Below, one piece after another: positions 1 through 64,000 of a stretch of 64,000 nucleotides of DNA. Under the pieces are notes generated by a model that did no database searches, had not been told where the DNA came from, and saw only the letters and a program-made list of their open reading frames with translations. The first letter of the stretch is position 1. Each line of letters begins with the position of its first letter. The translations under genes were made by a program, and so were the position numbers. Source of the stretch: Candidatus Poseidoniaceae archaeon (GTDB taxonomy: Archaea > Thermoplasmatota > Poseidoniia > Poseidoniales > Poseidoniaceae); assembly GCA_049616955.1 (NCBI GenBank), contig JBMZIJ010000001.1, positions 753 through 64,752 on the forward strand, written 5' to 3'.

Positions 1-280
1 CATCAAGAAGATGAGATGAAGCGTTTGGTACTAGGACTCTGAATCCAGAAACCTCGAGCTCTTGACAGTCGATGTCGGTTGACTCAACGATTTGAAGGTC
101 ATACATGTAGCCTGAACATCCACCAGAAAGAACTCCTACCAATAACGCATGACTTCGATCGTCACCAAACGCATCTGTGAGCATTTCAATAGCCTTCTCT
201 GTGATGGTAAGTGACACATCAACCACTTTCGGTTGAATGACCTCAATTGTTGGTGCTGTCTCACAAGTTCCGCAGTCCAT
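1..280 (-). CDS. HesB/IscA-family Fe-S cluster assembly protein (runs off the window edge)
   Basis: Read manually: MDCGTCETAPTIEV...LTITEKAIEML...LLVGVLSGGCSGYMYDLQ, containing the GGCSG IscA motif. ATG at 280; not in the ORF track. Confidence 0.85.
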   Translation of the reverse strand, partial: MDCGTCETAPTIEVIQPKVVDVSLTITEKAIEMLTDAFGDDRSHALLVGVLSGGCSGYMYDLQIVESTDIDCQELEVSGFRVLVPNASSHLLD

Positions 281-321
281 GACTAAGCCAACAGTCGAAC
301 CATTATGAATCTGACTTCGTT

Positions 322-2613
322 TCAACGACGAGCAAGTTTCTTCTTTCGCTCTTTTTCGAGAATCGTACAGCGGCGTATTTGTTCCTTCGCACGCTTCGCC
401 TCGGCATCGGATAGGCCTCTTGGAATAGACTGTTCATAGCATTTGATAGCATCAGGGAATCGTTCCATTTCAGCATAGGCAGTTCCCATGTTGTACAAGG
501 TCTGACCACGGACATTTGAGGGATCTATCATCATCGCTTTGTGGTATGATTCAACACAAGCAGGATATTCTTCAAGGAAATAAAATGCATTACCACGTCC
601 GTTGAGGATGCGAATGACCATTTGATTATCGTTTGCGAATGATGGAAGGGCTCGATCAAAGGACGAAAGTGCTTCACGATACTTACCATCTTCCATGAGT
701 TGAATTCCTTGGTTGTACCATGATATGTCTTGATTTGCCACGGAACTTGAATCAGCAGAGATGACCGGATTGGCTTGAACCATCGCAGTTGCATCCAAGG
801 CGGCTTTCGCTAAGTCCACCTCGACATTGACTTCTTGCTCGACAACTTTGCTTCTGGGCTCGACTGGTGTAAGGAGTAAGTTGTTTGCTTCATTTGCTCG
901 TTCGTCCTGAATAGGGTCTGCTAGGGATTCGGCTACCAAGGGTTGTTCAACGACCGCAGGGGGCTCAGGTGTCACAAGAGGTGGCGTGGATGTAGGGGGT
1001 GGTGGAGGATTATCGTTAAGGGGTTGAGGTGTGCTTGTTGACTCCAATTCTCGTGCTTTACTGTGGCATCGTTGTGCCGTTTCGATATCACCTGCAGCTT
1101 CTAGTGATCTTGCCAATCCTTTCCAAAGAGACGAGTTTTCTTTATCATGCTGAATGAGTTCCTTCCATATTGTTACTGCTTCAACGTTTTCTCCTTTGAG
1201 CGTTAATGCTCTAGCACGTTCAATCGATGCTCCTGGGCTGATGAGATCGAGCGCATATTGTGCAAGTTGAGGTGCTTCTGGCATTGTGGGAGGGATTCCA
1301 GTAATGTATTCCAGAACCTCCACTTCAGATTCTCCGCACTCGAGAAGCATCTGAACAATCTCATCACGAAGTTCTGTATCGTCTTGGCTTTCGAGCAAAA
1401 TCATTCCATGCGAAAGAATCGTACCTACATCGTTCTCATTCTTCGCAAATTCAATCAGTTTTCGCCGTGCCTTCGCATGCCGTGCATCAAGGTCAACCGT
1501 TTTCTCAAATGCTTCCTTTGCTCCGCTTAGATTGTCGTTGCGTGCGTATAGGCTACCGAGGTTGTAAAATCCCGAAGCCACTGTTTCGTCGAGTTTCGTG
1601 GCGTGTTCTAATGCCGCAATTGCGTGTGCATCCAGTTCCATTCTTGCCATTGCGCCCCCTGCAATTCGCCAAGCGCCAGCGTGTTGTGCTCCAATGGTTT
1701 TGAGATGTGGCTTGAGTAAAGCGAGGGCCTTTTTTGGCTCCCCTTGTCGAATTAATTCCGTTGCCTCATCCGTCAAGCGATCAAGGTTGATTTCATCAAC
1801 AACTGGACGTTGTTCCAACTCTACCTCGATTGATTCCTCGATTTTTTCCTCAACAATCTGCGTTGCAACAACGATGTCTGCAGCGCTTCTCAACTCTTCT
1901 TTGTCCAAATATCCATCGCCATCAAGGTCATGGTGTGCTGCTTCACTGAGAATAGCTTCAGCATCCTCAATCCCGGTCTCTTCCATGACAACGTTGAGGG
2001 TTGATTCTTGATGGGTTGCCTTCGTAATAGTGGATTCGATTTCATCGGGAACTTCTTCGACGGGGGAATGCATTGTTCGATTCAAAACATCTGTCAAACT
2101 AGGATGGCCAGGGAAGAACTCTAGTCCGCGCCTTGCCATTGCAGCTGCTCCTGCATCATCACCAATCCGGTCGAGTAGAATTGCAAGGTTAGCGGTAGCC
2201 GGTGCATGATCTGGGTTCAAATCAAGACAAATCTGAAACGCTTGTCGAGCTCCTCGAGCGTCCTGTTGGGCTTCAAGAAGAACGCCTCGATTGAACCAAG
2301 CCATATCGCTTGAAGGATCGAGAGCAATGGCTTTGTTGAATGCCACAAGTGCTTCTTGTGGTGCATTTGTTCTTGACTTGTACTCACCCTCTTCGATAAG
2401 CGATTGGACTTGCTCTTCGACGCTCAATTCTTCAACAACTGAATCCGTTTCGACTTCAGTATCTTCAATCGATTCTTCCTCCTCGTCATGAATCGATTCC
2501 GTTTCTTCAATCGGCTCTTCAGTACCGAGCATCGAACCTAGGCCAGCAGAGCGTAATGCATCCGCCATATCATTCATCAATGCATCTGACATGTCATCGT
2601 CCTCTGCACCCAT
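322..2613 (-). CDS. Acidic tetratricopeptide-repeat protein with an EF-hand-like loop and a Pro-rich linker
   Basis: TPR motifs (AWFNRGVLL, GFYNLGSLY, LYNMGTAY) and DLDGDGYLDKEE loop. Start moved to ATG 2613, which has a GGTGA SD. Confidence 0.85.
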   Translation of the reverse strand: MGAEDDDMSDALMNDMADALRSAGLGSMLGTEEPIEETESIHDEEEESIEDTEVETDSVVEELSVEEQVQSLIEEGEYKSRTNAPQEALVAFNKAIALDPSSDMAWFNRGVLLEAQQDARGARQAFQICLDLNPDHAPATANLAILLDRIGDDAGAAAMARRGLEFFPGHPSLTDVLNRTMHSPVEEVPDEIESTITKATHQESTLNVVMEETGIEDAEAILSEAAHHDLDGDGYLDKEELRSAADIVVATQIVEEKIEESIEVELEQRPVVDEINLDRLTDEATELIRQGEPKKALALLKPHLKTIGAQHAGAWRIAGGAMARMELDAHAIAALEHATKLDETVASGFYNLGSLYARNDNLSGAKEAFEKTVDLDARHAKARRKLIEFAKNENDVGTILSHGMILLESQDDTELRDEIVQMLLECGESEVEVLEYITGIPPTMPEAPQLAQYALDLISPGASIERARALTLKGENVEAVTIWKELIQHDKENSSLWKGLARSLEAAGDIETAQRCHSKARELESTSTPQPLNDNPPPPPTSTPPLVTPEPPAVVEQPLVAESLADPIQDERANEANNLLLTPVEPRSKVVEQEVNVEVDLAKAALDATAMVQANPVISADSSSVANQDISWYNQGIQLMEDGKYREALSSFDRALPSFANDNQMVIRILNGRGNAFYFLEEYPACVESYHKAMMIDPSNVRGQTLYNMGTAYAEMERFPDAIKCYEQSIPRGLSDAEAKRAKEQIRRCTILEKERKKKLARR

Positions 2614-2715
2614 TGTCTTCACCAATCTCTGGCAAGACTGTTATGGTATAAGCATAGTTGCTTATTGATTAGACGTTAACAATGGATTCATCTATTGGGT
2701 CTACATCCGTGTTCT

Positions 2716-3267
2716 ATGGCGGATGCACCACTCAAAGTAATGGGTCTTTCAGGATCCATTGGCCGACAATCAAAGAATGGAATGCTGGTTGACTTGGCAC
2801 TGCAGAAGGCAGAGAAATTGGGTGCAGAAGTTCATTTTTGGGATCTTCAAGAAAAGCCTCTTCCTCTTGTAGGTGAAGATGGTTGTTGGTCGAATCCTGT
2901 TGTAAAAGAATTTCAAGAAATGGCATCAGAATATGATGCATTTCTCGTTTCCTCTCCAGAGTATCACGGTACGATGTCTGGAGTCATGAAGAACACCTTT
3001 GATTGGGTATACGATCAGCATGTTGGTGGAAAGGTCTTCGGATTGATGTCGACGCTTGGTGGCATGTCGAATTCAAACACCTTGAACCACATGCGGATCA
3101 TGCTGAGGTGGCTTCATGCGAATCCTGTTTCGCAGCAACTTGCAGTTGGCCATGTGAAAGAAGCCTTTGCTGAGGATGGAACCCTCGTTGATGCTGGCAT
3201 GGATGAACGGCTTCAGAATCTTGTTGAGTCCGTCTTGAAGACGGCTACGATGTACCGCAATTCGTGA
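2716..3267 (+). CDS. NAD(P)H-dependent FMN reductase (flavodoxin-like)
   Basis: LSGSIGRQS and SPEYHGTMSGVMKNTFDW motifs; ATG 2716. Confidence 0.9.
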   Translation: MADAPLKVMGLSGSIGRQSKNGMLVDLALQKAEKLGAEVHFWDLQEKPLPLVGEDGCWSNPVVKEFQEMASEYDAFLVSSPEYHGTMSGVMKNTFDWVYDQHVGGKVFGLMSTLGGMSNSNTLNHMRIMLRWLHANPVSQQLAVGHVKEAFAEDGTLVDAGMDERLQNLVESVLKTATMYRNS

Positions 3268-3271
3268 TGCT

Positions 3272-4018
3272 ATGAATGCGAACCGGCCATTCTTTGAAGA
3301 TGCTTTTGGGGGCACCTATCTCCTCGTCGAACCGGGACAATTCAACCTTGGAGATGAGGTAGGTTCAGGTCATCCGAATGAACAACCTCTTGTCCCTGTG
3401 GTTATTACGGATCCGTTTTTCTTTGGAGTCCGTCCTGTGACACAAGCACACTGGTCGAGTGTTATGAACAACAATCCTTCCAAATTTAGTGAAGGTTGGA
3501 GTGCTGGATTACGCCCAGTTGAGTCCATCTCGTACAACGATGTCGAACTTTTTCTCAAACGCTTGAACGGTGAATCGCAGGAATACATGGGGTTCAAAGG
3601 ACACTGGCGTTTACCATCTGAATCGGAATGGGAGTACGTTGCAAAAGCTGGTACCTCAACACGTTGGTCGTTTGGCAACAAAGATTCGGAACTCGATGCT
3701 CATGGATGGCATGCTGGAAACAGTGGGGCTACAACTCGAGAAGTAGGTTCGAAAAAAGCCAATGCATGGGGTTTCTTCGACATGCATGGACTCATCTACG
3801 AAATGACTTGTGATTCATGGACGAAGACTCACACCGAACATCACGGCCAGCAATCAATTCTTGACACAGTAAGCGATCATTATGTTGCAAAGGGTGGTTC
3901 TTGGTTCACAGAGTCTGATTCGACACGATCTTCTTCTCGACGTCGCCTTCATCGAAAAGATCGCAAAGACGGTGTTGGAATTCGACTTGTTTGGGATCCT
4001 TCCGAGCCCATAAATTAG
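3272..4018 (+). CDS. Formylglycine-generating enzyme (SUMF1/FGE-sulfatase) fold protein
   Basis: RLPSESEWEYVAKAG, NAWGFFDMHG, KGGSW and GIRLV motifs; lacks the catalytic Cys residues of true FGE. Confidence 0.85.
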   Translation: MNANRPFFEDAFGGTYLLVEPGQFNLGDEVGSGHPNEQPLVPVVITDPFFFGVRPVTQAHWSSVMNNNPSKFSEGWSAGLRPVESISYNDVELFLKRLNGESQEYMGFKGHWRLPSESEWEYVAKAGTSTRWSFGNKDSELDAHGWHAGNSGATTREVGSKKANAWGFFDMHGLIYEMTCDSWTKTHTEHHGQQSILDTVSDHYVAKGGSWFTESDSTRSSSRRRLHRKDRKDGVGIRLVWDPSEPIN

Positions 4019-4509
4019 TCTCCATTCCTGACCTCAACATCTGCTTCGAATGCTACCTCGTTTAGCAAATTTTGTCCATGAGGTACGATTCCTGGGATTG
4101 TTTCCCATTGAACTTCTTGGGGACTGTCAACGAACTTCATGACATTCAATCCGATGAGAACCTGTATGCCCGCTTGTGTTCGGTGTACAACCGGAGAAAC
4201 TTCTTCATGGAATGTTGCATTCATGTGTTGACAAACTTCAGCAAACGTTCGCTGACCGTTGCACAACTCCCAAAGCACACTGTTCTTGTCCAATAAGGGG
4301 CGTCGTAGTTCATGTGGCGCTCTCATGAGTTTGGCGAAGATTCGTTCTATCCGTCCAAAGTTTTTTTCGAAGCGCAAGACGATTCGTTTTCCAGTGCAAC
4401 CATCCACATTTGGATGTGGACCTGATTCACCGGTACGGCACCACCACACTGGAAGTCGTACAGGGTATTTTCCTGCAAGAGGATGATGTTCAAGTTCGAC
4501 CAACTCCAT
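4015..4509 (-). CDS. PqqD-family (RRE-like winged-helix) protein
   Basis: LDKNSVLWELCNGQRTFAEVCQHMNATFHEEVSP matches the PqqD pattern (WELxDGxRTxxEI). ATG 4509 preferred. Confidence 0.65.
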   Translation of the reverse strand: MELVELEHHPLAGKYPVRLPVWWCRTGESGPHPNVDGCTGKRIVLRFEKNFGRIERIFAKLMRAPHELRRPLLDKNSVLWELCNGQRTFAEVCQHMNATFHEEVSPVVHRTQAGIQVLIGLNVMKFVDSPQEVQWETIPGIVPHGQNLLNEVAFEADVEVRNGD

Positions 4510-4517
4510 ACAATCCC

Positions 4518-4691
4518 TCAGAAATCCGTCCAGGTCCAAATAACGAGACTAAGCATGGCAACGATACCGCTAATTGCGGAGATTCGAACCAACTCTTGCC
4601 GCTTGCTAAATTTATCAAGGTACCACGTAAGCACGCCAAAAATTGCTACTGCAACCCAGAGAAAATACCATATTGGATTGTCTTGGGCCAT
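4518..4691 (-). CDS. Small 57-aa two-helix membrane protein (below the ORF-track cutoff)
   Basis: MAQDNPIWYFLWVAVAIFGVLTWYLDKFSKRQELVRISAISGIVAMLSLVIWTWTDF; GGAGGG SD upstream; fills the gap between co-oriented genes. Confidence 0.75.
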   Translation of the reverse strand: MAQDNPIWYFLWVAVAIFGVLTWYLDKFSKRQELVRISAISGIVAMLSLVIWTWTDF

Positions 4692-4712
4692 GCCCTCCCA
4701 TCTCGCTCTCCA

Positions 4713-7700
4713 TCAAGGCTGTTTCCCTAACCGATCAAGATATTGTTGGCCGTAGTGAGTCCATTGCTCCATACTCCATCCTGCTGGCAAACCGTCCTCG
4801 GGTAAAGGTGGTCCAGATGGAACATCTTCGGTGACGGAAACTGGAGTTGTTGTCTCAACAATTGTCTGTTGTGATATTGGTGGGCCAGAAACGAATGTTT
4901 CTTCTTCAACGAAAGAAGTTCGTTGTTTGCGTAGAATTAACAGAATTGCTGCAAGAATCACAAAGCCCAGTATCGATGCAATCAGCGTTGGTCCATTGAT
5001 GGCCTGCGAAAAAATCGATTCTTCAGCATCAGGTTTTGTAAATTCAAACGTCCGCGAATCAGTGTACTCAATTGCTCCATCGATGGTGGTGGCTACGATG
5101 GACACATCACCAATGTATGTATCTCCTCGATTCTGAATTTCGCAACGGATGTCCTTGATGGCTTCCGTATTCCTTGCATACGGTAATGATACGTTGTTTT
5201 CCTCACCATCGACAATGAGCATACCATCGCACATCACTTGCCATCCATTTGGATACAACATTGAGTAGGTGACATCTTCAGATTGAGTAGAATAACTGGT
5301 CATGTTGAACCATAGCGTTCCAACTGAATCAATCGTCTGATTGGTTAAGTCGGATAGTTCCATTTCGACCTTTCTTTGTTGGTCAACCGTAATGAGGTTC
5401 TGATGCTCCAATTTAACAATCTCTCCCTCATCATTCATGCCACCTTCAATGAATATCGTAATGACAACTCTTGTGTTGAGAGGCACATTTTCGCCGATGA
5501 CAACATCAATAAAAATCAATTTTTCTGATCCAGCACTCATTGGGAACGTCAACACTTCACCCGATTCTGATGTTGGACCTCCTATGCCTGCGGTCAAGAA
5601 TGCGATGACATCGCTTGTTGGGGGTGATGTCGATAGTTCGAAACCAACATCCATACTTGATTCAAGTGCATTTCCAACATTGATAATGGTTCCGTTCAGT
5701 GAAACAGTCGAATCAACCATGGCATGATAATCAAGAATCGAGCCATTGAATTCAGGGAATTTGATGCTACCAGTGATCATATCGATCGTGGCTTGATTGT
5801 CGTTCGGATTGATGTCTTCTCCTTCGGGTTGAACAGCAATCTTCACTGAATGGAACTCACCAGCGGCTTCCGACATTGGTACGTACAACAACAATTCAAC
5901 TCGCTCGATATTGTTCCCTGTATACGTGACACCTAAATTGATGTCAGCCGTTTCAAGAATGACGCCATCCAATCGAACGGAGTAACTCCAGGACGTTGGA
6001 GCATCCATCAATTGAACTGTGGCACTCGAAGGTCCATTGCCATGGTTTGACACTTCCAATTCAATGACCGTTGTACCACCTGGCTTCAAGACTGATTCTG
6101 TCGAAAGTACTGTCAAGCCAACGTCGTATACTGTTTCAATCATAACATTGCTGTATGCTGGACCATCGTACTGCGTTCCACTTCTCGTCGATGTAAGAAT
6201 TGGTTTGATGGTTGGAGCAACATCGTTTGCTTGTGCGTTGTTTGGAGCAGTTACAGCAATGAAGAATGAAGTAGAAGCACCTGGATTGATGACGATGGGT
6301 GGCCGCTGCTCTTCTTCGATAATCCATCCAATAGCTGGTGTGTAATCAACGGTTAAATCAAAACTATCTTGCCGTGTTGCTTGATTGGTAATTGTGTATT
6401 GTATTTCGACACGTTCTCCAGAAGAGATCAGTGTTGTTTGATCTTCGTCGATGTTGAGTTCAATCAACGCATTGGAAATCATGGACGCTTGTATTGTAAT
6501 TGCTTCCGTCAACGTACGCGATGTGTCGTTTTGAGCAGTCATTGTAAACCAGAAGTCACCCGTTTTTTCGGGTGTTTCGCCTGATGGCACGGTCATGACG
6601 AATTTAACGGATTGAATTTGGTTTGGAATCAGGCGAATGGATTGGCTCTGGTCAAATGCAAGGTTAACATTCCAGCCTTGGTCTAATGACTTCGGAGCAA
6701 CTTGTAGATCAAAAACATCGGTAGCTTGTCCAACGTTTTCAACGTCGATGAAAAACGCACAACTTGAGCCTGGGGCACACTTGGGTTTGACATCAGGAAC
6801 ATGGATGAATGGGATTCTATCTGCTGAAACCTGATATTGCATGGGTTCTTGGACTGAAAAACTTGGATTTTGTATGCTCGACGCCATGAACGTCAAAGGT
6901 ACAAATCCAACACTTGCGTTCGGACTGGGCTGAAGTTTCACATCAATTTGTCGTGATTCTCCAGGTAAAAGTCGTACACCAGTATTTGGGTTAACACCTG
7001 CTCCGCTGGGGAAAGAAAATGCAACGTTCCAATCCTCGGGTAGGTTTGTTACAGATGGAACCAGTGAATCACTGATGTTTCCTGTATTTGTTAATTCAAG
7101 TCGTATCTTCCCCCATGAGCCAGGAATTGAACCATCAGTAAAGACACCTGATACGTCTAAATTGTATTCTTCGGTTCGGGCAGATTGATCGTATACAATG
7201 ACAAAATCATCAAACCAATATCCAACATCAGTTCCGGAAGAATCACTGGTAAATGTGAATTTGAATCGTGAATTTGAATGAAAATGAGAACTCACATCGA
7301 CTGGGATGAGTGGTGTCGTGTGACCCATGTGATTGTTTGAGATTGTTTGCCAATTCGACAACGTGGCTCCAACTGTACCAGCAATGTTCGCAAGTTCATC
7401 CCATGCTCCTTGGTTATCCAAAGCGTAGACTTTCATGTTGTCATTGACCTGAGCGCTACCGGTGTAAAAGAACGTCAGCCCATTGGTTCGTGTCGGATTC
7501 GGAACAACATCACTCATGTCCCAAATGGGTGTCATCAAACTTGTTTGTAGATTGTTTGCATAGGTTCCCGATTGACCTTGCCCAATGTGACAAGATTGTC
7601 CCATGCTCAATGCAGTATCGGTATTGGTTCCCCAATACGTTCCGGCATTCCATCCAACAAGCGACGTACACGTGAAATAATAATGAGCAACAGTGTAATG

Positions 7701-8222
7701 TCGGTTCAAGGCATCGTTTGCAGGATTCTCATCGACACCTTGGAAAGAGGGTGTAATCACTAACGTGTGGTTGCCAGAATAATTGACGTAGACGTTGTGA
7801 AATGTTGCAGTACCTTGTCCGCTTGAAGCCAGACTGTTCATTGTAACCGTTCGATTGGCGAGTTCAAATCGTTCATACTCGTTGTGAAGGATCAGCATCT
7901 GAACAGTAATGATCCCAGATGCTAGACTACCATCATTTCTGACGGTCACCTCGATGTCCATTGGTGTGGAATTGACCGTGTCAACAACGTAGAGATTCTT
8001 TGGACGGTCAAATCCAAGGATTGGATGATTTGAAGAGAACATCTTGTATTGCGATTCATCACTCGGATTGGAATAACGAATCGATACATCCGTTGCCGTC
8101 AGGTCTACTCCACTGTTTTTTGAACTGGGTTGGGGCGTTTTCTCGTTCACAAGTTCGCTGCTACTTATGGGCTGGAGCAGCAGCAGCAAAATAAGGAGTC
8201 CTGCAACACCAAGCCTTGGCAT
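4713..8222 (-). CDS. Large cell-surface protein with CARDB/NEW3-like Ig repeats, a C-terminal TM anchor and a cytoplasmic tail
   Basis: Signal peptide; repeated (L/V)xNxGNxxD beta-sandwich motifs; TM LIASILGFVILAAILLIL; tail GPPLPEDGLPAGWSMEQW. Confidence 0.8.
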   Translation of the reverse strand: MPRLGVAGLLILLLLLQPISSSELVNEKTPQPSSKNSGVDLTATDVSIRYSNPSDESQYKMFSSNHPILGFDRPKNLYVVDTVNSTPMDIEVTVRNDGSLASGIITVQMLILHNEYERFELANRTVTMNSLASSGQGTATFHNVYVNYSGNHTLVITPSFQGVDENPANDALNRHYTVAHYYFTCTSLVGWNAGTYWGTNTDTALSMGQSCHIGQGQSGTYANNLQTSLMTPIWDMSDVVPNPTRTNGLTFFYTGSAQVNDNMKVYALDNQGAWDELANIAGTVGATLSNWQTISNNHMGHTTPLIPVDVSSHFHSNSRFKFTFTSDSSGTDVGYWFDDFVIVYDQSARTEEYNLDVSGVFTDGSIPGSWGKIRLELTNTGNISDSLVPSVTNLPEDWNVAFSFPSGAGVNPNTGVRLLPGESRQIDVKLQPSPNASVGFVPLTFMASSIQNPSFSVQEPMQYQVSADRIPFIHVPDVKPKCAPGSSCAFFIDVENVGQATDVFDLQVAPKSLDQGWNVNLAFDQSQSIRLIPNQIQSVKFVMTVPSGETPEKTGDFWFTMTAQNDTSRTLTEAITIQASMISNALIELNIDEDQTTLISSGERVEIQYTITNQATRQDSFDLTVDYTPAIGWIIEEEQRPPIVINPGASTSFFIAVTAPNNAQANDVAPTIKPILTSTRSGTQYDGPAYSNVMIETVYDVGLTVLSTESVLKPGGTTVIELEVSNHGNGPSSATVQLMDAPTSWSYSVRLDGVILETADINLGVTYTGNNIERVELLLYVPMSEAAGEFHSVKIAVQPEGEDINPNDNQATIDMITGSIKFPEFNGSILDYHAMVDSTVSLNGTIINVGNALESSMDVGFELSTSPPTSDVIAFLTAGIGGPTSESGEVLTFPMSAGSEKLIFIDVVIGENVPLNTRVVITIFIEGGMNDEGEIVKLEHQNLITVDQQRKVEMELSDLTNQTIDSVGTLWFNMTSYSTQSEDVTYSMLYPNGWQVMCDGMLIVDGEENNVSLPYARNTEAIKDIRCEIQNRGDTYIGDVSIVATTIDGAIEYTDSRTFEFTKPDAEESIFSQAINGPTLIASILGFVILAAILLILRKQRTSFVEEETFVSGPPISQQTIVETTTPVSVTEDVPSGPPLPEDGLPAGWSMEQWTHYGQQYLDRLGKQP

Positions 8223-8251
8223 GAGTGTGAATTGGCTCTTACGTATTTGAT

Positions 8252-9073
8252 TTATTCGTTTGACTGTTCTTCGTCGACGATACGTAATTTTTCTTCGTTC
8301 TTACGCTCTTTTGCCCGTGCAGCAAAATAGACCGTGAACGATGGGATCAACACCATCGAGAAGCATCCGACGACAGCTGCAAGTGCCCAAAGGAATTCAG
8401 TAGCTGCGTCGATTTCGAAGACTTCAACCGTGGAGAAAGCCTCATTGACGGTGTAAACATTGACTCGAGGTTGAACGGATTTGTTGCCTGGTTCAATGAT
8501 TTGAATAACGATTTGCGAGGGTTCATGCGTGTAATTGATTTCATTCCGAGCTAATTCTTCGGCCTCACGCAACGAATCAGCAAATACTGTTCCGTTCGAT
8601 CTACGTGCTGGGTCTGTTGATGTAAGCGACTGGATGTTCACACTGTCGGAATCGGCCTCGATCTCGATGGTTTCTCCGTAAACGCAATGCTCAGAGCATC
8701 GAAAATCAACCGTTTTTCCATCAACCACCACCTCGGCATCATCCAAACCGAGGAATGGATGAGAGTAGAGCTTTCCATCGTTGGTCATCTTGACGACCGC
8801 TCCACTTGCGAGATCATCAACCGTCATGTTAATCCACGTTAGATTAGAACCGTCGGCAGCAACCGTGCCAATCCACGTTGTCTCGTTGTTTTGGACGATT
8901 TTGACGAGTTCTATATCTTCAAAAGCAGAGTCTGTTGCTTCAGTTTCATAGATGTAATAATTCGGTGAAATAGTGGCACCGTACACGGCATAAGCCAGCA
9001 AAACGATGAGTGTTAATGACAAACCTATGAGTGTTCTCAAGAGGTTTGGATTCTGTGCCAGCGCCTTCTTCAT
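8252..9073 (-). CDS. Hypothetical membrane protein (two TM helices around an extracellular domain)
   Basis: N- and C-terminal hydrophobic helices; ATG 9073 has a GGAGG SD and an upstream TTCTTGAA box. Confidence 0.75.
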   Translation of the reverse strand: MKKALAQNPNLLRTLIGLSLTLIVLLAYAVYGATISPNYYIYETEATDSAFEDIELVKIVQNNETTWIGTVAADGSNLTWINMTVDDLASGAVVKMTNDGKLYSHPFLGLDDAEVVVDGKTVDFRCSEHCVYGETIEIEADSDSVNIQSLTSTDPARRSNGTVFADSLREAEELARNEINYTHEPSQIVIQIIEPGNKSVQPRVNVYTVNEAFSTVEVFEIDAATEFLWALAAVVGCFSMVLIPSFTVYFAARAKERKNEEKLRIVDEEQSNE

Positions 9074-9208
9074 TGGTTCCTCCAAAACCAAGCCATTCAA
9101 GAACACTTGCACGTGGCCAAAAACACAATGATGCGCTTCATTCGAATGGGCTAATCGCCCGCTTTATTCAAATAGGGGAGATAAGTCGCAGGGTTGCTTG
9201 GTGTAGTT

Positions 9209-9703
9209 ATGACGACGTTCTACGATGTTCCTGCTAATTTTCTAATCCCAGCTCTTGCTGAACAATTGAAGAGCAATGATGCGATTTCGATGCCAGAATG
9301 GGCTGATGTCGTCAAGACTGGTTCCTCAAGGGAACGTCCACCGACCCAGACCGACTGGTGGCACACCCGCGGAGCAGCACTCCTGCGAAAAATCGCTCGT
9401 CAAGGTCCTATCGGCGTTACCTCTCTTTCCCAAGAATACGGAGGCCGAAAGAATAACGGTTCCAAACCGAACACACCTGGTGTTGGATCTCGAAAGATCA
9501 TCCGAGCACTTATTCAACAACTGGAAGACGCAGGACTTGTATCCACCCAAGTTGGCCGTATGGTTGAACCAGAAGGTCGTGAAGCGACTCAACTCTACAA
9601 CGGGCGTATCATCACCGCTGCAGGTCAAAAACTCCTCAATGAAGTCGCACACAGCGTTCGACCTCAAGTCGAAGAAGCATATCCTGGACTCGACAAATAC
9701 TGA
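9209..9703 (+). CDS. rps19e: 30S ribosomal protein S19e
   Basis: MTTFYDVPA, PEWADVVKTG, WWHTRGAALLRK and QQLEDAGLV motifs. Confidence 0.97.
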   Translation: MTTFYDVPANFLIPALAEQLKSNDAISMPEWADVVKTGSSRERPPTQTDWWHTRGAALLRKIARQGPIGVTSLSQEYGGRKNNGSKPNTPGVGSRKIIRALIQQLEDAGLVSTQVGRMVEPEGREATQLYNGRIITAAGQKLLNEVAHSVRPQVEEAYPGLDKY

Positions 9704-9717
9704 ATGGACGTGACTGA

Positions 9718-10083
9718 ATGACGAGTGCCGCTGATGATTCGATGGAACTCGAAGCATTCCGTCAACGTCGTCAACTCGAACTTCAACAGCAACTTGAGCA
9801 ACAAGCAAAACAGCAAGCTGCTGAAGAAGTTGAATCGCAAGTTCAAGCTCAAGAACAACAAGCACTTGACCAGGCAATGAAAACCATCCTTACTTCAGAA
9901 GCACGTGGCCGCTTGACCAACATTTCATTGGTTGATTCCAACAAGGCAGAATTACTCAAGCGCCAACTTGTATCACTTCATGACCAACAAAAAATTTCAA
10001 TTCCTGTCAACGACGATCAGTTGAAGAGAATCCTAGCAAGCCTATCCAAGAGCCGCAGAGATGCGTCTATCCGTCGAATCTAA
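9718..10083 (+). CDS. PDCD5/TFAR19-family DNA-binding protein
   Basis: ILTSEARGRLTNISLV motif; conserved position after rpS19e in archaea. Confidence 0.9.
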   Translation: MTSAADDSMELEAFRQRRQLELQQQLEQQAKQQAAEEVESQVQAQEQQALDQAMKTILTSEARGRLTNISLVDSNKAELLKRQLVSLHDQQKISIPVNDDQLKRILASLSKSRRDASIRRI

Positions 10084-10098
10084 GAGGGGTGCTCGAAT

Positions 10099-10254
10099 AT
10101 GTCAAAGAATAAACCAGCAGCAAAGAAAATTCGCCTCATGAAGGCAGGAAAGCAGAACCGACGTGTCCCGGTATGGGTCATGTTGAAAACGAACAGAAAC
10201 ACAGTGTCACATCCTAAGCGACACCATTGGCGACGTAGCAAGTTGCAGCGATGA
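10099..10254 (+). CDS. rpl39e: 50S ribosomal protein L39e
   Basis: Read manually: [51 protein letters not shown]. Confidence 0.97.
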
Positions 10255-10265
10255 GGTGATGAGGT

Positions 10266-10544
10266 ATGGCAAGAGCAGCAACATCAGAATTGGTCGTCCC
10301 TCTCCGAAAGGCTTGGAACATCACTCGCTTCAAGCGTGCACCACGTGCTATCCAAATCATTCGTGATGAAGTCATTCGTCATTTGAAAGTCCTTCCCGAA
10401 GAAGAGATTTACATTGATCCTTCAGTAAATGAAAAAATCTGGGAACGAGGAATCGAAAACCCACCACGTAAGATTCGATTGACTGTCATCCGTCACGATG
10501 AGCCAGATATCCCAATTGAAGTTAAATTGTATGAGGAGGCCTGA
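10266..10544 (+). CDS. rpl31e: 50S ribosomal protein L31e
   Basis: KRAPRAI and [22 protein letters not shown] motifs. Confidence 0.96.
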
Positions 10545-10546
10545 AG

Positions 10547-10738
10547 ATGGGAAACATTCGTCCTAGTTTTATCAAAATTCGAGCTATTCGTCTTGTCGAG
10601 GAACACGGTGAGAAATTCACCGATGACTTTGACCATAACAAGAAAATGGTCGAACAATTGACCGACGTTAGCACCAAGAAATTGCGAAACTGGATTGCTG
10701 GTTACGTAACTCGCTACCGTCAACGTCGTACCGATTGA
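10547..10738 (+). CDS. rps17e: 30S ribosomal protein S17e
   Basis: [20 protein letters not shown] and [13 protein letters not shown] motifs. Confidence 0.97.
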
Positions 10739-10748
10739 GGTCATCAAC

Positions 10749-10970
10749 GTGCCCATATGGGTTGATTGGAACAGAACTCCAGTCTCTGTTCATGGTTCTG
10801 AACAAGCCACGCTTGAACGATTGATTCTTCATCTTCGAAATACTCACAACGTTCGAAGACGTTCATTGGTAATGGCCGATCGAGAACAAGGAGGTTTCCT
10901 TTTCTTTCTCTATCAGGCATGTAATCCATTATGGATTGCGGAATTTCTTGCTCAATTGGAGGAAGAGTGA
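10749..10970 (+). CDS. Hypothetical 73-aa protein in the ribosomal operon
   Basis: GTG start after a GAGGT SD; stop overlaps the next ATG. Confidence 0.7.
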   Translation: MPIWVDWNRTPVSVHGSEQATLERLILHLRNTHNVRRRSLVMADREQGGFLFFLYQACNPLWIAEFLAQLEEE

Positions 10971-11806
10971 TGGGTGAACGAAGTGATCTTCCACTACCCT
11001 TCTGCAATTATACGCTTCACGTAGTGTTGGTGGGTACACAACACCCAGGTAATCTTGGCGCTGTATGCCGTTCTCTCTTGAATCATGGATTCGATTCACT
11101 GCGTCTGGTTCAACCTCAATGTCACCCTGATGATGTTGAAGCTCGCAACCGTGCCAAGCATGCAGGTAGAGTTCTCGATGCTTGTCAGATATACAGCACA
11201 TTTGAAGAGGCTATTTCCGACTGTTCACTCGTTGTTGGCACGTCTGGGAAAAGAGAAATTGGAGATAAAACCCAAAAGCGTCATTTCATGTACCCTTGGG
11301 AATTTGTTGACAGGGTTTCCACGACGCAACAATCTGTCGCATTGGTCTTTGGAGAAGAGGGCATGGGATTGAGTACAGAAGACCTCCTGCGTTGCGATTA
11401 TTTGGTTACACTGCCAACGTGGGAAGGTTATCCAATCACCAATCTAAGTCACGCAGTTCATACCCTTACGTATGAACTTCACCGCCAACGGGTATTGGAT
11501 GGTCAAGGTCGAGATGCCGCATTACCAGACATTGTTCCAATTGAACGCTCAATCTCGCCGGAACAACGCCGAGTTTTACGGAAATCCATTGATGATATTG
11601 CTCGTTTTCTACCAGGTGGTGAAGAACGTAGAATCTCATTTTCGCACTCACTTACGCGGGCGCTCCAGCGCTCAGGACTCGAAACAGATCAAACCAATCG
11701 GTTGATTGGTGGTTTTGTGGATGCATCCACAGCATTGGAATTCGTATCACAGGACACAACTTGGAGATCAAGCCGCAGACGTCGAGTACTTCTTGAGGAA
11801 GAATAG
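10970..11806 (+). CDS. trmJ: TrmJ/TrmH-family SPOUT RNA 2'-O-methyltransferase
   Basis: GNLGAVCR, ALVFGEEGMGL and NLSHAV motifs. Confidence 0.85.
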   Translation: MGERSDLPLPFCNYTLHVVLVGTQHPGNLGAVCRSLLNHGFDSLRLVQPQCHPDDVEARNRAKHAGRVLDACQIYSTFEEAISDCSLVVGTSGKREIGDKTQKRHFMYPWEFVDRVSTTQQSVALVFGEEGMGLSTEDLLRCDYLVTLPTWEGYPITNLSHAVHTLTYELHRQRVLDGQGRDAALPDIVPIERSISPEQRRVLRKSIDDIARFLPGGEERRISFSHSLTRALQRSGLETDQTNRLIGGFVDASTALEFVSQDTTWRSSRRRRVLLEEE

Positions 11807-12256
11807 TCATTCGTACCATGATGCCCAACTTTTTGGGGTTTCTCGAACATGCATAGCAACCAATCGTAATCTGTTTCCATATGCTGTCTGGATATGTGGC
11901 TGGACTTGTTCAAAAGCCCATTTTGCAAGATTCTCTGCTGTTGGAATAAACGGTACAATCACAGTTCGATGATCCGATGAAAGGCCTGACAGCACCACAC
12001 GTGCCTCTTCATCACCCTCGTAGACAACGAAGGCATGATCCACAACGTCATGGATATGAACAGTTAAGATTTGACTCACATCACTGAAATCCATGAGCAT
12101 ACCCTCTTCGCTGACACCTGAGGTTTCTACAATATCACCTTCAATCTCAGCCTCAAATCGGTAACGATGGCCATGAAAATGACGGCACTTGCTCTTGTGA
12201 TTCGGTACTCGATGCCCAGTGTCTGTTTCAACATATCTTCGAATTCTTGTTGTCAT
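11807..12256 (-). CDS. queD: 6-carboxy-5,6,7,8-tetrahydropterin synthase
   Basis: [22 protein letters not shown] and VRETP motifs. Confidence 0.93.
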
Positions 12257-12636
12257 TCTTTCACCTCAAATCTCATGGCTGCACTATTGATGCAGTAACG
12301 TTCTCCACCATGTATTTTCGGTCCATCATTGAAGACATGACCAAGGTGGGCATTGCAGGTTCCACAGCGAACCTCTACTCGAGTCATCCCATGGGATGTA
12401 TCGATGATACGAGAAATTCCTGCCTCATGGTGCTCGGTATGGAAAGCGGGCCAGCCACATCCCGAGTCAAATTTCATCTGATTGTTGAAGAGTAACGTAT
12501 CACAAACAATGCAGAAATAGTCTCCCTGCCGGTATTCTTTGTTCAATACGCCAGTGAATGGGCGCTCAGTACCGTTTTGTTGCGTTACGTAATAGGAGAG
12601 TTCAGAAAGGGCTGCAATACGTTCATCGAGATTCAT
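12253..12636 (-). CDS. msrB: Peptide-methionine (R)-S-oxide reductase
   Basis: [23 protein letters not shown] and RYCINS motifs. Confidence 0.97.
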
Positions 12637-12639
12637 AAT

Positions 12640-13419
12640 CTATTCCTCCTTGAATTCCTTTTCAATCTGTAAGGCATGACGAAGAACATCTTCCCATGGT
12701 TCAAGATATTCGATCGGATCTTCTCGGCCAATGGCGTGAAATGCAAGGATGCGCTCAACGTCAGAACCACTTTTTCCAGAACTTCGCCCATGATTATCGG
12801 GATTGTAAGACGTGATGGTGTTGCTGAGGACAGTATCAAAATCGAGGTCGAGTTTTGTTGTGCTTTCCAATCCATCCAAGAGTATTGAGGTTTTATCTCC
12901 ATGTAAATATGGCAAATCGAATTCTACCAATTCACTCTCCCAGTTGCCTATTTCAAAGGCAGCTTGCAGAGCAGTGTAAAACTCAGGACGGCAATCAGGA
13001 TAAATTGCATGATCTCCACTATGAACGCCGAGTGCAAGAAGGACTTTCTCATTCATTCTTTTTGCCTCCGATAGTGCAAATCCATACAAGATTGAAGCGA
13101 AGATAGCGTTTCTGTTCGGTACTACAGTTTGTTTCATTTGCGTTTCTTCATAGTGTCCAGTTGGAACTTCTTGCTCGCTTGAGGTTAAGGCAGAATCAAA
13201 AAGGCTCATTGCAGGGGAAAGATCAACGACATGGTGGCTCACTCTCATTCCCTTTTCATTGCATAGTTTGATTGTTGATTTCGCACGCTCAATTTCAATT
13301 GCGTGCTTTTGCCCATAGTTGTATGAGATACAGATTGCTTTGTAGTCTTGGGAGAGATAATGCATAAGCAGGCATGTAGAATCCATGCCTCCACTCAATG
13401 CCATGACCACCGTTTTCAT
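12640..13419 (-). CDS. queC: 7-cyano-7-deazaguanine synthase
   Basis: SGGMDS, VPNRN and YPDCRPEF motifs; ATGA overlap with the queE stop. Confidence 0.95.
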   Translation of the reverse strand: MKTVVMALSGGMDSTCLLMHYLSQDYKAICISYNYGQKHAIEIERAKSTIKLCNEKGMRVSHHVVDLSPAMSLFDSALTSSEQEVPTGHYEETQMKQTVVPNRNAIFASILYGFALSEAKRMNEKVLLALGVHSGDHAIYPDCRPEFYTALQAAFEIGNWESELVEFDLPYLHGDKTSILLDGLESTTKLDLDFDTVLSNTITSYNPDNHGRSSGKSGSDVERILAFHAIGREDPIEYLEPWEDVLRHALQIEKEFKEE

Positions 13420-14066
13420 AGTATACCCATCCATTTATGCGTCTGTAGCGATAATCTCCAACCCTTGTGTTCTTTGACGATTTGTTCTGTAGCCTGAAAC
13501 AAGACTCCATTTTCTTCAATCGATGCAGTCTCAATGTAACAAGGTTGAATGAAGTGATGCTCAAAGCCAACTTTGAGTTCATCATACATGTCTAATTGCT
13601 GGCCACAATAGACCACCTTCAGTTCATTGCCAATACGTTGACGTATGACTGAATTCGGGTAGACCTGATCTTTTGGTGATACGCAAATCCAGTCGAGCAA
13701 TCCGTCTGGTATCTCAATGGTCCCATTACTCTCAATGGAGAGATTGTAGCCACGACGTTTCAACAACCTATGCAATGGCCACAAATCGTGAAGCATGGGT
13801 TCACCTCCGGTGAAAATGATACGCTTACAGTCGTACTGCAGTATTTCACTGAGTACATCGATTGCAGTCATTGTTTCGAAGGTGTCAAAATCCGTGTCGC
13901 ACCATGAACATCGAAGATTGCATGTTCCAAATCGAACAAAAACATGAGGTAGTCCGGCATGGAAACCTTCACCCTGTACTGAATGAAAGATTTCTACAAT
14001 TGGGTATTCTTGTGCAAGATCCTTAGGGTCATCACCTATTGCTTCACCTGCTCGTTGACAGTCCAT
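13416..14066 (-). CDS. queE: 7-carboxy-7-deazaguanine synthase (radical SAM)
   Basis: EIFHSVQGEG, CNLRCSWCDT, TGGEP and WRLSLQTHK motifs. Confidence 0.95.
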   Translation of the reverse strand: MDCQRAGEAIGDDPKDLAQEYPIVEIFHSVQGEGFHAGLPHVFVRFGTCNLRCSWCDTDFDTFETMTAIDVLSEILQYDCKRIIFTGGEPMLHDLWPLHRLLKRRGYNLSIESNGTIEIPDGLLDWICVSPKDQVYPNSVIRQRIGNELKVVYCGQQLDMYDELKVGFEHHFIQPCYIETASIEENGVLFQATEQIVKEHKGWRLSLQTHKWMGIL

Positions 14067-14072
14067 GAACAA

Positions 14073-14642
14073 TCAACTCGAGTTTTCAATCAGTTGCATT
14101 AGTTCGTTGCGGGCTTCTTGCTTATCGAAGAATACTCCACGCATAGCGCTCGTCGTCATAATCGCGTTTTGTTTTCGAACTCCACGGCATCGCATGCATC
14201 CATGGGATGCCTGGATGATTACTGCAGCACCCAGAGGATTGAGGTGTTCAACCAAATCGTTTGCAACATTGTTGGTAATTCTCTCTTGATTTTGCAATCT
14301 CAGAGCATGATGGTCAACAATACGGGCAAGTTTTGAAATTCCAACGATTCGATCTACCGGGATGTAAGCGACATGTGCCTTTCCGCTAAATGGTTGAAGG
14401 TGATGTTCACACGTTGAATGAAATTCAATGTTGCTTAACAAGACAATACCATCGTATCCTTCGGCGTTGAATGTTGCTTGTAAGATTGTTTCTGCATTGG
14501 TTGTGTACCCTGAGAAGACTTCATCCCATGAATCGATAACGCGCTTTGGCGTATCCAGTAATCCTTCTCGATTCGGATCCGATTCAAGGTATTGCAACAA
14601 CGTACGGACAGCATTTTCAGCTTCAGTTCGATCGGCCATCAT
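14073..14642 (-). CDS. folE: GTP cyclohydrolase I (type IA)
   Basis: GLLDTPKRV, CEHHL, GISKLAR and HGCMRCRGV motifs. Confidence 0.96.
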   Translation of the reverse strand: MMADRTEAENAVRTLLQYLESDPNREGLLDTPKRVIDSWDEVFSGYTTNAETILQATFNAEGYDGIVLLSNIEFHSTCEHHLQPFSGKAHVAYIPVDRIVGISKLARIVDHHALRLQNQERITNNVANDLVEHLNPLGAAVIIQASHGCMRCRGVRKQNAIMTTSAMRGVFFDKQEARNELMQLIENSS

Positions 14643-14814
14643 CTTCACCCCCAATACGTCCATGTCTCAAATCAATTGTATCGAGTTGATCGAGCAATTT
14701 TCGGCATGCTGAACGGATAGCATCAGCCATGCTGATGAATTTCTTGTCATCTCCAACGTGTTGCTTAAGATCCACCAGCAGTTGATTTGGCATGTCCAAA
14801 CTTATCTTCGGCAT
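14623..14814 (-). CDS. Ribbon-helix-helix (CopG-like) DNA-binding protein
   Basis: MPKISLDMP...FISMADAIRSACRKLL strand-helix-helix pattern. Confidence 0.8.
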   Translation of the reverse strand: MPKISLDMPNQLLVDLKQHVGDDKKFISMADAIRSACRKLLDQLDTIDLRHGRIGGEDDGRSN

Positions 14815-14848
14815 ACTCTGGCCATACTATGGTAATATTTGAAGAATA

Positions 14849-16063
14849 CTATGACTTCGTCGTTATGATATCCTCTCGGTGAAATTGTTTTGCAGCATAA
14901 CGAACAGTGAGCAGACATACAAGTGAGGAGACAAAAACCCAAACAAGGACGTGTTCGAGAATGATTCGATTCAACAACAATTCTCTCAACCCGAGTAGAA
15001 CATTGACAAATGGTACACCAAACCAGAACATTTCGACATCGTCTAAATTGATGAACTGCGTCAGAAGAATTGGCATAATCATGGCAAGTGTGATCGGTGT
15101 CAGGACCGAACCTGCTTCCTTGACGGACTTTGATCGCATGGCGAGAGCGAGATACAACGCCACAATCATTGTTCCATAGAATCCTACGGCTAACGCCAGT
15201 AATAGTACTGCGCCAATGCTCAACGATGGGACATCGATGAAATCACTTGCCAAGTAGGCAATTCCAAACAGTAATCCTCCGATCTGTAATGTTACACCTA
15301 CTGCAGTAATGGAAACAACTGCAAGCCATTTGCCAAGCAACAATTCCGTACGTGAGAGGGGTAGGCTCAACAGAGATTCCAATGTCCCCCGCTCTCGTTC
15401 ACCAACGGTCATGTCAATCGCAGGCTGTACTGCAGCGCTTGCTGTCCAGATTGCCAATACAAACGGTATGAAAAGGGAAAGAATCATTCCGGCTTGTTCG
15501 CCTTTTGTTGCAACGTCTCCATCCGCAATGATACCATCCCATTGTAAGGGATTCAGCGTCGATTCAACATCGAGACCAGCCGATTCAATTCGTTGTGCCG
15601 TTAAATCTTCTTCCCATTGAATTAAGACACCTAAAATTCGGCTTCTAGCTTCGTTTGATTGCTCTGATGTCGACAGATGAAGAATGGCATAATACCAGGT
15701 ATTGTTTCTGAGTTCTATCCTCAATATGGCGTCATATTCGAGATTGCGCAACTGTTCCGTACTGTTTTCAGAATCTGATAACGTGGTAAGATCATCACTT
15801 AATGGCTCTAATGTGATGTATGCGGATTGGTTCTCAATCATTTCAACTAACGTCGATTCGATGTCGTCTGATTGGATTAAAATATCGACCGTCTTTTCAT
15901 CAAGTTCAGCAGCCTCATTCTGCATAACGATTGGAAAGGCAATAAACAGCAAAGGAAACAGGAGAAGTGGAATCAATACAAGTGCTACGATCGTACGCCA
16001 ATCGCGTATAAACTCAATAATTTCCTTCTTAGCAACGATAACGATTCTTTTGCGGCTACTCAT
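14849..16063 (-). CDS. ABC-2 type permease (NatB-like)
   Basis: KKEIIEFIRD and GERERGTLESLL motifs; multiple TM helices. Confidence 0.88.
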   Translation of the reverse strand: MSSRKRIVIVAKKEIIEFIRDWRTIVALVLIPLLLFPLLFIAFPIVMQNEAAELDEKTVDILIQSDDIESTLVEMIENQSAYITLEPLSDDLTTLSDSENSTEQLRNLEYDAILRIELRNNTWYYAILHLSTSEQSNEARSRILGVLIQWEEDLTAQRIESAGLDVESTLNPLQWDGIIADGDVATKGEQAGMILSLFIPFVLAIWTASAAVQPAIDMTVGERERGTLESLLSLPLSRTELLLGKWLAVVSITAVGVTLQIGGLLFGIAYLASDFIDVPSLSIGAVLLLALAVGFYGTMIVALYLALAMRSKSVKEAGSVLTPITLAMIMPILLTQFINLDDVEMFWFGVPFVNVLLGLRELLLNRIILEHVLVWVFVSSLVCLLTVRYAAKQFHREDIITTKS

Positions 16064-16892
16064 CTTCGTTCACCTCCATTTTGGTTGAAGGTGTAACGAG
16101 TCTTCTCCACAGCTTCGAAATATTCGAAGGTTGTTCAGTATCTTCCATTCGTGGTCGTGCTGTTTCACTTGTTAACGAAACATAGGCTTCTTCCAATGTT
16201 TTAGTATTTGTAAGGCCAAGTAATTCATCAGGTGTACCGTCTGCTTGAATCAAACCGTTGTGAACAATAATGATACGGTCACAGACCTGTTGGGCTTCAG
16301 CAAGATGATGTGTAGAATAAATCACCGTCCCACCTTCATTCTTGAGGTTTCGAACGAGTTGTCGCACAGTTCGTGCAGACGTAACATCGAGTCCACCTGT
16401 TGGTTCATCCAAAAGCAGAATTTGAGGGCCATGAGCAAGGGCTCGAAGAAGTGCAGTTTTCTGTTTCATACCACGAGAGAATCCTTCAGTATATCTGTGA
16501 AGAGATTCATCGATATCCAACAATTTCGCGAATCGATACGTTCGATTCCATGCTAATTGATCATCGATACCATGCAGCCGACTATGATATCGAATGTTTT
16601 CCCAGGCTGTTAATTTCGAGTACAGGCCTGTTGACTCAGGCACCACGCCAAGAACAGATCGCATCTCAGATACTGGACGTTTGTTGCTGAGTTCAACCGA
16701 GCCTTCAGTTGGCCTGTATACGCCAGACATGAGACGAAGGAGTGTCGTCTTACCAGCACCATTCCCTCCAACCAAACCAATCACAGAGTTTTGGTGTATG
16801 TCGATATTGACATGTTCAATGGCTTGTACATCACCAAATGATTTCTTAACATTGATGAGTCTCAACAGTGGTTCCATTTGGAACACACTCAA
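16056..16892 (-). CDS. ABC transporter ATP-binding subunit (NatA-like)
   Basis: GGNGAGKTT, FSRGM and LLLDEPT motifs. Confidence 0.93.
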   Translation of the reverse strand: MSVFQMEPLLRLINVKKSFGDVQAIEHVNIDIHQNSVIGLVGGNGAGKTTLLRLMSGVYRPTEGSVELSNKRPVSEMRSVLGVVPESTGLYSKLTAWENIRYHSRLHGIDDQLAWNRTYRFAKLLDIDESLHRYTEGFSRGMKQKTALLRALAHGPQILLLDEPTGGLDVTSARTVRQLVRNLKNEGGTVIYSTHHLAEAQQVCDRIIIVHNGLIQADGTPDELLGLTNTKTLEEAYVSLTSETARPRMEDTEQPSNISKLWRRLVTPSTKMEVNEDE

Positions 16893-17194
16893 GATGCACG
16901 TCCGCTCTCAACGGCAAAATCCAAGCCTGGATGCTTTTCTTCCAAGCGTTTTGCACGTTCAAGTGTGTTGCGAAGCTCCTGTTGAATTTCTTTTTGTGAG
17001 ACTCCCATTTCAATCAATGTTCCAATCAGTTCAAACGCACCCTGAACTGCACCTGCATCAAGAAATGCTTCATTGGTAATGGTTCCATTGTATCGTAATG
17101 TTTCCAATTGTTGAGAAAGATATTCCGATTCTTGGCGAATACGGGGTCCAGCAACGTGCGGCAGGGCCATCAGAAGGTCAATGCAACTTCTCAT
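16889..17194 (-). CDS. Hypothetical protein
   Basis: 101-aa helical ORF whose stop overlaps the ABC ATPase start. Confidence 0.7.
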   Translation of the reverse strand: MRSCIDLLMALPHVAGPRIRQESEYLSQQLETLRYNGTITNEAFLDAGAVQGAFELIGTLIEMGVSQKEIQQELRNTLERAKRLEEKHPGLDFAVESGRAS

Positions 17195-17244
17195 CAGATA
17201 ACAGAAGTCAAGGACGATTATGAGGATTCTGTTTTTTCACTCTC

Positions 17245-17664
17245 TCAACGTTGCTTGAGTTCCACAAGAATGCCACCCGTACTTTTCGGATGTACGAAGG
17301 CAATCAGTGAATCATGTGCGCCTTTTCGTGGAGTCGAGTCAATCATCATGATTTGGTTTTCGAGAAGATGTTCGATCATGGATTCTAAATCGTCCACTGC
17401 AAGACATAATTGTTGAATTCCTGGCCCCCTTTTAGCCAAAAATCGGCCAATGGGAGTGTTCTCTCCTGTTGCTTCTAAAATTTCGATATTTGTTGTATCA
17501 TCATTGATTGATGCGAGTGGAAAAAACCTCGTGATAACGCCTTGATCTTCAACAACCTCATCATCTCCTGAAGATACAAGCCCAAGGAGTTCCCAGAAAC
17601 GACTGCCTTGATCGAGCGTCAATGCAGCAATTCCAACATGGTCGATGGTTATTCTTTGCTTCAT
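17245..17664 (-). CDS. mce: Methylmalonyl-CoA epimerase (VOC fold)
   Basis: IDHVGIA and IAFVHPKSTGGILVEL motifs; adjacent to the mutase. Confidence 0.9.
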   Translation of the reverse strand: MKQRITIDHVGIAALTLDQGSRFWELLGLVSSGDDEVVEDQGVITRFFPLASINDDTTNIEILEATGENTPIGRFLAKRGPGIQQLCLAVDDLESMIEHLLENQIMMIDSTPRKGAHDSLIAFVHPKSTGGILVELKQR

Positions 17665-17672
17665 AATCTCAC

Positions 17673-19247
17673 CTAAAACCCACTCGGGGCGGAGTACGTT
17701 CCAAATTCGTCCTTCATGGCTTTCATGATTTCACCAAGCGTTGCTTCAAGACGAACCGCTTCAAGTACAAGGGGAAACAGATTGTCTCCGTTGTGCGCTG
17801 AATTTGTAATGGAATTCAATACCTCTTGAATTTTTGAGGCGTCACGATTTTTGCGTAGATGATCTAAACGTTCGTGTTGATTTTTAGCAACTTCGGGATT
17901 CAATTTCATTGGCTTGATTTGGATGTATTCATCCATCGTGCCATGGTTAATGCCAACAATGCGACGCGACCCACGTTCAATTTCATTGAAATAACGATAA
18001 GCAGTTGTATGAATTTCTTGTTGTTGGTAACCTTGCTCAATGGCTTTCAACGAGCCACCCATCGATTCGATTTTATCGATTTCCTGGCGAGCTTGTTGGT
18101 ATATTTCATCCGTTAGGGCTTCTATATGGTACGATCCAGCAAATGGATCGACGACATCTGCAACACCTGATTCTTCGGCAATGATTTGTTGTGTTCGTAA
18201 TGCAATCGTAGCACTTTCTTCTGTTGGCAGACCCAATGCTTCATCGAAACTGTTGGTATGCAAGCTCTGTGTACCACCACATACAGCAGCTAAGGCTTGT
18301 ATTGTAACTCGACTAATGTTGTTGTATGGTTGTTGTGCCGTGAGTGAGACACCTGCAACTTGTGTGTGGAAACGCAACTGGGTTGAACGCGGGTGCGATG
18401 GAGCATAACGTTCGACCATCAAATCATGCCAAAGACGACGTGCTGCTCGGAACTTTGAGATTTCTTCCAAGAAATCGTTGTGGCAATTAAAGAAGAAGGA
18501 GAGACGCGGAGCAAAGGAGTCAACATCAAGACCCTTTTCACAAGCTGAGTCAACGTAAGCGAGGGCATTCGAGAGTGTAAAAGCCAATTCTTGTACGGCC
18601 GTTGACCCAGCTTCCCGAATATGATAGCCTGATATTGAAATGGTATTCCATTTCGGGATATGTTGGGAACAGTATTCGAATATGTCTGTGATTAATCTCA
18701 TCGAATGTTGTGGGGGAAAAACATAGGTGCCTCTTGCGATATACTCCTTGAGAATATCATTTTGAATCGTTCCAGAAATCTCCTGAATTGAGACTCCTTG
18801 TTCTTCAGCAACTACACAATACATCGCTAGAAGAATCATTGCGGGTGCATTGATGGTCATCGATGTTGAAACGTTGTCAAGTGGAATTTCTGCAAACAAA
18901 TCACGCATGTCTTGCAAACACGAAATTGATACTCCGACTTTCCCTACTTCTCCTTCACTGAGTGGATCATCTGCATCAAGGCCGAGTTGCGTAGGTAGAT
19001 CAAAAGCCACTGACAATCCTTTCTGACCTCGTTCCAGAAGGAGGCGAAATCGTTCGTTTGTCTCCTTTGCAGATGAAAAACCTGCATATTGACGCATTGT
19101 CCATAGTCGAGAACGATACATCTGCTCATGGATACCTCGTGTATAAGGCGGTTGACCAGGGCGCTCAGAGGATTCGGTTTCAGCATAAAATGCTGGAATT
19201 GGAAGCCCCCCAAGGGTCTCCCATTTGGATTTCCTCAACTCGACCAT
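17673..19247 (-). CDS. Methylmalonyl-CoA mutase, substrate-binding subunit
   Basis: WTMRQYAGF, GTIQNDILKEY and QSLHTNSFDE motifs; no B12-binding domain in this polypeptide. Confidence 0.95.
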   Translation of the reverse strand: MVELRKSKWETLGGLPIPAFYAETESSERPGQPPYTRGIHEQMYRSRLWTMRQYAGFSSAKETNERFRLLLERGQKGLSVAFDLPTQLGLDADDPLSEGEVGKVGVSISCLQDMRDLFAEIPLDNVSTSMTINAPAMILLAMYCVVAEEQGVSIQEISGTIQNDILKEYIARGTYVFPPQHSMRLITDIFEYCSQHIPKWNTISISGYHIREAGSTAVQELAFTLSNALAYVDSACEKGLDVDSFAPRLSFFFNCHNDFLEEISKFRAARRLWHDLMVERYAPSHPRSTQLRFHTQVAGVSLTAQQPYNNISRVTIQALAAVCGGTQSLHTNSFDEALGLPTEESATIALRTQQIIAEESGVADVVDPFAGSYHIEALTDEIYQQARQEIDKIESMGGSLKAIEQGYQQQEIHTTAYRYFNEIERGSRRIVGINHGTMDEYIQIKPMKLNPEVAKNQHERLDHLRKNRDASKIQEVLNSITNSAHNGDNLFPLVLEAVRLEATLGEIMKAMKDEFGTYSAPSGF

Positions 19248-19285
19248 GATTAGTCCATGAACAGACGATTCATCAAGCCTCGCTT

Positions 19286-19759
19286 TCAGTGGTGATGGCC
19301 GCCAGGGCCATGTGCATGCCCGTGCGCTATTTCTTCCTCAGTGGCTGGACGAACATCAACAACTTCTACGCTAAATTGTAGTGTCTCACCAGCAAGTTTG
19401 TGATTGAAATCGACCGTAACAGTATCTCCCTCGACGGATACAACGTTGAACGGGCCAACATCAGACATAAGCGTCATTCCCGGTTCTGGTGTGATGTCTC
19501 CAAACATCTCTGCGGGGATTTGTTGTACAGCTTCTGCAATCTTTTCGCCATAAGCGCGCTCAGGTTCAAGCGTAAATGTTCGGCGCTCTCCCTTTTGAGC
19601 TCCCATCAGTTCTTCTTCAAATCCTGGAATCATTTGTTGGTGACCTACAAGGAATGTAAGAGGATCTCGTCCTTCACTTGTGTCAAATACCTCTCCGCTC
19701 TCTGGTAATGTTCCCGTGTAATGCACGGATGCTACTGCGTCTTTCTCTACGATGGTCAT
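19286..19759 (-). CDS. slyD: FKBP-type peptidyl-prolyl isomerase with a His-rich tail
   Basis: VDFNHKLAG motif and C-terminal HGHAHGPGGHHH. Confidence 0.92.
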   Translation of the reverse strand: MTIVEKDAVASVHYTGTLPESGEVFDTSEGRDPLTFLVGHQQMIPGFEEELMGAQKGERRTFTLEPERAYGEKIAEAVQQIPAEMFGDITPEPGMTLMSDVGPFNVVSVEGDTVTVDFNHKLAGETLQFSVEVVDVRPATEEEIAHGHAHGPGGHHH

Positions 19760-19763
19760 GTGT

Positions 19764-20618
19764 TCATCTCCTTGTTGTCAATGCCTTAACGAGGTCTCTT
19801 AATCGTTGGGCTATTTCTTGATTGATAATGAGTTGTTCTTCTTTCTCAGTAATGAACTCAAGTGTGGCTTCAATGCCAATACGTTCCCCTTTTGCCCAAA
19901 TTTGACCGAGAAGGTTTGATCGATGTTCATCCGCTACGCTCTCATCTTCTAGAATGTCTCGAGCAGCATATTTGTAATCGTTGTAGCGTTGCCTGTTGAG
20001 TTTCTTGATTTTTGGCTGACGACCGCCACCACTATCGTCATGGCGAGACCTTCGTCGGCGATTATCTCGCTTTTTGGGAGTTTTCGTGACAATTTGTTTG
20101 AACACATTTTTTGAAGATTGAATTTCGTCTTCAATATCTATTGGCGAGGCAGTATCTTCTTCGTTCGCAAAGAACGCCTCCTCTTCTTCAGTTTCTTCAA
20201 CTGCTTCAGTTTCAGGTTCTGTCGATTCTATCGCTGGAGCAACTGGTTCAAGGATGGATTCTGTTTTTTTGACAGATTCCTGTGATTGCTTACGCAACTC
20301 TGCAAGACGATCCGCTCTTGAGATCTGGGGAGCAGCCTCATTTGTGGCTACTGCGTTTAATTCACTGGCCTCTACGGCTGGTTTTTGGACAGTTGGTGCC
20401 GCTGAACCAACTTGGGCACCGAGTTTCTTTCGAGCCTCTTCTTGTCGACGTCGAAAGTCATTCGTATCGACACTTTGGCGTGGTTCCGTGCGTCCTTGGT
20501 TCGTCGGACTTTGCGTATTGGATTGACTTCGTTCGTTACGTTTTTTCTGACGAACTTGGTTCGCGTTTGCAGCAAATGGATTGAATGGTTCATCCGGTTT
20601 TCTGCGTCGGTCTCGAAT
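19764..20618 (-). CDS. Hypothetical charged protein (about 284 aa) with a probable non-canonical ATT/ATA start
   Basis: The frame stays open for more than 100 codons upstream of TTG 20297 with no ATG/GTG/TTG; GGGGGA SD precedes ATA(20621)/ATT(20618). Confidence 0.65.
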   Translation of the reverse strand: MRDRRRKPDEPFNPFAANANQVRQKKRNERSQSNTQSPTNQGRTEPRQSVDTNDFRRRQEEARKKLGAQVGSAAPTVQKPAVEASELNAVATNEAAPQISRADRLAELRKQSQESVKKTESILEPVAPAIESTEPETEAVEETEEEEAFFANEEDTASPIDIEDEIQSSKNVFKQIVTKTPKKRDNRRRRSRHDDSGGGRQPKIKKLNRQRYNDYKYAARDILEDESVADEHRSNLLGQIWAKGERIGIEATLEFITEKEEQLIINQEIAQRLRDLVKALTTRR

Positions 20619-20680
20619 TATAAATCCCCCAATATATTCTACTCAATGACGACTTGTTAAAAAGAATCCGCTAAGTCAAA

Positions 20681-21697
20681 TCAACTCCAATTGATAACCG
20701 TATCATCAGTCCTCATGTATTGATCAATACCACTGCTCTCAAATGGTGTTTTTCGCCCGCTCTTGAGTTCGATGTATCCAAGCAATCCGATCATTGTGCC
20801 ATTGTCAATGCAATACATCCTTGGAGGTGCGTGGGAAGTTGAATCACGTTCTTCTGTCATTAATGTTGACATCTCTCGTAGACGGTTGTTGCAGGCGACT
20901 CCGCCACCGAGTAAGACCTGCTTTTTTCCACTGTGTGCCAATGCCCGCTCTGCAACCTCAATACATGCGGCAAATGCATGTTCTTGTAGAGACCAACAGA
21001 CTGCACCCAATGAATGACCCTTTTCGATGAGTCTTTGTGCAGCAGTGAGGATTCCTGAGAATGCCAAATCCATCCCTCGGACAGGATAAGGAAGTTCCAA
21101 ACCATCAAGTGTAGCATCAGGATTTGCATCATGAAACTCCTTTGCAAGTTTTTCGATGACAGGACCGCCTGGAAACGGTATTCCTTGTTGGCGTGCAAAC
21201 TTGTCCAGCATGTTCCCAATTCCAATATCAAGGGTTTCTCCTAGAACACGGTATTTTCCTTGCAACTTGGCTATGACTTGTGTGTTTCCTCCACTAACAT
21301 ACAGAAGAACAGGGTCATCACAATCGCATTGTTGCCTGCCAATTTCAATATGTGCAACGCAATGATTTACACCAATCAATGGCACATCAAGTCTGCTAGA
21401 AAGTGTTCGCGCAACGGATGCGCCAATGCGCAAACATGGCCCAAGCCCGGGTCCTTGCGAATATGCAATAGCTCCAATGTCCGAAGTTACTAGATTCTGA
21501 GAATCCAAAACACGCATGAAAAGCTCGGCAGCAAAATCCCGATGATGATCAGCAGCCTCTCTTGGATGGATTCCTCCTTCGAGTGGCTTGATTGTATCTC
21601 CAACGGACGGATACGGAATTCCGTTTGGATCAACGAGTCCAAACGAAAACGTATGGGCTGTTGATTCGATTCCGATAGTCCACTTACCTTCGTTCAT
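20681..21697 (-). CDS. kae1: tRNA N6-threonylcarbamoyltransferase Kae1/TsaD
   Basis: GIESTAHT, HCVAHIE, LYVSGGNTQ and GGVACN motifs. Confidence 0.96.
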   Translation of the reverse strand: MNEGKWTIGIESTAHTFSFGLVDPNGIPYPSVGDTIKPLEGGIHPREAADHHRDFAAELFMRVLDSQNLVTSDIGAIAYSQGPGLGPCLRIGASVARTLSSRLDVPLIGVNHCVAHIEIGRQQCDCDDPVLLYVSGGNTQVIAKLQGKYRVLGETLDIGIGNMLDKFARQQGIPFPGGPVIEKLAKEFHDANPDATLDGLELPYPVRGMDLAFSGILTAAQRLIEKGHSLGAVCWSLQEHAFAACIEVAERALAHSGKKQVLLGGGVACNNRLREMSTLMTEERDSTSHAPPRMYCIDNGTMIGLLGYIELKSGRKTPFESSGIDQYMRTDDTVINWS

Positions 21698-21718
21698 GGA
21701 CAACCGTGCATGCGATTG

Positions 21719-21726
21719 TTCTTCAA
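21719..21726. promoter_or_regulatory. Putative bidirectional TATA-like box (TTCTTCAA/TTGAAGAA)
   Basis: Lies exactly 21 nt from both the kae1 ATG (21697, - strand) and the hutI ATG (21748, + strand). Confidence 0.65.
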
Positions 21727-21747
21727 CTCTCACCTCTACCCTATCTC

Positions 21748-22950
21748 ATGCGAACCATTTACCACAACATTGGTTCGCTGCAAACTATGGATGATAAATC
21801 AATAAATTCCTCAGCAAAAGCAATTATTGTTGAAGATAATATCATCACAAATATTGTTGATTCAATTGGCGAGTATGAATCATCTGATGCTCTTTTCATT
21901 GATGTGGGGGGTCGCTCGGTAGTCCCTGGATTCATCGATGCCCACAATCATTTACTGTGGTCAGGTGATCGTTTTAACGAACACAATCTTCGCATGCAAG
22001 GAAAATCCTATGCAGACATTGCAAAAATGGGCGGAGGCATCATGGAAACTGTGCGATCAACGCAACAAGCCTCCGATCAAGAATTGTACACTATTGGGCG
22101 AAAAAGAATGGAACAGGCGTTGAGAAATGGCACCACATTCATGGAGGCAAAATCCGGATACGGTTTGTCTACTGAAAGTGAATTGCGATTGTTGAATCTC
22201 GTTCACAATTTGAAAAAGGAGGCAACGTTACCATCCCTACATTCCACGTGGATGGGAGCTCATGCTGTCACTTCTGAGCATACATATTCCTCCTATACTG
22301 ATGAGATTCTATCTGACCAACTGCCTGCAATTTTGGAATCAAATATGGCAGAATCTGCAGATGTGTTTTGTGAACCTGGATGGTTTACTATAGAACAATC
22401 TGAGGATATTTTGCGTTCATCTCGAGATGGTGGTCTTGATTTGCGAATGCACATCGATGAGTTCGCGGACGGTGGTGGTGGTGAATTAGCTGCTGAATTA
22501 AACGTACGAACAGCAGATCATGCCCATCACACACCACTCGATACCCGTATAAAGATGAGAGATGCAGGCGTTATGACTGGCTTTTTACCTGGTACACCGT
22601 ATTGTAATGGAGATCAATGGCCTGATTTTTCGCTTGCCAAAGAACACAATATACCGTTCTCTTTAGCCACTGATTTCAACCCAAACTGTTACACAAACAG
22701 TTTGCCATTCATCGGATCACTCGCTGTGCAAAGAAATGGTATGACGCCCTACGATGCATTGTATTGCATTACTCGACAGGCTGCAATTTCTACACCACGC
22801 TCTGATGGCCTTGAACACGGTATCATTCGAGTAGGAGCTGTTGCTAACTTCAATATTCTAACGAGTCGGCATTGGGAATCTTGGTGCATGACTCCATCAA
22901 GTTCTCCTGTCTACTCAGTTTGTCTCGAAGGTCAACATATTGAATTTTAA
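21748..22950 (+). CDS. hutI: Imidazolonepropionase
   Basis: PGFIDAHNH, EAKSGYGL, DVFCE and ATDFNP motifs. Confidence 0.93.
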   Translation: MRTIYHNIGSLQTMDDKSINSSAKAIIVEDNIITNIVDSIGEYESSDALFIDVGGRSVVPGFIDAHNHLLWSGDRFNEHNLRMQGKSYADIAKMGGGIMETVRSTQQASDQELYTIGRKRMEQALRNGTTFMEAKSGYGLSTESELRLLNLVHNLKKEATLPSLHSTWMGAHAVTSEHTYSSYTDEILSDQLPAILESNMAESADVFCEPGWFTIEQSEDILRSSRDGGLDLRMHIDEFADGGGGELAAELNVRTADHAHHTPLDTRIKMRDAGVMTGFLPGTPYCNGDQWPDFSLAKEHNIPFSLATDFNPNCYTNSLPFIGSLAVQRNGMTPYDALYCITRQAAISTPRSDGLEHGIIRVGAVANFNILTSRHWESWCMTPSSSPVYSVCLEGQHIEF

Positions 22951-23012
22951 TCTTAAGAATCTTCATTAAGTATCATAATAATAAATTAAGGATTTAAAAT
23001 TGAGTGATTATC

Positions 23013-23348
23013 ATGGCATGGCTCGAAACCGTCGTTTGTTCTTCACAAAAAAAAGTAGATGCTCGATTTCTTCGAATACTCAATGCGCACCAAGAACTCA
23101 AGCGACGTCAAGACGGGTGTCTCCTGGCGTGGGCAGCTCGGTCTGTTGACGGACAACCTCTCTTTCTGGTACAAACATTGTACAAATCTAGAAATCATCT
23201 CAAAGAGGTATCTCGGTTGGTGAGCGAAAAACTCGATCCTGAGCATGGGCCATTAGAATCCTTCATGAGTGGCCCTCCACTTGTCGGGATATTCGAAGTT
23301 GATGAGGTACAATTCCTTGATCAGTTCAATAATGCAGAAAAACAATGA
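23013..23348 (+). CDS. Hypothetical protein, possibly ABM-like dimeric alpha/beta barrel
   Basis: Length and alternating pattern resemble antibiotic-biosynthesis-monooxygenase folds; weak assignment. Confidence 0.55.
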   Translation: MAWLETVVCSSQKKVDARFLRILNAHQELKRRQDGCLLAWAARSVDGQPLFLVQTLYKSRNHLKEVSRLVSEKLDPEHGPLESFMSGPPLVGIFEVDEVQFLDQFNNAEKQ

Positions 23349-23576
23349 CACATTGTGTCGTATAATGGTAGTTATACGACTTCCATGTGAATGTAAATCT
23401 CGAATTAGAATCTGATGAAACCGAAAAATTCCACGCAGTATATCGTTTACTACCATTTTACCGTCTTAATTATTCCAAGAATATGTATTTTCGACCCGCA
23501 AAGTAGGGGGTAAAAGGCACATTTTACTGATTTTTTGGACAAAGAGTTCATACGTCTTCTTCACTGCGAGAATAAC

Positions 23577-23729
23577 ATGACTGCAATTGAAGGATTTTGT
23601 TTGAAATGCAAAACGTATGGTCCGATCAATAATGGGAAGGAAATCAAAATGGCAAATGGACGAACTCGATTTGCAGGCACCTGTTCCCAGAATGGATGCA
23701 GTGGTAAAATTTCCAAGATCATTTCATGA
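23577..23729 (+). CDS. Small zinc-ribbon protein (DUF5679-like)
   Basis: MTAIEGFCLKCK...KMANGRTRFAGTCSQNGCSGKISKII. Confidence 0.75.
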   Translation: MTAIEGFCLKCKTYGPINNGKEIKMANGRTRFAGTCSQNGCSGKISKIIS

Positions 23730-23786
23730 GCCACACATGGGCTACCGATGTGAATAAATACGCGTCTATGGTGGGAAGAATACCTA

Positions 23787-23862
23787 GGGCTCGTGGTCTA
23801 GGGGTTATGACGTTGCCTTGACATGGCAAAGATCGAGAGTTCGATTCTCTCCGAGCCCACCA
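23787..23862 (+). tRNA. tRNA-Val(GAC), intron-less, CCA encoded
   Basis: Acceptor stem GGGCTCG/CGAGCCC, anticodon arm TTGCC-TTGACAT-GGCAA, T-loop GTTCGATTC, 3' ACCA. Confidence 0.97.
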
Positions 23863-23919
23863 ATGAAAATCATCCACATAGTAGTTGAAATAGTATAAGA
23901 TTAATTATTATTTGAAAAA

Positions 23920-24282
23920 TTAATCATCGTGTATCAATTCTACATCTGTCGATTCTATTTTCACAATTTTAGCAGGTGGTTCCTCTGTTCCAAGATCTGA
24001 AAAATCCGTATTACCGCCCTGCCAAGATTGTATTTCATTTGTTTCATCAAATGATTCTGATACCAATTTGGAATTCGACGAGAGTGAATATGCAGATGGA
24101 TCAATTTCTCGTGGTTGAACGCGCTCACTAGAGGTCGGTGGTTTCCTCTCTTCCATTGGTAAGGCAGAGTGAAATAAGCCACATTCTGGACACTTGAACG
24201 TGCCCTTGGTTTCGAGTGTACCGCATGATGGGCAACGTACAGCATTCAGTATGCTGAACAATGGATCGTTCGTCAAATTCAA
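23920..24282 (-). CDS. Zinc-ribbon hypothetical protein
   Basis: CPSC...CPEC; TTG start overlaps the upstream TGA. Confidence 0.7.
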   Translation of the reverse strand: MNLTNDPLFSILNAVRCPSCGTLETKGTFKCPECGLFHSALPMEERKPPTSSERVQPREIDPSAYSLSSNSKLVSESFDETNEIQSWQGGNTDFSDLGTEEPPAKIVKIESTDVELIHDD

Positions 24283-26525
24283 TCCTCTGGAATAAACATT
24301 TCATCCTGATATCCGACGATTTCATCCCCTGTTTCATCTTCTTCGATGACGACGGTTCCTTCATCATCATCGAATTCGATGATGGTTCCATAGTAATCTT
24401 CGCCATCAATTTCAAGGCCTACGTACGAGCCAATGTCAAAATCTTCTTCCTCTTCGGAATCGGCATCTTCTTCTTCGGAATCTTGCACATCATCTGACTT
24501 TTCTTCCTCTTCTTCGAGAACTTCTTCGTCTTCTTCAGCTTCTTCATCAATGGATTCTTGAACCTCTGCACGCTCTTCATCCACGTCTTTCATTGCCTTG
24601 ACGCGTGCCCTCCAGCCAGGTGCTACAATAAGATGTGTATACAGACTCCAAACCAAACCACATCCTGCCAAGACCATCAATACAATAGCATCCCAATAAA
24701 ATCCGCCTGGCATCGATGATGCTTTGCCTGCGAGAGGCGTGAGTGAGTTTTTACATTCCCCTTCCTGAATCTCAGGATCACATGGGTAAGCTTCGCCTTC
24801 ACTGACGATGGTTCCATCATCCATCTGCCATTCTGTTTGGAATGAATCCGATCGAATTTCAAGTTCAACCATGCCACCAGTACCATCAACGATTGGGAAG
24901 AGTCCGTTGACAAGTAGGCCAATGATAAGAATAGAGAAAGATGCATGAATCAATGGCCAGAACACATCATGCCATTTCTTCGACATGAAGCGCGTCTGCC
25001 ATTCGCTTGGGAATGTTTTGACACTCTCCGCTTCCTCGTCTTCAATTGTTACGATACCATCTTCATGACGTTCAATACCGTCAACGAATTCAATCATATC
25101 GATGTTGCCATCGCCATCTGTGTCCAATGAATCCATCAGACGATCCGCTTCTTCTTCTGAAAGCCCCTCTGGTAGAAGTTCATTCAATTTCGAAACGAGT
25201 TCTTCTCTGGATAACATCCGATTGCCATCATCATCCAAATCACCGAACGCATTCGCTAATGATTTGTCTTGTTCATCAATAATGTCCAGAAGTTCATCGA
25301 TGATTTCTGAAGCAGTCCTTCCCGTAGTTGCTTTTGTTGACTTGTGTACATGATCTGACTCAATGCCCAAATCAAGGTCTTCGATGGCTTGAATAAGTTC
25401 CATTGGGTCAATGTTACCATCGTTGTCTTGGTCAAGAACTCCAAGGATTGAGAATACGGTCGTTGCCGATAACTGATCTCCCATCAAGTTCATAATGCCG
25501 CTCTGTAATTCAGGGCCGTTGATTTTACCATCAAGGTCAGTGTCCATCGATTCAAACACTTCACGGATGGTTAAGCCCTGTTCAGATATTGCTACTGCAA
25601 GTGTGTGGAACAATTCTTCAGGGGTTGGCTCCTCTTCGACATCGTCTTCCTGGCCATCATCTTCTTCAATGGATTCTTGATGTTCTTCATGGGTGTCATC
25701 GGATTCAATCGATTCATCCTCTGCCTCAATATCAACAGATTCTTCTGCAATGATTTCATCGTGAATTTCCTCGTCAATTTCATCATCAACAATTTCTTCT
25801 TCGGGTTCCTCGGTTTCCTCTTCAGCGGATTCCTCTTCTTCATCTGCTTCTTGCTCGTTCCACCCTTTTGCTGCGGCTTGCAATTCTTCTTTCTTGAGGT
25901 AGGAGTTGTCATCAGCGTTGTAATCCTTTGCAAATACGACGAATGCTTCTTTATCAGATTCATCGATACCATGGGATTTCATAACTTGAGCAAGAACATT
26001 TTCGCTGTATTCAAGTGTGGCTTCTTCTTGAGCAGGTTCTACTGCTTCTTCCTCCACCTGATCTTCTTCCAATTCTTCTCCGCCAATGATGGTTTGAAGC
26101 TCCTTCAAATCAATCAAACTGTCTCCATCCGAATCAATGGCTTCGACGAGGCGATCGACTTGAGAAGGAGGTAAGTCGGCTAAGTTGAGTGACAATAGGC
26201 CTTCCTTGAGTTCACCTGAGTCGATCATATTGTCGTTGTTTGAATCAAATCGTCCAAACAATGTCTTGACATCCATCCGGTTGTTTGCCATCCATGTTCG
26301 TAGGATATCGATGACATCATCTGCGACGAAAACAACGCCACATTCAGGACATTTCGTTGAGTCCAATGGGACAAGTGCGTTGCAGGCTCCGCACTCACCT
26401 AACGCTTCATCAGACACCCCTGAAAATGAGATTCCACACTCGGAACATTCTGTCGAGTCAACGGGTACAATGGCTCGGCATGAGCCACATTCTGCCATAG
26501 CAACTTCTTCATTTTCGTCGGACAT
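24279..26525 (-). CDS. Membrane protein with double zinc ribbons, seven EF-hand loops, two TM helices and an acidic tail
   Basis: Four CxxC pairs at the N-terminus; DxxxDxxIDxxE-type loops; two hydrophobic helices. Confidence 0.85.
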   Translation of the reverse strand: MSDENEEVAMAECGSCRAIVPVDSTECSECGISFSGVSDEALGECGACNALVPLDSTKCPECGVVFVADDVIDILRTWMANNRMDVKTLFGRFDSNNDNMIDSGELKEGLLSLNLADLPPSQVDRLVEAIDSDGDSLIDLKELQTIIGGEELEEDQVEEEAVEPAQEEATLEYSENVLAQVMKSHGIDESDKEAFVVFAKDYNADDNSYLKKEELQAAAKGWNEQEADEEEESAEEETEEPEEEIVDDEIDEEIHDEIIAEESVDIEAEDESIESDDTHEEHQESIEEDDGQEDDVEEEPTPEELFHTLAVAISEQGLTIREVFESMDTDLDGKINGPELQSGIMNLMGDQLSATTVFSILGVLDQDNDGNIDPMELIQAIEDLDLGIESDHVHKSTKATTGRTASEIIDELLDIIDEQDKSLANAFGDLDDDGNRMLSREELVSKLNELLPEGLSEEEADRLMDSLDTDGDGNIDMIEFVDGIERHEDGIVTIEDEEAESVKTFPSEWQTRFMSKKWHDVFWPLIHASFSILIIGLLVNGLFPIVDGTGGMVELEIRSDSFQTEWQMDDGTIVSEGEAYPCDPEIQEGECKNSLTPLAGKASSMPGGFYWDAIVLMVLAGCGLVWSLYTHLIVAPGWRARVKAMKDVDEERAEVQESIDEEAEEDEEVLEEEEEKSDDVQDSEEEDADSEEEEDFDIGSYVGLEIDGEDYYGTIIEFDDDEGTVVIEEDETGDEIVGYQDEMFIPED

Positions 26526-26632
26526 GTTTTGTCACCGGTAACTACCAAAACATGAGCGGATATAATGGTTGATGGTCATTTAGACGATGAAACCTATTTA
26601 TTGTCTCCAACAAGGGGAGGCAAGGGGAAGTT

Positions 26633-27491
26633 CATGTCTGGTCGGGTTTATTCAATCCATGCAGAGACGACAGAATCCTTTGTTGAAACATTCGATGCAC
26701 TGGATTTCCTTGCCAATCAATCTATTATTTTTGTATCGAGATATCCCGCCTCTCGGCTACTCGAGATGCTTGATTTATCGGAAATTCAGTGTTATTGGTT
26801 AACAAATTCCCAGTCCACTGGCGCCCTTGAACCAAGTCTGGAGAAGATCAACCATTTTTGCGAATCGACAATTTCCACTGGAGAGGGTACGCTTTTGATG
26901 GAAGGTATTGAGTGGCTGGCATCGCTTCATGGCTTTGATGCAGTGCTTTCCATGTTGCGTTCACTATCAGAAAAAGTAGCTATGAGCACATGGTCGATCT
27001 ATCTTTCAATATCACCATTAAGTTTTGATCAGCGTGAGTTGTCCAGGATATTGCGTGAGGCGCCTGAATTTGAAGTTACGAACACTATCGTATCTCATCA
27101 ACATGACCATGAAAGTGGGATGAACAGCGAATCCAACGATGTTCCATCATCCGTAGAATTAGATCTCAATGATGATGGTACACCAAAACTGGTTCTCTTG
27201 ACACGATTGCCCCGTTCAGGATTTACAAAACAAATCCTTCAACGACGGATTCTTCAGTGGAGGAAGATGGGACTTGATACATCTGAAATTGAATCTTCAC
27301 TCTATTCAAACGATCTTGATGAGATCTATGCTCAGTACGTTTTAATTGAAGAGAAAGTACGCCGAGCCACGGAATTGGAACGCTTTGTTACAACAGAAAT
27401 TCACGATTCTCAAGAGCGCACGGTTGCCCTGTTTCGAATCCGACAACTCACTGGACTTGATGATTTGGAAGCCGAATATTTTTCAAATTGA
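26633..27491 (+). CDS. DUF835-domain protein (degenerate KaiC/RecA-like)
   Basis: FVSRYP, YWLT and LLMEGIEWLASLHGFDAVLSML pattern; start could alternatively be 26565. Confidence 0.7.
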
Positions 27492-29042
27492 TTTACGTAA
27501 TGGTGTTTCAATCATCGATTGAATAATTGACAACCATCTCGACGAAACAAATTCATTGGCTATGGATTGAATTTCTTCACTTGTACTTCTGTCGTGCAAA
27601 CCTGGCAACACAACGTTGTTCATGCAACGAATCAATGCCTGCACACAGGTAGAGGATTCCTTATCCATAATCTGAATCGCTCGATGCGCTACAAATGCTT
27701 CGCAGGCAATGACTTCAGCACATCGTTGGATTGCTTCCAATAGATTCCAACTGGCTGTGGCACCCATACTGACATGGTCTTCTTGACCAGCTGATGTTGT
27801 TGTCGAGAATGCTGTTCGTGGATTTGCATGGCCGCGCAACTCTCCTAAAGATGCGCCTGCAACATATTGAACAATCATCAACCCGGACTCTAAGCCTGGA
27901 TTTTCTGCCAAGAATGGGCGTATCGCACGACGATTAGGGTCGAGCATTTGGTCAATTCGTCGTTCACTGATCGATGACAATTCAAACAAACTCAAACTCA
28001 TTGAATCTGCAACAATACCGAGGATTTCAGCATGGAAATTCCCTTGCGAAACAACTTCATGCGACCCTGGATTCTCTGGATCAGGGAAGATAAGTGGATT
28101 ATCCGTAGAGGAATTCAGTTCAATGGAAATCGTGGTAATGAGTTTTTGAAGTGATTCCTGAACAGGTCCATGAACCTGAGGTATACACCTGAATGAATAT
28201 GGATCTTGAACACGATTGCAATGTTCATGATGTTGAAGAATATTCGAATCTGAAAGAATCTCTTCCATTCGTTTCGCTACAAAGATCTGACCTTGATGTG
28301 GCCGAGTATTGTGTATTCGGGAATCGAAAGGCGTGAGTGTTGACTCCGTAGCATCGATTGACATTCCAGCTACAATATCAGAATATGTCAGCAACTGACG
28401 CAACTGTTCAACAGCAATCGCTAACATTCCGGTGATGAGACTTGTGCCATTGATGAGGGAAAGTCCATCTTTTGCTCTGAGTGTTAATGGTGCCAATTCA
28501 CATTGCTGAAGAGCATCCATTGCGTTGATTACATTGCCATCATACTCAACTTTGCCTTCACCTACGAGACCACATGCAAGATGCGAAAGTGGTGCTAAGT
28601 CTCCACTTGCACCTAAACTGCCGATTCGGGGAACAATGGGGTGAATGGAATGATTGATGAAATCTTTCAGTTGTTCTACAACATCTGGGTGACATCCTGA
28701 ATGTCCTTTAACAAGCGAATTGAGTCGAACGCACATCATGGCTCGTACACATTCTGTTGGGAGTTCTGGTCCTAAACCGGTTGCATGGGAACGAATCAAG
28801 TTTAATTGCAAACGCTCAACTTCATCAGCACTTACTTGTGTGTGGACGAGTGAGCCAAAACCTGTGTTGATTCCATAAACTGTTTCCCTGCCTTGGACTA
28901 TACGGTCAACGACGCTACGCGCTATGTGTACTCTTTGCATGGCATCATCTGAGATTGTTACGGTTGCGAGACCATGGGCCACATCATGTACATCGAGTGT
29001 GTTCAATGTCGAACCATCCAATGTGACAACGCGATTAGTCAT
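27483..29042 (-). CDS. hutH: Histidine ammonia-lyase
   Basis: YGINTGFG, MIO-forming GASGDLAPL and QDPYSFRC motifs. Confidence 0.95.
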   Translation of the reverse strand: MTNRVVTLDGSTLNTLDVHDVAHGLATVTISDDAMQRVHIARSVVDRIVQGRETVYGINTGFGSLVHTQVSADEVERLQLNLIRSHATGLGPELPTECVRAMMCVRLNSLVKGHSGCHPDVVEQLKDFINHSIHPIVPRIGSLGASGDLAPLSHLACGLVGEGKVEYDGNVINAMDALQQCELAPLTLRAKDGLSLINGTSLITGMLAIAVEQLRQLLTYSDIVAGMSIDATESTLTPFDSRIHNTRPHQGQIFVAKRMEEILSDSNILQHHEHCNRVQDPYSFRCIPQVHGPVQESLQKLITTISIELNSSTDNPLIFPDPENPGSHEVVSQGNFHAEILGIVADSMSLSLFELSSISERRIDQMLDPNRRAIRPFLAENPGLESGLMIVQYVAGASLGELRGHANPRTAFSTTTSAGQEDHVSMGATASWNLLEAIQRCAEVIACEAFVAHRAIQIMDKESSTCVQALIRCMNNVVLPGLHDRSTSEEIQSIANEFVSSRWLSIIQSMIETPLRKSI

Positions 29043-31053
29043 TGTGTTCAACTCCGAATACTTCATCTAAAAGATCATCATCAACCATCTCTGGAACGGT
29101 CACATGCAAGAGAGGGTTGATCTCCATCGCTCGTTGAATTGATGAAATCGCTCCAGAATTACGACTCCATGCACGTCGAGCGACCCCGTTCGTTACATCC
29201 CAGTGCAGCATCGATTGAAGTCGTCTTTCAGAATCTTCCGAACCATCAATGACCATTCCAAATCCTCCGTTCGAGACTTCACCCCAACCTACACCGCCAC
29301 CGTTGTGCAAACTAACCCATGTTGCGCCACGCATAGCATCACCAACGAAATTGTGTACGGACATGTCAGCAGTCCACTTTGAGCCATCACGAATGTTGGC
29401 AGTTTCCCGATAGGGAGAATCCGTTCCACTTACATCATGATGGTCTCGGCCAAGAATAATTGGTGCAGAGATACGACCACTAGCAATGGCTTGATTCATT
29501 GCTGAAGCAATTCGAGTTCGACCCTGTTCATCAGCATAGAGAATTCGCGCTTTTGAACCGACGACCAATTGATGACCGTCCGCTTCTCGAATCCATCGTA
29601 GATTATCTTGGATTTGTTGCCGTATATCGGCATCAGCCTCCTCTTGAAGCATTTGCACCAAGATTTCTTCTGCGATTTTATCCGTTTCAAGAAGGTCAGA
29701 ATCAAGCCCCGAAGAGCAAACCCACCGGAAGGGACCAAACCCTCGATCAAAGCAGAGTGGCCCCATGATATCCTCGACATAGGAAGGGTACTTGTAAGAA
29801 CCATCGTGGTTGAAGATATCGGCTCCAGCGCGGCCTGATTCAAGGAGAAATGCATTCCCATAATCCCAAAAGAACATGCCCTTGTCTACGAGTTTGTTGA
29901 TGGCGTTCACATGCCTACAGAGTGAATCCTGTACCATCGTTTTGAACACATCGGGTTGCTCGTGCATAATGTTCTGAGCTTCATCGAAGGAGATGCCAGC
30001 AGGGAAGTATCCTCCTTGGAATGGATTGTGCAAGGACGTTTGATCGCTACCGAGATGAACAAAGACATCTCGTTGAATGATTCGCTCCCATAAATCGACG
30101 ATGTTACCAACAAAACCAACAGATGTGGCAATACGTTCTTCAGATGCAGCAAGCATTTTGTCAATGGCTTCATCAACATTGTAGGAGAGATGCTCGACCC
30201 AACCTTGTTCATATCGCTTCTCCGCTGCAATTGGATTTGATTCAGCAACAATGCATGAAGCTCCAGCAATGACTGCAGCCTTTGCTTGTGCACCCGACAT
30301 ACCTCCCAAACCTGATGTTACGAAACATAATCCACGCAGGTCCCCTTCTGGAGGGATTCCAAACTTCATCCTTGCAGCATTCATGAGCGTGATGGTTGTG
30401 CCATGGACGATTCCCTGAGGGCCAATATACATGTAAGACCCTGCCGTCATTTGTCCATATTGCGTCACACCAATGGAATTCAAACGTTCATAGTCTTCCG
30501 TGGTTGAGTAATTCGGTATCATCATTCCATTCGTGACAACAACTCGTGGCGCATCGTTATGGGATGGAAACAATCCAAGAGGATGCCCAGAATACATGAC
30601 GAGTGTCTGTTCATCGGTCATATCGGACAAATACTTCATCACAAGACGATATTGCGCCCAATTTTGAAACACTGCTCCATTTCCTCCGTACGTGATTAAC
30701 TCATTTGGAAACTGTGCAACACGTGGATCGAGGTTGTTTTCAATCATCAACATGATGCCTGCGGCTTGTTTCGAGTTAGTTGGATATTCATCAATTGGCC
30801 GTGCATAGAGGTCTTCAGTAGGACGGAAACGATGCATGTATATTCGACCGTATGTTCTTAATTCCTCAAGGAATTCTTGCGATAATACTGCATGATGGCG
30901 AGGATGGAAGTATCGAAGGGCATTCTGAAGTGCTAAACGTTCGTCGCTTGGTGAAAGAATTTGCTTGCGGAATGGAGCATGGTCAACATGTGGGTCGAGA
31001 CCCGGATGCGGGGGCAACTCTTCAGGAAGACCTCGATAATTTTCATGCAACAT
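29035..31053 (-). CDS. hutU: Urocanate hydratase (long form, 672 aa)
   Basis: YGQMTAGS, GLGGMSGAQ, GRDHHDVSG and HNGGGVGWG motifs. Confidence 0.97.
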   Translation of the reverse strand: MLHENYRGLPEELPPHPGLDPHVDHAPFRKQILSPSDERLALQNALRYFHPRHHAVLSQEFLEELRTYGRIYMHRFRPTEDLYARPIDEYPTNSKQAAGIMLMIENNLDPRVAQFPNELITYGGNGAVFQNWAQYRLVMKYLSDMTDEQTLVMYSGHPLGLFPSHNDAPRVVVTNGMMIPNYSTTEDYERLNSIGVTQYGQMTAGSYMYIGPQGIVHGTTITLMNAARMKFGIPPEGDLRGLCFVTSGLGGMSGAQAKAAVIAGASCIVAESNPIAAEKRYEQGWVEHLSYNVDEAIDKMLAASEERIATSVGFVGNIVDLWERIIQRDVFVHLGSDQTSLHNPFQGGYFPAGISFDEAQNIMHEQPDVFKTMVQDSLCRHVNAINKLVDKGMFFWDYGNAFLLESGRAGADIFNHDGSYKYPSYVEDIMGPLCFDRGFGPFRWVCSSGLDSDLLETDKIAEEILVQMLQEEADADIRQQIQDNLRWIREADGHQLVVGSKARILYADEQGRTRIASAMNQAIASGRISAPIILGRDHHDVSGTDSPYRETANIRDGSKWTADMSVHNFVGDAMRGATWVSLHNGGGVGWGEVSNGGFGMVIDGSEDSERRLQSMLHWDVTNGVARRAWSRNSGAISSIQRAMEINPLLHVTVPEMVDDDLLDEVFGVEHND

Positions 31054-31154
31054 ACTCGCCCTCCTACAATCATCCCAGAAGACCGAAGGACTTGAGGATT
31101 ATTCATCATCCACCATTCCGACGGATTGAAGAACAAGCGAGATATGTCGTTAAC

Positions 31155-33035
31155 ATGACGAGTGATATGGACGTCGACGCTATTTTATTGGATGTCGAAA
31201 AGGACATATCGAAATCATTCAATGCAGTCCTTGGAGCAACCATTGCTGTTTGTATCGTTTTCCTCTTTCTATCGGCTACGTTTGGGAGTCCAGTATCAAA
31301 AATGATCGACGACTCATCAACTTCGAATGGTGAATACGTACCAGTTTGGGAACGCTATTTGATGGATTACAAAACAGACGCTGATCACGGCTTTGTTTTG
31401 GATACAGGTTCGTATGAGATACTCGAGACTGCCAATGAATGGAACTCGACGCATCATTTTGTTGAGTACGAGTTGCCATTGGAAGAAGGTGGTGCCGCAC
31501 CTAATGGATTGATCAGTCTCGCGGTGTGGAGGCCTAATGTCGAAGAAGGCGTGAAAGTACCTGTTATCGCTGAAATAGGACCTTATTTTCAAGAACCTTC
31601 GGTGCAAACACCAACAATTGAAGTCCCAGGAAGTTGGCTTGGTACGATGATTATCGACCAAATTTTGCCCCACGGGTATGCATTCGCTCAAATTTCTGTA
31701 TCGGGTACTGGACGATCCAATCATTGCATGGATCTGATGGGGACGGCTGAACAACTTGGTAACGATGCGGCAGTTCGTTGGCTCGCAGAACAAAATTGGA
31801 GCAACGGAAATATTGGACTGATTGGCAAATCTTACGATGGTTCAACGCCTTGGCAGGCTGCTATGTTTGGAAATGAACACGATTATTTGAAAACAATCGT
31901 CCCAATATCCGGGCTCATCGGTGTCAAGGAACTCATGTGGCGAAATGGTAGCGCAGAAGCTCGAGCCCCGATTATGCATAACGGCGTTTATGGGTCGTAT
32001 GGTATTGATGGTGATGAGGAGGATTACCAGAACATATGTCCTGATTATTTGATTGGACCGGGGACAGGAACGTCCGCATACTTACTTGGTTCTGAAGTAT
32101 TCGGAGATTATTGGGCTGAACGATATTTCCTCGACCGAGTTCTCGCTAATTATCAGGGCTCTGTCTATTTGATTCAAGGTATGCACGATTGGAACGTTGA
32201 CCCACACATGGCAGTTCCAACAATGAACGCGCTCATTGATGCAGGTATCGAAGCAAAGGGATTGTTTGGCCAGTGGGATCACGACTACCCTGATCGTCCA
32301 GTTCAATTGTATGAACGAAGTGATTTAGGTGGTAGAGGTGGAGAAGCTTTTCCACAAATGATTCGTTTTGATTGGATGCAAGATCTTCTGGAATGGTTTG
32401 AATATTATTTGCAAGAGCGAGGACCTCAACCCGGACAATGGATCGAAGTTCAGGATAATTATGGTGATTGGAGAATTGAATCGAGATACCCTCCTGCTGA
32501 TACGACAGAATGGGTTGCGCGATTGGGCAACGAGTTATCCAATGTAGGCGGTTCTACTACTATTCTACCTGATGCATCCTCTGGACCTGTATGGGAGACT
32601 GAACCTCTTACTGAAACGCTACGTGTTGTTGGCACACCAAGACTTCACGTCGATGCAACAACGGCTAGCCTTGGAGGCCAGATATATGCTCTCTTCGAAG
32701 ATTGTTACGAGGGTACATGCATCCACGTTGGTCATGCCATCATGGATCTTCGGTATCACGAAGGTGGCGATGATATCCAGACATGGATTCCACTCGTTGA
32801 AACCATTAATGCAAAAATGGAATTTATGCCATTGGATGCCATGATTGAGGAAGGACATACGATACGAATTTCTCTTACTTCAACTGGAGAGGACTATCTG
32901 CCAGCGAGTACATCATCGATTGTAACGATTCAAGAAGGTGATTCTTCGACGCTTCAACTTGATATTATTGATCCCGATTCAGATGAGCGATTGTATTTTA
33001 TTCCGCCAATTTGTCAACACGAGTTGTGTTCTTAG
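31155..33035 (+). CDS. Membrane-anchored CocE/NonD (peptidase S15, X-Pro dipeptidyl-peptidase-like) hydrolase
   Basis: GKSYDG nucleophile motif, QGMHDWNV and GQWDH; ATG 31155 has TTGAAGAA 21 nt upstream. Confidence 0.88.
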   Translation: MTSDMDVDAILLDVEKDISKSFNAVLGATIAVCIVFLFLSATFGSPVSKMIDDSSTSNGEYVPVWERYLMDYKTDADHGFVLDTGSYEILETANEWNSTHHFVEYELPLEEGGAAPNGLISLAVWRPNVEEGVKVPVIAEIGPYFQEPSVQTPTIEVPGSWLGTMIIDQILPHGYAFAQISVSGTGRSNHCMDLMGTAEQLGNDAAVRWLAEQNWSNGNIGLIGKSYDGSTPWQAAMFGNEHDYLKTIVPISGLIGVKELMWRNGSAEARAPIMHNGVYGSYGIDGDEEDYQNICPDYLIGPGTGTSAYLLGSEVFGDYWAERYFLDRVLANYQGSVYLIQGMHDWNVDPHMAVPTMNALIDAGIEAKGLFGQWDHDYPDRPVQLYERSDLGGRGGEAFPQMIRFDWMQDLLEWFEYYLQERGPQPGQWIEVQDNYGDWRIESRYPPADTTEWVARLGNELSNVGGSTTILPDASSGPVWETEPLTETLRVVGTPRLHVDATTASLGGQIYALFEDCYEGTCIHVGHAIMDLRYHEGGDDIQTWIPLVETINAKMEFMPLDAMIEEGHTIRISLTSTGEDYLPASTSSIVTIQEGDSSTLQLDIIDPDSDERLYFIPPICQHELCS

Positions 33036-34257
33036 GGTTCCAAATTGTGAAAATAAAGCCACTGAAAATCATCAAACATGCATAACCGAGAATCCCTTGT
33101 TGGAGATTCACATATCCATGTTCAACAAGATAACCTGCAGAAATCGTGGATATGACCTGTCCAATTGAGAGGAGTAACATATCAGTTGAAAAGACTCGTC
33201 CACGCATTTCATCTTCGACCCATTGTTGTGTAAGAACGGTTGATAGTACCCAATTACCCCCACTGGCCGTATGCGCAAGTGTAACAAGCAAGAGCGTAAT
33301 GAGTAATGGACCTTCAAGGCTGAAGCCTACCAATAAGTAGAAGATTCCGCTAACGACGATCAATAGACCAATCAGCCGAGGCCACTTTTCAGAATCTTTG
33401 AAAAATCTTCTCGCAAGAATAGGTCCAATTCCGGTACCAACGCCTCTTGCAAAGAAAAAGATTCCAAATCCGAGCGCAGCACCAACAAATTCGATATCAT
33501 TTCCTGCTAATACGAGGAAAACACCTGCCAATCCACCACCTGCAATATTCCACGAAGTCTTGGCAAAGATGATGCGAAACAAACGAGGGTCAGATTGAAT
33601 ACGTTTCTGACCCATCCAGATGTCTTTCAATGATGAGGAGATGAGTGATCCTGAAGATGCCTTATCGTATGTTTGGGGAACGGTCAATGGTAAAAGGAGA
33701 AGTGTACCTACCAAAAACGTCAGTGAATCTATGATAAATGCAACAGTGACTCCATATTCTGAAACAACCAAGCCACCAGCAAATGCACCAAGGCATAGGG
33801 CAGTTGACCAAGTAGCGCTGTCCAAAGCATTTGCAGTCGTCAGATCTTCCTTCTTGACGATATTCGGCAGAGCTGCACGTTCTGCAGTAACATAGAGCCC
33901 ATGCAAGGCCATCATGATTCCTGAGCAGAGGAACATCCACCACATGTCTTCAGGACCATTGACACCTATGAACGCAAGTGCGAGGAAGATTTGCAAAACA
34001 TTCGTGATGATCATCAGTTTCTTTCGATTGACTCGATCTGCCAATAAACCGAAGAGTGGTTGCATCAATGCAAAACAACCCATTCGAACTGCCATAAGAA
34101 TGCCCAATAGTAGTTCTGAATCGGTGTATTCCAATATAATCAGAAACAAGGCGATGGTGTTGAACCATTCACCAAACATGGAGATGAAGGCTGCAAGCCA
34201 AAATTTCCGATACGTCTTGTTTTCTCGGACGAGACGTAGGTATGCGTTGTCTGACAT
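32998..34257 (-). CDS. MFS transporter
   Basis: GLLADRVNRKK motif; about 12 TM helices. Confidence 0.92.
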   Translation of the reverse strand: MSDNAYLRLVRENKTYRKFWLAAFISMFGEWFNTIALFLIILEYTDSELLLGILMAVRMGCFALMQPLFGLLADRVNRKKLMIITNVLQIFLALAFIGVNGPEDMWWMFLCSGIMMALHGLYVTAERAALPNIVKKEDLTTANALDSATWSTALCLGAFAGGLVVSEYGVTVAFIIDSLTFLVGTLLLLPLTVPQTYDKASSGSLISSSLKDIWMGQKRIQSDPRLFRIIFAKTSWNIAGGGLAGVFLVLAGNDIEFVGAALGFGIFFFARGVGTGIGPILARRFFKDSEKWPRLIGLLIVVSGIFYLLVGFSLEGPLLITLLLVTLAHTASGGNWVLSTVLTQQWVEDEMRGRVFSTDMLLLSIGQVISTISAGYLVEHGYVNLQQGILGYACLMIFSGFIFTIWNPKNTTRVDKLAE

Positions 34258-34265
34258 GATGCCAT

Positions 34266-36551
34266 TCACTCCTCTTCAGTTTCATCTACTGAAGTGGAGA
34301 GTGAAACCTCAATCCATTTTGAAGTAGGTGTGTTTGAGATGTCAGCTGTGGATTCAAGCGGAACGAGTTCATTTGCTTCGGGGAAATACGCTGCTAAGTT
34401 CCTTCGTGGAATTTCATACGGGACAAGTATCCAATGCTTTGAATGCAGTTTCTGTTCCCCATAATGACTCGTGATGTTGACGATATCCCGAGTCTTTAAA
34501 CCATGTTCTGACATATCGAGAGCGTTCATGAAAAGAACTCTTCGATTACCATGAACGCCCCTGTATCGATCGTGTAGTCCGTAAATCGTCGTATTGTATT
34601 GATCGTGGCTTCGAATTGTCATGAGAACAAAACGATCCTCTTCCAACGTAACATTTGGCAATTCATGGATTGTAAACGATGCCTTTCCTGATGGCGTATG
34701 AAATTCACAGGAATCTCGTGGTGGATTCGGTAGCAAGAAACCATTGGGTTGACGTACGCGATTGTTGTAATCATCAAAACCATGCAATGATCTCGCCATT
34801 AGATTCCGAATCTCATCATAGTCGTTCATCAACGTCGTCCAAGGCAAAGCATCTGGGCAAAGAAGTTCGCCTAATCGTGCAATCAAAGATGATTCACTGA
34901 TCAAATGTTGAGAAGCCGGTTTCATCTTACCTCTGGAACGGTGGACAATGCCCATTGAATTCTCAACCGTTACAAATTGTTCACCAGACAATTGAACATC
35001 CAATTCAGTGCGGCCAAGTACTGGCAAAATGAGGGCATTCTTGCCCGTAATGAGGTGACTTCTGTTCAACTTGGTTGAGATTTGAACCGTTAAACCAACC
35101 TTACGGAGCGATGTTGCAGTTCGGCGTGTATCAGGAGTCGCTGAAATAAAGTTCCCACCCATACACACGAAAACATCCACCTTTCCTTGTTCCATGGCAT
35201 GAATGGATTCAACAACGTCATACCCGTGTTCTTCAGGGATTTGAAATTGCAGACCTTCTTTGAGTTTTGTCAAAAAGGATTGACTTGGGGCTTCCCAAAT
35301 TCCAACGGTACGATCACCCTGAACGTTTGAATGGCCACGAACAGGACAAACGCCAGCGCCTGGGCGACCAATGTGTCCTCCAAGAAGGAGGAGGTTCACA
35401 ACTTCTTGGATGACAGCAACACCGTTCTTGTGTTGTGTCAGACCCATTGCCCAGCATGCAATTGTGGCGCTCGATTGTGAACACATTTCAGCGATGGTCT
35501 GTATCATCTGACGTTCAATGCCAGAGTCTTGAACAATCCTTTCCCATGATACCTCTGATAATGCTTGGGTAAATGCATCAAAATTCTCTGTTTTTGTTGC
35601 AATGAATTGGTTGTTTAGTGCCTCATTCGAGAGGATTTCTTTCATTACACCTTTGAGTAATGCAGCATCTCCACCAATACGTACAGGAACGTAAAGATCG
35701 GCTAATTGTGTTGATTTGAAATCACCCGACATGTAATCTTGGGGATGTTTGAATCGTTGCAATCCAGTTTCTGGTAGTGGATTAATACTGATGATTTTCG
35801 CACCGCTCTTTTTTGCATCTCGAAGTGCAGTCAACATACGCGGATGATTTGTTCCAGGATTTTGGCCAATAACGAGTATGAGATCGGACTGATCGAAATC
35901 CTCGAGATGGACGGTTCCTTTGCCAATACCAATTGTTTGTGTCAGGGCTTTACCGCTTGATTCGTGACACATATTGGAACAGTCAGGAAGATTGTTCGTG
36001 CCCATTGCTCGTACAAGAGCCTGGTAGAGGAAAGCTGCTTCATTGGAGGTTCTTCCAGAAGTGTAGTATACTCCACGTTTCGGGGAATCCATAGATTCAA
36101 TCGATGAGGCAACGAGTGCTAATGCATCATCCCAATCGATCGGCGAGTAATGTGTTTCATCCGTGCGAAGAATCATCGGTTGTGCTATTCTCCCTTGTTT
36201 ATTGAGCCAAAAATCTGATTTTTTAGCAAGTTCTTGAACTGAATACTTTTGGAAAAATTGAGCATCAACATTTGCCTTCATGGCTTCATCAGCAACGGCC
36301 TTCGCACCATTTTCACAGAATTCAAATGATGTTCGATGCTCTGGATCTGGCCATGCACAGCCAGGGCAATCAAATCCTTCCTGTTGATTCACCATCAAGA
36401 GGTTTCGAACGGTCTTTGTTATCCCCATTTTTCGAAACCCGTGATTCATGGATGATATGGCAGCTGGTATACCTGCTGCCGTTGTCTTCACTTTCGATAG
36501 GCGTAGGCGGTTTGAATCCGGAGGGGTTATCCCATCAAACTCCTCTTTCAT
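34266..36551 (-). CDS. FdhF/YdeP-family molybdopterin oxidoreductase
   Basis: GFDCPGCAWP, EFCENGAKA, YTSGRTSNEAA, CSNMCHE and RSHDQYNTT motifs. Confidence 0.93.
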   Translation of the reverse strand: MKEEFDGITPPDSNRLRLSKVKTTAAGIPAAISSMNHGFRKMGITKTVRNLLMVNQQEGFDCPGCAWPDPEHRTSFEFCENGAKAVADEAMKANVDAQFFQKYSVQELAKKSDFWLNKQGRIAQPMILRTDETHYSPIDWDDALALVASSIESMDSPKRGVYYTSGRTSNEAAFLYQALVRAMGTNNLPDCSNMCHESSGKALTQTIGIGKGTVHLEDFDQSDLILVIGQNPGTNHPRMLTALRDAKKSGAKIISINPLPETGLQRFKHPQDYMSGDFKSTQLADLYVPVRIGGDAALLKGVMKEILSNEALNNQFIATKTENFDAFTQALSEVSWERIVQDSGIERQMIQTIAEMCSQSSATIACWAMGLTQHKNGVAVIQEVVNLLLLGGHIGRPGAGVCPVRGHSNVQGDRTVGIWEAPSQSFLTKLKEGLQFQIPEEHGYDVVESIHAMEQGKVDVFVCMGGNFISATPDTRRTATSLRKVGLTVQISTKLNRSHLITGKNALILPVLGRTELDVQLSGEQFVTVENSMGIVHRSRGKMKPASQHLISESSLIARLGELLCPDALPWTTLMNDYDEIRNLMARSLHGFDDYNNRVRQPNGFLLPNPPRDSCEFHTPSGKASFTIHELPNVTLEEDRFVLMTIRSHDQYNTTIYGLHDRYRGVHGNRRVLFMNALDMSEHGLKTRDIVNITSHYGEQKLHSKHWILVPYEIPRRNLAAYFPEANELVPLESTADISNTPTSKWIEVSLSTSVDETEEE

Positions 36552-36599
36552 GGTACACGCAAATCAATTCGCTTCATCAATGCTTGGAGATAAATCCAG

Positions 36600-37379
36600 T
36601 CAATAACCAACTTTCCAAGCACCATCCTTACCCACAAAACCGTAGAGCGTAATGTTCTGTTCTCTCGCCAACTGGACTGCAGCAGATGAAAATGCACCAA
36701 GTGACGAAATTGCGGGAATGCCAGCACGAGCAGCCTTTGCAACGATGTCCCACCCACAACGTCCTGAAAGTAACAGCATTGTTTCAGCAAATTTTGTTTC
36801 ACCATTGAGAACACACTTCCCAATTGTCTTATCCACGGCATTGTGCCTCCCGATATCTTCAGATACGAACTCGATATCTCCACTGATGGTATACAAACCA
36901 GAACCGTGACTACCTCCACTCACTTTGAATAATTGCATCGAAGTCGTTAACGAATTCAAAGCATTACATATTTCCGAAAGATCTAGATTTGAAAAATAAG
37001 AATCCTTTGAAGTTTTGATGGGTACCTCTATTGACAAATCTGGATGATTGCATGCTCCACATGAACTTGTAACAATTCGCTCTCTGCTTGGAGAGTATAC
37101 GCGTCCTTGAAAATCGACATAGATTGAAACATCGTTACGAACTGTAAACAAATCTCTTGAAGCGATCTGTTCGACATACCCTTCTGAAACAAGATGGCCT
37201 GCATGCAATTCGACAAGGTCAATCGGTGTCGCCAACAACGTTGCATGCGTGAAAAATTCACCACGCTCATCAAGGCCATTCAATAGGATAGCAGTTTCCT
37301 CGACAATGATTTCTTGTTTGATGTTGGAACCTTCGAGCGTAAGGCGTTGAAGAGGAAGACGTTTCTGCCCGTCACTCAT
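36600..37379 (-). CDS. fdhD: Formate dehydrogenase accessory sulfurtransferase
   Basis: SSCGAC, EDIGRHNAVDK and LSGR motifs. Confidence 0.92.
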   Translation of the reverse strand: MSDGQKRLPLQRLTLEGSNIKQEIIVEETAILLNGLDERGEFFTHATLLATPIDLVELHAGHLVSEGYVEQIASRDLFTVRNDVSIYVDFQGRVYSPSRERIVTSSCGACNHPDLSIEVPIKTSKDSYFSNLDLSEICNALNSLTTSMQLFKVSGGSHGSGLYTISGDIEFVSEDIGRHNAVDKTIGKCVLNGETKFAETMLLLSGRCGWDIVAKAARAGIPAISSLGAFSSAAVQLAREQNITLYGFVGKDGAWKVGY

Positions 37380-37914
37380 CTTGTTCAACCTCGATATCAA
37401 AGAATTCGAATTGGAGTGCAACCAACTCGGCAGAAGTTTTCGCTGATGCATAAGCTTCCAGAGGCTCTTTGTTGAGTTCAATAAATCGCTCGCCCCAACG
37501 GAATTTACCGAGTAAAGCCATGCATTGTTCTTGACGACCCATCAAAAATAATGATGCAGCAAGAGCCTCGACGGTTGATAATTTTCCTGGTTTCCCCCAA
37601 TTCACTGGATTCGCTGCAAGTAAGAGCGGTAGCATTCGTGGTTGCAGTCGTGTTCTACGCATGACGTGAGAAACAGAATCTTCAATCTGCGCCCAAGAAC
37701 AATCAAGTCCAACAAGCGCCCCATTTTGTTCGAAGATGTCTCGATCTTCGGGGCCTAGAACTTTACCGCATAGAGGCTCAAGAATAATCCCCCTCTTTGG
37801 GAGTCGTTTGAAATCCTTGTGCAATCGGAGTAATTGGTCACGTGATGCACGCACCGCAGTATTCTTTTTCGGATCATCCTGTGCTAACCATATAGCGTGA
37901 ACAGGGATGTCCAT
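37372..37914 (-). CDS. tsr3: 16S rRNA aminocarboxypropyltransferase Tsr3 (DUF367)
   Basis: DPKKNT, DCSW and LLAANPVNWGKPGKLSTVEA motifs. Confidence 0.92.
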   Translation of the reverse strand: MDIPVHAIWLAQDDPKKNTAVRASRDQLLRLHKDFKRLPKRGIILEPLCGKVLGPEDRDIFEQNGALVGLDCSWAQIEDSVSHVMRRTRLQPRMLPLLLAANPVNWGKPGKLSTVEALAASLFLMGRQEQCMALLGKFRWGERFIELNKEPLEAYASAKTSAELVALQFEFFDIEVEQDE

Positions 37915-37918
37915 GAAC

Positions 37919-38410
37919 TCACCGTAGATCTTTCAAAAAATCACCAATTGTCATCCCTCGGCTGTTGGAAGATCGCCCAATCATGGTTTGATGGTCGCTA
38001 CTTGGTTCAACCATCAATTCAATGCCGAGAATCATTTCAAATTTCTTGATCACTGAATCTGAAGGCGGTTTACCAGATTCTGCAGATTTAATGACATTAA
38101 CTGTTTCAGCCATCCGTTGACCTAATTGAGCCTGAGTCCAACCTTTTTCCTCACGTGCATTGAGGATTATTCGAGCAAAATTATCAGCCAGTTCTTTTTC
38201 TTGTTTCGCCATAATGTTGTGTTTATTCATTTGGCGTCGATTTGATTGTGAAGGCGCTACTCGCCTTGCTTGTGCTAAACCTGGTGCTTCTTGCTTTGGT
38301 GCAAGGTTCATCTGACCAACACATCGTTGACACAAAGCAAGCATGGCCTTGTTGACTCGGTGTTCTCGAGTCGATACTTTTGTCGCACCGCACAATTCAC
38401 AATCGCCCAT
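37919..38410 (-). CDS. mbf1: Archaeal multiprotein bridging factor 1 (Zn ribbon plus HTH)
   Basis: CELCG...CQRC; AREEKGWTQAQL HTH; C-terminal TIGD. Confidence 0.9.
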   Translation of the reverse strand: MGDCELCGATKVSTREHRVNKAMLALCQRCVGQMNLAPKQEAPGLAQARRVAPSQSNRRQMNKHNIMAKQEKELADNFARIILNAREEKGWTQAQLGQRMAETVNVIKSAESGKPPSDSVIKKFEMILGIELMVEPSSDHQTMIGRSSNSRGMTIGDFLKDLR

Positions 38411-38518
38411 CGTATCCCCGTTCTATCGTCGTGACGACATTTCATGAACCCTTCGCTGTTGTTGGGCAAATGGAACGATGAGTTGATACACTGTTGTCGC
38501 AAGGAACATTTGATTGCG

Positions 38519-39739
38519 ATGAGTACGGATGTTGACCAAAGTTCCGAACCTGTTCAAAATCATCGTGACGATGATTTCCAAATACTCGAGCAAGATTACA
38601 GGCGACTCCAGGAACAAACTCAGGAGTTGATCAGTGAGCGAACTCACATTGAATCAGAACTTCGCAATTTGAAGAAACAAGCAGGACGGCTGGAAGAAGA
38701 AGTACGGCACCTACGCGCACCACCACTAATCGTTGGTACTTTGCAAGATGTCCTCGATCCAGAACGTGCCATCGTTCGATCTTCGAATGGAACAGTGTTT
38801 CAGGTGTCTCTAAATCAAAGGATTGAACCTGAACTTCTCAAACCTGGTACGCGAGTTGCTCTTAACCAAGACAACCTCTCCTTGGTTGAAGTGCTGCATG
38901 ATGCTTGGGATCCAATCGTAAGTGGTTCCGAAATGGTGGAGAAGCCAGATATCACCTACGATATGGTCGCAGGACTTGATGACGAGATTTTGTCAGTACG
39001 GGAAGCAATTGAACTGCCGCTAACGAAGCCACATCTCTTCGCTAAAGTGGGAATAAAGCCTCCGAAGGGTGTTCTCCTCGTCGGTCCACCCGGTTGTGGA
39101 AAAACGCTACTTGCAAAGGCTGTTGCCCATCACACGAATGCTACATTCATCCGCATGGTAGGCTCTGAACTTGCACAGAAGTATATCGGAGAAGGTGGGC
39201 GACTTGTGCGCGAATTGTTTTCCTTGGCCAAAGACAAGGCTCCTTCCATCATCTTCCTCGATGAAATAGACGCCATTGGTGCAAAACGGTTGGATGGTTC
39301 TACGAGCGGAGACCGAGAAGTACAACGGACGTTGATGCAACTCTTAGCGGAACTGGACGGTTTCGACGAATTAGAACATGTGAAAATTATTGCAGCAACG
39401 AATCGACCTGATATCTTGGATGATGCCCTTCTCAGGCCGGGACGATTTGACCGAATCATTGAGATTCCTATACCCGAAGAAGAATCTCGAAAAGCGATTC
39501 TCGAATTACATCTTTCCAACATGAACACAAAAGGTGTGCGATTGAAGGCCGTTGCCAATGCTACAACGGGCTTCAGTGGAGCTGAACTCAAGGCAACATG
39601 TGTTGAGGCTGGAATGATTGCGATTCGATCCAATCGAGATACCGTTGTTCATGCCGATGTGATGAAAGCCATTGAGAGATTGGTCAAGAAAAAGTCTCAA
39701 TCAGGCACGGCATCATCCCCTGAAGGATTGTACGGGTGA
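38519..39739 (+). CDS. pan: Proteasome-activating nucleotidase
   Basis: Coiled coil, OB domain, GPPGCGKT, DEID, RPGRFDR and C-terminal HbYX (LYG). Confidence 0.96.
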   Translation: MSTDVDQSSEPVQNHRDDDFQILEQDYRRLQEQTQELISERTHIESELRNLKKQAGRLEEEVRHLRAPPLIVGTLQDVLDPERAIVRSSNGTVFQVSLNQRIEPELLKPGTRVALNQDNLSLVEVLHDAWDPIVSGSEMVEKPDITYDMVAGLDDEILSVREAIELPLTKPHLFAKVGIKPPKGVLLVGPPGCGKTLLAKAVAHHTNATFIRMVGSELAQKYIGEGGRLVRELFSLAKDKAPSIIFLDEIDAIGAKRLDGSTSGDREVQRTLMQLLAELDGFDELEHVKIIAATNRPDILDDALLRPGRFDRIIEIPIPEEESRKAILELHLSNMNTKGVRLKAVANATTGFSGAELKATCVEAGMIAIRSNRDTVVHADVMKAIERLVKKKSQSGTASSPEGLYG

Positions 39740-39771
39740 ATGTTCAAAGTCCTACGTGGGAACCATGTGCC

Positions 39772-40812
39772 ATGTCAAAGGCCATTATCGAGTGTGTCCC
39801 GAATATTTCCGAAGGTCGAGATTTGGAGAAAGTGAATCGAATTGTCGATGCAGCACGCATTGATGGCGTGAAAATTCTCGGAATTGAACCGGATCCTGAT
39901 TACAATCGTACCGTCATTACCTTCGCAGGAACAATGGAGGCAGTAGAAACTGCTGCCGTTCTTCTTATTGAGAAAGCTATTGAAGAAATTGATATGAGAA
40001 ATCATAGTGGTGAGCATCCAAGAATGGGGTGTGTCGATGTATGTCCGTTCATTCCAATCTCAAATGCAACCATGGATCAATGCGTTGAAATCGCCAAACG
40101 TGTTGGAACAAAGATTGGTCAATCAAATGTACCTGTTTTTCTGTATGGTTTTGCATCGTCGAGTCAAGAGCGACGCTTGCTCTCAACGTTACGAAAAGGA
40201 GAGTATGAAGGTCTTGAAGCCAGATTAACAGCATCTACTTCACTGCATGACGATACAACGCGCTTACCAGATCTTGGATCAATGGCATGGGATGTAAAAT
40301 CCCAAAAAAGCGGAGGCATCACTATCGGCGCAAGAGATATTCTACTGGCCTACAATGTGAATATCGATGATGCTGATCCAAAGATAGCCCAGCAAATCGG
40401 TTCCCTTGTACGAAGTTCGGGTCGTCTCATTAAATCATCAGACGGAGAGCGAAAATTTCGCACCAAAGGTTTGCTTGAATACGTGCAAGGAATGGGCGTT
40501 CCACTTGAATCACATCAAATTAGCCAGGTATCGATGAATCTGCAAAACTACAGAGTAACAAATCTTCATCATGCATTTGATACAATTGACAGTCTAAGCA
40601 AAAACATGGGTGGTTCAACGAAAGGCAGTGAACTCGTTGGCCTCGTACCACTTGATGCTATTGTCCAATCTGGGAAATGGTATGCTGGAGAAGGTCTTTC
40701 CGAAGAAGAATACATTCGAATCGCCATAGAGAAATTGGGTTTGGATTCGCTCGAGACATTTGATCCAACGAAACGAATCATTGAGTTGGCATTGTTGGAG
40801 GATGGACTATGA
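39772..40812 (+). CDS. Glutamate formimidoyltransferase
   Basis: IECVPNISEGR, HPRMG, DVCPF and QVSMNL motifs. Confidence 0.93.
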   Translation: MSKAIIECVPNISEGRDLEKVNRIVDAARIDGVKILGIEPDPDYNRTVITFAGTMEAVETAAVLLIEKAIEEIDMRNHSGEHPRMGCVDVCPFIPISNATMDQCVEIAKRVGTKIGQSNVPVFLYGFASSSQERRLLSTLRKGEYEGLEARLTASTSLHDDTTRLPDLGSMAWDVKSQKSGGITIGARDILLAYNVNIDDADPKIAQQIGSLVRSSGRLIKSSDGERKFRTKGLLEYVQGMGVPLESHQISQVSMNLQNYRVTNLHHAFDTIDSLSKNMGGSTKGSELVGLVPLDAIVQSGKWYAGEGLSEEEYIRIAIEKLGLDSLETFDPTKRIIELALLEDGL

Positions 40813-41441
40813 GTTGGGCTGACAAAACGCTCAGGGAATTTCAAGACGCCCTGGCCAGCAGTGACCCTACCCCAGGGGGTGGTTCGGCGGCAGGAGTTGC
40901 TCTCGGTCAAGCTGCTGCATTATCCGTAATGGTAAGCGATTTAACGCTTGCAAAAGAATCGTTAAAGGACGGATGGGACATTTCAGAACGCGTAAAAACC
41001 GTAGCAATTCCGATGCTTGAGCAAGGACTTGATTTGGCAACAGAAGATAGTAAAGCGTTTGATGCCGTTGTTGATTCTTTCAAACTCCCAAAGGATACCG
41101 ATGAAATGAAAATCAAGAGAAGAGAATCAATCCGAGCCGCTACTCTCGGTGCAGCAGAAGTCCCATACCGTACAGCCACATCTGCCTTACAACTCCTCAA
41201 ACTCTTACCAGAATTGGCAGAGAAAGGAAATCCAAATGCTGCTTCCGACGTAGGAGTTGCTAGCCTACTTGCATCTGCAGCACTGAAAGGTGCAATATTC
41301 AATGTCGAAATTAATCTTCAATCCCTTCCAGAGACTTATGGTGCAGAAATGAGAGAAGCACTCCCTTCTTTGGTTGAAGATGGACGAATCTATTCGAGGC
41401 AAGCCATGGATGCAGTGCGAATTCGATTAACGAACCAATGA
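40809..41441 (+). CDS. Formiminotetrahydrofolate cyclodeaminase family protein
   Basis: PTPGGGSAA, GNPNAASD and NVEINL motifs. Confidence 0.92.
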   Translation: MSWADKTLREFQDALASSDPTPGGGSAAGVALGQAAALSVMVSDLTLAKESLKDGWDISERVKTVAIPMLEQGLDLATEDSKAFDAVVDSFKLPKDTDEMKIKRRESIRAATLGAAEVPYRTATSALQLLKLLPELAEKGNPNAASDVGVASLLASAALKGAIFNVEINLQSLPETYGAEMREALPSLVEDGRIYSRQAMDAVRIRLTNQ

Positions 41442-43676
41442 ACCGGTTGATATCTCTCCATCAATTGTAACGAGTCGGACGACATCGTTACCATCATCTG
41501 CTGCTAACATCATGCCTTGGCTTACGACGCCACGAAGAGGTCGAGGCTGAAGATTGGCCACGAATACAACGCTCTTCCCCACAAGATCTTCTGCTGAGTA
41601 ATACGCCTTGATACCCGCACAGATTGTTCGTCCCTCTGCACTACCATCATCTAATTTGACCACATAGAGACGGTCAGCATTTGGATGATCGTCTACGGAT
41701 ACAATCTTCCCAACCCGTAATTCGACTTTCATGAACGTATCAAAATCGAGATATTCTATACCTTCAGGTGCTTCTTTCTTCATGTTCTTCTTCTCCTTTT
41801 TTCCACCCTTTACTGAGTGTGTTACATCGTTTGAGTCGACTGTATCTTCGACGAATGATTGTTCTTGTTCGAGTATTTCTTCTGCATCTAGGCGTTTGAA
41901 AAGTGGCTCATATGATGCCGATGGCATGCTGACAGATACGGACCAATCGATAGCATCTTGCCATTCAACGTCTTCCAAGTCTTCTTCAATGCCTAACATC
42001 GACCAAAGCCTCTGAGCACTGAATGGCAAGAATGGTTGAGTTACAATGGCAAGAAATCTGCAAATTCTCCAACCAAATGCTAAGGATGAAAGAGATTCAA
42101 TCCGCCCATCCGTACCAACTTCGGTCTTCAGATGTTTCCAGGGCATTGCGGATTGCAACAATTGATTGCCATGTTGAGCGGCAGTCATTGCCGTTCGTAG
42201 TGCTTCTTTGTACCGATGTCGCTCCAAAGAATCCGTCATATCAGCATGCAACTTCTCAAGGGTGGTGCAGAGTTCTTCATAGAAATGCAATTCATCAACA
42301 TCAGGTAACGATTCACCACCTGGTGTATCAGGGAGCCGAGATGATAGCGAGAGGACTCGATTAGCAAAGTTTCCGTATGTGGCAATGAGCTCGTTATTGA
42401 TACGGTCAACAAATTCCCCCCATGTAAAGTCTGTATCGTGGGATTCTGGCATATTGATACTCAGATAATATCGAAGTGTATCTGGATCAAATCGTTCCAA
42501 GAACGAAGGTACCCAAATAGCATGTTTCCGAGATTTTGAAAACTGACCTCCTGCAAGCATAAGGTATTCCATTGCTGGAACATTGTCTTCAAGTCGTAAG
42601 TCTCCGGAAGTGGGCAATTGTATTGGTTCATCAGCAGTTTTTCCACGGCGTGCATGATTTAGCCCCATTAAAATTGCAGGCCAAATGACTGTGTGGAATG
42701 GGACATTGTCTTTGCCTAGGAAGTAATAATGACGCTGTTCAGTATGTTCTTGCTCAAGCCACCAATGTTCCCACGTGGAGGTTTCACCATACATCTCCGA
42801 CCAAATTTGGGAACATGTCAAGTATCCTTGCACGGCTTCAAACCAAACATAGATGCACTTGCCAGCCCATTCATCACCATTCAATGGAACGCTGATACCC
42901 CACTCTAAATCTCGTGTCACAGCCCGCGGACGTAATCCCATATCGAGCCACTGTTTGGTCATAGCACGTACATTGGGTTTCCAAACCGAATGATTGTTTT
43001 CAGCATGTTGCTCGAGTGCTGTTTGGAACAAATCAAGTCTGTAAAACAAATGATCTGTATCACGAATCTCTACTTTCAATTCAGGATTCATTTTCGAAAC
43101 TGGATGTTTCAATTCAGAGGATTCGTAGGTTGCTCCACACGCGTCACATTGATCGCCTCGTGCCCCATCTTCTCCGCAAGAAGGACAGGTTCCCTCGATG
43201 TAACGGTCGGGTAAAAATCGGCCGCCCCCATCTGGATGTACCTCAAAATACTGTTGTGTTGTTCTTTTTTCGAAGAAACCAGCATTGTATAATAGCGTAA
43301 AGTTCTCCTGGACTTTTTGCTTGTGCCGCTCATCGCTGGTTCGATTAAACAGCGAGCCGCCATATGCAATTCCTCGCTTGTCAATGTTCGGCAACCAAGT
43401 GCAACCCAAATCGAGGAGAGCTTTCGTATTGATTTCGTGATATTGATCGACAATATCTTGTGGTGCTACACCTTCTTGCTCTGCTGTTACTGTGATTGGA
43501 GTACCATGTTCATCCGAACCAGATACCATGAGGACACGATTTCCACGTGCACGTTCGAAGCGTGCATGAATGTCTGGTGGAAGATAACATCCTGCGACAT
43601 GTCCAAGGTGCAGTGGGCCGTTTGCGTATGGCCAGGCAACGCATACGAGAACATGGTCGCCATCCGACATACCCAT
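41427..43676 (-). CDS. metG: Methionine--tRNA ligase with a C-terminal tRNA-binding domain
   Basis: PYANGPLHLGH, GSDEHG and FSKS motifs; start could be 43670. Confidence 0.97.
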   Translation of the reverse strand: MGMSDGDHVLVCVAWPYANGPLHLGHVAGCYLPPDIHARFERARGNRVLMVSGSDEHGTPITVTAEQEGVAPQDIVDQYHEINTKALLDLGCTWLPNIDKRGIAYGGSLFNRTSDERHKQKVQENFTLLYNAGFFEKRTTQQYFEVHPDGGGRFLPDRYIEGTCPSCGEDGARGDQCDACGATYESSELKHPVSKMNPELKVEIRDTDHLFYRLDLFQTALEQHAENNHSVWKPNVRAMTKQWLDMGLRPRAVTRDLEWGISVPLNGDEWAGKCIYVWFEAVQGYLTCSQIWSEMYGETSTWEHWWLEQEHTEQRHYYFLGKDNVPFHTVIWPAILMGLNHARRGKTADEPIQLPTSGDLRLEDNVPAMEYLMLAGGQFSKSRKHAIWVPSFLERFDPDTLRYYLSINMPESHDTDFTWGEFVDRINNELIATYGNFANRVLSLSSRLPDTPGGESLPDVDELHFYEELCTTLEKLHADMTDSLERHRYKEALRTAMTAAQHGNQLLQSAMPWKHLKTEVGTDGRIESLSSLAFGWRICRFLAIVTQPFLPFSAQRLWSMLGIEEDLEDVEWQDAIDWSVSVSMPSASYEPLFKRLDAEEILEQEQSFVEDTVDSNDVTHSVKGGKKEKKNMKKEAPEGIEYLDFDTFMKVELRVGKIVSVDDHPNADRLYVVKLDDGSAEGRTICAGIKAYYSAEDLVGKSVVFVANLQPRPLRGVVSQGMMLAADDGNDVVRLVTIDGEISTGSLVR

Positions 43677-43788
43677 CGCTAACCACCATTGATTTTCAAA
43701 TCAACCCTTTTGTCAATACAAAAACAACATTTTCAAGAAGCATGAGTTCTTGGCAGAGTTATCCAACTGGCAGGAGTTCAAGTTCAAC

Positions 43789-44823
43789 ATGAACCTCACA
43801 TTACTCATTTTTTACACAGTTTTAGCGCTTGGTGTGTCGTTTCTTTGTTCTATTCTTGAGGCAGTTGTCCTCTCCATACCCAATACACAAGTTGCTGTGT
43901 GGCAAAAAGATGGAAATCGGCGTGGAGATTTATGGTCAAAACTCAAGGCCGATGATGCTGTAAAACCGTTGACTGCCATTCTAACCCTCAACACAATTGC
44001 CCATACCATGGGTGCTGCTGGTGTAGGATCGGAAGTTCAAAACCAGTTTGGAAATGAGTACTTAACAATCGCTTCTGTGATCCTTACATTGGCCGTATTG
44101 TTCCTGTCAGAAATTATTCCAAAGACACTTGGTACAGCCTATTGGCGCCAACTATCACTCTTTACTGGTATTGTTCTGAATGCTATCACAGTCGTATTGG
44201 TCTTCATCATTGCACCAATCCAGTGGATGAAGAAGATTCTTCCAAGTGCGGATGGTCAATTAGTCACAAGAGATGACCTTGTGGCACTTGCAGATCTTGG
44301 TGAGGAAGAAGGAGCACTGATGGAGGATGAAGAAACTGTTATTCACAATCTCCTTCGTTTGCGTGAAATTCCGATCACTGAAGTGATGACGCCTCGAGTC
44401 GTCGTAACTGCATTACAACAAGATATGACGATTCGGGAAGTTTTGGATGAATATCCAGTGCTTCGTTTTTCCAGAATCCCAGTGTATTCAGAATCCATTG
44501 ATGATGTCCAAGGAGTGGTCATTCGTTCAGAACTGTTGTTGGCTGCAAGTCGAGATGAATGGGGGCGTGGTGTTGAAGAATTTATGAAACCAGTTGAATT
44601 CTTATCAACAAAACAAAGTGTGGATACAGCGCTAGATATGCTGTTGGAACGCAGGCAACAATTCGCTGTTGTACAGGACGAATTCGGAGGCACATCTGGA
44701 ATTCTTACAATGGAAGATGTACTTGAAACACTTCTTGGTGAGGAAATTGTCGATGAACTCGATGAAGTTGATGACATGCGTGAACTTGCTCGTGAACAAG
44801 CGAGTTCAACTGAAGAAGAGTGA
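43789..44823 (+). CDS. CNNM/DUF21-CBS domain membrane protein (CorB/hemolysin-like)
   Basis: SEIIPK, VMTPR and VQDEFGGTSGILTMED motifs. Confidence 0.92.
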   Translation: MNLTLLIFYTVLALGVSFLCSILEAVVLSIPNTQVAVWQKDGNRRGDLWSKLKADDAVKPLTAILTLNTIAHTMGAAGVGSEVQNQFGNEYLTIASVILTLAVLFLSEIIPKTLGTAYWRQLSLFTGIVLNAITVVLVFIIAPIQWMKKILPSADGQLVTRDDLVALADLGEEEGALMEDEETVIHNLLRLREIPITEVMTPRVVVTALQQDMTIREVLDEYPVLRFSRIPVYSESIDDVQGVVIRSELLLAASRDEWGRGVEEFMKPVEFLSTKQSVDTALDMLLERRQQFAVVQDEFGGTSGILTMEDVLETLLGEEIVDELDEVDDMRELAREQASSTEEE

Positions 44824-45798
44824 TTGTTCATCCATCCACTGTTCTATTAACTCGTCTCGATATGCATTTTTCTTTTCATGAGAATGTTTGAGATGTTCGA
44901 CGATATGGTACTTGAAATCGGTTTCTCTCTCTGAGTGAACATTGATCAATAAATCTGCATGAATAGTGCCTAACGTTTGATCGTACATTGATTGAATGAG
45001 GAGAGTTGAACAGCGGGGAAGACCCCAATTTGGCGTGCTTAGGAAGTCTATCGAGTTGACATGAAATTCTTGCGGATTAAGGCTGTTGTAATATTTCAAT
45101 AGTCTGCGCATGAGTGGCCTATGCAGTATTGTCGGTATCTTGAGAAATTCACACGTTTGGTTGTTGATGTATTCATACGATGTAACAGGAGATTCCAAGA
45201 TCATTCCTCGTGCTTTGCTCGAATATGTCATCTCTGTTCGTAGAACACGTTGAGCTACAAAACCACCTAGACTATGGCCATGAACGATGAAACCATTGTC
45301 AAGCCACCCACGTTCATCAAATACAGAAAGAATGGTTTCGACATCATGACAGACGTGCATTGCAGCCCAATGAGGTACTGTTTTGTTTCCACCATGAGCA
45401 CGCATTTCAAACAAAATGCAGTTGTATCCTCGTAATTCATACAAATCAGATCGGCCAATCATGTTTGCAGCCCTAGAATTCCATCCATGAATAAGAATTG
45501 CAAGAGGTTTGGAAGGGTCAATTTCTTTTTTCAACCATCGTACAGGATAGGCTTTGACCTCATATTCTTCCCATATCCATTCGTCCGGCGGAGGTGTATT
45601 CTCTCGTGAAACTGGTAGTCGAAGCATGAACCCTAGACACAATGCATACCACAAATCTACGATAATCAATGGAAGGAACCATAGTAGAATCCGTTCGTAC
45701 GATGTTAACCAAACGACCAACACAAAAGCAATCCATGCACATACATGCAGTATGAATGCTCTAAATCGATGTGAAAACATGAGGATGAATTCCTTCAA
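44806..45798 (-). CDS. Membrane-anchored alpha/beta hydrolase
   Basis: IHGW and GHSLGG motifs; N-terminal TM helices. Confidence 0.82.
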   Translation of the reverse strand: MKEFILMFSHRFRAFILHVCAWIAFVLVVWLTSYERILLWFLPLIIVDLWYALCLGFMLRLPVSRENTPPPDEWIWEEYEVKAYPVRWLKKEIDPSKPLAILIHGWNSRAANMIGRSDLYELRGYNCILFEMRAHGGNKTVPHWAAMHVCHDVETILSVFDERGWLDNGFIVHGHSLGGFVAQRVLRTEMTYSSKARGMILESPVTSYEYINNQTCEFLKIPTILHRPLMRRLLKYYNSLNPQEFHVNSIDFLSTPNWGLPRCSTLLIQSMYDQTLGTIHADLLINVHSERETDFKYHIVEHLKHSHEKKNAYRDELIEQWMDEQSLFFS

Positions 45799-46655
45799 TC
45801 TTCAGATGTTTCATCGGATGGTTCTTCAGCCTTCTCGTTTGCAGAGTCTTCTTTTTCATCTGCTTTAACTTCACGGGCCTTTGCACGATCTTCGACTCGC
45901 TTTGCATACTTCTCACCGAATTGGCTCATGCTTTCGAGTCGAGCACGGAATCCGGATGTTGCTTTTTCTTCCGGGACATATCGTACGAGGTACGAACCAA
46001 ACATGAGGTCGAAAAGACCCTGGTTCAAATCGCTGTTTCGTGTAAATTGCCAATTAACAATCCAAAGAATCATGAAAATAGCCCCGATTGAGGTCATGAC
46101 AATTGGCGCGGTACCGCCATCAGCGATTTGACCGACTTGTGTGAAGAGCATGATGAATCCTACCAAGGACATGAGTCCAAGGTTGTTCACGAACAGGCCA
46201 TGAAGGAATATCGGTTTGGAACCATCGCCACGAATGAATCTCGTTGATGAGGTATACTGTCCAAGGTTCCTCCCAGTGTAGAAGGGAAGGAAAATAGCAT
46301 TGAAGAACCAAATCAAAATGGCGACGATAAACAAGATCGTCGTCTCCAAGCCACCGCTTTTACCACCGGTGAATGCTGACATGAACAAGGCCGCAATGAG
46401 AACTGCAAAATTGGCGAGGAAATTCACCCACCAACTGATGACTCGGCTTAGTTTGGGCGCAATTTCGAATTCAGATGAAAGGCCAGCAGGACGTGCTTTC
46501 TTGACTTTCTCTTTTTTCTCTTTCTTCGCTTTAGCAGGGGCTGCTTTTGCTGCAACTGGTGCGGCTTTTGCAACCTTTGCAGCCTTCACTGCTTTTGCAG
46601 GAGCTTTCTTTGTGCTCTCAGTTTCATTTGATTCAACTTTGTCAAGTAGTCCCAT
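45795..46655 (-). CDS. RDD-like membrane protein with a Lys/Ala-rich N-terminus
   Basis: Four TM helices; GRNLG and QGLFDLMFGSYLV resemble RDD-family motifs. Confidence 0.65.
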   Translation of the reverse strand: MGLLDKVESNETESTKKAPAKAVKAAKVAKAAPVAAKAAPAKAKKEKKEKVKKARPAGLSSEFEIAPKLSRVISWWVNFLANFAVLIAALFMSAFTGGKSGGLETTILFIVAILIWFFNAIFLPFYTGRNLGQYTSSTRFIRGDGSKPIFLHGLFVNNLGLMSLVGFIMLFTQVGQIADGGTAPIVMTSIGAIFMILWIVNWQFTRNSDLNQGLFDLMFGSYLVRYVPEEKATSGFRARLESMSQFGEKYAKRVEDRAKAREVKADEKEDSANEKAEEPSDETSED

Positions 46656-46668
46656 TTTATCGCCTCAT

Positions 46669-47628
46669 TCAGGTGTACATTTCGGAGATTTGTTTGTAAA
46701 TTGCAAAGTCGCCAGATTCAACAAAGGCTGTGATTGATGCGTCGGGCATGTTACCAAGTTGTTCATCAATAATTTTGAAGAATTCACCACGGCGCTCATC
46801 GTCAATTGCTGCTGGGTCAGCACCAACTTCTTTGAACAATTCAAACCCATCGGATGCAAGGAATGCTTCGATTGCTTCCTCTGGTAGTTCGTCACCAAGA
46901 AGGTCATTGACAATTGTGAAGAATTGAGAGAATAAAGCATCGGCATCGCTCATGGATTCTTCCTCAACACCATCTTCAGATGTTTCTTCTTGATCGTCAT
47001 CCGAGCCTTGAACTGGTTCAGGTTGACTCATCAAGGTGCGGCGCTCTGCCATAAGTTCCTCAAGTTGTGGAACGAGGACTCGTAGAGCATCTTTGTCGCC
47101 TTGTGCCTTTGCTTCTTTGTAAAGAGGTTTTAATTCACGGAGTTTGTTCTCAACCTCTGTCAATCGGTCGGGATCTTCTTCATCGAGAAGTTCAACGACT
47201 GGTGCGCTTCGAGCCTCATTGAGTGCTTCTTCACGTTCCTTTTTGCGGAGGACGATAATGTCTCGATCCAATGAATGACCGAAGCGATCTGAATAGCGAT
47301 CGAGTAACGAGCCAGATTCACCGGATCCCAATCGATCAATAGCACCGTAGATTTGAGGAAGGGGCTTGGCTGAGCGTTTTGCCCATAATTCTCCATATTC
47401 ATTAGATGATTCTTCAGGTTGTGGTGGTGCTGGGGCTACTGGAAGTGGAGGTTGTTCAACAGGCGTTGGAAGTGGCGCTGGAGGTAAAGTAGCAGGAACC
47501 TGAGGTTCTGGTGTAGGAGCCGAGGGTAGAGGAGGCAATGGTGCCCCAGGAAGTGGAGGCATACCTGGCAACGGTGGCAGTGGCGATGGTGCACTTTCTG
47601 CTTGTTTGTTCTTTTTTCGACGTCGCAT
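46669..47628 (-). CDS. Hypothetical protein with a polyproline N-terminus, a coiled coil and an acidic C-terminal domain
   Basis: ATG 47628 after a GAGGTGA SD; PLPPLPGMPPLPGAPLPPLP. Confidence 0.75.
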   Translation of the reverse strand: MRRRKKNKQAESAPSPLPPLPGMPPLPGAPLPPLPSAPTPEPQVPATLPPAPLPTPVEQPPLPVAPAPPQPEESSNEYGELWAKRSAKPLPQIYGAIDRLGSGESGSLLDRYSDRFGHSLDRDIIVLRKKEREEALNEARSAPVVELLDEEDPDRLTEVENKLRELKPLYKEAKAQGDKDALRVLVPQLEELMAERRTLMSQPEPVQGSDDDQEETSEDGVEEESMSDADALFSQFFTIVNDLLGDELPEEAIEAFLASDGFELFKEVGADPAAIDDERRGEFFKIIDEQLGNMPDASITAFVESGDFAIYKQISEMYT

Positions 47629-47718
47629 ACACTCACCTCTATATTGACTGGATGGTATTCTACCCTTGAACCTTACCACAATCAGAACATGAAAATATGC
47701 AAATTGTCCTTGAATGGA

Positions 47719-48918
47719 TTACACCATTTTCCCCCAGCCTTTGAGACTCAAGAATGTCGCTGCTGATTCAGAAACAAAAAGTTGATCGCCGTTGGATACA
47801 TCATAACTCTCGTTTCCAAAACGTAGAACGGCGTCGTCCACCACGATTTCAACCGTTACTGATTTATCTGAACCGAATACAAATGCCTCGCTTAGAGCAT
47901 CAAAGGGGTTGCTCGAATCATTGTCCAAACGCTGTAGAGGAAATTCAGTAACACGCATTCCAGTTTTACCATGGAGCGACGTGGGCCACCGAATCTGTCG
48001 ACGGACGTCGATTGTTACGACTTCATCCGTTTCACCAGCAGCACCCAAGACAATGGAGGCATCGGATTTCACCAAATCTAGAAACAATCCTTGAAGCGAA
48101 CCCAACCTCGAAATTTGACCATTACTAACGGAATTTTTCCGCTCTTCATGGAGGAACATATCGGCCAACTTTTTGATACTGGCAGGACCCTTGCCAGGTT
48201 TACCTTCCCTCTGAAGGTTTTCCTTGAGTCCAAGGTGAAGATCCTTCATGATTTTAGCAGAGCCTTCAGCTTCTTGTGCAATATCGACGAGTTTGTCAAT
48301 GAGCGATGGAATTTGTTCGCGAATTCGTTTCGTCCACCCATTCGCGGAATCGTCATTGAAGCGTGTGAGCCCCCCTTGTACATCAACACCTTCTCCACGA
48401 ATATGCGATACTAATTCTCGTCTAGCCTCTGAATCCAGATGAAAAAGTGAGGGATCACGGTAATGGAGATGGAAGCCACGATGTCCAGAAAATGTCACTT
48501 GTAGAAATTGTTCATCAAAACCAAATTCAGGTTGCAGAAAGTCATTCCATAAGCCGTGTGCTTGTTCCTGAATCACATTCAACATTGCTGGAAAATCTCG
48601 ATCTGTTACTCCGGGCAAGTGATCTCCATCAAGATCAAAAATAAGATCCGCACCTTGCCAAACTTTGTCATCCATTTTCAGTTCGTAAGGCTTCTTCCAA
48701 TAAGCCGTAGAATAGAAGCATGAATGCATGGCACGTTCTGATAGAAATTGACGAAGTTCATTTTCGCTTCGAAAGGATTTGTGTCGAAGTGGAGGTGCGC
48801 CTCCAAATGGAATAAACATCCATTCTCTTTTCGGCATCCTCGGTGGACGCCAGTACGTGGATGTTCGATAATATTGGCCAAAACGATGTGCAAAACGTGC
48901 CCATCCAGTTGAAGCCAT
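47719..48918 (-). CDS. priS: DNA primase small (catalytic) subunit
   Basis: LIFDLDGD, FSGHRGFH and DEVVTIDVRRQIRWPTSLHGKTG motifs. Confidence 0.95.
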   Translation of the reverse strand: MASTGWARFAHRFGQYYRTSTYWRPPRMPKREWMFIPFGGAPPLRHKSFRSENELRQFLSERAMHSCFYSTAYWKKPYELKMDDKVWQGADLIFDLDGDHLPGVTDRDFPAMLNVIQEQAHGLWNDFLQPEFGFDEQFLQVTFSGHRGFHLHYRDPSLFHLDSEARRELVSHIRGEGVDVQGGLTRFNDDSANGWTKRIREQIPSLIDKLVDIAQEAEGSAKIMKDLHLGLKENLQREGKPGKGPASIKKLADMFLHEERKNSVSNGQISRLGSLQGLFLDLVKSDASIVLGAAGETDEVVTIDVRRQIRWPTSLHGKTGMRVTEFPLQRLDNDSSNPFDALSEAFVFGSDKSVTVEIVVDDAVLRFGNESYDVSNGDQLFVSESAATFLSLKGWGKMV

Positions 48919-48954
48919 GAAAGAGCCTAACGTTCACAGTTCTTGAACGAAACC

Positions 48955-49167
48955 CTATGCATTTTTCATGTAGAATTTTTCTTCAGTTTCTCCGACAACG
49001 GTAACCGTGTCAGCACCTGTTAATGCAACATAATGATCCCAGCAGTAGTAGTGTTGGTTGTGAACCATAGAAGAGCCGAAGGTAAGGCGAACGCCACATT
49101 CATGACATCGTGGACCAATCTCGCCATTTGGGGCTTGTGCAAGTTGAACGTGTTCGTGTGGCATCAT
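48955..49167 (-). CDS. Small zinc-finger protein (Cx2C-x17-Cx2H)
   Basis: CHECGVRLTFGSSMVHNQHYYCWDHY; AGGTGA SD. Confidence 0.75.
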   Translation of the reverse strand: MMPHEHVQLAQAPNGEIGPRCHECGVRLTFGSSMVHNQHYYCWDHYVALTGADTVTVVGETEEKFYMKNA

Positions 49168-49221
49168 CTCACCTGATTGTTGCTAAAGGTCTCGGTTCTA
49201 AAATGTCGTGCTTGTTTTCGG

Positions 49222-49698
49222 TTATGCGATGGTACTGTTGCTCACCCAGTTAAGTAAATCGAGCGCAACTTCGCATGATTCACTCACTTCAACGTGCTCA
49301 TCGTTCAAATAGGTCTCAAGCACTTCGATTGCATCAGGATTGCCAATGGCACCCAATGCTTCTGCAGCTTCATGTCGTACCATGACATGCTCCTCGTGGT
49401 TTGAGAGGATACGAGTTAATGTCGGAAGAGCCTCATCCATTTGCATTTGACCAAGAACATATGCGAGTTCATGACGCAGCAAAGCACTGGATGATGCGAA
49501 TCCTTCGCACAATACTAGGCATGATTCTGGACTTCGAATGTTTCTTAATTTGAAAACAGAGCGCATCCGCTGAAACATTTTTTCATTCTCATCGAGAAGA
49601 ATTGTTCGTAATTGACTCAATTGTTCAATATCCGATGGAGGTGCAGGATCAACCGAGCCGTATTCACTGGTCTCTGGCCGAGATGTCATCGTCTTCAC
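49222..49698 (-). CDS. Half-length deoxyhypusine hydroxylase-like HEAT-repeat protein
   Basis: SALLRHELAYVLGQM, MVRHEAAEALGAIG and VSESCEVALD motifs; GTG overlaps the mqnD stop (or ATG 49689). Confidence 0.8.
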   Translation of the reverse strand: MKTMTSRPETSEYGSVDPAPPSDIEQLSQLRTILLDENEKMFQRMRSVFKLRNIRSPESCLVLCEGFASSSALLRHELAYVLGQMQMDEALPTLTRILSNHEEHVMVRHEAAEALGAIGNPDAIEVLETYLNDEHVEVSESCEVALDLLNWVSNSTIA

Positions 49699-50576
49699 TC
49701 CACTGCACCGATAAAAGAAAGTGTTTCAACATCGAAATCGTTTCGAATCATACCGAGTTCCTGACCTTCTTTGAGAAACCTTCGAATGGAAGAGCGGCCT
49801 TCAGGTTTGTAATCGATTGTTCGATCGTTGACGTACATTGTAACGAATTTCTGATTTGTTTCATCGTCAATGCCACGACCCCATGCCTTTGCAAATTCGA
49901 GTGCTTCCTCAGGATGTGCAATGGAATGCTCAATGCTCATTTTTGTGTACATTGTTATGTCTTCCATGACCTTCTGACCTAAATCCCTTCGAACAACATT
50001 CCCTCCGAGAGGCATTGGCCAGCCATCTGTACGCTCATTCCACCAAACTCCAAGATCGATTAGCACATTCAAATCATGTTCTACGTACGTCAGTTGTCCT
50101 TCATGAATGATGAGTCCGCATTCGTAGGTATCATCAAGAATTCGAGGAATTATTTCATCAAATGGAACCACTTCTACATTAACGTCTCCCCATGCCAAGC
50201 GAAGGCCAAGATATGCCGATGTTTTTAGTCCTGGGACAGCAATCGTTGACGCTTGAGCGTCTTCAAGTGATAATCCCTTTTTTGCAACGATCATCGGCCC
50301 ATAACCTTCTCCCATCGATGCTCCACAATTCATCAGAGCATAATGATCGGATATGTCTGGGTAGGCATGAATTGAAACCGCTGATACTTCCAACTCTTGG
50401 TTCATTGCTCTATGATTGAGCGTTTCGATGTCTTGAAGTTCGTGAACAAAATTGTAGCCAGGAGTTGGGAATGCATTTGTTGTCATTGCATGAAACATAA
50501 ACGCATCATCAGGGTCGGGAGAATGTCCTATTCGGACGATAAGGTTGCCATCATCATCCCGCGGTAGATTGGCCAT
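49695..50576 (-). CDS. mqnD: 1,4-dihydroxy-6-naphthoate synthase
   Basis: HSPDPDDAFMF, GASMGEGYGP, IIHEGQLTY and PLGGN motifs. Confidence 0.92.
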   Translation of the reverse strand: MANLPRDDDGNLIVRIGHSPDPDDAFMFHAMTTNAFPTPGYNFVHELQDIETLNHRAMNQELEVSAVSIHAYPDISDHYALMNCGASMGEGYGPMIVAKKGLSLEDAQASTIAVPGLKTSAYLGLRLAWGDVNVEVVPFDEIIPRILDDTYECGLIIHEGQLTYVEHDLNVLIDLGVWWNERTDGWPMPLGGNVVRRDLGQKVMEDITMYTKMSIEHSIAHPEEALEFAKAWGRGIDDETNQKFVTMYVNDRTIDYKPEGRSSIRRFLKEGQELGMIRNDFDVETLSFIGAVE

Positions 50577-50682
50577 ATGTTGTCCAAAGACAAACCCTTC
50601 AAGAACCAACCGCTTCATTTCATAAACAATCAACTCCATGCATCGACGTATTGTTTATGTAATTGGTAACGTAGTTCCGACC

Positions 50683-52947
50683 ATGGGTAAAGCGTCTCGG
50701 TTCTTACCCACCCTTGCGCTGTTTCTCGCATTAAGCATCCTCGTTGGTTCATCCTCTGGTTCCAGTAGTGGTCTTTTTTTCCATCACACAATTGAAGTTG
50801 AAGATGCTCAATCTGGTAAGCGAACAGTAGAATTAGATTCGCAAGGCCATATCTACGCAACATTTGAATCAAGATTGATAAAATTCGATTCGGAAGGTTC
50901 GATCCTTCAGGAACATCAATTTGCGAATGAAATTCTGGCATCAGCTCTGTCGCCTGACGGTTCAAAACTCGCAGTTACCACACGAACATCTACGGCAGGA
51001 TTGGATTCAGTGTATGTCCTATCTACGGGCGATTTGAGTACCTTGGTATCCAATGATGTCACAAGCACCAATGCAAATCTCTTGGAATGGTCTCCAAACG
51101 GAGCAAATCTCTACACAAATGCTCCCGACAATGGCGTTCTACAACTTAACAAGGACACGTTAGATATCGAGACGTCTTACGTAGGAAATCATACCAATCT
51201 GATGGCGTGTATGGATGTGTCAGCAACGAGTGGGGCGGTATTAACAGCAGATGTTGAAGGTTTAGTCCATCTATGGAACAATGAAGGCGATGTAGTTCTT
51301 CATGAAATTCTTCTCGGATCAACTATTCTTGATTGCCAAATAGGAGACAACGATGAGTACTATTCAGTCTCTACTCCCAACAACGGAATTCGAAAATGGA
51401 CTTTTTCTGGTTCAGAATTGAAACCTATTGACCTTGACGGAGTTCTTCGGTTCGAATTTTCACCAACTCCCAATACATTGATTGTTCACACAGATGCATC
51501 AATGCATCAAATTCTAGCCTACGACGTCGTGAGTGAACAAATTACTGATAGCATCTCGATGTTTCACACCTTCGATGATTATCATGTCGAGTTCGATCAA
51601 AATGGAGCAATGGAGAGAATTCATACTACCTCGAGAGTAAAGCATATTGTCGTTTATGAAAATGAAGTTCATCACGATGGTATAGGCGAATCAGGGATTG
51701 ATACGGATGGTGATGGCGTCCCAGATTCTATTGATGATGATGACGACGGTGATGGAATCGAGGACAATTGGGACCTGAACTGTCCTGATGTCGGCATATC
51801 ATGCTCGTTGTTACCTGATGAGGATTACATTCGAAACATCGACATTGAGCTAAATACAACTCATGTTGTCGTCACACAATCTTTCACACTCAACAAGGTA
51901 CATTCTGCAAGTATTCGAGATCTGGTAAGATACTCGATGGATAGCGATATCAAATTAAGCGCTGAAGAGGCGGGATTGTTCTCGAATGCCATTTGTAACA
52001 ATATGAACGCCATTGATGTTGCTTCATCTCTGAACTCATTTATTTCAGTTGAACAATACTCGTTAAATTTCTCAGAAATGTCTTGTTCTGTTGAGGAAGG
52101 TTTGGTTCTCTATCCTTCAAGCGATCGAATATCACACGTTCGATATGCCATCGATGTGGTTTTTGAATATCAACCAACGACGACAGATGGGTTGGTAGTC
52201 GGCATCCAAAATCATCGATTCACCTCAACCGGTAGCATCACTGAATTGAGTCCTCAGCACCCTCTCTCCATCCACATACACGGTGAAGATATTACGAGCC
52301 AAGAATACGTACCATGGCATATCCAAGAAAATCAAGTGTCCTTTACACTCGCCAATAAACAGGTTGATTCAGGCACCCTTAATCCAAGTTCAATTGCATC
52401 ATCACCTATCCTTATCGGATTGATTCTATTGATGATTGGTGCTCTGATTTTGGCTGGCGTCTTTTTCGCTCGCCGACAATCTGACAAAAGCAATTACGAC
52501 ATTGTACTCGATGAAGACGAGGATGAGGAAGAGGACGAAGATTACGCCTACCCTGATGAGGATGATGACTACTACGATGACGAAGATGAATTCTCAGCAA
52601 TCGATGAGGAACAAGAAGATGAAAATGACGTTGAGGATGATGCTTCCGTTCGACGGCGAGTACCTCCTCGACGAAGAACAGCGTCGTCGAAGCGCGTTCC
52701 TATTCAACCCAAGGAAGCGAATGAAGCAAAGCAACTCCTTCAAGAATCTTCAAAGGAAGTCGTGAGAAAACGACGAGCTCGTCAATCAGAACACGACACA
52801 GTTCGAACAAAGCGGCGTAAATTGAGCGATCAACAGCCCGTAGATGCTGAACCTCGACGAAGAAGAGCGGTCAAGAAAAATCCACAATCAGAGGCCGACA
52901 TGGATGAAACGCTTCGGAAGTTTGTCTCTGAATCACCAGAGGAATGA
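50683..52947 (+). CDS. Single-pass surface protein: WD40-like propeller, thrombospondin-3-like Asp repeat, TM helix and acidic/basic tail
   Basis: LSPDGSKLA, WSPNG and VHLWN; DTDGDGVPDSIDDDDDGDGIED; TM helix followed by a D/E tract. Confidence 0.8.
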   Translation: MGKASRFLPTLALFLALSILVGSSSGSSSGLFFHHTIEVEDAQSGKRTVELDSQGHIYATFESRLIKFDSEGSILQEHQFANEILASALSPDGSKLAVTTRTSTAGLDSVYVLSTGDLSTLVSNDVTSTNANLLEWSPNGANLYTNAPDNGVLQLNKDTLDIETSYVGNHTNLMACMDVSATSGAVLTADVEGLVHLWNNEGDVVLHEILLGSTILDCQIGDNDEYYSVSTPNNGIRKWTFSGSELKPIDLDGVLRFEFSPTPNTLIVHTDASMHQILAYDVVSEQITDSISMFHTFDDYHVEFDQNGAMERIHTTSRVKHIVVYENEVHHDGIGESGIDTDGDGVPDSIDDDDDGDGIEDNWDLNCPDVGISCSLLPDEDYIRNIDIELNTTHVVVTQSFTLNKVHSASIRDLVRYSMDSDIKLSAEEAGLFSNAICNNMNAIDVASSLNSFISVEQYSLNFSEMSCSVEEGLVLYPSSDRISHVRYAIDVVFEYQPTTTDGLVVGIQNHRFTSTGSITELSPQHPLSIHIHGEDITSQEYVPWHIQENQVSFTLANKQVDSGTLNPSSIASSPILIGLILLMIGALILAGVFFARRQSDKSNYDIVLDEDEDEEEDEDYAYPDEDDDYYDDEDEFSAIDEEQEDENDVEDDASVRRRVPPRRRTASSKRVPIQPKEANEAKQLLQESSKEVVRKRRARQSEHDTVRTKRRKLSDQQPVDAEPRRRRAVKKNPQSEADMDETLRKFVSESPEE

Positions 52948-53736
52948 AATTGGCTCATTCACATCACAACACCGTTCCAAATATTCAGACAAACCAGCCA
53001 CATGTTCACCATCAAGCCGGTTGAACACCTCACCAAAATATCGGTTTAGTCGTTCCATCGACATGTCAGAATGGAGATGGGCATGGAGGAGAACTTTTTC
53101 ACGTGTGAGAGGATTATTCTCAAAATCATCCAAACGCATGAGCAATGCTTGGTGTGCCTCCCTCACCGCTTCGACAGGAGTGTCTTTCCGAGCTGCGAAA
53201 ACGCCGAAGACCATTGGCTGGCCTGTTAACTCAAGCCAAGCCTGACCGAGATCAAGTTGGACGAGTTCTGGATTTGTTTTCGCTCGGTCAAGGGCACGGT
53301 CACCTATGAGAAGGGCTCCATCGCATCGTTCAAGCATACTATCCAAATCAGGTCCCATTTCAACAGGGCGTGGATCAATACCTCGCTCTTTGAGAAGATA
53401 CTTGAGTAAAGCTACAGAGGATGACGAATCCGTCGGTAGAGCAATGTCACGCATCTCTTCGAGCGGCCTATTACCAAAAACGAGAACGCTTCCAACTTCA
53501 CCTTTGGAGCAAATACCAATCTCAGGTACGAGTGCTAATTCATCTCTATGCTTAGCAAAGTCTGCAGCAGGAATTGGTGCGAGGACACAGTCTTTGCGTA
53601 GAAGATGCCCTGTCAACCAAGATGGCGGAGCGGGTAAAACATGGAATGAATCATCCAAACCAACGAAGAGAGGATCGCAATTCATGAAAGCCACCCTGCC
53701 AATTGTTTTCATCCATCGAGGCGTTTGTTTCATCAT
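52933..53736 (-). CDS. mqnA: Chorismate dehydratase
   Basis: IGRVAFMNCDPL, GEVGSV, LLIGDRAL, DLGQAW and PMVFGVF motifs. Confidence 0.92.
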   Translation of the reverse strand: MMKQTPRWMKTIGRVAFMNCDPLFVGLDDSFHVLPAPPSWLTGHLLRKDCVLAPIPAADFAKHRDELALVPEIGICSKGEVGSVLVFGNRPLEEMRDIALPTDSSSSVALLKYLLKERGIDPRPVEMGPDLDSMLERCDGALLIGDRALDRAKTNPELVQLDLGQAWLELTGQPMVFGVFAARKDTPVEAVREAHQALLMRLDDFENNPLTREKVLLHAHLHSDMSMERLNRYFGEVFNRLDGEHVAGLSEYLERCCDVNEPISFLW

Positions 53737-53745
53737 TGTATCACC

Positions 53746-54945
53746 TCATGCCATCGGAAGTCGCTTAATTGGTTGGGGCGGTACATATTCTTCGAATTCT
53801 GTATACGTTGTATTGCGCTTTACTGGAATTGAGCCAGCATCACGTACTAATTTCGACAATTGTTGGAGATCGTATGTCAATGGTGTTGTTGATCCTGCCA
53901 AATGCATGATTGATTCTTGCTGAACTGTTCCATCGATGTCATCTGCTCCAAATTGGAGGGCAAGTTCAGCAAGTTCATCACCAATGTTCATTCGATATGC
54001 TTTGATGTGCGGTATGCTATCAAGTAAAATCCGAGAAACAGCGATGACCCGTAGAATTTCTTGTCCTGTGGATAACTGCGCCATTGGTAATCGAGTGGAA
54101 TCAGGCAAGAAAGGGTATGGAACAAAGCATTGGAAACCGTTTGTTTTTGCACCTAGATCTCTCAATCTAAGGATATGTTCGACGCGTTGTGCGGTCGTTT
54201 CAATGGTTCCGAAGAGCATTGTACAGTTGCTCGGCAATCCAATCTCATGGGCTGTTTGATGGATGTCAAGATATTCTTGACTTGATTCCTTTCCATTGCA
54301 GATGATAGCACGAACGTCGTCGTTGAGAATCTCAGCGCCACCTCCTGGGAGAGAAGTTAATCCCGCAGACTTCAATTGTTCAAGAGTCTCTTGAATCGAT
54401 AATTTAGAGATTTCTGCGAGATGCTTTATTTCGACCGCAGTGAGCGCTTTTATTGAAACGTGAGGATATTCCTTGCGAACCGTTTGGAACAATTCCGAAT
54501 AATGATCGACAGTCCACTCAGGGTGCAATCCACCAACGGAGTGAACTTCATTCACATACGGTGAAAACTTCGATAATTCATCGAGATAATTTTCGATCGT
54601 AAGAGCATATGCATCATCGGCTTTGGGACCACGACGGAATGCACAAAAGCGACAGGCAAGAACACAAATGTTGGTTTGATTGATGTGTACATTCGAATTA
54701 AAATAGGCTTTCTGACCATACATTGCCACTTTGTGTAAATGAGCTAATCGGCCGAGTTCAAACAAATTTTGTTCAGAAAACAAGCGCAATCCATCTTCAT
54801 GGTCGAGGGATTCGTCATTGATGATTTTATCAACGACAATTTGGAGTGACGTTGACCATTGTTCGTTACGAAGTGAGTTCTTGAGATTGGTTCTCCATTC
54901 TGAATCTCGATCCGCAATCGCGGTGGTCGAAACCCATTCAGTCAT
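53746..54945 (-). CDS. mqnE: Aminofutalosine synthase (CofH/MqnE radical SAM)
   Basis: TNICVLACRFCAF, PGGGAEI and FGADDIDGTV motifs; adjacent to mqnA. Confidence 0.85.
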   Translation of the reverse strand: MTEWVSTTAIADRDSEWRTNLKNSLRNEQWSTSLQIVVDKIINDESLDHEDGLRLFSEQNLFELGRLAHLHKVAMYGQKAYFNSNVHINQTNICVLACRFCAFRRGPKADDAYALTIENYLDELSKFSPYVNEVHSVGGLHPEWTVDHYSELFQTVRKEYPHVSIKALTAVEIKHLAEISKLSIQETLEQLKSAGLTSLPGGGAEILNDDVRAIICNGKESSQEYLDIHQTAHEIGLPSNCTMLFGTIETTAQRVEHILRLRDLGAKTNGFQCFVPYPFLPDSTRLPMAQLSTGQEILRVIAVSRILLDSIPHIKAYRMNIGDELAELALQFGADDIDGTVQQESIMHLAGSTTPLTYDLQQLSKLVRDAGSIPVKRNTTYTEFEEYVPPQPIKRLPMA

Positions 54946-54994
54946 ATGTGCGCCTCAAGTTTCTTCTTCAAGAAGATGTGGATGCGGCCACGAC

Positions 54995-57883
54995 TCAACG
55001 ACGTACTTTGAAGAAGCCTGAATTAATCATAAATTTACGGAACTCTTCTACCAAAAAGACCGTCGATGCTACTGCTATCAAGACCATCCAATCAACACTT
55101 TCCAGAGGAGTGGTGCTGAGCAAATTACCAAATTCAATTCCAATGACTGGAAGTTGGAACGTTGCAAAGTGGACGAAGAGGAACAACAGGAAACCTGAGG
55201 CCAGAATAGCGTAATTGATGGCTTTGTTTGAGAACAATCCCAATGAGAAAAGACTCTCTTTTTCCGAACGACAATTCAGTACATTGAACAGTTGAAAGAC
55301 GATGAATACAGCAAACGTCATCGTTTGAGCATCGGCGAAGGTTGTATCAGCGTAAGAACTCCATGAACTCAAAGCAGTTTCCTCTCCGGCTTGGCAATCG
55401 GCAACTGAGAACCCTGCATCTGATTCTGTCGCAAATGGAGCAAGGCTGCATTCGTTTCCGTAGACGCCACCTCCAGCGAGGAAGAACACAATGAGCGTAC
55501 CAACCACCATAACTGCACCAAGATAGAAAATAAGAGCAATATCTCTTGCATTCGGTAAACCTTCGTCAACTGGACGCGGTGGTCTTGCCATAACATTACC
55601 ATGACGTTTCTCAACACCAAGTGCGACTGCAGGTGGTCCATCCATGAGAATGTTGATCACAAGAATTTGCGTCGCTGTAAGAGGAAGTTCCCAGCCAAAA
55701 ATGAACGTCGAAATAACGATCAATGCAACAGCTGCAACGTTTGTTGAAACCTGGTAACGTACGAAATTTCGGATGTTTTGGTAGATTTTTCGTCCTTCCT
55801 CAACGGCGTGGACAATGTTGGCGAAGTTATCGTCCTGAAGCACCATATCTGCTGCATCTTTGGCGACATCTGTACCCGCTATTCCCATAGCAATACCGAT
55901 GTTTGCTCCCGATAGTGCAGGCGCATCATTAACTCCGTCACCAGTCATTGCAACAATCTCGCCTTGCTCTTGCAAGGAAGAGACAATACGCATTTTTTGA
56001 TCCGGTGTCACCCGAGAGAAAATGGCCTTGCCGACAGAATCAGTCAGTTGATCATCAGACATTTCTCGTAGTTCTGCACCACTTACAGGATCAAGATCAG
56101 CGCCATGAATGGACAATTCCCTGCCAATAGCAGATGCTGTCATGTGATGATCACCTGTAATCATCTTCACTTTGATTCCAGCATCCTGACAAATACGAAT
56201 GGCATCCTTCACTTCAGGACGTGGTGGATCCATGATTCCAACGAGTCCCAGGAAAATCATATTATTTTCAACAACAGATATGTCATTCATATCCTCATCC
56301 TCATTGAGTTTTCGAGCAGCTAGTGCAATGACACGCATTGATTGAGAACCCATTTCCTTGTTTCGAATCGATGCTTGCTTAAGATCATCTTCGCTGATTT
56401 CAACCAATTCTCCATCGAGATATCGATGTGTGGTGATCGGAACAAATCCACCGGCAGCACCCTTTGCGAAGACCCATCGTTCACCCTCATACTCGTGAAT
56501 AACGGACATTCGCTTGCGTTCTGTATCAAAGAAGAACTCGTGAAGACGCGGGTGTCTTTGAGAAAACTTTCGTACCTCTCCATTCAATTTCCACCCAAGA
56601 ACTGCACACGCAGAGTCTGTTGGGTCACCAATCGCCGTCCATCGCCCCTCTTGTTTACTAATTTGAGAATTATGACAAAGAGAGAGACAGGCGGCTAGAA
56701 GACGGAATCCGGGATTTGATTGTAACGAAGACATTGCGTCTTCATCAAGTTCCATTTCACCATCAGTAAGTGCGCCTTTTGGATTAAAACCGTCACCTGT
56801 AACGCCATAGAAACCATCCACAGTGTGAAGTTGACGTACTGTCATCTCATTTTTTGTGAGAGTCCCTGTTTTATCAGAACAAATCACAGTGGTTGAACCA
56901 AGCGTTTCCACGGCTTTCATGCGACGGATGATCGCTTTGTGCCTAGCCATGTTACGCATTCCCAATGCAAGTGTGATAACGAGAATAATCGGCAACCCTT
57001 CAGGGACAATCGCAACAAAGATTGCAATGGCGATGATGAATTGTTCGATAGCAACCTCAACCAATGGTTCCGCCCCTCCGTAAGCAAGAATGAGTTTTAT
57101 CGAAACAAGCAGTACTGCAACGATAAGGGCAATGAAACCTAAGAATCGACCCAACGATTCGAGTTTTAATTCAAGAGGCGTTTTCGGTGTTTTTGCATCG
57201 GAAATATCGCTGGCAATACGCCCGAGTTGTGTGCTCATACCTGTTTCGACAACGACCCCTACTGCACGACCTGTTGCGACAGTAGTCCCCATGTACATCA
57301 TATTTCGACGATCGGCGAGAAGTGTACTTTGTTCCATAGAGTTGAGATGTTTCGTAATTGGTTCTGATTCGCCAGTAAGGGCGGACTCATCGACTCGGCA
57401 TTGGTACACTTCAAGCAAACGTATATCTGCAGGAACATTGATTCCTTCCTCCAATTTGACAATATCACCAGGAACTAAATCTGTTGTTGGAATTTCAGAT
57501 TCAAATCCATCTCGAAGTGTAACGGAATTGGAAATGCTCATTTGTTTGAGTGCATCCATCGCTTGCTCAGCTTGTCCTTCTTGCCAGAAACCAAAGAAAG
57601 CATTCGCAGTTAGGACGAGGAAGATGAAGATGGCATCTCCAGGATGATCGGGCTTGATGGCTAGAGCAACCAAAGCGGCAGCGATGAGGAGGTAATTGAG
57701 TGGATCGTTGTATTGCGAAAGAAATCTCAAAAATGCTGAGGTTGGTTCTGGTTGTTCAAGTTGGTTGGGGCCATATTTTTGCATTCGAGAGTGAATCTCA
57801 GATTGAGTTAGGCCATTCGGGTTTGCATCCAATACCGAAAGTACCTCATCAGTATCCATAGAGTGCCAATTCTGTTGGACCAT
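54995..57883 (-). CDS. P-type IIA cation (Ca2+) ATPase, SPCA/PMR1-like
   Basis: TGES, PEGL, DKTGTLT, GDGVNDAPAL and INILMDGPPA motifs; ATG 57883 has an AGGTGA SD. Confidence 0.93.
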   Translation of the reverse strand: MVQQNWHSMDTDEVLSVLDANPNGLTQSEIHSRMQKYGPNQLEQPEPTSAFLRFLSQYNDPLNYLLIAAALVALAIKPDHPGDAIFIFLVLTANAFFGFWQEGQAEQAMDALKQMSISNSVTLRDGFESEIPTTDLVPGDIVKLEEGINVPADIRLLEVYQCRVDESALTGESEPITKHLNSMEQSTLLADRRNMMYMGTTVATGRAVGVVVETGMSTQLGRIASDISDAKTPKTPLELKLESLGRFLGFIALIVAVLLVSIKLILAYGGAEPLVEVAIEQFIIAIAIFVAIVPEGLPIILVITLALGMRNMARHKAIIRRMKAVETLGSTTVICSDKTGTLTKNEMTVRQLHTVDGFYGVTGDGFNPKGALTDGEMELDEDAMSSLQSNPGFRLLAACLSLCHNSQISKQEGRWTAIGDPTDSACAVLGWKLNGEVRKFSQRHPRLHEFFFDTERKRMSVIHEYEGERWVFAKGAAGGFVPITTHRYLDGELVEISEDDLKQASIRNKEMGSQSMRVIALAARKLNEDEDMNDISVVENNMIFLGLVGIMDPPRPEVKDAIRICQDAGIKVKMITGDHHMTASAIGRELSIHGADLDPVSGAELREMSDDQLTDSVGKAIFSRVTPDQKMRIVSSLQEQGEIVAMTGDGVNDAPALSGANIGIAMGIAGTDVAKDAADMVLQDDNFANIVHAVEEGRKIYQNIRNFVRYQVSTNVAAVALIVISTFIFGWELPLTATQILVINILMDGPPAVALGVEKRHGNVMARPPRPVDEGLPNARDIALIFYLGAVMVVGTLIVFFLAGGGVYGNECSLAPFATESDAGFSVADCQAGEETALSSWSSYADTTFADAQTMTFAVFIVFQLFNVLNCRSEKESLFSLGLFSNKAINYAILASGFLLFLFVHFATFQLPVIGIEFGNLLSTTPLESVDWMVLIAVASTVFLVEEFRKFMINSGFFKVRR

Positions 57884-58037
57884 AAAATCACCTTTGAAGT
57901 CAAAAAAGACTCCAACGGGTTTTCGTCTCCTTAACGCTTTATGATTTTGATGGAGGAATACCCATGAAAATCTACGTATGAAAATTCTGTACCTACACAG
58001 CCGAATCTTTCTCAAACTTCGTATGTCTGGAAGGTTT

Positions 58038-60107
58038 ATGTCCGCACAAGAAGGGCCTTACATTCCTGCAGATCAGGAACCGAAGGAACTCACACTGCGT
58101 GTCCTTGTTGTCGGCGTGCTTCTTGGCATCTTGATGACAGCAGCGAACGCATACCTTGGATTATATGCAGGAATGACCGTTTCTGCGAGCATCCCGGCAG
58201 CGGTCATGTCCATGCTTATCCTTCGAAGCCTGTTCAAAGATGTCAGTATCCTCGAGAACAACGCTGTGCAAACCATGGCAAGTGCGGGTGAATCCCTCGC
58301 TGCTGGCGTGATCTTTACTGTTCCAGCCATGCTTGTTATTGGTATTTGGGTCGACATCGAATGGTTTCCAACGCTTGCTATAGCTTTGCTCGGGGGTTTG
58401 CTTGGAACGATGTTTACGATTGCTCTTCGTCGATTGTTTATCGTTGAGGAAGCACTACCGTACCCTGAAGGTGTAGCGTGCCGAGAGGTCTTGGTTGCAG
58501 GAGAAGAGGGCGGTAGCGGTGCGCTTGCCATTGTTTACGCATTGGGAATTGGTGCTCTCTATGGTCTCATGGTAAAAGGATTCAAAGTCACTCATCATTC
58601 TGCAGAAACAGCATTTGAGATCTTGAAAACTCGAATGTATGCGGGTATTGACTTGTCTGTCGCATTGCTGTCGGTAGGCTTCATTGTGGGCATCCGAATT
58701 GCATCGTTCATCTTCTTAGGTGGAATCATTGGATTTGCTATACTCGTTCCGCTGTTTGGTTATCTCAATGGTTGGCCAGAATCCGATACATTGGCCGGAG
58801 GGTTTGACAAATTATGGCTTGAACAAGTTCGCTATGTAGGCGTTGGAGCAATGGTGGTAGGTGGCATCTACACGCTGTGGAGCATGCGCAAAACCATCCT
58901 TACAGGACTTAAGAAATCCTTTGTTCAAAGTGAATCTGATTCAGAGTTGCATCTTCGAACCGAAAAAGATCTTCCTTTGACGTATGTGACAGTCGTTTGT
59001 GGCGTTCTTATCGTCCTCACGTTTTTCTTCTATTGGTACATCACCGGCTCATTACTTCTCTCGTTGTCTGGAGCACTCTTTTTGGCTCTCGTAGCGTTTT
59101 TCTTTGCGGCAGTTGCAGGATACATTGCAGGTGTTGTCGGTTCGAGCAACTCACCTGTTTCAGGAATGACCATTGCGACGTTGTTGTTTACCGTGGGATT
59201 GGTATGGATTGTTGGATCGCTGATTCTCGATTTGTCACAAACCGAATTGATGTATGCCACACTCCTTATTGCGGCTGTCGTCGCTAGCAGTGCAGCTATT
59301 GCTGGAGATGTCATGCAGGATTTGAAGACGGGTCACATGGTTGGAGCAACCCCGTGGAGACAGCAAATTGCTGAGATTGTGGGCGTCATTACGGGCGCAT
59401 TTGTCATCGGTCCAACCATCGCATTGCTTCACAATGCCTTCCAGATTTCATCGACAGCATGTTTGGCAACGAACGATCGAATTGTAGCATCAAATAGCGG
59501 CGAACCATTGTACGATTGCAGCGAGGCTCTGTTCGCACCACAGGCCGAGTTGATTGGAGCGATTGTCAAAGGTGCATTCGTTGGCGATATGAATCTACCA
59601 ATGGTCTTCCTCGGAGCGGCATTAGCCGTCGTTCTCATTCGATTATCGATGCCGGTAATGTCCGTTGCCATTGGAATTTATTTGCCACTAAAATTGAGTG
59701 TTCCAATTATGATTGGAGGAATTCTATCTTCGCTCGCCATGGGTGCTGCACACTTACGAATCGATGGTACACTTGACCGAAAGCCATCGAAAGAAGCACA
59801 AGCGGCTGCTTCTGAAGTTGAAAGTCGGGGCGTACTCATCGGTGCAGGATTCATTGCGGGAGAATCAATATTGGGCGTACTGATTGCAGTTCTTATCGTG
59901 TTGAACATCAATTTAGATGAAATCTTCGGCATCCATGAATTGTCTCAAATGTTCTCTCTACTGTTCTTTGCATGGTTCGTTGGAGTCTTTATTTGGCTAG
60001 CGACAAGAGCGCTTCCTGAAGGCGGGAATCTTGGCAGAGAAATATTCACAACAGCGTCCCATTCGATCAAAAAATTTGCTCGATCCCTGATGCCACGCTC
60101 CAAATAA
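58038..60107 (+). CDS. OPT-family oligopeptide transporter
   Basis: NAYLGL, SASIPAAV, LPYPEG, SPVSG and QDLKTG motifs. Confidence 0.93.
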   Translation: MSAQEGPYIPADQEPKELTLRVLVVGVLLGILMTAANAYLGLYAGMTVSASIPAAVMSMLILRSLFKDVSILENNAVQTMASAGESLAAGVIFTVPAMLVIGIWVDIEWFPTLAIALLGGLLGTMFTIALRRLFIVEEALPYPEGVACREVLVAGEEGGSGALAIVYALGIGALYGLMVKGFKVTHHSAETAFEILKTRMYAGIDLSVALLSVGFIVGIRIASFIFLGGIIGFAILVPLFGYLNGWPESDTLAGGFDKLWLEQVRYVGVGAMVVGGIYTLWSMRKTILTGLKKSFVQSESDSELHLRTEKDLPLTYVTVVCGVLIVLTFFFYWYITGSLLLSLSGALFLALVAFFFAAVAGYIAGVVGSSNSPVSGMTIATLLFTVGLVWIVGSLILDLSQTELMYATLLIAAVVASSAAIAGDVMQDLKTGHMVGATPWRQQIAEIVGVITGAFVIGPTIALLHNAFQISSTACLATNDRIVASNSGEPLYDCSEALFAPQAELIGAIVKGAFVGDMNLPMVFLGAALAVVLIRLSMPVMSVAIGIYLPLKLSVPIMIGGILSSLAMGAAHLRIDGTLDRKPSKEAQAAASEVESRGVLIGAGFIAGESILGVLIAVLIVLNINLDEIFGIHELSQMFSLLFFAWFVGVFIWLATRALPEGGNLGREIFTTASHSIKKFARSLMPRSK

Positions 60108-60148
60108 TCCAACGGTAATTATGAAAGGCTCAAGGCGATGGCCAATGT

Positions 60149-60985
60149 TTGGTGGTCAACATCACAGCATCAATTACTGAACTGGAAGAACTCGCTCGAC
60201 GTTGTCGAATTGAAATTGTCAAAATGGTTCATCGGGCTCAAGCAGGGCATCCTGGAGGATCGCTTTCTGAAATCGATTTGATTGCGGCCTTGTATTCGAC
60301 TTCGCTGCGTGTTCGACCCGATGAACCTGACTGGGAAGACCGAGATCGATTTATTCTCTCCAAAGGTCATGCTTCACCAGGAATGTATGCACTCCTTGCC
60401 GAAAAAGGATTCATCCAACACAGCGATTTGCATTCGTATCGCGTTCTCGGAGGTGTTTGTCAAGGCCACGTTGACATGAAATGGTGCCCTGGCGTTGATT
60501 TCAGTGCGGGTAGCCTCGGCATGGGACTTTCCTTTGGAATGGGATGCGCACTTGCTGCCAGAATTGAGGGCAGTGAACGACGAGCATTCGTTATGCTTGG
60601 CGACGGTGAGATTCAGGAAGGATCCATTTGGGAAGCTGCCATGGCAGCTGCACATCATGAATTGGGCAATCTCAAAGTTATTCTCGATCGAAATAGAATC
60701 CAAAACGATGACTTTTGCCTCGAACAAATGCGCATGTTTGACATCCCTGCCAAATGGAGAGCATTTGGTTGGAACGTCATGGAAATTGATGGACATGACA
60801 TGAATGAAATTGTTGAAGGAATCAAGTTCCTCGATACGTCGAACGACGCACCATCGATTCTCATCGCTCACACCATCAAGGGGAAGGGTGTCTCATACAT
60901 GGAAGACAATCCTTCCTTCCACGGTGCAGCACCGAACGATGAGCAGTTTGCTCTTGCTATGCAAGAATTGGGGGCGGTTGAATGA
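60149..60985 (+). CDS. Transketolase, N-terminal (TPP-binding) subunit
   Basis: GHPGGSLS, DRFILSKGH and GDGEIQEG motifs. Confidence 0.95.
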   Translation: MVVNITASITELEELARRCRIEIVKMVHRAQAGHPGGSLSEIDLIAALYSTSLRVRPDEPDWEDRDRFILSKGHASPGMYALLAEKGFIQHSDLHSYRVLGGVCQGHVDMKWCPGVDFSAGSLGMGLSFGMGCALAARIEGSERRAFVMLGDGEIQEGSIWEAAMAAAHHELGNLKVILDRNRIQNDDFCLEQMRMFDIPAKWRAFGWNVMEIDGHDMNEIVEGIKFLDTSNDAPSILIAHTIKGKGVSYMEDNPSFHGAAPNDEQFALAMQELGAVE

Positions 60986-61920
60986 CTCGAATGGCAGCGA
61001 CACGAGATGGTTATGGACAAGCGTTGCTTGAATTAGCAGAAAACGAGAAAGTCGTTGTGCTTGAAGCCGACCTTGGAAAGTCAACAAAATCGTTGCATTT
61101 CCGCAAGGCGCACCCTGAGAGGACAATTTCCTGCGGTATAGGCGAGCAAAACATGCTCTTGGTCGCTGCGGGTATGGCATCGAGCGGTTACATCCCATTC
61201 GCATCCACATTTGCCATCTTTACAGAACGAGCATTTGAACAAATGAGAAACGGAGTTGCTCGGCCTAACCTCGCTGTCCACCTGTGTGGATCTCATGGTG
61301 GCACACATACGGGGACAGATGGTTCATCAGCCCAGTCCATCGAAGATTTAGCCATCTATCGAACGCTTCCGAATGTCACAGTACTTCACCCATGCGATGA
61401 TGTCAGCACGCGACTGCTCACCAAACAACTTGCGGCATCAAAGAATCCTTCTTACATGCGGACAGCTCGAAACAAGACACCCGTCTTATACGATGATGCA
61501 GATCCAAAGGCAATCCAAATTGGAAAGGGCATCACATTGCGCCAAGGAGATGATGTTGCCATCATCGCCTGTGGTGTTTTGGTTTCTGAAGCACTCAAAG
61601 CAGCAGATTCATTGCAAGAGAAGGGTATTGGTGCAACGGTCATCGATATGCACACCATCAAACCACTCGATGTTGGTTTGGTCGATGAAGTAGCGTCCCG
61701 TTGTGGCGCTATCGTCACTGCTGAAGATCATTCCATCATTGGAGGACTTGGCGGTGCAGTTGCCGAACACCTTTCCGCATCTTCTCGCACCCCGTTAGAG
61801 CGGGTTGGCGTTCAAGATCGATTCGGGGAATCTGGACAGGCAGATGAAATGCTCGAACTCATGGAATTGAGTTCACCACACATCGTCAAGGCTGCTCTGC
61901 GGGCAATTGACCGCAAGTGA
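60982..61920 (+). CDS. Transketolase, C-terminal subunit
   Basis: GIGEQNM, TIKPLD and EDHSIIGGLG motifs. Confidence 0.95.
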   Translation: MTRMAATRDGYGQALLELAENEKVVVLEADLGKSTKSLHFRKAHPERTISCGIGEQNMLLVAAGMASSGYIPFASTFAIFTERAFEQMRNGVARPNLAVHLCGSHGGTHTGTDGSSAQSIEDLAIYRTLPNVTVLHPCDDVSTRLLTKQLAASKNPSYMRTARNKTPVLYDDADPKAIQIGKGITLRQGDDVAIIACGVLVSEALKAADSLQEKGIGATVIDMHTIKPLDVGLVDEVASRCGAIVTAEDHSIIGGLGGAVAEHLSASSRTPLERVGVQDRFGESGQADEMLELMELSSPHIVKAALRAIDRK

Positions 61921-61962
61921 AGCAACCATCATGTTCATGAATCGCCAATTCAACGATGGTGC

Positions 61963-62622
61963 ATGGAGTTCTTCCTTGACACTGCTGATGTAGACGAAAT
62001 TCGTGAAATTGCCGCTTGGGGTATTCTCGACGGTGTGACAACCAACCCATCACTGATAAAGAAAAGTGGACGGGACTTCAAAGAAGTCGTAGGTGAAATT
62101 GCTGGAATCTGTTCAGGACCTATTTCTGCAGAGGTAACAGCAATGGATACTCCGGGAATGTTAGAACAAGCACGTCAATTGAAAGCAGAATTGCCTTCAA
62201 ATGTGATCATCAAAATTCCTTGTACTCCAGAAGGACTCGCTGCAACCAAGGTCTTGACCGAAGAGGGTGTTGACACCAACGTAACACTGATTTTTTCTGC
62301 TTCGCAAGCGCTCATGGCTGCAAAAGCCGGAGCAACATACGTTTCGCCTTTTATCGGTCGAATTGACGACACGGGACACGATGGCATGAATCTCATTGCC
62401 GAGATTATGGAAACCTGGGAGAAATACGATGTTTCAACCAAAGTCCTTGCTGCTTCAATTCGTCACCCAACGCATGTTCTTCAGTGCATGCAACTTGGTG
62501 CTCATACAGCCACCATGCCCGCCAAAATTTTCCGTCAACTCATGAAACACCCGCTCACTGACAAAGGCCTTGAGGGCTTCATGCGTGATTGGGCTGAAGT
62601 CGAGGCAGCTGGCAAGGCTTGA
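61963..62622 (+). CDS. tal: Transaldolase (small FSA/TalC type)
   Basis: GVTTNPS and IKIP motifs; Glu in ISAEV and Phe in SPFIGR indicate transaldolase rather than FSA. Confidence 0.92.
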
Positions 62623-62690
62623 ACATCAACCCTTCGAAAAGGAGGCTTCATCAATGATGGAGCATCAGCCCATACCATCGAGGGAGCACG

Positions 62691-63266
62691 ATGAGTGATA
62701 TTCAGGAACGTCTGCAAAAACTTCTCGATGGGGAGTTGGATGCTGCGGAAGTTGCTGAGGATCCTGCTCTTGCATCTTTGGCAGACCGTCTTTATGGTAT
62801 CAAAATCACGCCAGTTCAACCCAAAAAACTTCGAGATTTTGGTGACGAAGCAGCAGCGCCATCTGCGCCACTTCCCGCTACGGATATGATGATTGAAGTC
62901 ATTGGTGACGTTGCACTTGAGCATCCTCCCGCCCCAAATGCGGGTCTACCTCCTCTCGCACCGATGCCTGCTGTTCCTAATTCCAAGGGATCAAAGTCCT
63001 TCGGTATGATGAGTTATCTCTCCATTCTCGCTCTGCTTGCAGTCATTGCCAATTTGTTTGGATACCTTCACACACTCGTTGGCTCGCTATGTACAAACGC
63101 ATGTAAAAATGAAGGACATACGAAGATGAATCTTCTTGAGGTTTATCGTTTGGATTCACTTAATGGATGGAGCCTTCCTGTCACCGAGGGTGTTATTGGT
63201 ATACCTGATGTTGTTGCAATCCTTGGTCTTCTTGTCATGGTCTTTCTCTTGCGTAAAAAGGCATGA
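62691..63266 (+). CDS. Hypothetical membrane protein (Pro-rich linker, two TM helices)
   Basis: 191-aa ORF with a GAGGGAG SD and two hydrophobic helices. Confidence 0.75.
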   Translation: MSDIQERLQKLLDGELDAAEVAEDPALASLADRLYGIKITPVQPKKLRDFGDEAAAPSAPLPATDMMIEVIGDVALEHPPAPNAGLPPLAPMPAVPNSKGSKSFGMMSYLSILALLAVIANLFGYLHTLVGSLCTNACKNEGHTKMNLLEVYRLDSLNGWSLPVTEGVIGIPDVVAILGLLVMVFLLRKKA

Positions 63267-63329
63267 ACACGTCGTCCTAAGGCCGACTTTCTCCGTCATC
63301 TTGATGAGCAGGAGTTGAAAGGAGTCACT

Positions 63330-64000
63330 ATGGGCAAACCAGCGAAGGCCAAGCGAGGGATTCCAAGCAAAGTTGAAGATTTCAACGCTTGGTATCCGTT
63401 TATTGTTGAGGCTGCTGAACTCGTTGACAAGCGTTACCCAATCAAAGGAATGGATGTTTGGCGCCCATATGGATGGAAAGCTATGCGTCAAATCGATGCA
63501 TTGACGCATTCAGAAATGGATCGAACAGGCCATGAAGAAGTCAATTTTCCACTCCTTATTCCTGAAGATCTTCTCGAAAAAGAAAATGCATTGGTCGCCC
63601 GACTCAAGCGGGCTCGAGAAGAAGGTGTCGATCCAGATGAACTTCGTGACGAAGATGAAGAAGCGGGATTCAAGAAGGAAGTGTACTGGGTCAAGCATGC
63701 AGGAGAAAACGAACTCGACATCCCTATGTTCCTACGTCCAACCAGTGAAACTGCAATGTACACAATGTTTCCATTGTGGATTCGAAGTCACAAAGACTTG
63801 CCATTGAAAGTCTATCAGATGGTCAATACGTTCAGATATGAAACAAAACAAACACGTTCGTTCATCCGAGTCCGTGAGATCCACTTCTTTGAAGCACACA
63901 CAGCACATGCTGATGAAGCCGATGCTACACGACAGATTGAGCAAGATCTGGAAATTGTTGACCGGTTGATGGAGAAATTATGCCTGCCCATTATCAAGGC
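63330..64000 (+). CDS. proS: Proline--tRNA ligase, archaeal/eukaryotic type (runs off the window edge)
   Basis: Read manually: MGKPAK...DFNAWY...FPLLIP...[10 protein letters not shown]...[38 protein letters not shown]. Confidence 0.96.

What the first reader, a model, noticed from the sequence alone, without database searches (positions are those of the whole stretch)
49222..49698. Half-size deoxyhypusine hydroxylase (DOHH)-like gene: candidate homodimeric archaeal aIF5A hydroxylase
Seen in sequence: a stand-alone protein of about 156 aa reading L..ILLDE...FQRMRSVFKLRN...SALLRHELAYVLGQM...MVRHEAAEALGAIG...VSESCEVALD, translationally coupled to mqnD. Established knowledge: eukaryotic DOHH is a roughly 300-aa HEAT protein of two similar halves. 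Each half carries two His-Glu motifs, and together they build the di-iron site. As I recall them, the human halves read SALLKHELAYCLGQM/MVRHEAGEALGAIG and ...VRESCEVALD. Archaea have deoxyhypusine synthase but no generally recognised DOHH. Inference: this ORF equals one half with both HE motifs intact, so a homodimer could rebuild the O2-dependent di-iron centre. It would be an archaeal route to hypusine and a model of the pre-duplication ancestor of DOHH. Coupling to mqnD leaves open a different hydroxylation substrate.
Basis: partly seen in the sequence, partly recalled or inferred. Interest (0 to 1): 0.88.

Follow-up and report, generated by a model that had tools for sequence, protein, structure and literature searches.

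The report
Half-size archaeal deoxyhypusine hydroxylase homologue
A marine archaeon carries a conserved gene equal to one half of the eukaryotic enzyme that finishes the hypusine modification of translation factor 5A, so two copies probably pair to make an enzyme that archaea were thought to lack.

Summary
The ORF at 49222-49698 (-) is real: 158 aa from GTG, or 155 aa from the next ATG, with a GTGA overlap onto the stop of mqnD. It is a specific homologue of deoxyhypusine hydroxylase (DOHH). Human DOHH is the best solved match (E 2.8e-68) and both of its halves align to this one chain. Both His-Glu motifs are invariant in 49 of 49 archaeal relatives. The genome holds no second HEAT_PBS gene, and a homodimer model scores 0.77 against 0.01 for the best control. 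The half-size gene was found in 157 of 201 Poseidoniales genomes and in several other Thermoplasmatota families. Of the 109 carriers in a phylum sample, 104 also carry cytochrome oxidase. The mqnD link is local synteny: one family has the gene in 18 of 19 genomes and MqnA/D in 0 of 19. Most likely it is a homodimeric di-iron hydroxylase acting on deoxyhypusinated aIF5A; this is inferred, not shown. Whether it is the pre-duplication ancestor or a former C-terminal half is unresolved, because the archaeal halves branch between the N-half and C-half groups and an AU test rejects no central topology. I found no paper describing it. Some pipelines already label it "deoxyhypusine monooxygenase".

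The parts
49222..49698 (-). Half-size DOHH homologue. It is 158 aa from the GTG start, or 155 aa from the ATG at 49687-49689. The model has four HEAT repeats (eight helices).
   Evidence: ORF. Pfam HEAT_2 and HEAT_PBS. Human DOHH 4d4z at E 2.8e-68, both halves aligned. AF2 model pLDDT 90.4. Foldseek best match 4d4z, TMq 0.85.
49639..49650 (-). N-terminal tail motif D17-P18-A19-P20. It is the same motif as the inter-half linker of two-half DOHH.
   Evidence: Invariant in alignment A1. In the 107 two-half proteins the C-half linker column shows D 98% and P 99%, while N halves are 88-93% gaps there. DP[AT]P lies in the linker of 183 of 211 two-half proteins.
49468..49473 (-). First His-Glu motif (H76 E77), followed by G83 and Q84.
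   Evidence: The codons CAT GAA are read. The motif is invariant in 49 of 49 sequences. H and E are 96-100% conserved in both halves of the 107 two-half DOHH.
49369..49374 (-). Second His-Glu motif (H109 E110), within VRHEAAEALG.
   Evidence: The codons CAT GAA are read. The motif is invariant in 49 of 49 sequences. It is 99-100% conserved in both halves. H109 lies in the predicted dimer interface.
49695..49698 (-). GTGA overlap between the mqnD stop codon and the start of the half-DOHH gene.
   Evidence: mqnD lies immediately upstream on the same strand in 28 of 29 other Poseidoniales loci, and the two are fused in L026.
49695..50639 (-). Upstream neighbour, MqnD-like (PF02621). This is context, not a functional partner as far as co-occurrence shows.
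   Evidence: Pfam E 9.4e-65. The two genes are decoupled across genomes.

Best explanation
The ORF encodes one four-HEAT-repeat half of a deoxyhypusine hydroxylase. Two identical chains pair about a two-fold axis, and each gives two His-Glu motifs, so the dimer rebuilds the four-motif di-iron site that eukaryotic DOHH builds from its two halves. The dimer uses O2 to hydroxylate the deoxyhypusine side chain that deoxyhypusine synthase places on the conserved lysine of aIF5A, giving hypusine. Shown here: homology, motif conservation, purifying selection, single copy, presence of the substrate pathway, and restriction to lineages with aerobic respiration. Predicted only: the dimer. Inferred: iron binding, O2 chemistry and aIF5A as the substrate.
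For: - Homology: human DOHH is the best solved match, E 2.8e-68. Query residues 7-149 align to DOHH 143-285 (127.7 bits) and residues 29-153 to DOHH 14-138 (102.6 bits).
- Wider searches: the best representatives are two-stretch proteins of about 300 aa. Every such protein that carries a source name is a eukaryotic DOHH.
- Fold: AF2 pLDDT 90.4. Foldseek gives 4d4z at E 1.3e-10 and TMq 0.85; the next matches are artificial alphaRep proteins at about 4e-5.
- Motifs: H76, E77, G83, Q84, R108, H109, E110, E113 and G116 are invariant in 49 archaeal sequences that are 41-93% identical to the query. All but G116 in N halves (88%) are 96-100% conserved in both halves of 107 two-half DOHH.
- Selection: dN/dS is 0.043 and 0.02 for the two pairs not saturated at synonymous sites.
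- Single copy: no other match to the protein, to profile A1 or to HEAT_PBS in the 89%-complete genome. A hetero-partner of the same family is therefore not on hand.
- Homodimer model with 2 Fe: score 0.77, best of 3 controls 0.01. The mark was reached by 20 of 30 proteins solved as pairs of one chain and by 1 of 23 solved as single chains. The runs agree in at least 65% of contacts, and partner pLDDT is at least 86. The pass may rest on likeness to the solved DOHH structure.
- Interface: 12 of 19 confident interface residues are invariant or nearly so, against 36 of the other 139 (Fisher p 0.0023).
- Substrate pathway in the same genome: aIF5A (TIGR00037, 107 bits) with a KPGKHGSAK loop, and two DHS-like genes (298 and 142 bits).
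- Oxygen: by my hand tally, 104 of 109 genomes with the gene also have COX1, while 5 of 228 genomes without COX1 have it. Relatives are not independent, so this is not a statistical test.
Against: - No biochemical datum exists: iron content, oligomeric state and hypusine are all untested.
- None of the 20 loci examined outside Poseidoniales places the gene beside DHS or aIF5A.
- The gene is dispensable. It was not found in 44 of 201 Poseidoniales genomes. In 8 of 8 negative genomes examined the locus is intact and the gene cleanly missing.
- Many aerobic families of the phylum lack it, for example f4 0 of 10 and f22 0 of 9.
- A 2016 paper cites early amino-acid analyses that found mostly deoxyhypusine in euryarchaeotes, including thermoplasmales (passages of PMC5178350). 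No Poseidoniales were assayed.
- The archaea in which hypusine was reported (Sulfolobus and relatives, same passages) were not searched here, so this gene does not explain them.
- The conserved order with mqnD, and one true MqnD fusion, leave room for another role.
- The dimer prediction may be memory of 4d4z.
Confidence: 0.6

Rival explanations
1. It has the same fold and the same di-iron chemistry but a different substrate. It would hydroxylate a free polyamine or an aminobutyl-type modification on another protein, not aIF5A.
For: There is no genomic link to DHS or aIF5A in the 20 loci examined outside Poseidoniales or in the window. The gene is dispensable in many relatives. A second DHS-like paralogue exists in the genome.
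Against: Identity to eukaryotic DOHH halves is 41-44% on 130 core columns, which is higher than the two eukaryotic halves show to each other (37%). G83/Q84 and both HE Glu are conserved; their role in substrate binding is recalled from the literature and was not tested here. The second DHS-like gene does not track the half-DOHH gene: two DS matches occur in 5 of 5 genomes without it and in 5 of 5 with it.
Confidence: 0.2
2. It is an accessory of futalosine-pathway menaquinone synthesis and works with MqnD, to which it is translationally coupled.
For: There is a GTGA overlap with mqnD. mqnD lies directly upstream in 28 of 29 other Poseidoniales loci. A single 460-aa MqnD-HEAT ORF exists in L026, and a 425-aa protein carries both domains (P0274).
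Against: Family f29 has the gene in 18 of 19 genomes and PF02621 in 0 of 19. By my tally, 24 of the 34 carriers outside Poseidoniales lack PF02621. All 8 negative Poseidoniales loci examined keep mqnD. PriS and three other unrelated genes share the same synteny. From established knowledge, the known futalosine route needs no hydroxylase.
Confidence: 0.05
3. It is a non-catalytic HEAT-repeat adaptor or metal-binding protein that only resembles DOHH.
For: Pfam and NCBIfam see only generic HEAT and PBS-lyase repeats. Artificial alphaRep proteins also match, at E 1e-32 to 1e-6.
Against: The DOHH match is about 36 orders of magnitude better than the next. Exactly the metal-ligand motifs are invariant. 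PBS-lyase equivalogs score far below their cut-offs.
Confidence: 0.07
4. It is not a working archaeal gene. It would be eukaryotic contamination, a fragment of a full-length gene, or a pseudogene.
For: Identity to animal DOHH is unusually high for an archaeal protein, at 45-55%.
Against: It sits in conserved archaeal synteny on contigs up to 2 Mb. It is half-size in nearly all of 157 genomes, with open frames of about 155-200 aa in the listed rows. dN/dS is 0.02-0.04. No second half was found in the genome.
Confidence: 0.01

Closest known systems
Eukaryotic deoxyhypusine hydroxylase (human DOHH, PDB 4d4z/4d50; yeast Lia1)
   Same: HEAT_PBS fold. His-Glu motifs, the LGQ glycine and the VRHE..E.LG block are all present. 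Identity to either half is 41-44% on the core. The DPAP motif of the inter-half linker is also present.
   Different: One four-repeat unit of 155-158 aa instead of a dyad of about 300 aa with eight repeats. There are two HE motifs per chain, so a homodimer is needed. There would be two DPAP tails per active unit instead of one linker. The gene is archaeal, sits in an operon-like position after mqnD, and was lost in many relatives.
PBS-lyase HEAT proteins (CpcE, NblB, CpeY)
   Same: Same Pfam repeat family, PF03130.
   Different: Scores are far below the equivalog cut-offs: 30.3 against 300, 19 against 330, and 15.8 against 600. The host is not a cyanobacterium. From general knowledge, these proteins do not have the HE di-iron motifs as a defining feature.
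Artificial alphaRep proteins (consensus designs from HEAT-like repeats)
   Same: Repeat geometry. Foldseek TMq is 0.67-0.69 and phmmer E is 1e-32 to 1e-6.
   Different: They are designed binders, and the matches are repeat-consensus matches. In the three printed alignments (u172832 and u99795) both HE positions of the query pair mostly with other residues.
EpmC (YfcM), the hydroxylase of beta-lysyl-EF-P in bacteria
   Same: An analogous last step: a non-essential hydroxylation of the extended lysine of the EF-P/IF5A family. This is from established knowledge and was not tested here.
   Different: It has an unrelated fold, so it is an analogue and not a relative.

Membership tests
Deoxyhypusine hydroxylase (DOHH, EC 1.14.99.29) | All-helical HEAT-repeat fold that specifically resembles DOHH | tested here: met
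   Pfam HEAT_2 and HEAT_PBS. AF2 model with eight helices, pLDDT 90.4. Foldseek best match 4d4z, TMq 0.85, 46-48% identity.
Deoxyhypusine hydroxylase (DOHH, EC 1.14.99.29) | Two His-Glu motifs in each four-repeat half | tested here: met
   H76/E77 and H109/E110 are invariant in 49 of 49 sequences. They align to the HE motifs of both human halves and of 107 two-half proteins.
Deoxyhypusine hydroxylase (DOHH, EC 1.14.99.29) | Eight HEAT repeats as a symmetrical dyad, with four HE motifs in one polypeptide | tested here: not met
   The chain is 158 aa with four repeats and two HE motifs. No second half is present in the genome. No match of more than one half was seen in the listed rows of 401 genomes. 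The feature could be met only by a homodimer.
Deoxyhypusine hydroxylase (DOHH, EC 1.14.99.29) | Two halves pack to form one di-iron site (here, homodimerisation) | tested here: inconclusive
   Prediction only. Score 0.77 against a best control of 0.01. The mark was reached by 20 of 30 solved pairs of one chain and by 1 of 23 single chains. At least 65% of contacts are shared between runs and pLDDT is at least 86. The pass may be memory of the solved DOHH.
Deoxyhypusine hydroxylase (DOHH, EC 1.14.99.29) | Binds iron and hydroxylates deoxyhypusine on IF5A with O2 | not testable with these tools
   This needs protein chemistry. The indirect evidence is co-occurrence with COX1: 104 of 109 carriers have it.
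Deoxyhypusine hydroxylase (DOHH, EC 1.14.99.29) | The substrate pathway (IF5A with the conserved lysine, plus DHS) is in the same genome | tested here: met
   TIGR00037 at 107 bits with a KPGKHGSAK loop, and PF01916 at 298 and 142 bits.
PBS-lyase HEAT proteins (CpcE/NblB) | Score above the NCBIfam equivalog cut-off | tested here: not met
   NblB 30.3 against 300, CpcE 19 against 330, CpeY 15.8 against 600.
Futalosine (Mqn) pathway component | Co-occurs with MqnA/MqnD across genomes | tested here: not met
   Family f29 has the gene in 18 of 19 genomes and PF02621 in 0 of 19. Six f1 genomes and 11 or more f3 genomes have PF02621 without the gene. In 8 of 8 negative loci mqnD is kept.

The most novel reading that the evidence does not exclude
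The half-size gene is the surviving pre-duplication form of DOHH. An aerobic archaeal homodimeric enzyme with an N-terminal DPAP tail was duplicated and fused on the line to eukaryotes. The second tail became the linker, the first tail was lost, and the N half then diverged. Under this reading hypusine (not only deoxyhypusine) is made in abundant marine archaea, and the eukaryotic enzyme has a prokaryotic origin.
Probability: 0.3. Interest if true: 0.88.

Novelty: new variant of a known kind. Interest (0 to 1): 0.78.

Why it matters
- **Conflict with the literature.** A 2016 paper states that no DOHH orthologue has been found in any archaeal genome (passages of PMC5178350). A 2026 review says some archaea appear to rely on deoxyhypusine alone (passages of PMC12856214). 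A conserved DOHH homologue under selection in one of the most abundant groups of marine archaea contradicts the first statement. It also gives a concrete candidate to test.
- **A natural experiment in enzyme evolution.** The half-size form suggests that a pseudo-symmetric two-half metalloenzyme could work as a homodimer. That bears on how DOHH arose and when oxygen-dependent hypusination began.
- **A built-in comparison.** Lineages that lost the gene sit beside lineages that keep it, so hypusine-bearing and deoxyhypusine-bearing aIF5A can be compared.
- **Limit.** The gene does not explain hypusine in Sulfolobus and its relatives, which were not searched here.

Tried and rejected
- **Profile search with the second archaeal clade (alignment A2).** I wanted relatives outside Thermoplasmatota. 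The 120 rows listed were all two-half proteins of up to 300 aa, and the named ones were eukaryotic. Nothing was learned about range.
- **The search for related loci on genome contigs.** 393 stretches encode a relative, but the 80 kept are nearly all titled Poseidoniales, Methanobacteriota, Euryarchaeota or Thermoplasmatota. Six bear bacterial or bare 'euryarchaeote' titles and look like binning labels. Other phyla could not be reached.
- **ESM Atlas.** It lists half-size HEAT clusters from Bathyarchaeota and Nitrososphaerota at 0.95-0.96. These are leads only, and I could not fetch or test them.
- **Expression.** Contigs of four RNA runs lie on parts of mqnD (49876-50552) and on 48900-49124. 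None lies on the ORF. This says nothing either way.
- **Neighbour analysis outside Poseidoniales.** My crude ORF picking was swamped by long spurious frames in G+C-rich genomes. Only the specific searches for MqnD, DHS and aIF5A are used.
- **Long ORFs in six loci.** ORFs of 289-631 aa in L034, L037, L040, L048, L050 and L051 might have been two-half or fused forms. Pfam found no domain in the extensions, so I treat them as start-codon artefacts.
- **Constrained tree searches with -fast.** Likelihoods were about 100 units below the free tree, so I dropped them. Instead I swapped the four clans on the ML tree and ran the AU test.
- **PF01287.** It missed aIF5A in this genome. TIGR00037 found it.
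- **Eukaryotic contamination or pseudogene.** I considered this and rejected it; see the rival explanations.
- **Literature.** Searches found no paper on an archaeal DOHH. The library lacks most subscription journals. Park et al. 2006 (PMC1324997) is not held. Supplements were not consulted.

Full report
**Observation**

It is 158 aa from a GTG start. An ATG at residue 4 would give 155 aa, which is the length of most database relatives.

The GTG start overlaps the TGA stop of the upstream gene as GTGA. That upstream gene (49695..50639) matches PF02621, the MqnA/MqnD family, at E 9.4e-65.

Its recalled human motifs agree with the alignment printed.

**What the protein is**

Pfam sees only generic HEAT_2 and HEAT_PBS repeats. 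NCBIfam PBS-lyase equivalogs score far below their cut-offs: NblB 30.3 against 300 and CpcE 19 against 330.

Against all PDB sequences the best match is human deoxyhypusine hydroxylase, 4d4z, at E 2.8e-68. The single chain aligns twice:
- residues 7-149 to DOHH 143-285 (127.7 bits);
- residues 29-153 to DOHH 14-138 (102.6 bits).

The next matches are artificial alphaRep repeat proteins at E 1e-32 and weaker.

A search of 1.84 billion representatives gave 418 proteins at E up to 1e-30. Most of the best 150 are proteins of about 300 aa matched in two stretches. Every protein of that kind that carries a source name is a eukaryotic DOHH.

An AF2 model built on 49 relatives has pLDDT 90.4 and eight helices. 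Its best fold match is 4d4z (E 1.3e-10, TMq 0.85, 46-48% identity), with alphaReps next at about 4e-5.

**Conservation**

I aligned 49 archaeal half-size sequences that are 41-93% identical to the query (alignment A1).
- Invariant residues include D17, P18, A19, P20, H76, E77, G83, Q84, R108, H109, E110, E113, G116, S141 and C142.
- I laid these on 107 two-half proteins cut into N and C halves. The two HE motifs, G83/Q84, R108 and E113 are 96-100% conserved in both halves.
- dN/dS is 0.043 (L001 against L004) and 0.02 (L005 against L006). The other pairs were saturated at synonymous sites.

**Half size is the rule**

- Order sample: 157 of 201 genomes have a match at E up to 1e-5 (f1 85 of 99, f2 2 of 2, f3 69 of 99). 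Among high-quality genomes the figure is 43 of 61. Open frames in the listed rows are mostly about 155-200 aa.
- Titles of related public records name the order as Poseidoniales, with families Poseidoniaceae and Thalassarchaeaceae.
- Phylum sample: 109 of 401 genomes have a match. Outside the order these are f29 18 of 19, f10 7 of 9, f26 3 of 3, f28 2 of 6, f18 1 of 1, and three more families with one each. None was found in f6 (0 of 48), f16 (0 of 53), f19 (0 of 24), f5 (0 of 14) or f4 (0 of 10).
- Six longer ORFs outside the order have no domain in their extension. I take them for start-codon artefacts.
- In the window's own genome (89% complete) this is the only match to the protein, to profile A1 and to HEAT_PBS.

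**Dimer**

A homodimer with two Fe scored 0.77 against 0.01 for the best of three controls.
- The mark was reached by 20 of 30 proteins solved as pairs of one chain and by 1 of 23 solved as single chains.
- The runs agree in at least 65% of contacts, and partner pLDDT is at least 86.
- My own alignment and a riding ligand differ from the calibration, so its counts hold only roughly.
- The pass may rest on likeness to the solved DOHH, in which two halves of one chain pack.

The confident interface is symmetrical: residues 40-42, 45, 71-73, 105-106, 109, 136-137, 140-141, 143-144, 147-148 and 151. Twelve of these 19 residues are invariant or nearly so, against 36 of the other 139 (Fisher p 0.0023).

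**Substrate and oxygen**

The genome encodes aIF5A (TIGR00037, 107 bits) with the loop KPGKHGSAK. It also has two DHS-like genes, at 298 and 142 bits.

The second DHS-like gene does not track the half-DOHH gene. Two DS matches occur in 5 of 5 genomes without it and in 5 of 5 with it.

COX1 was found in 173 of the same 401 genomes. By my hand tally of the two lists:
- 104 of 109 carriers have COX1; the exceptions are G019, G063, G074, G257 and G442;
- 5 of 228 genomes without COX1 carry the gene.

Relatives are not independent, so this is a pattern and not a test. Many COX1-bearing families lack the gene.

**The mqnD link**

mqnD lies directly upstream on the same strand in 28 of 29 other Poseidoniales loci (the exception is L027, family f2). 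In L026 the two form one 460-aa ORF carrying both domains. P0274 (425 aa) also carries both domains. However, PriS and three other unrelated genes share the same synteny.

Across genomes the two genes come apart:
- f29 has the gene in 18 of 19 genomes and PF02621 in 0 of 19;
- by my tally, 24 of the 34 carriers outside the order lack PF02621;
- f1 has PF02621 in 57 of 57 genomes but the gene in only 51 of 57.

In 8 of 8 negative Poseidoniales genomes examined, the locus runs mqnD, small ORF, PriS, with no remnant of the gene at tblastn E up to 1e-3.

The 20 loci outside the order show no MqnD, DHS or aIF5A neighbour.

**Origin**

A profile of the archaeal halves scores the C half above the N half in 98.6% of 211 two-half proteins (means 185 and 148 bits).

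On 130 core columns the mean identities are:

| Pair | Mean identity |
|---|---|
| Archaeal half vs N half | 41.5% |
| Archaeal half vs C half | 44.4% |
| N half vs C half | 37.1% |

The archaeal chain is therefore closer to either half than the two halves are to each other.

For the tree I used 32 archaeal rows (18 of 50 dropped as more than 80% identical to a kept row; L001 dropped as identical to the window). I added 36 two-half proteins cut in two. Only two of the 36 are named, an insect and a fungus.

IQ-TREE under LG+F+R4 gave four clans (SH-aLRT / UFBoot):

| Clan | Rows | Support |
|---|---|---|
| N halves | 36 | 89 / 99 |
| C halves | 36 | 72.8 / 92 |
| A1 (archaeal: Poseidoniales plus f29) | 19 | 94.9 / 97 |
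| A2 (archaeal: the other families) | 13 | 98 / 100 |

The central split (A1+N against A2+C) has 79.9 / 92. FastTree agreed on pure N and C clans.

The AU test on the three central arrangements gave p 0.80 for the ML arrangement, 0.0596 for (A1+A2 | N+C) and 0.28 for the third. None is rejected.

So the archaeal halves are not nested inside either eukaryotic clan in this sample, but the tree is unrooted and its centre is unresolved.

Character states lean towards the C half. The DPAP tail equals the linker (D 98%, P 99% in C halves; 88-93% gaps in N halves), and positions 42, 72, 141 and 144 carry the C state. DP[AT]P lies in the linker of 183 of 211 two-half proteins and before the N half in 1 of 211.

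Two readings fit these data equally:
- an ancestor with a tail that was duplicated, with the N half then diverging;
- an old capture of a C half together with its linker.

**Literature**

[quoted passage not shown] It also says early analyses found hypusine in several crenarchaeotes but mostly deoxyhypusine in euryarchaeotes, including thermoplasmales.
- PMC8153317 (passages read) describes DOHH as eight HEAT repeats in a dyad with four His-Glu sites.
- Searches found no paper on an archaeal DOHH in the held library.
- Some databases already label these proteins. JGI calls several of them "deoxyhypusine monooxygenase", while NCBI calls one "hypothetical protein". Atlas cluster names say the same as JGI.

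**Verdict**

The protein is a true DOHH-family member in sequence and fold, but it fails the one-chain dyad criterion, so it is a new variant of a known kind.

The most likely mechanism is a homodimeric di-iron hydroxylase that converts deoxyhypusine to hypusine on aIF5A in aerobic Thermoplasmatota. I put this at about 0.6. The chemistry and the substrate are inferred. The ancestral reading remains open, at about 0.3.

Noticed in passing
window 48955-49167 (-): A 70-aa ORF with a CxxC...C..H pattern lies between the half-DOHH gene and PriS. It gives only weak LIM and PP0621-family hits. It is conserved at this position in many Poseidoniales loci at 36-71% identity. It may be a small zinc-ribbon protein.
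   Followed up: partly
L026:5087-6469 (-) (G015); protein P0274: MqnD and the half-DOHH form one open frame of 460 aa, with PF02621 and HEAT_PBS in one protein. A 425-aa metagenome protein shows the same architecture. The fusion is rare: in the listed rows only G015 has a long open frame.
   Followed up: partly
window 52933-53736 (-) and 49695-50639 (-): Two PF02621 genes (MqnA-like and MqnD-like) lie 2.3 kb apart. Between them, on the other strand, is a 769-aa ORF with a very acidic and then basic low-complexity tail.
   Followed up: no
G000:C17:23610-24512 (-), outside the window: A second, divergent DHS-like gene (PF01916, 142 bits) sits beside the canonical one (298 bits). Two copies were seen in all 10 other Thermoplasmatota genomes checked. 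Its function is unknown.
   Followed up: partly
L064, L071, L103, L113 (public records): Contigs that carry the Poseidoniales-type gene at 63-83% identity are filed under bacterial MAG names (Rhodobiaceae, Salipiger, Deltaproteobacteria, Yoonia). They are probably mis-binned or mislabelled archaeal contigs.
   Followed up: no
protein P0216 (two-half DOHH of 312 aa, unnamed source): This is the only one of 211 two-half proteins with DPAP motifs in front of the N half as well (two copies in the first 20 residues). It could be a relic of a first tail, or a chance recurrence.
   Followed up: no
Poseidoniales genera g12, g13, g17, g20 and part of g2: The gene is missing from whole genera (g12 0 of 2, g13 0 of 3, g17 1 of 9, g20 1 of 8) and from a subset of g2 (25 of 34 have it), while the flanks stay intact. 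This points to repeated clean losses. I did not examine what distinguishes these lineages.
   Followed up: partly
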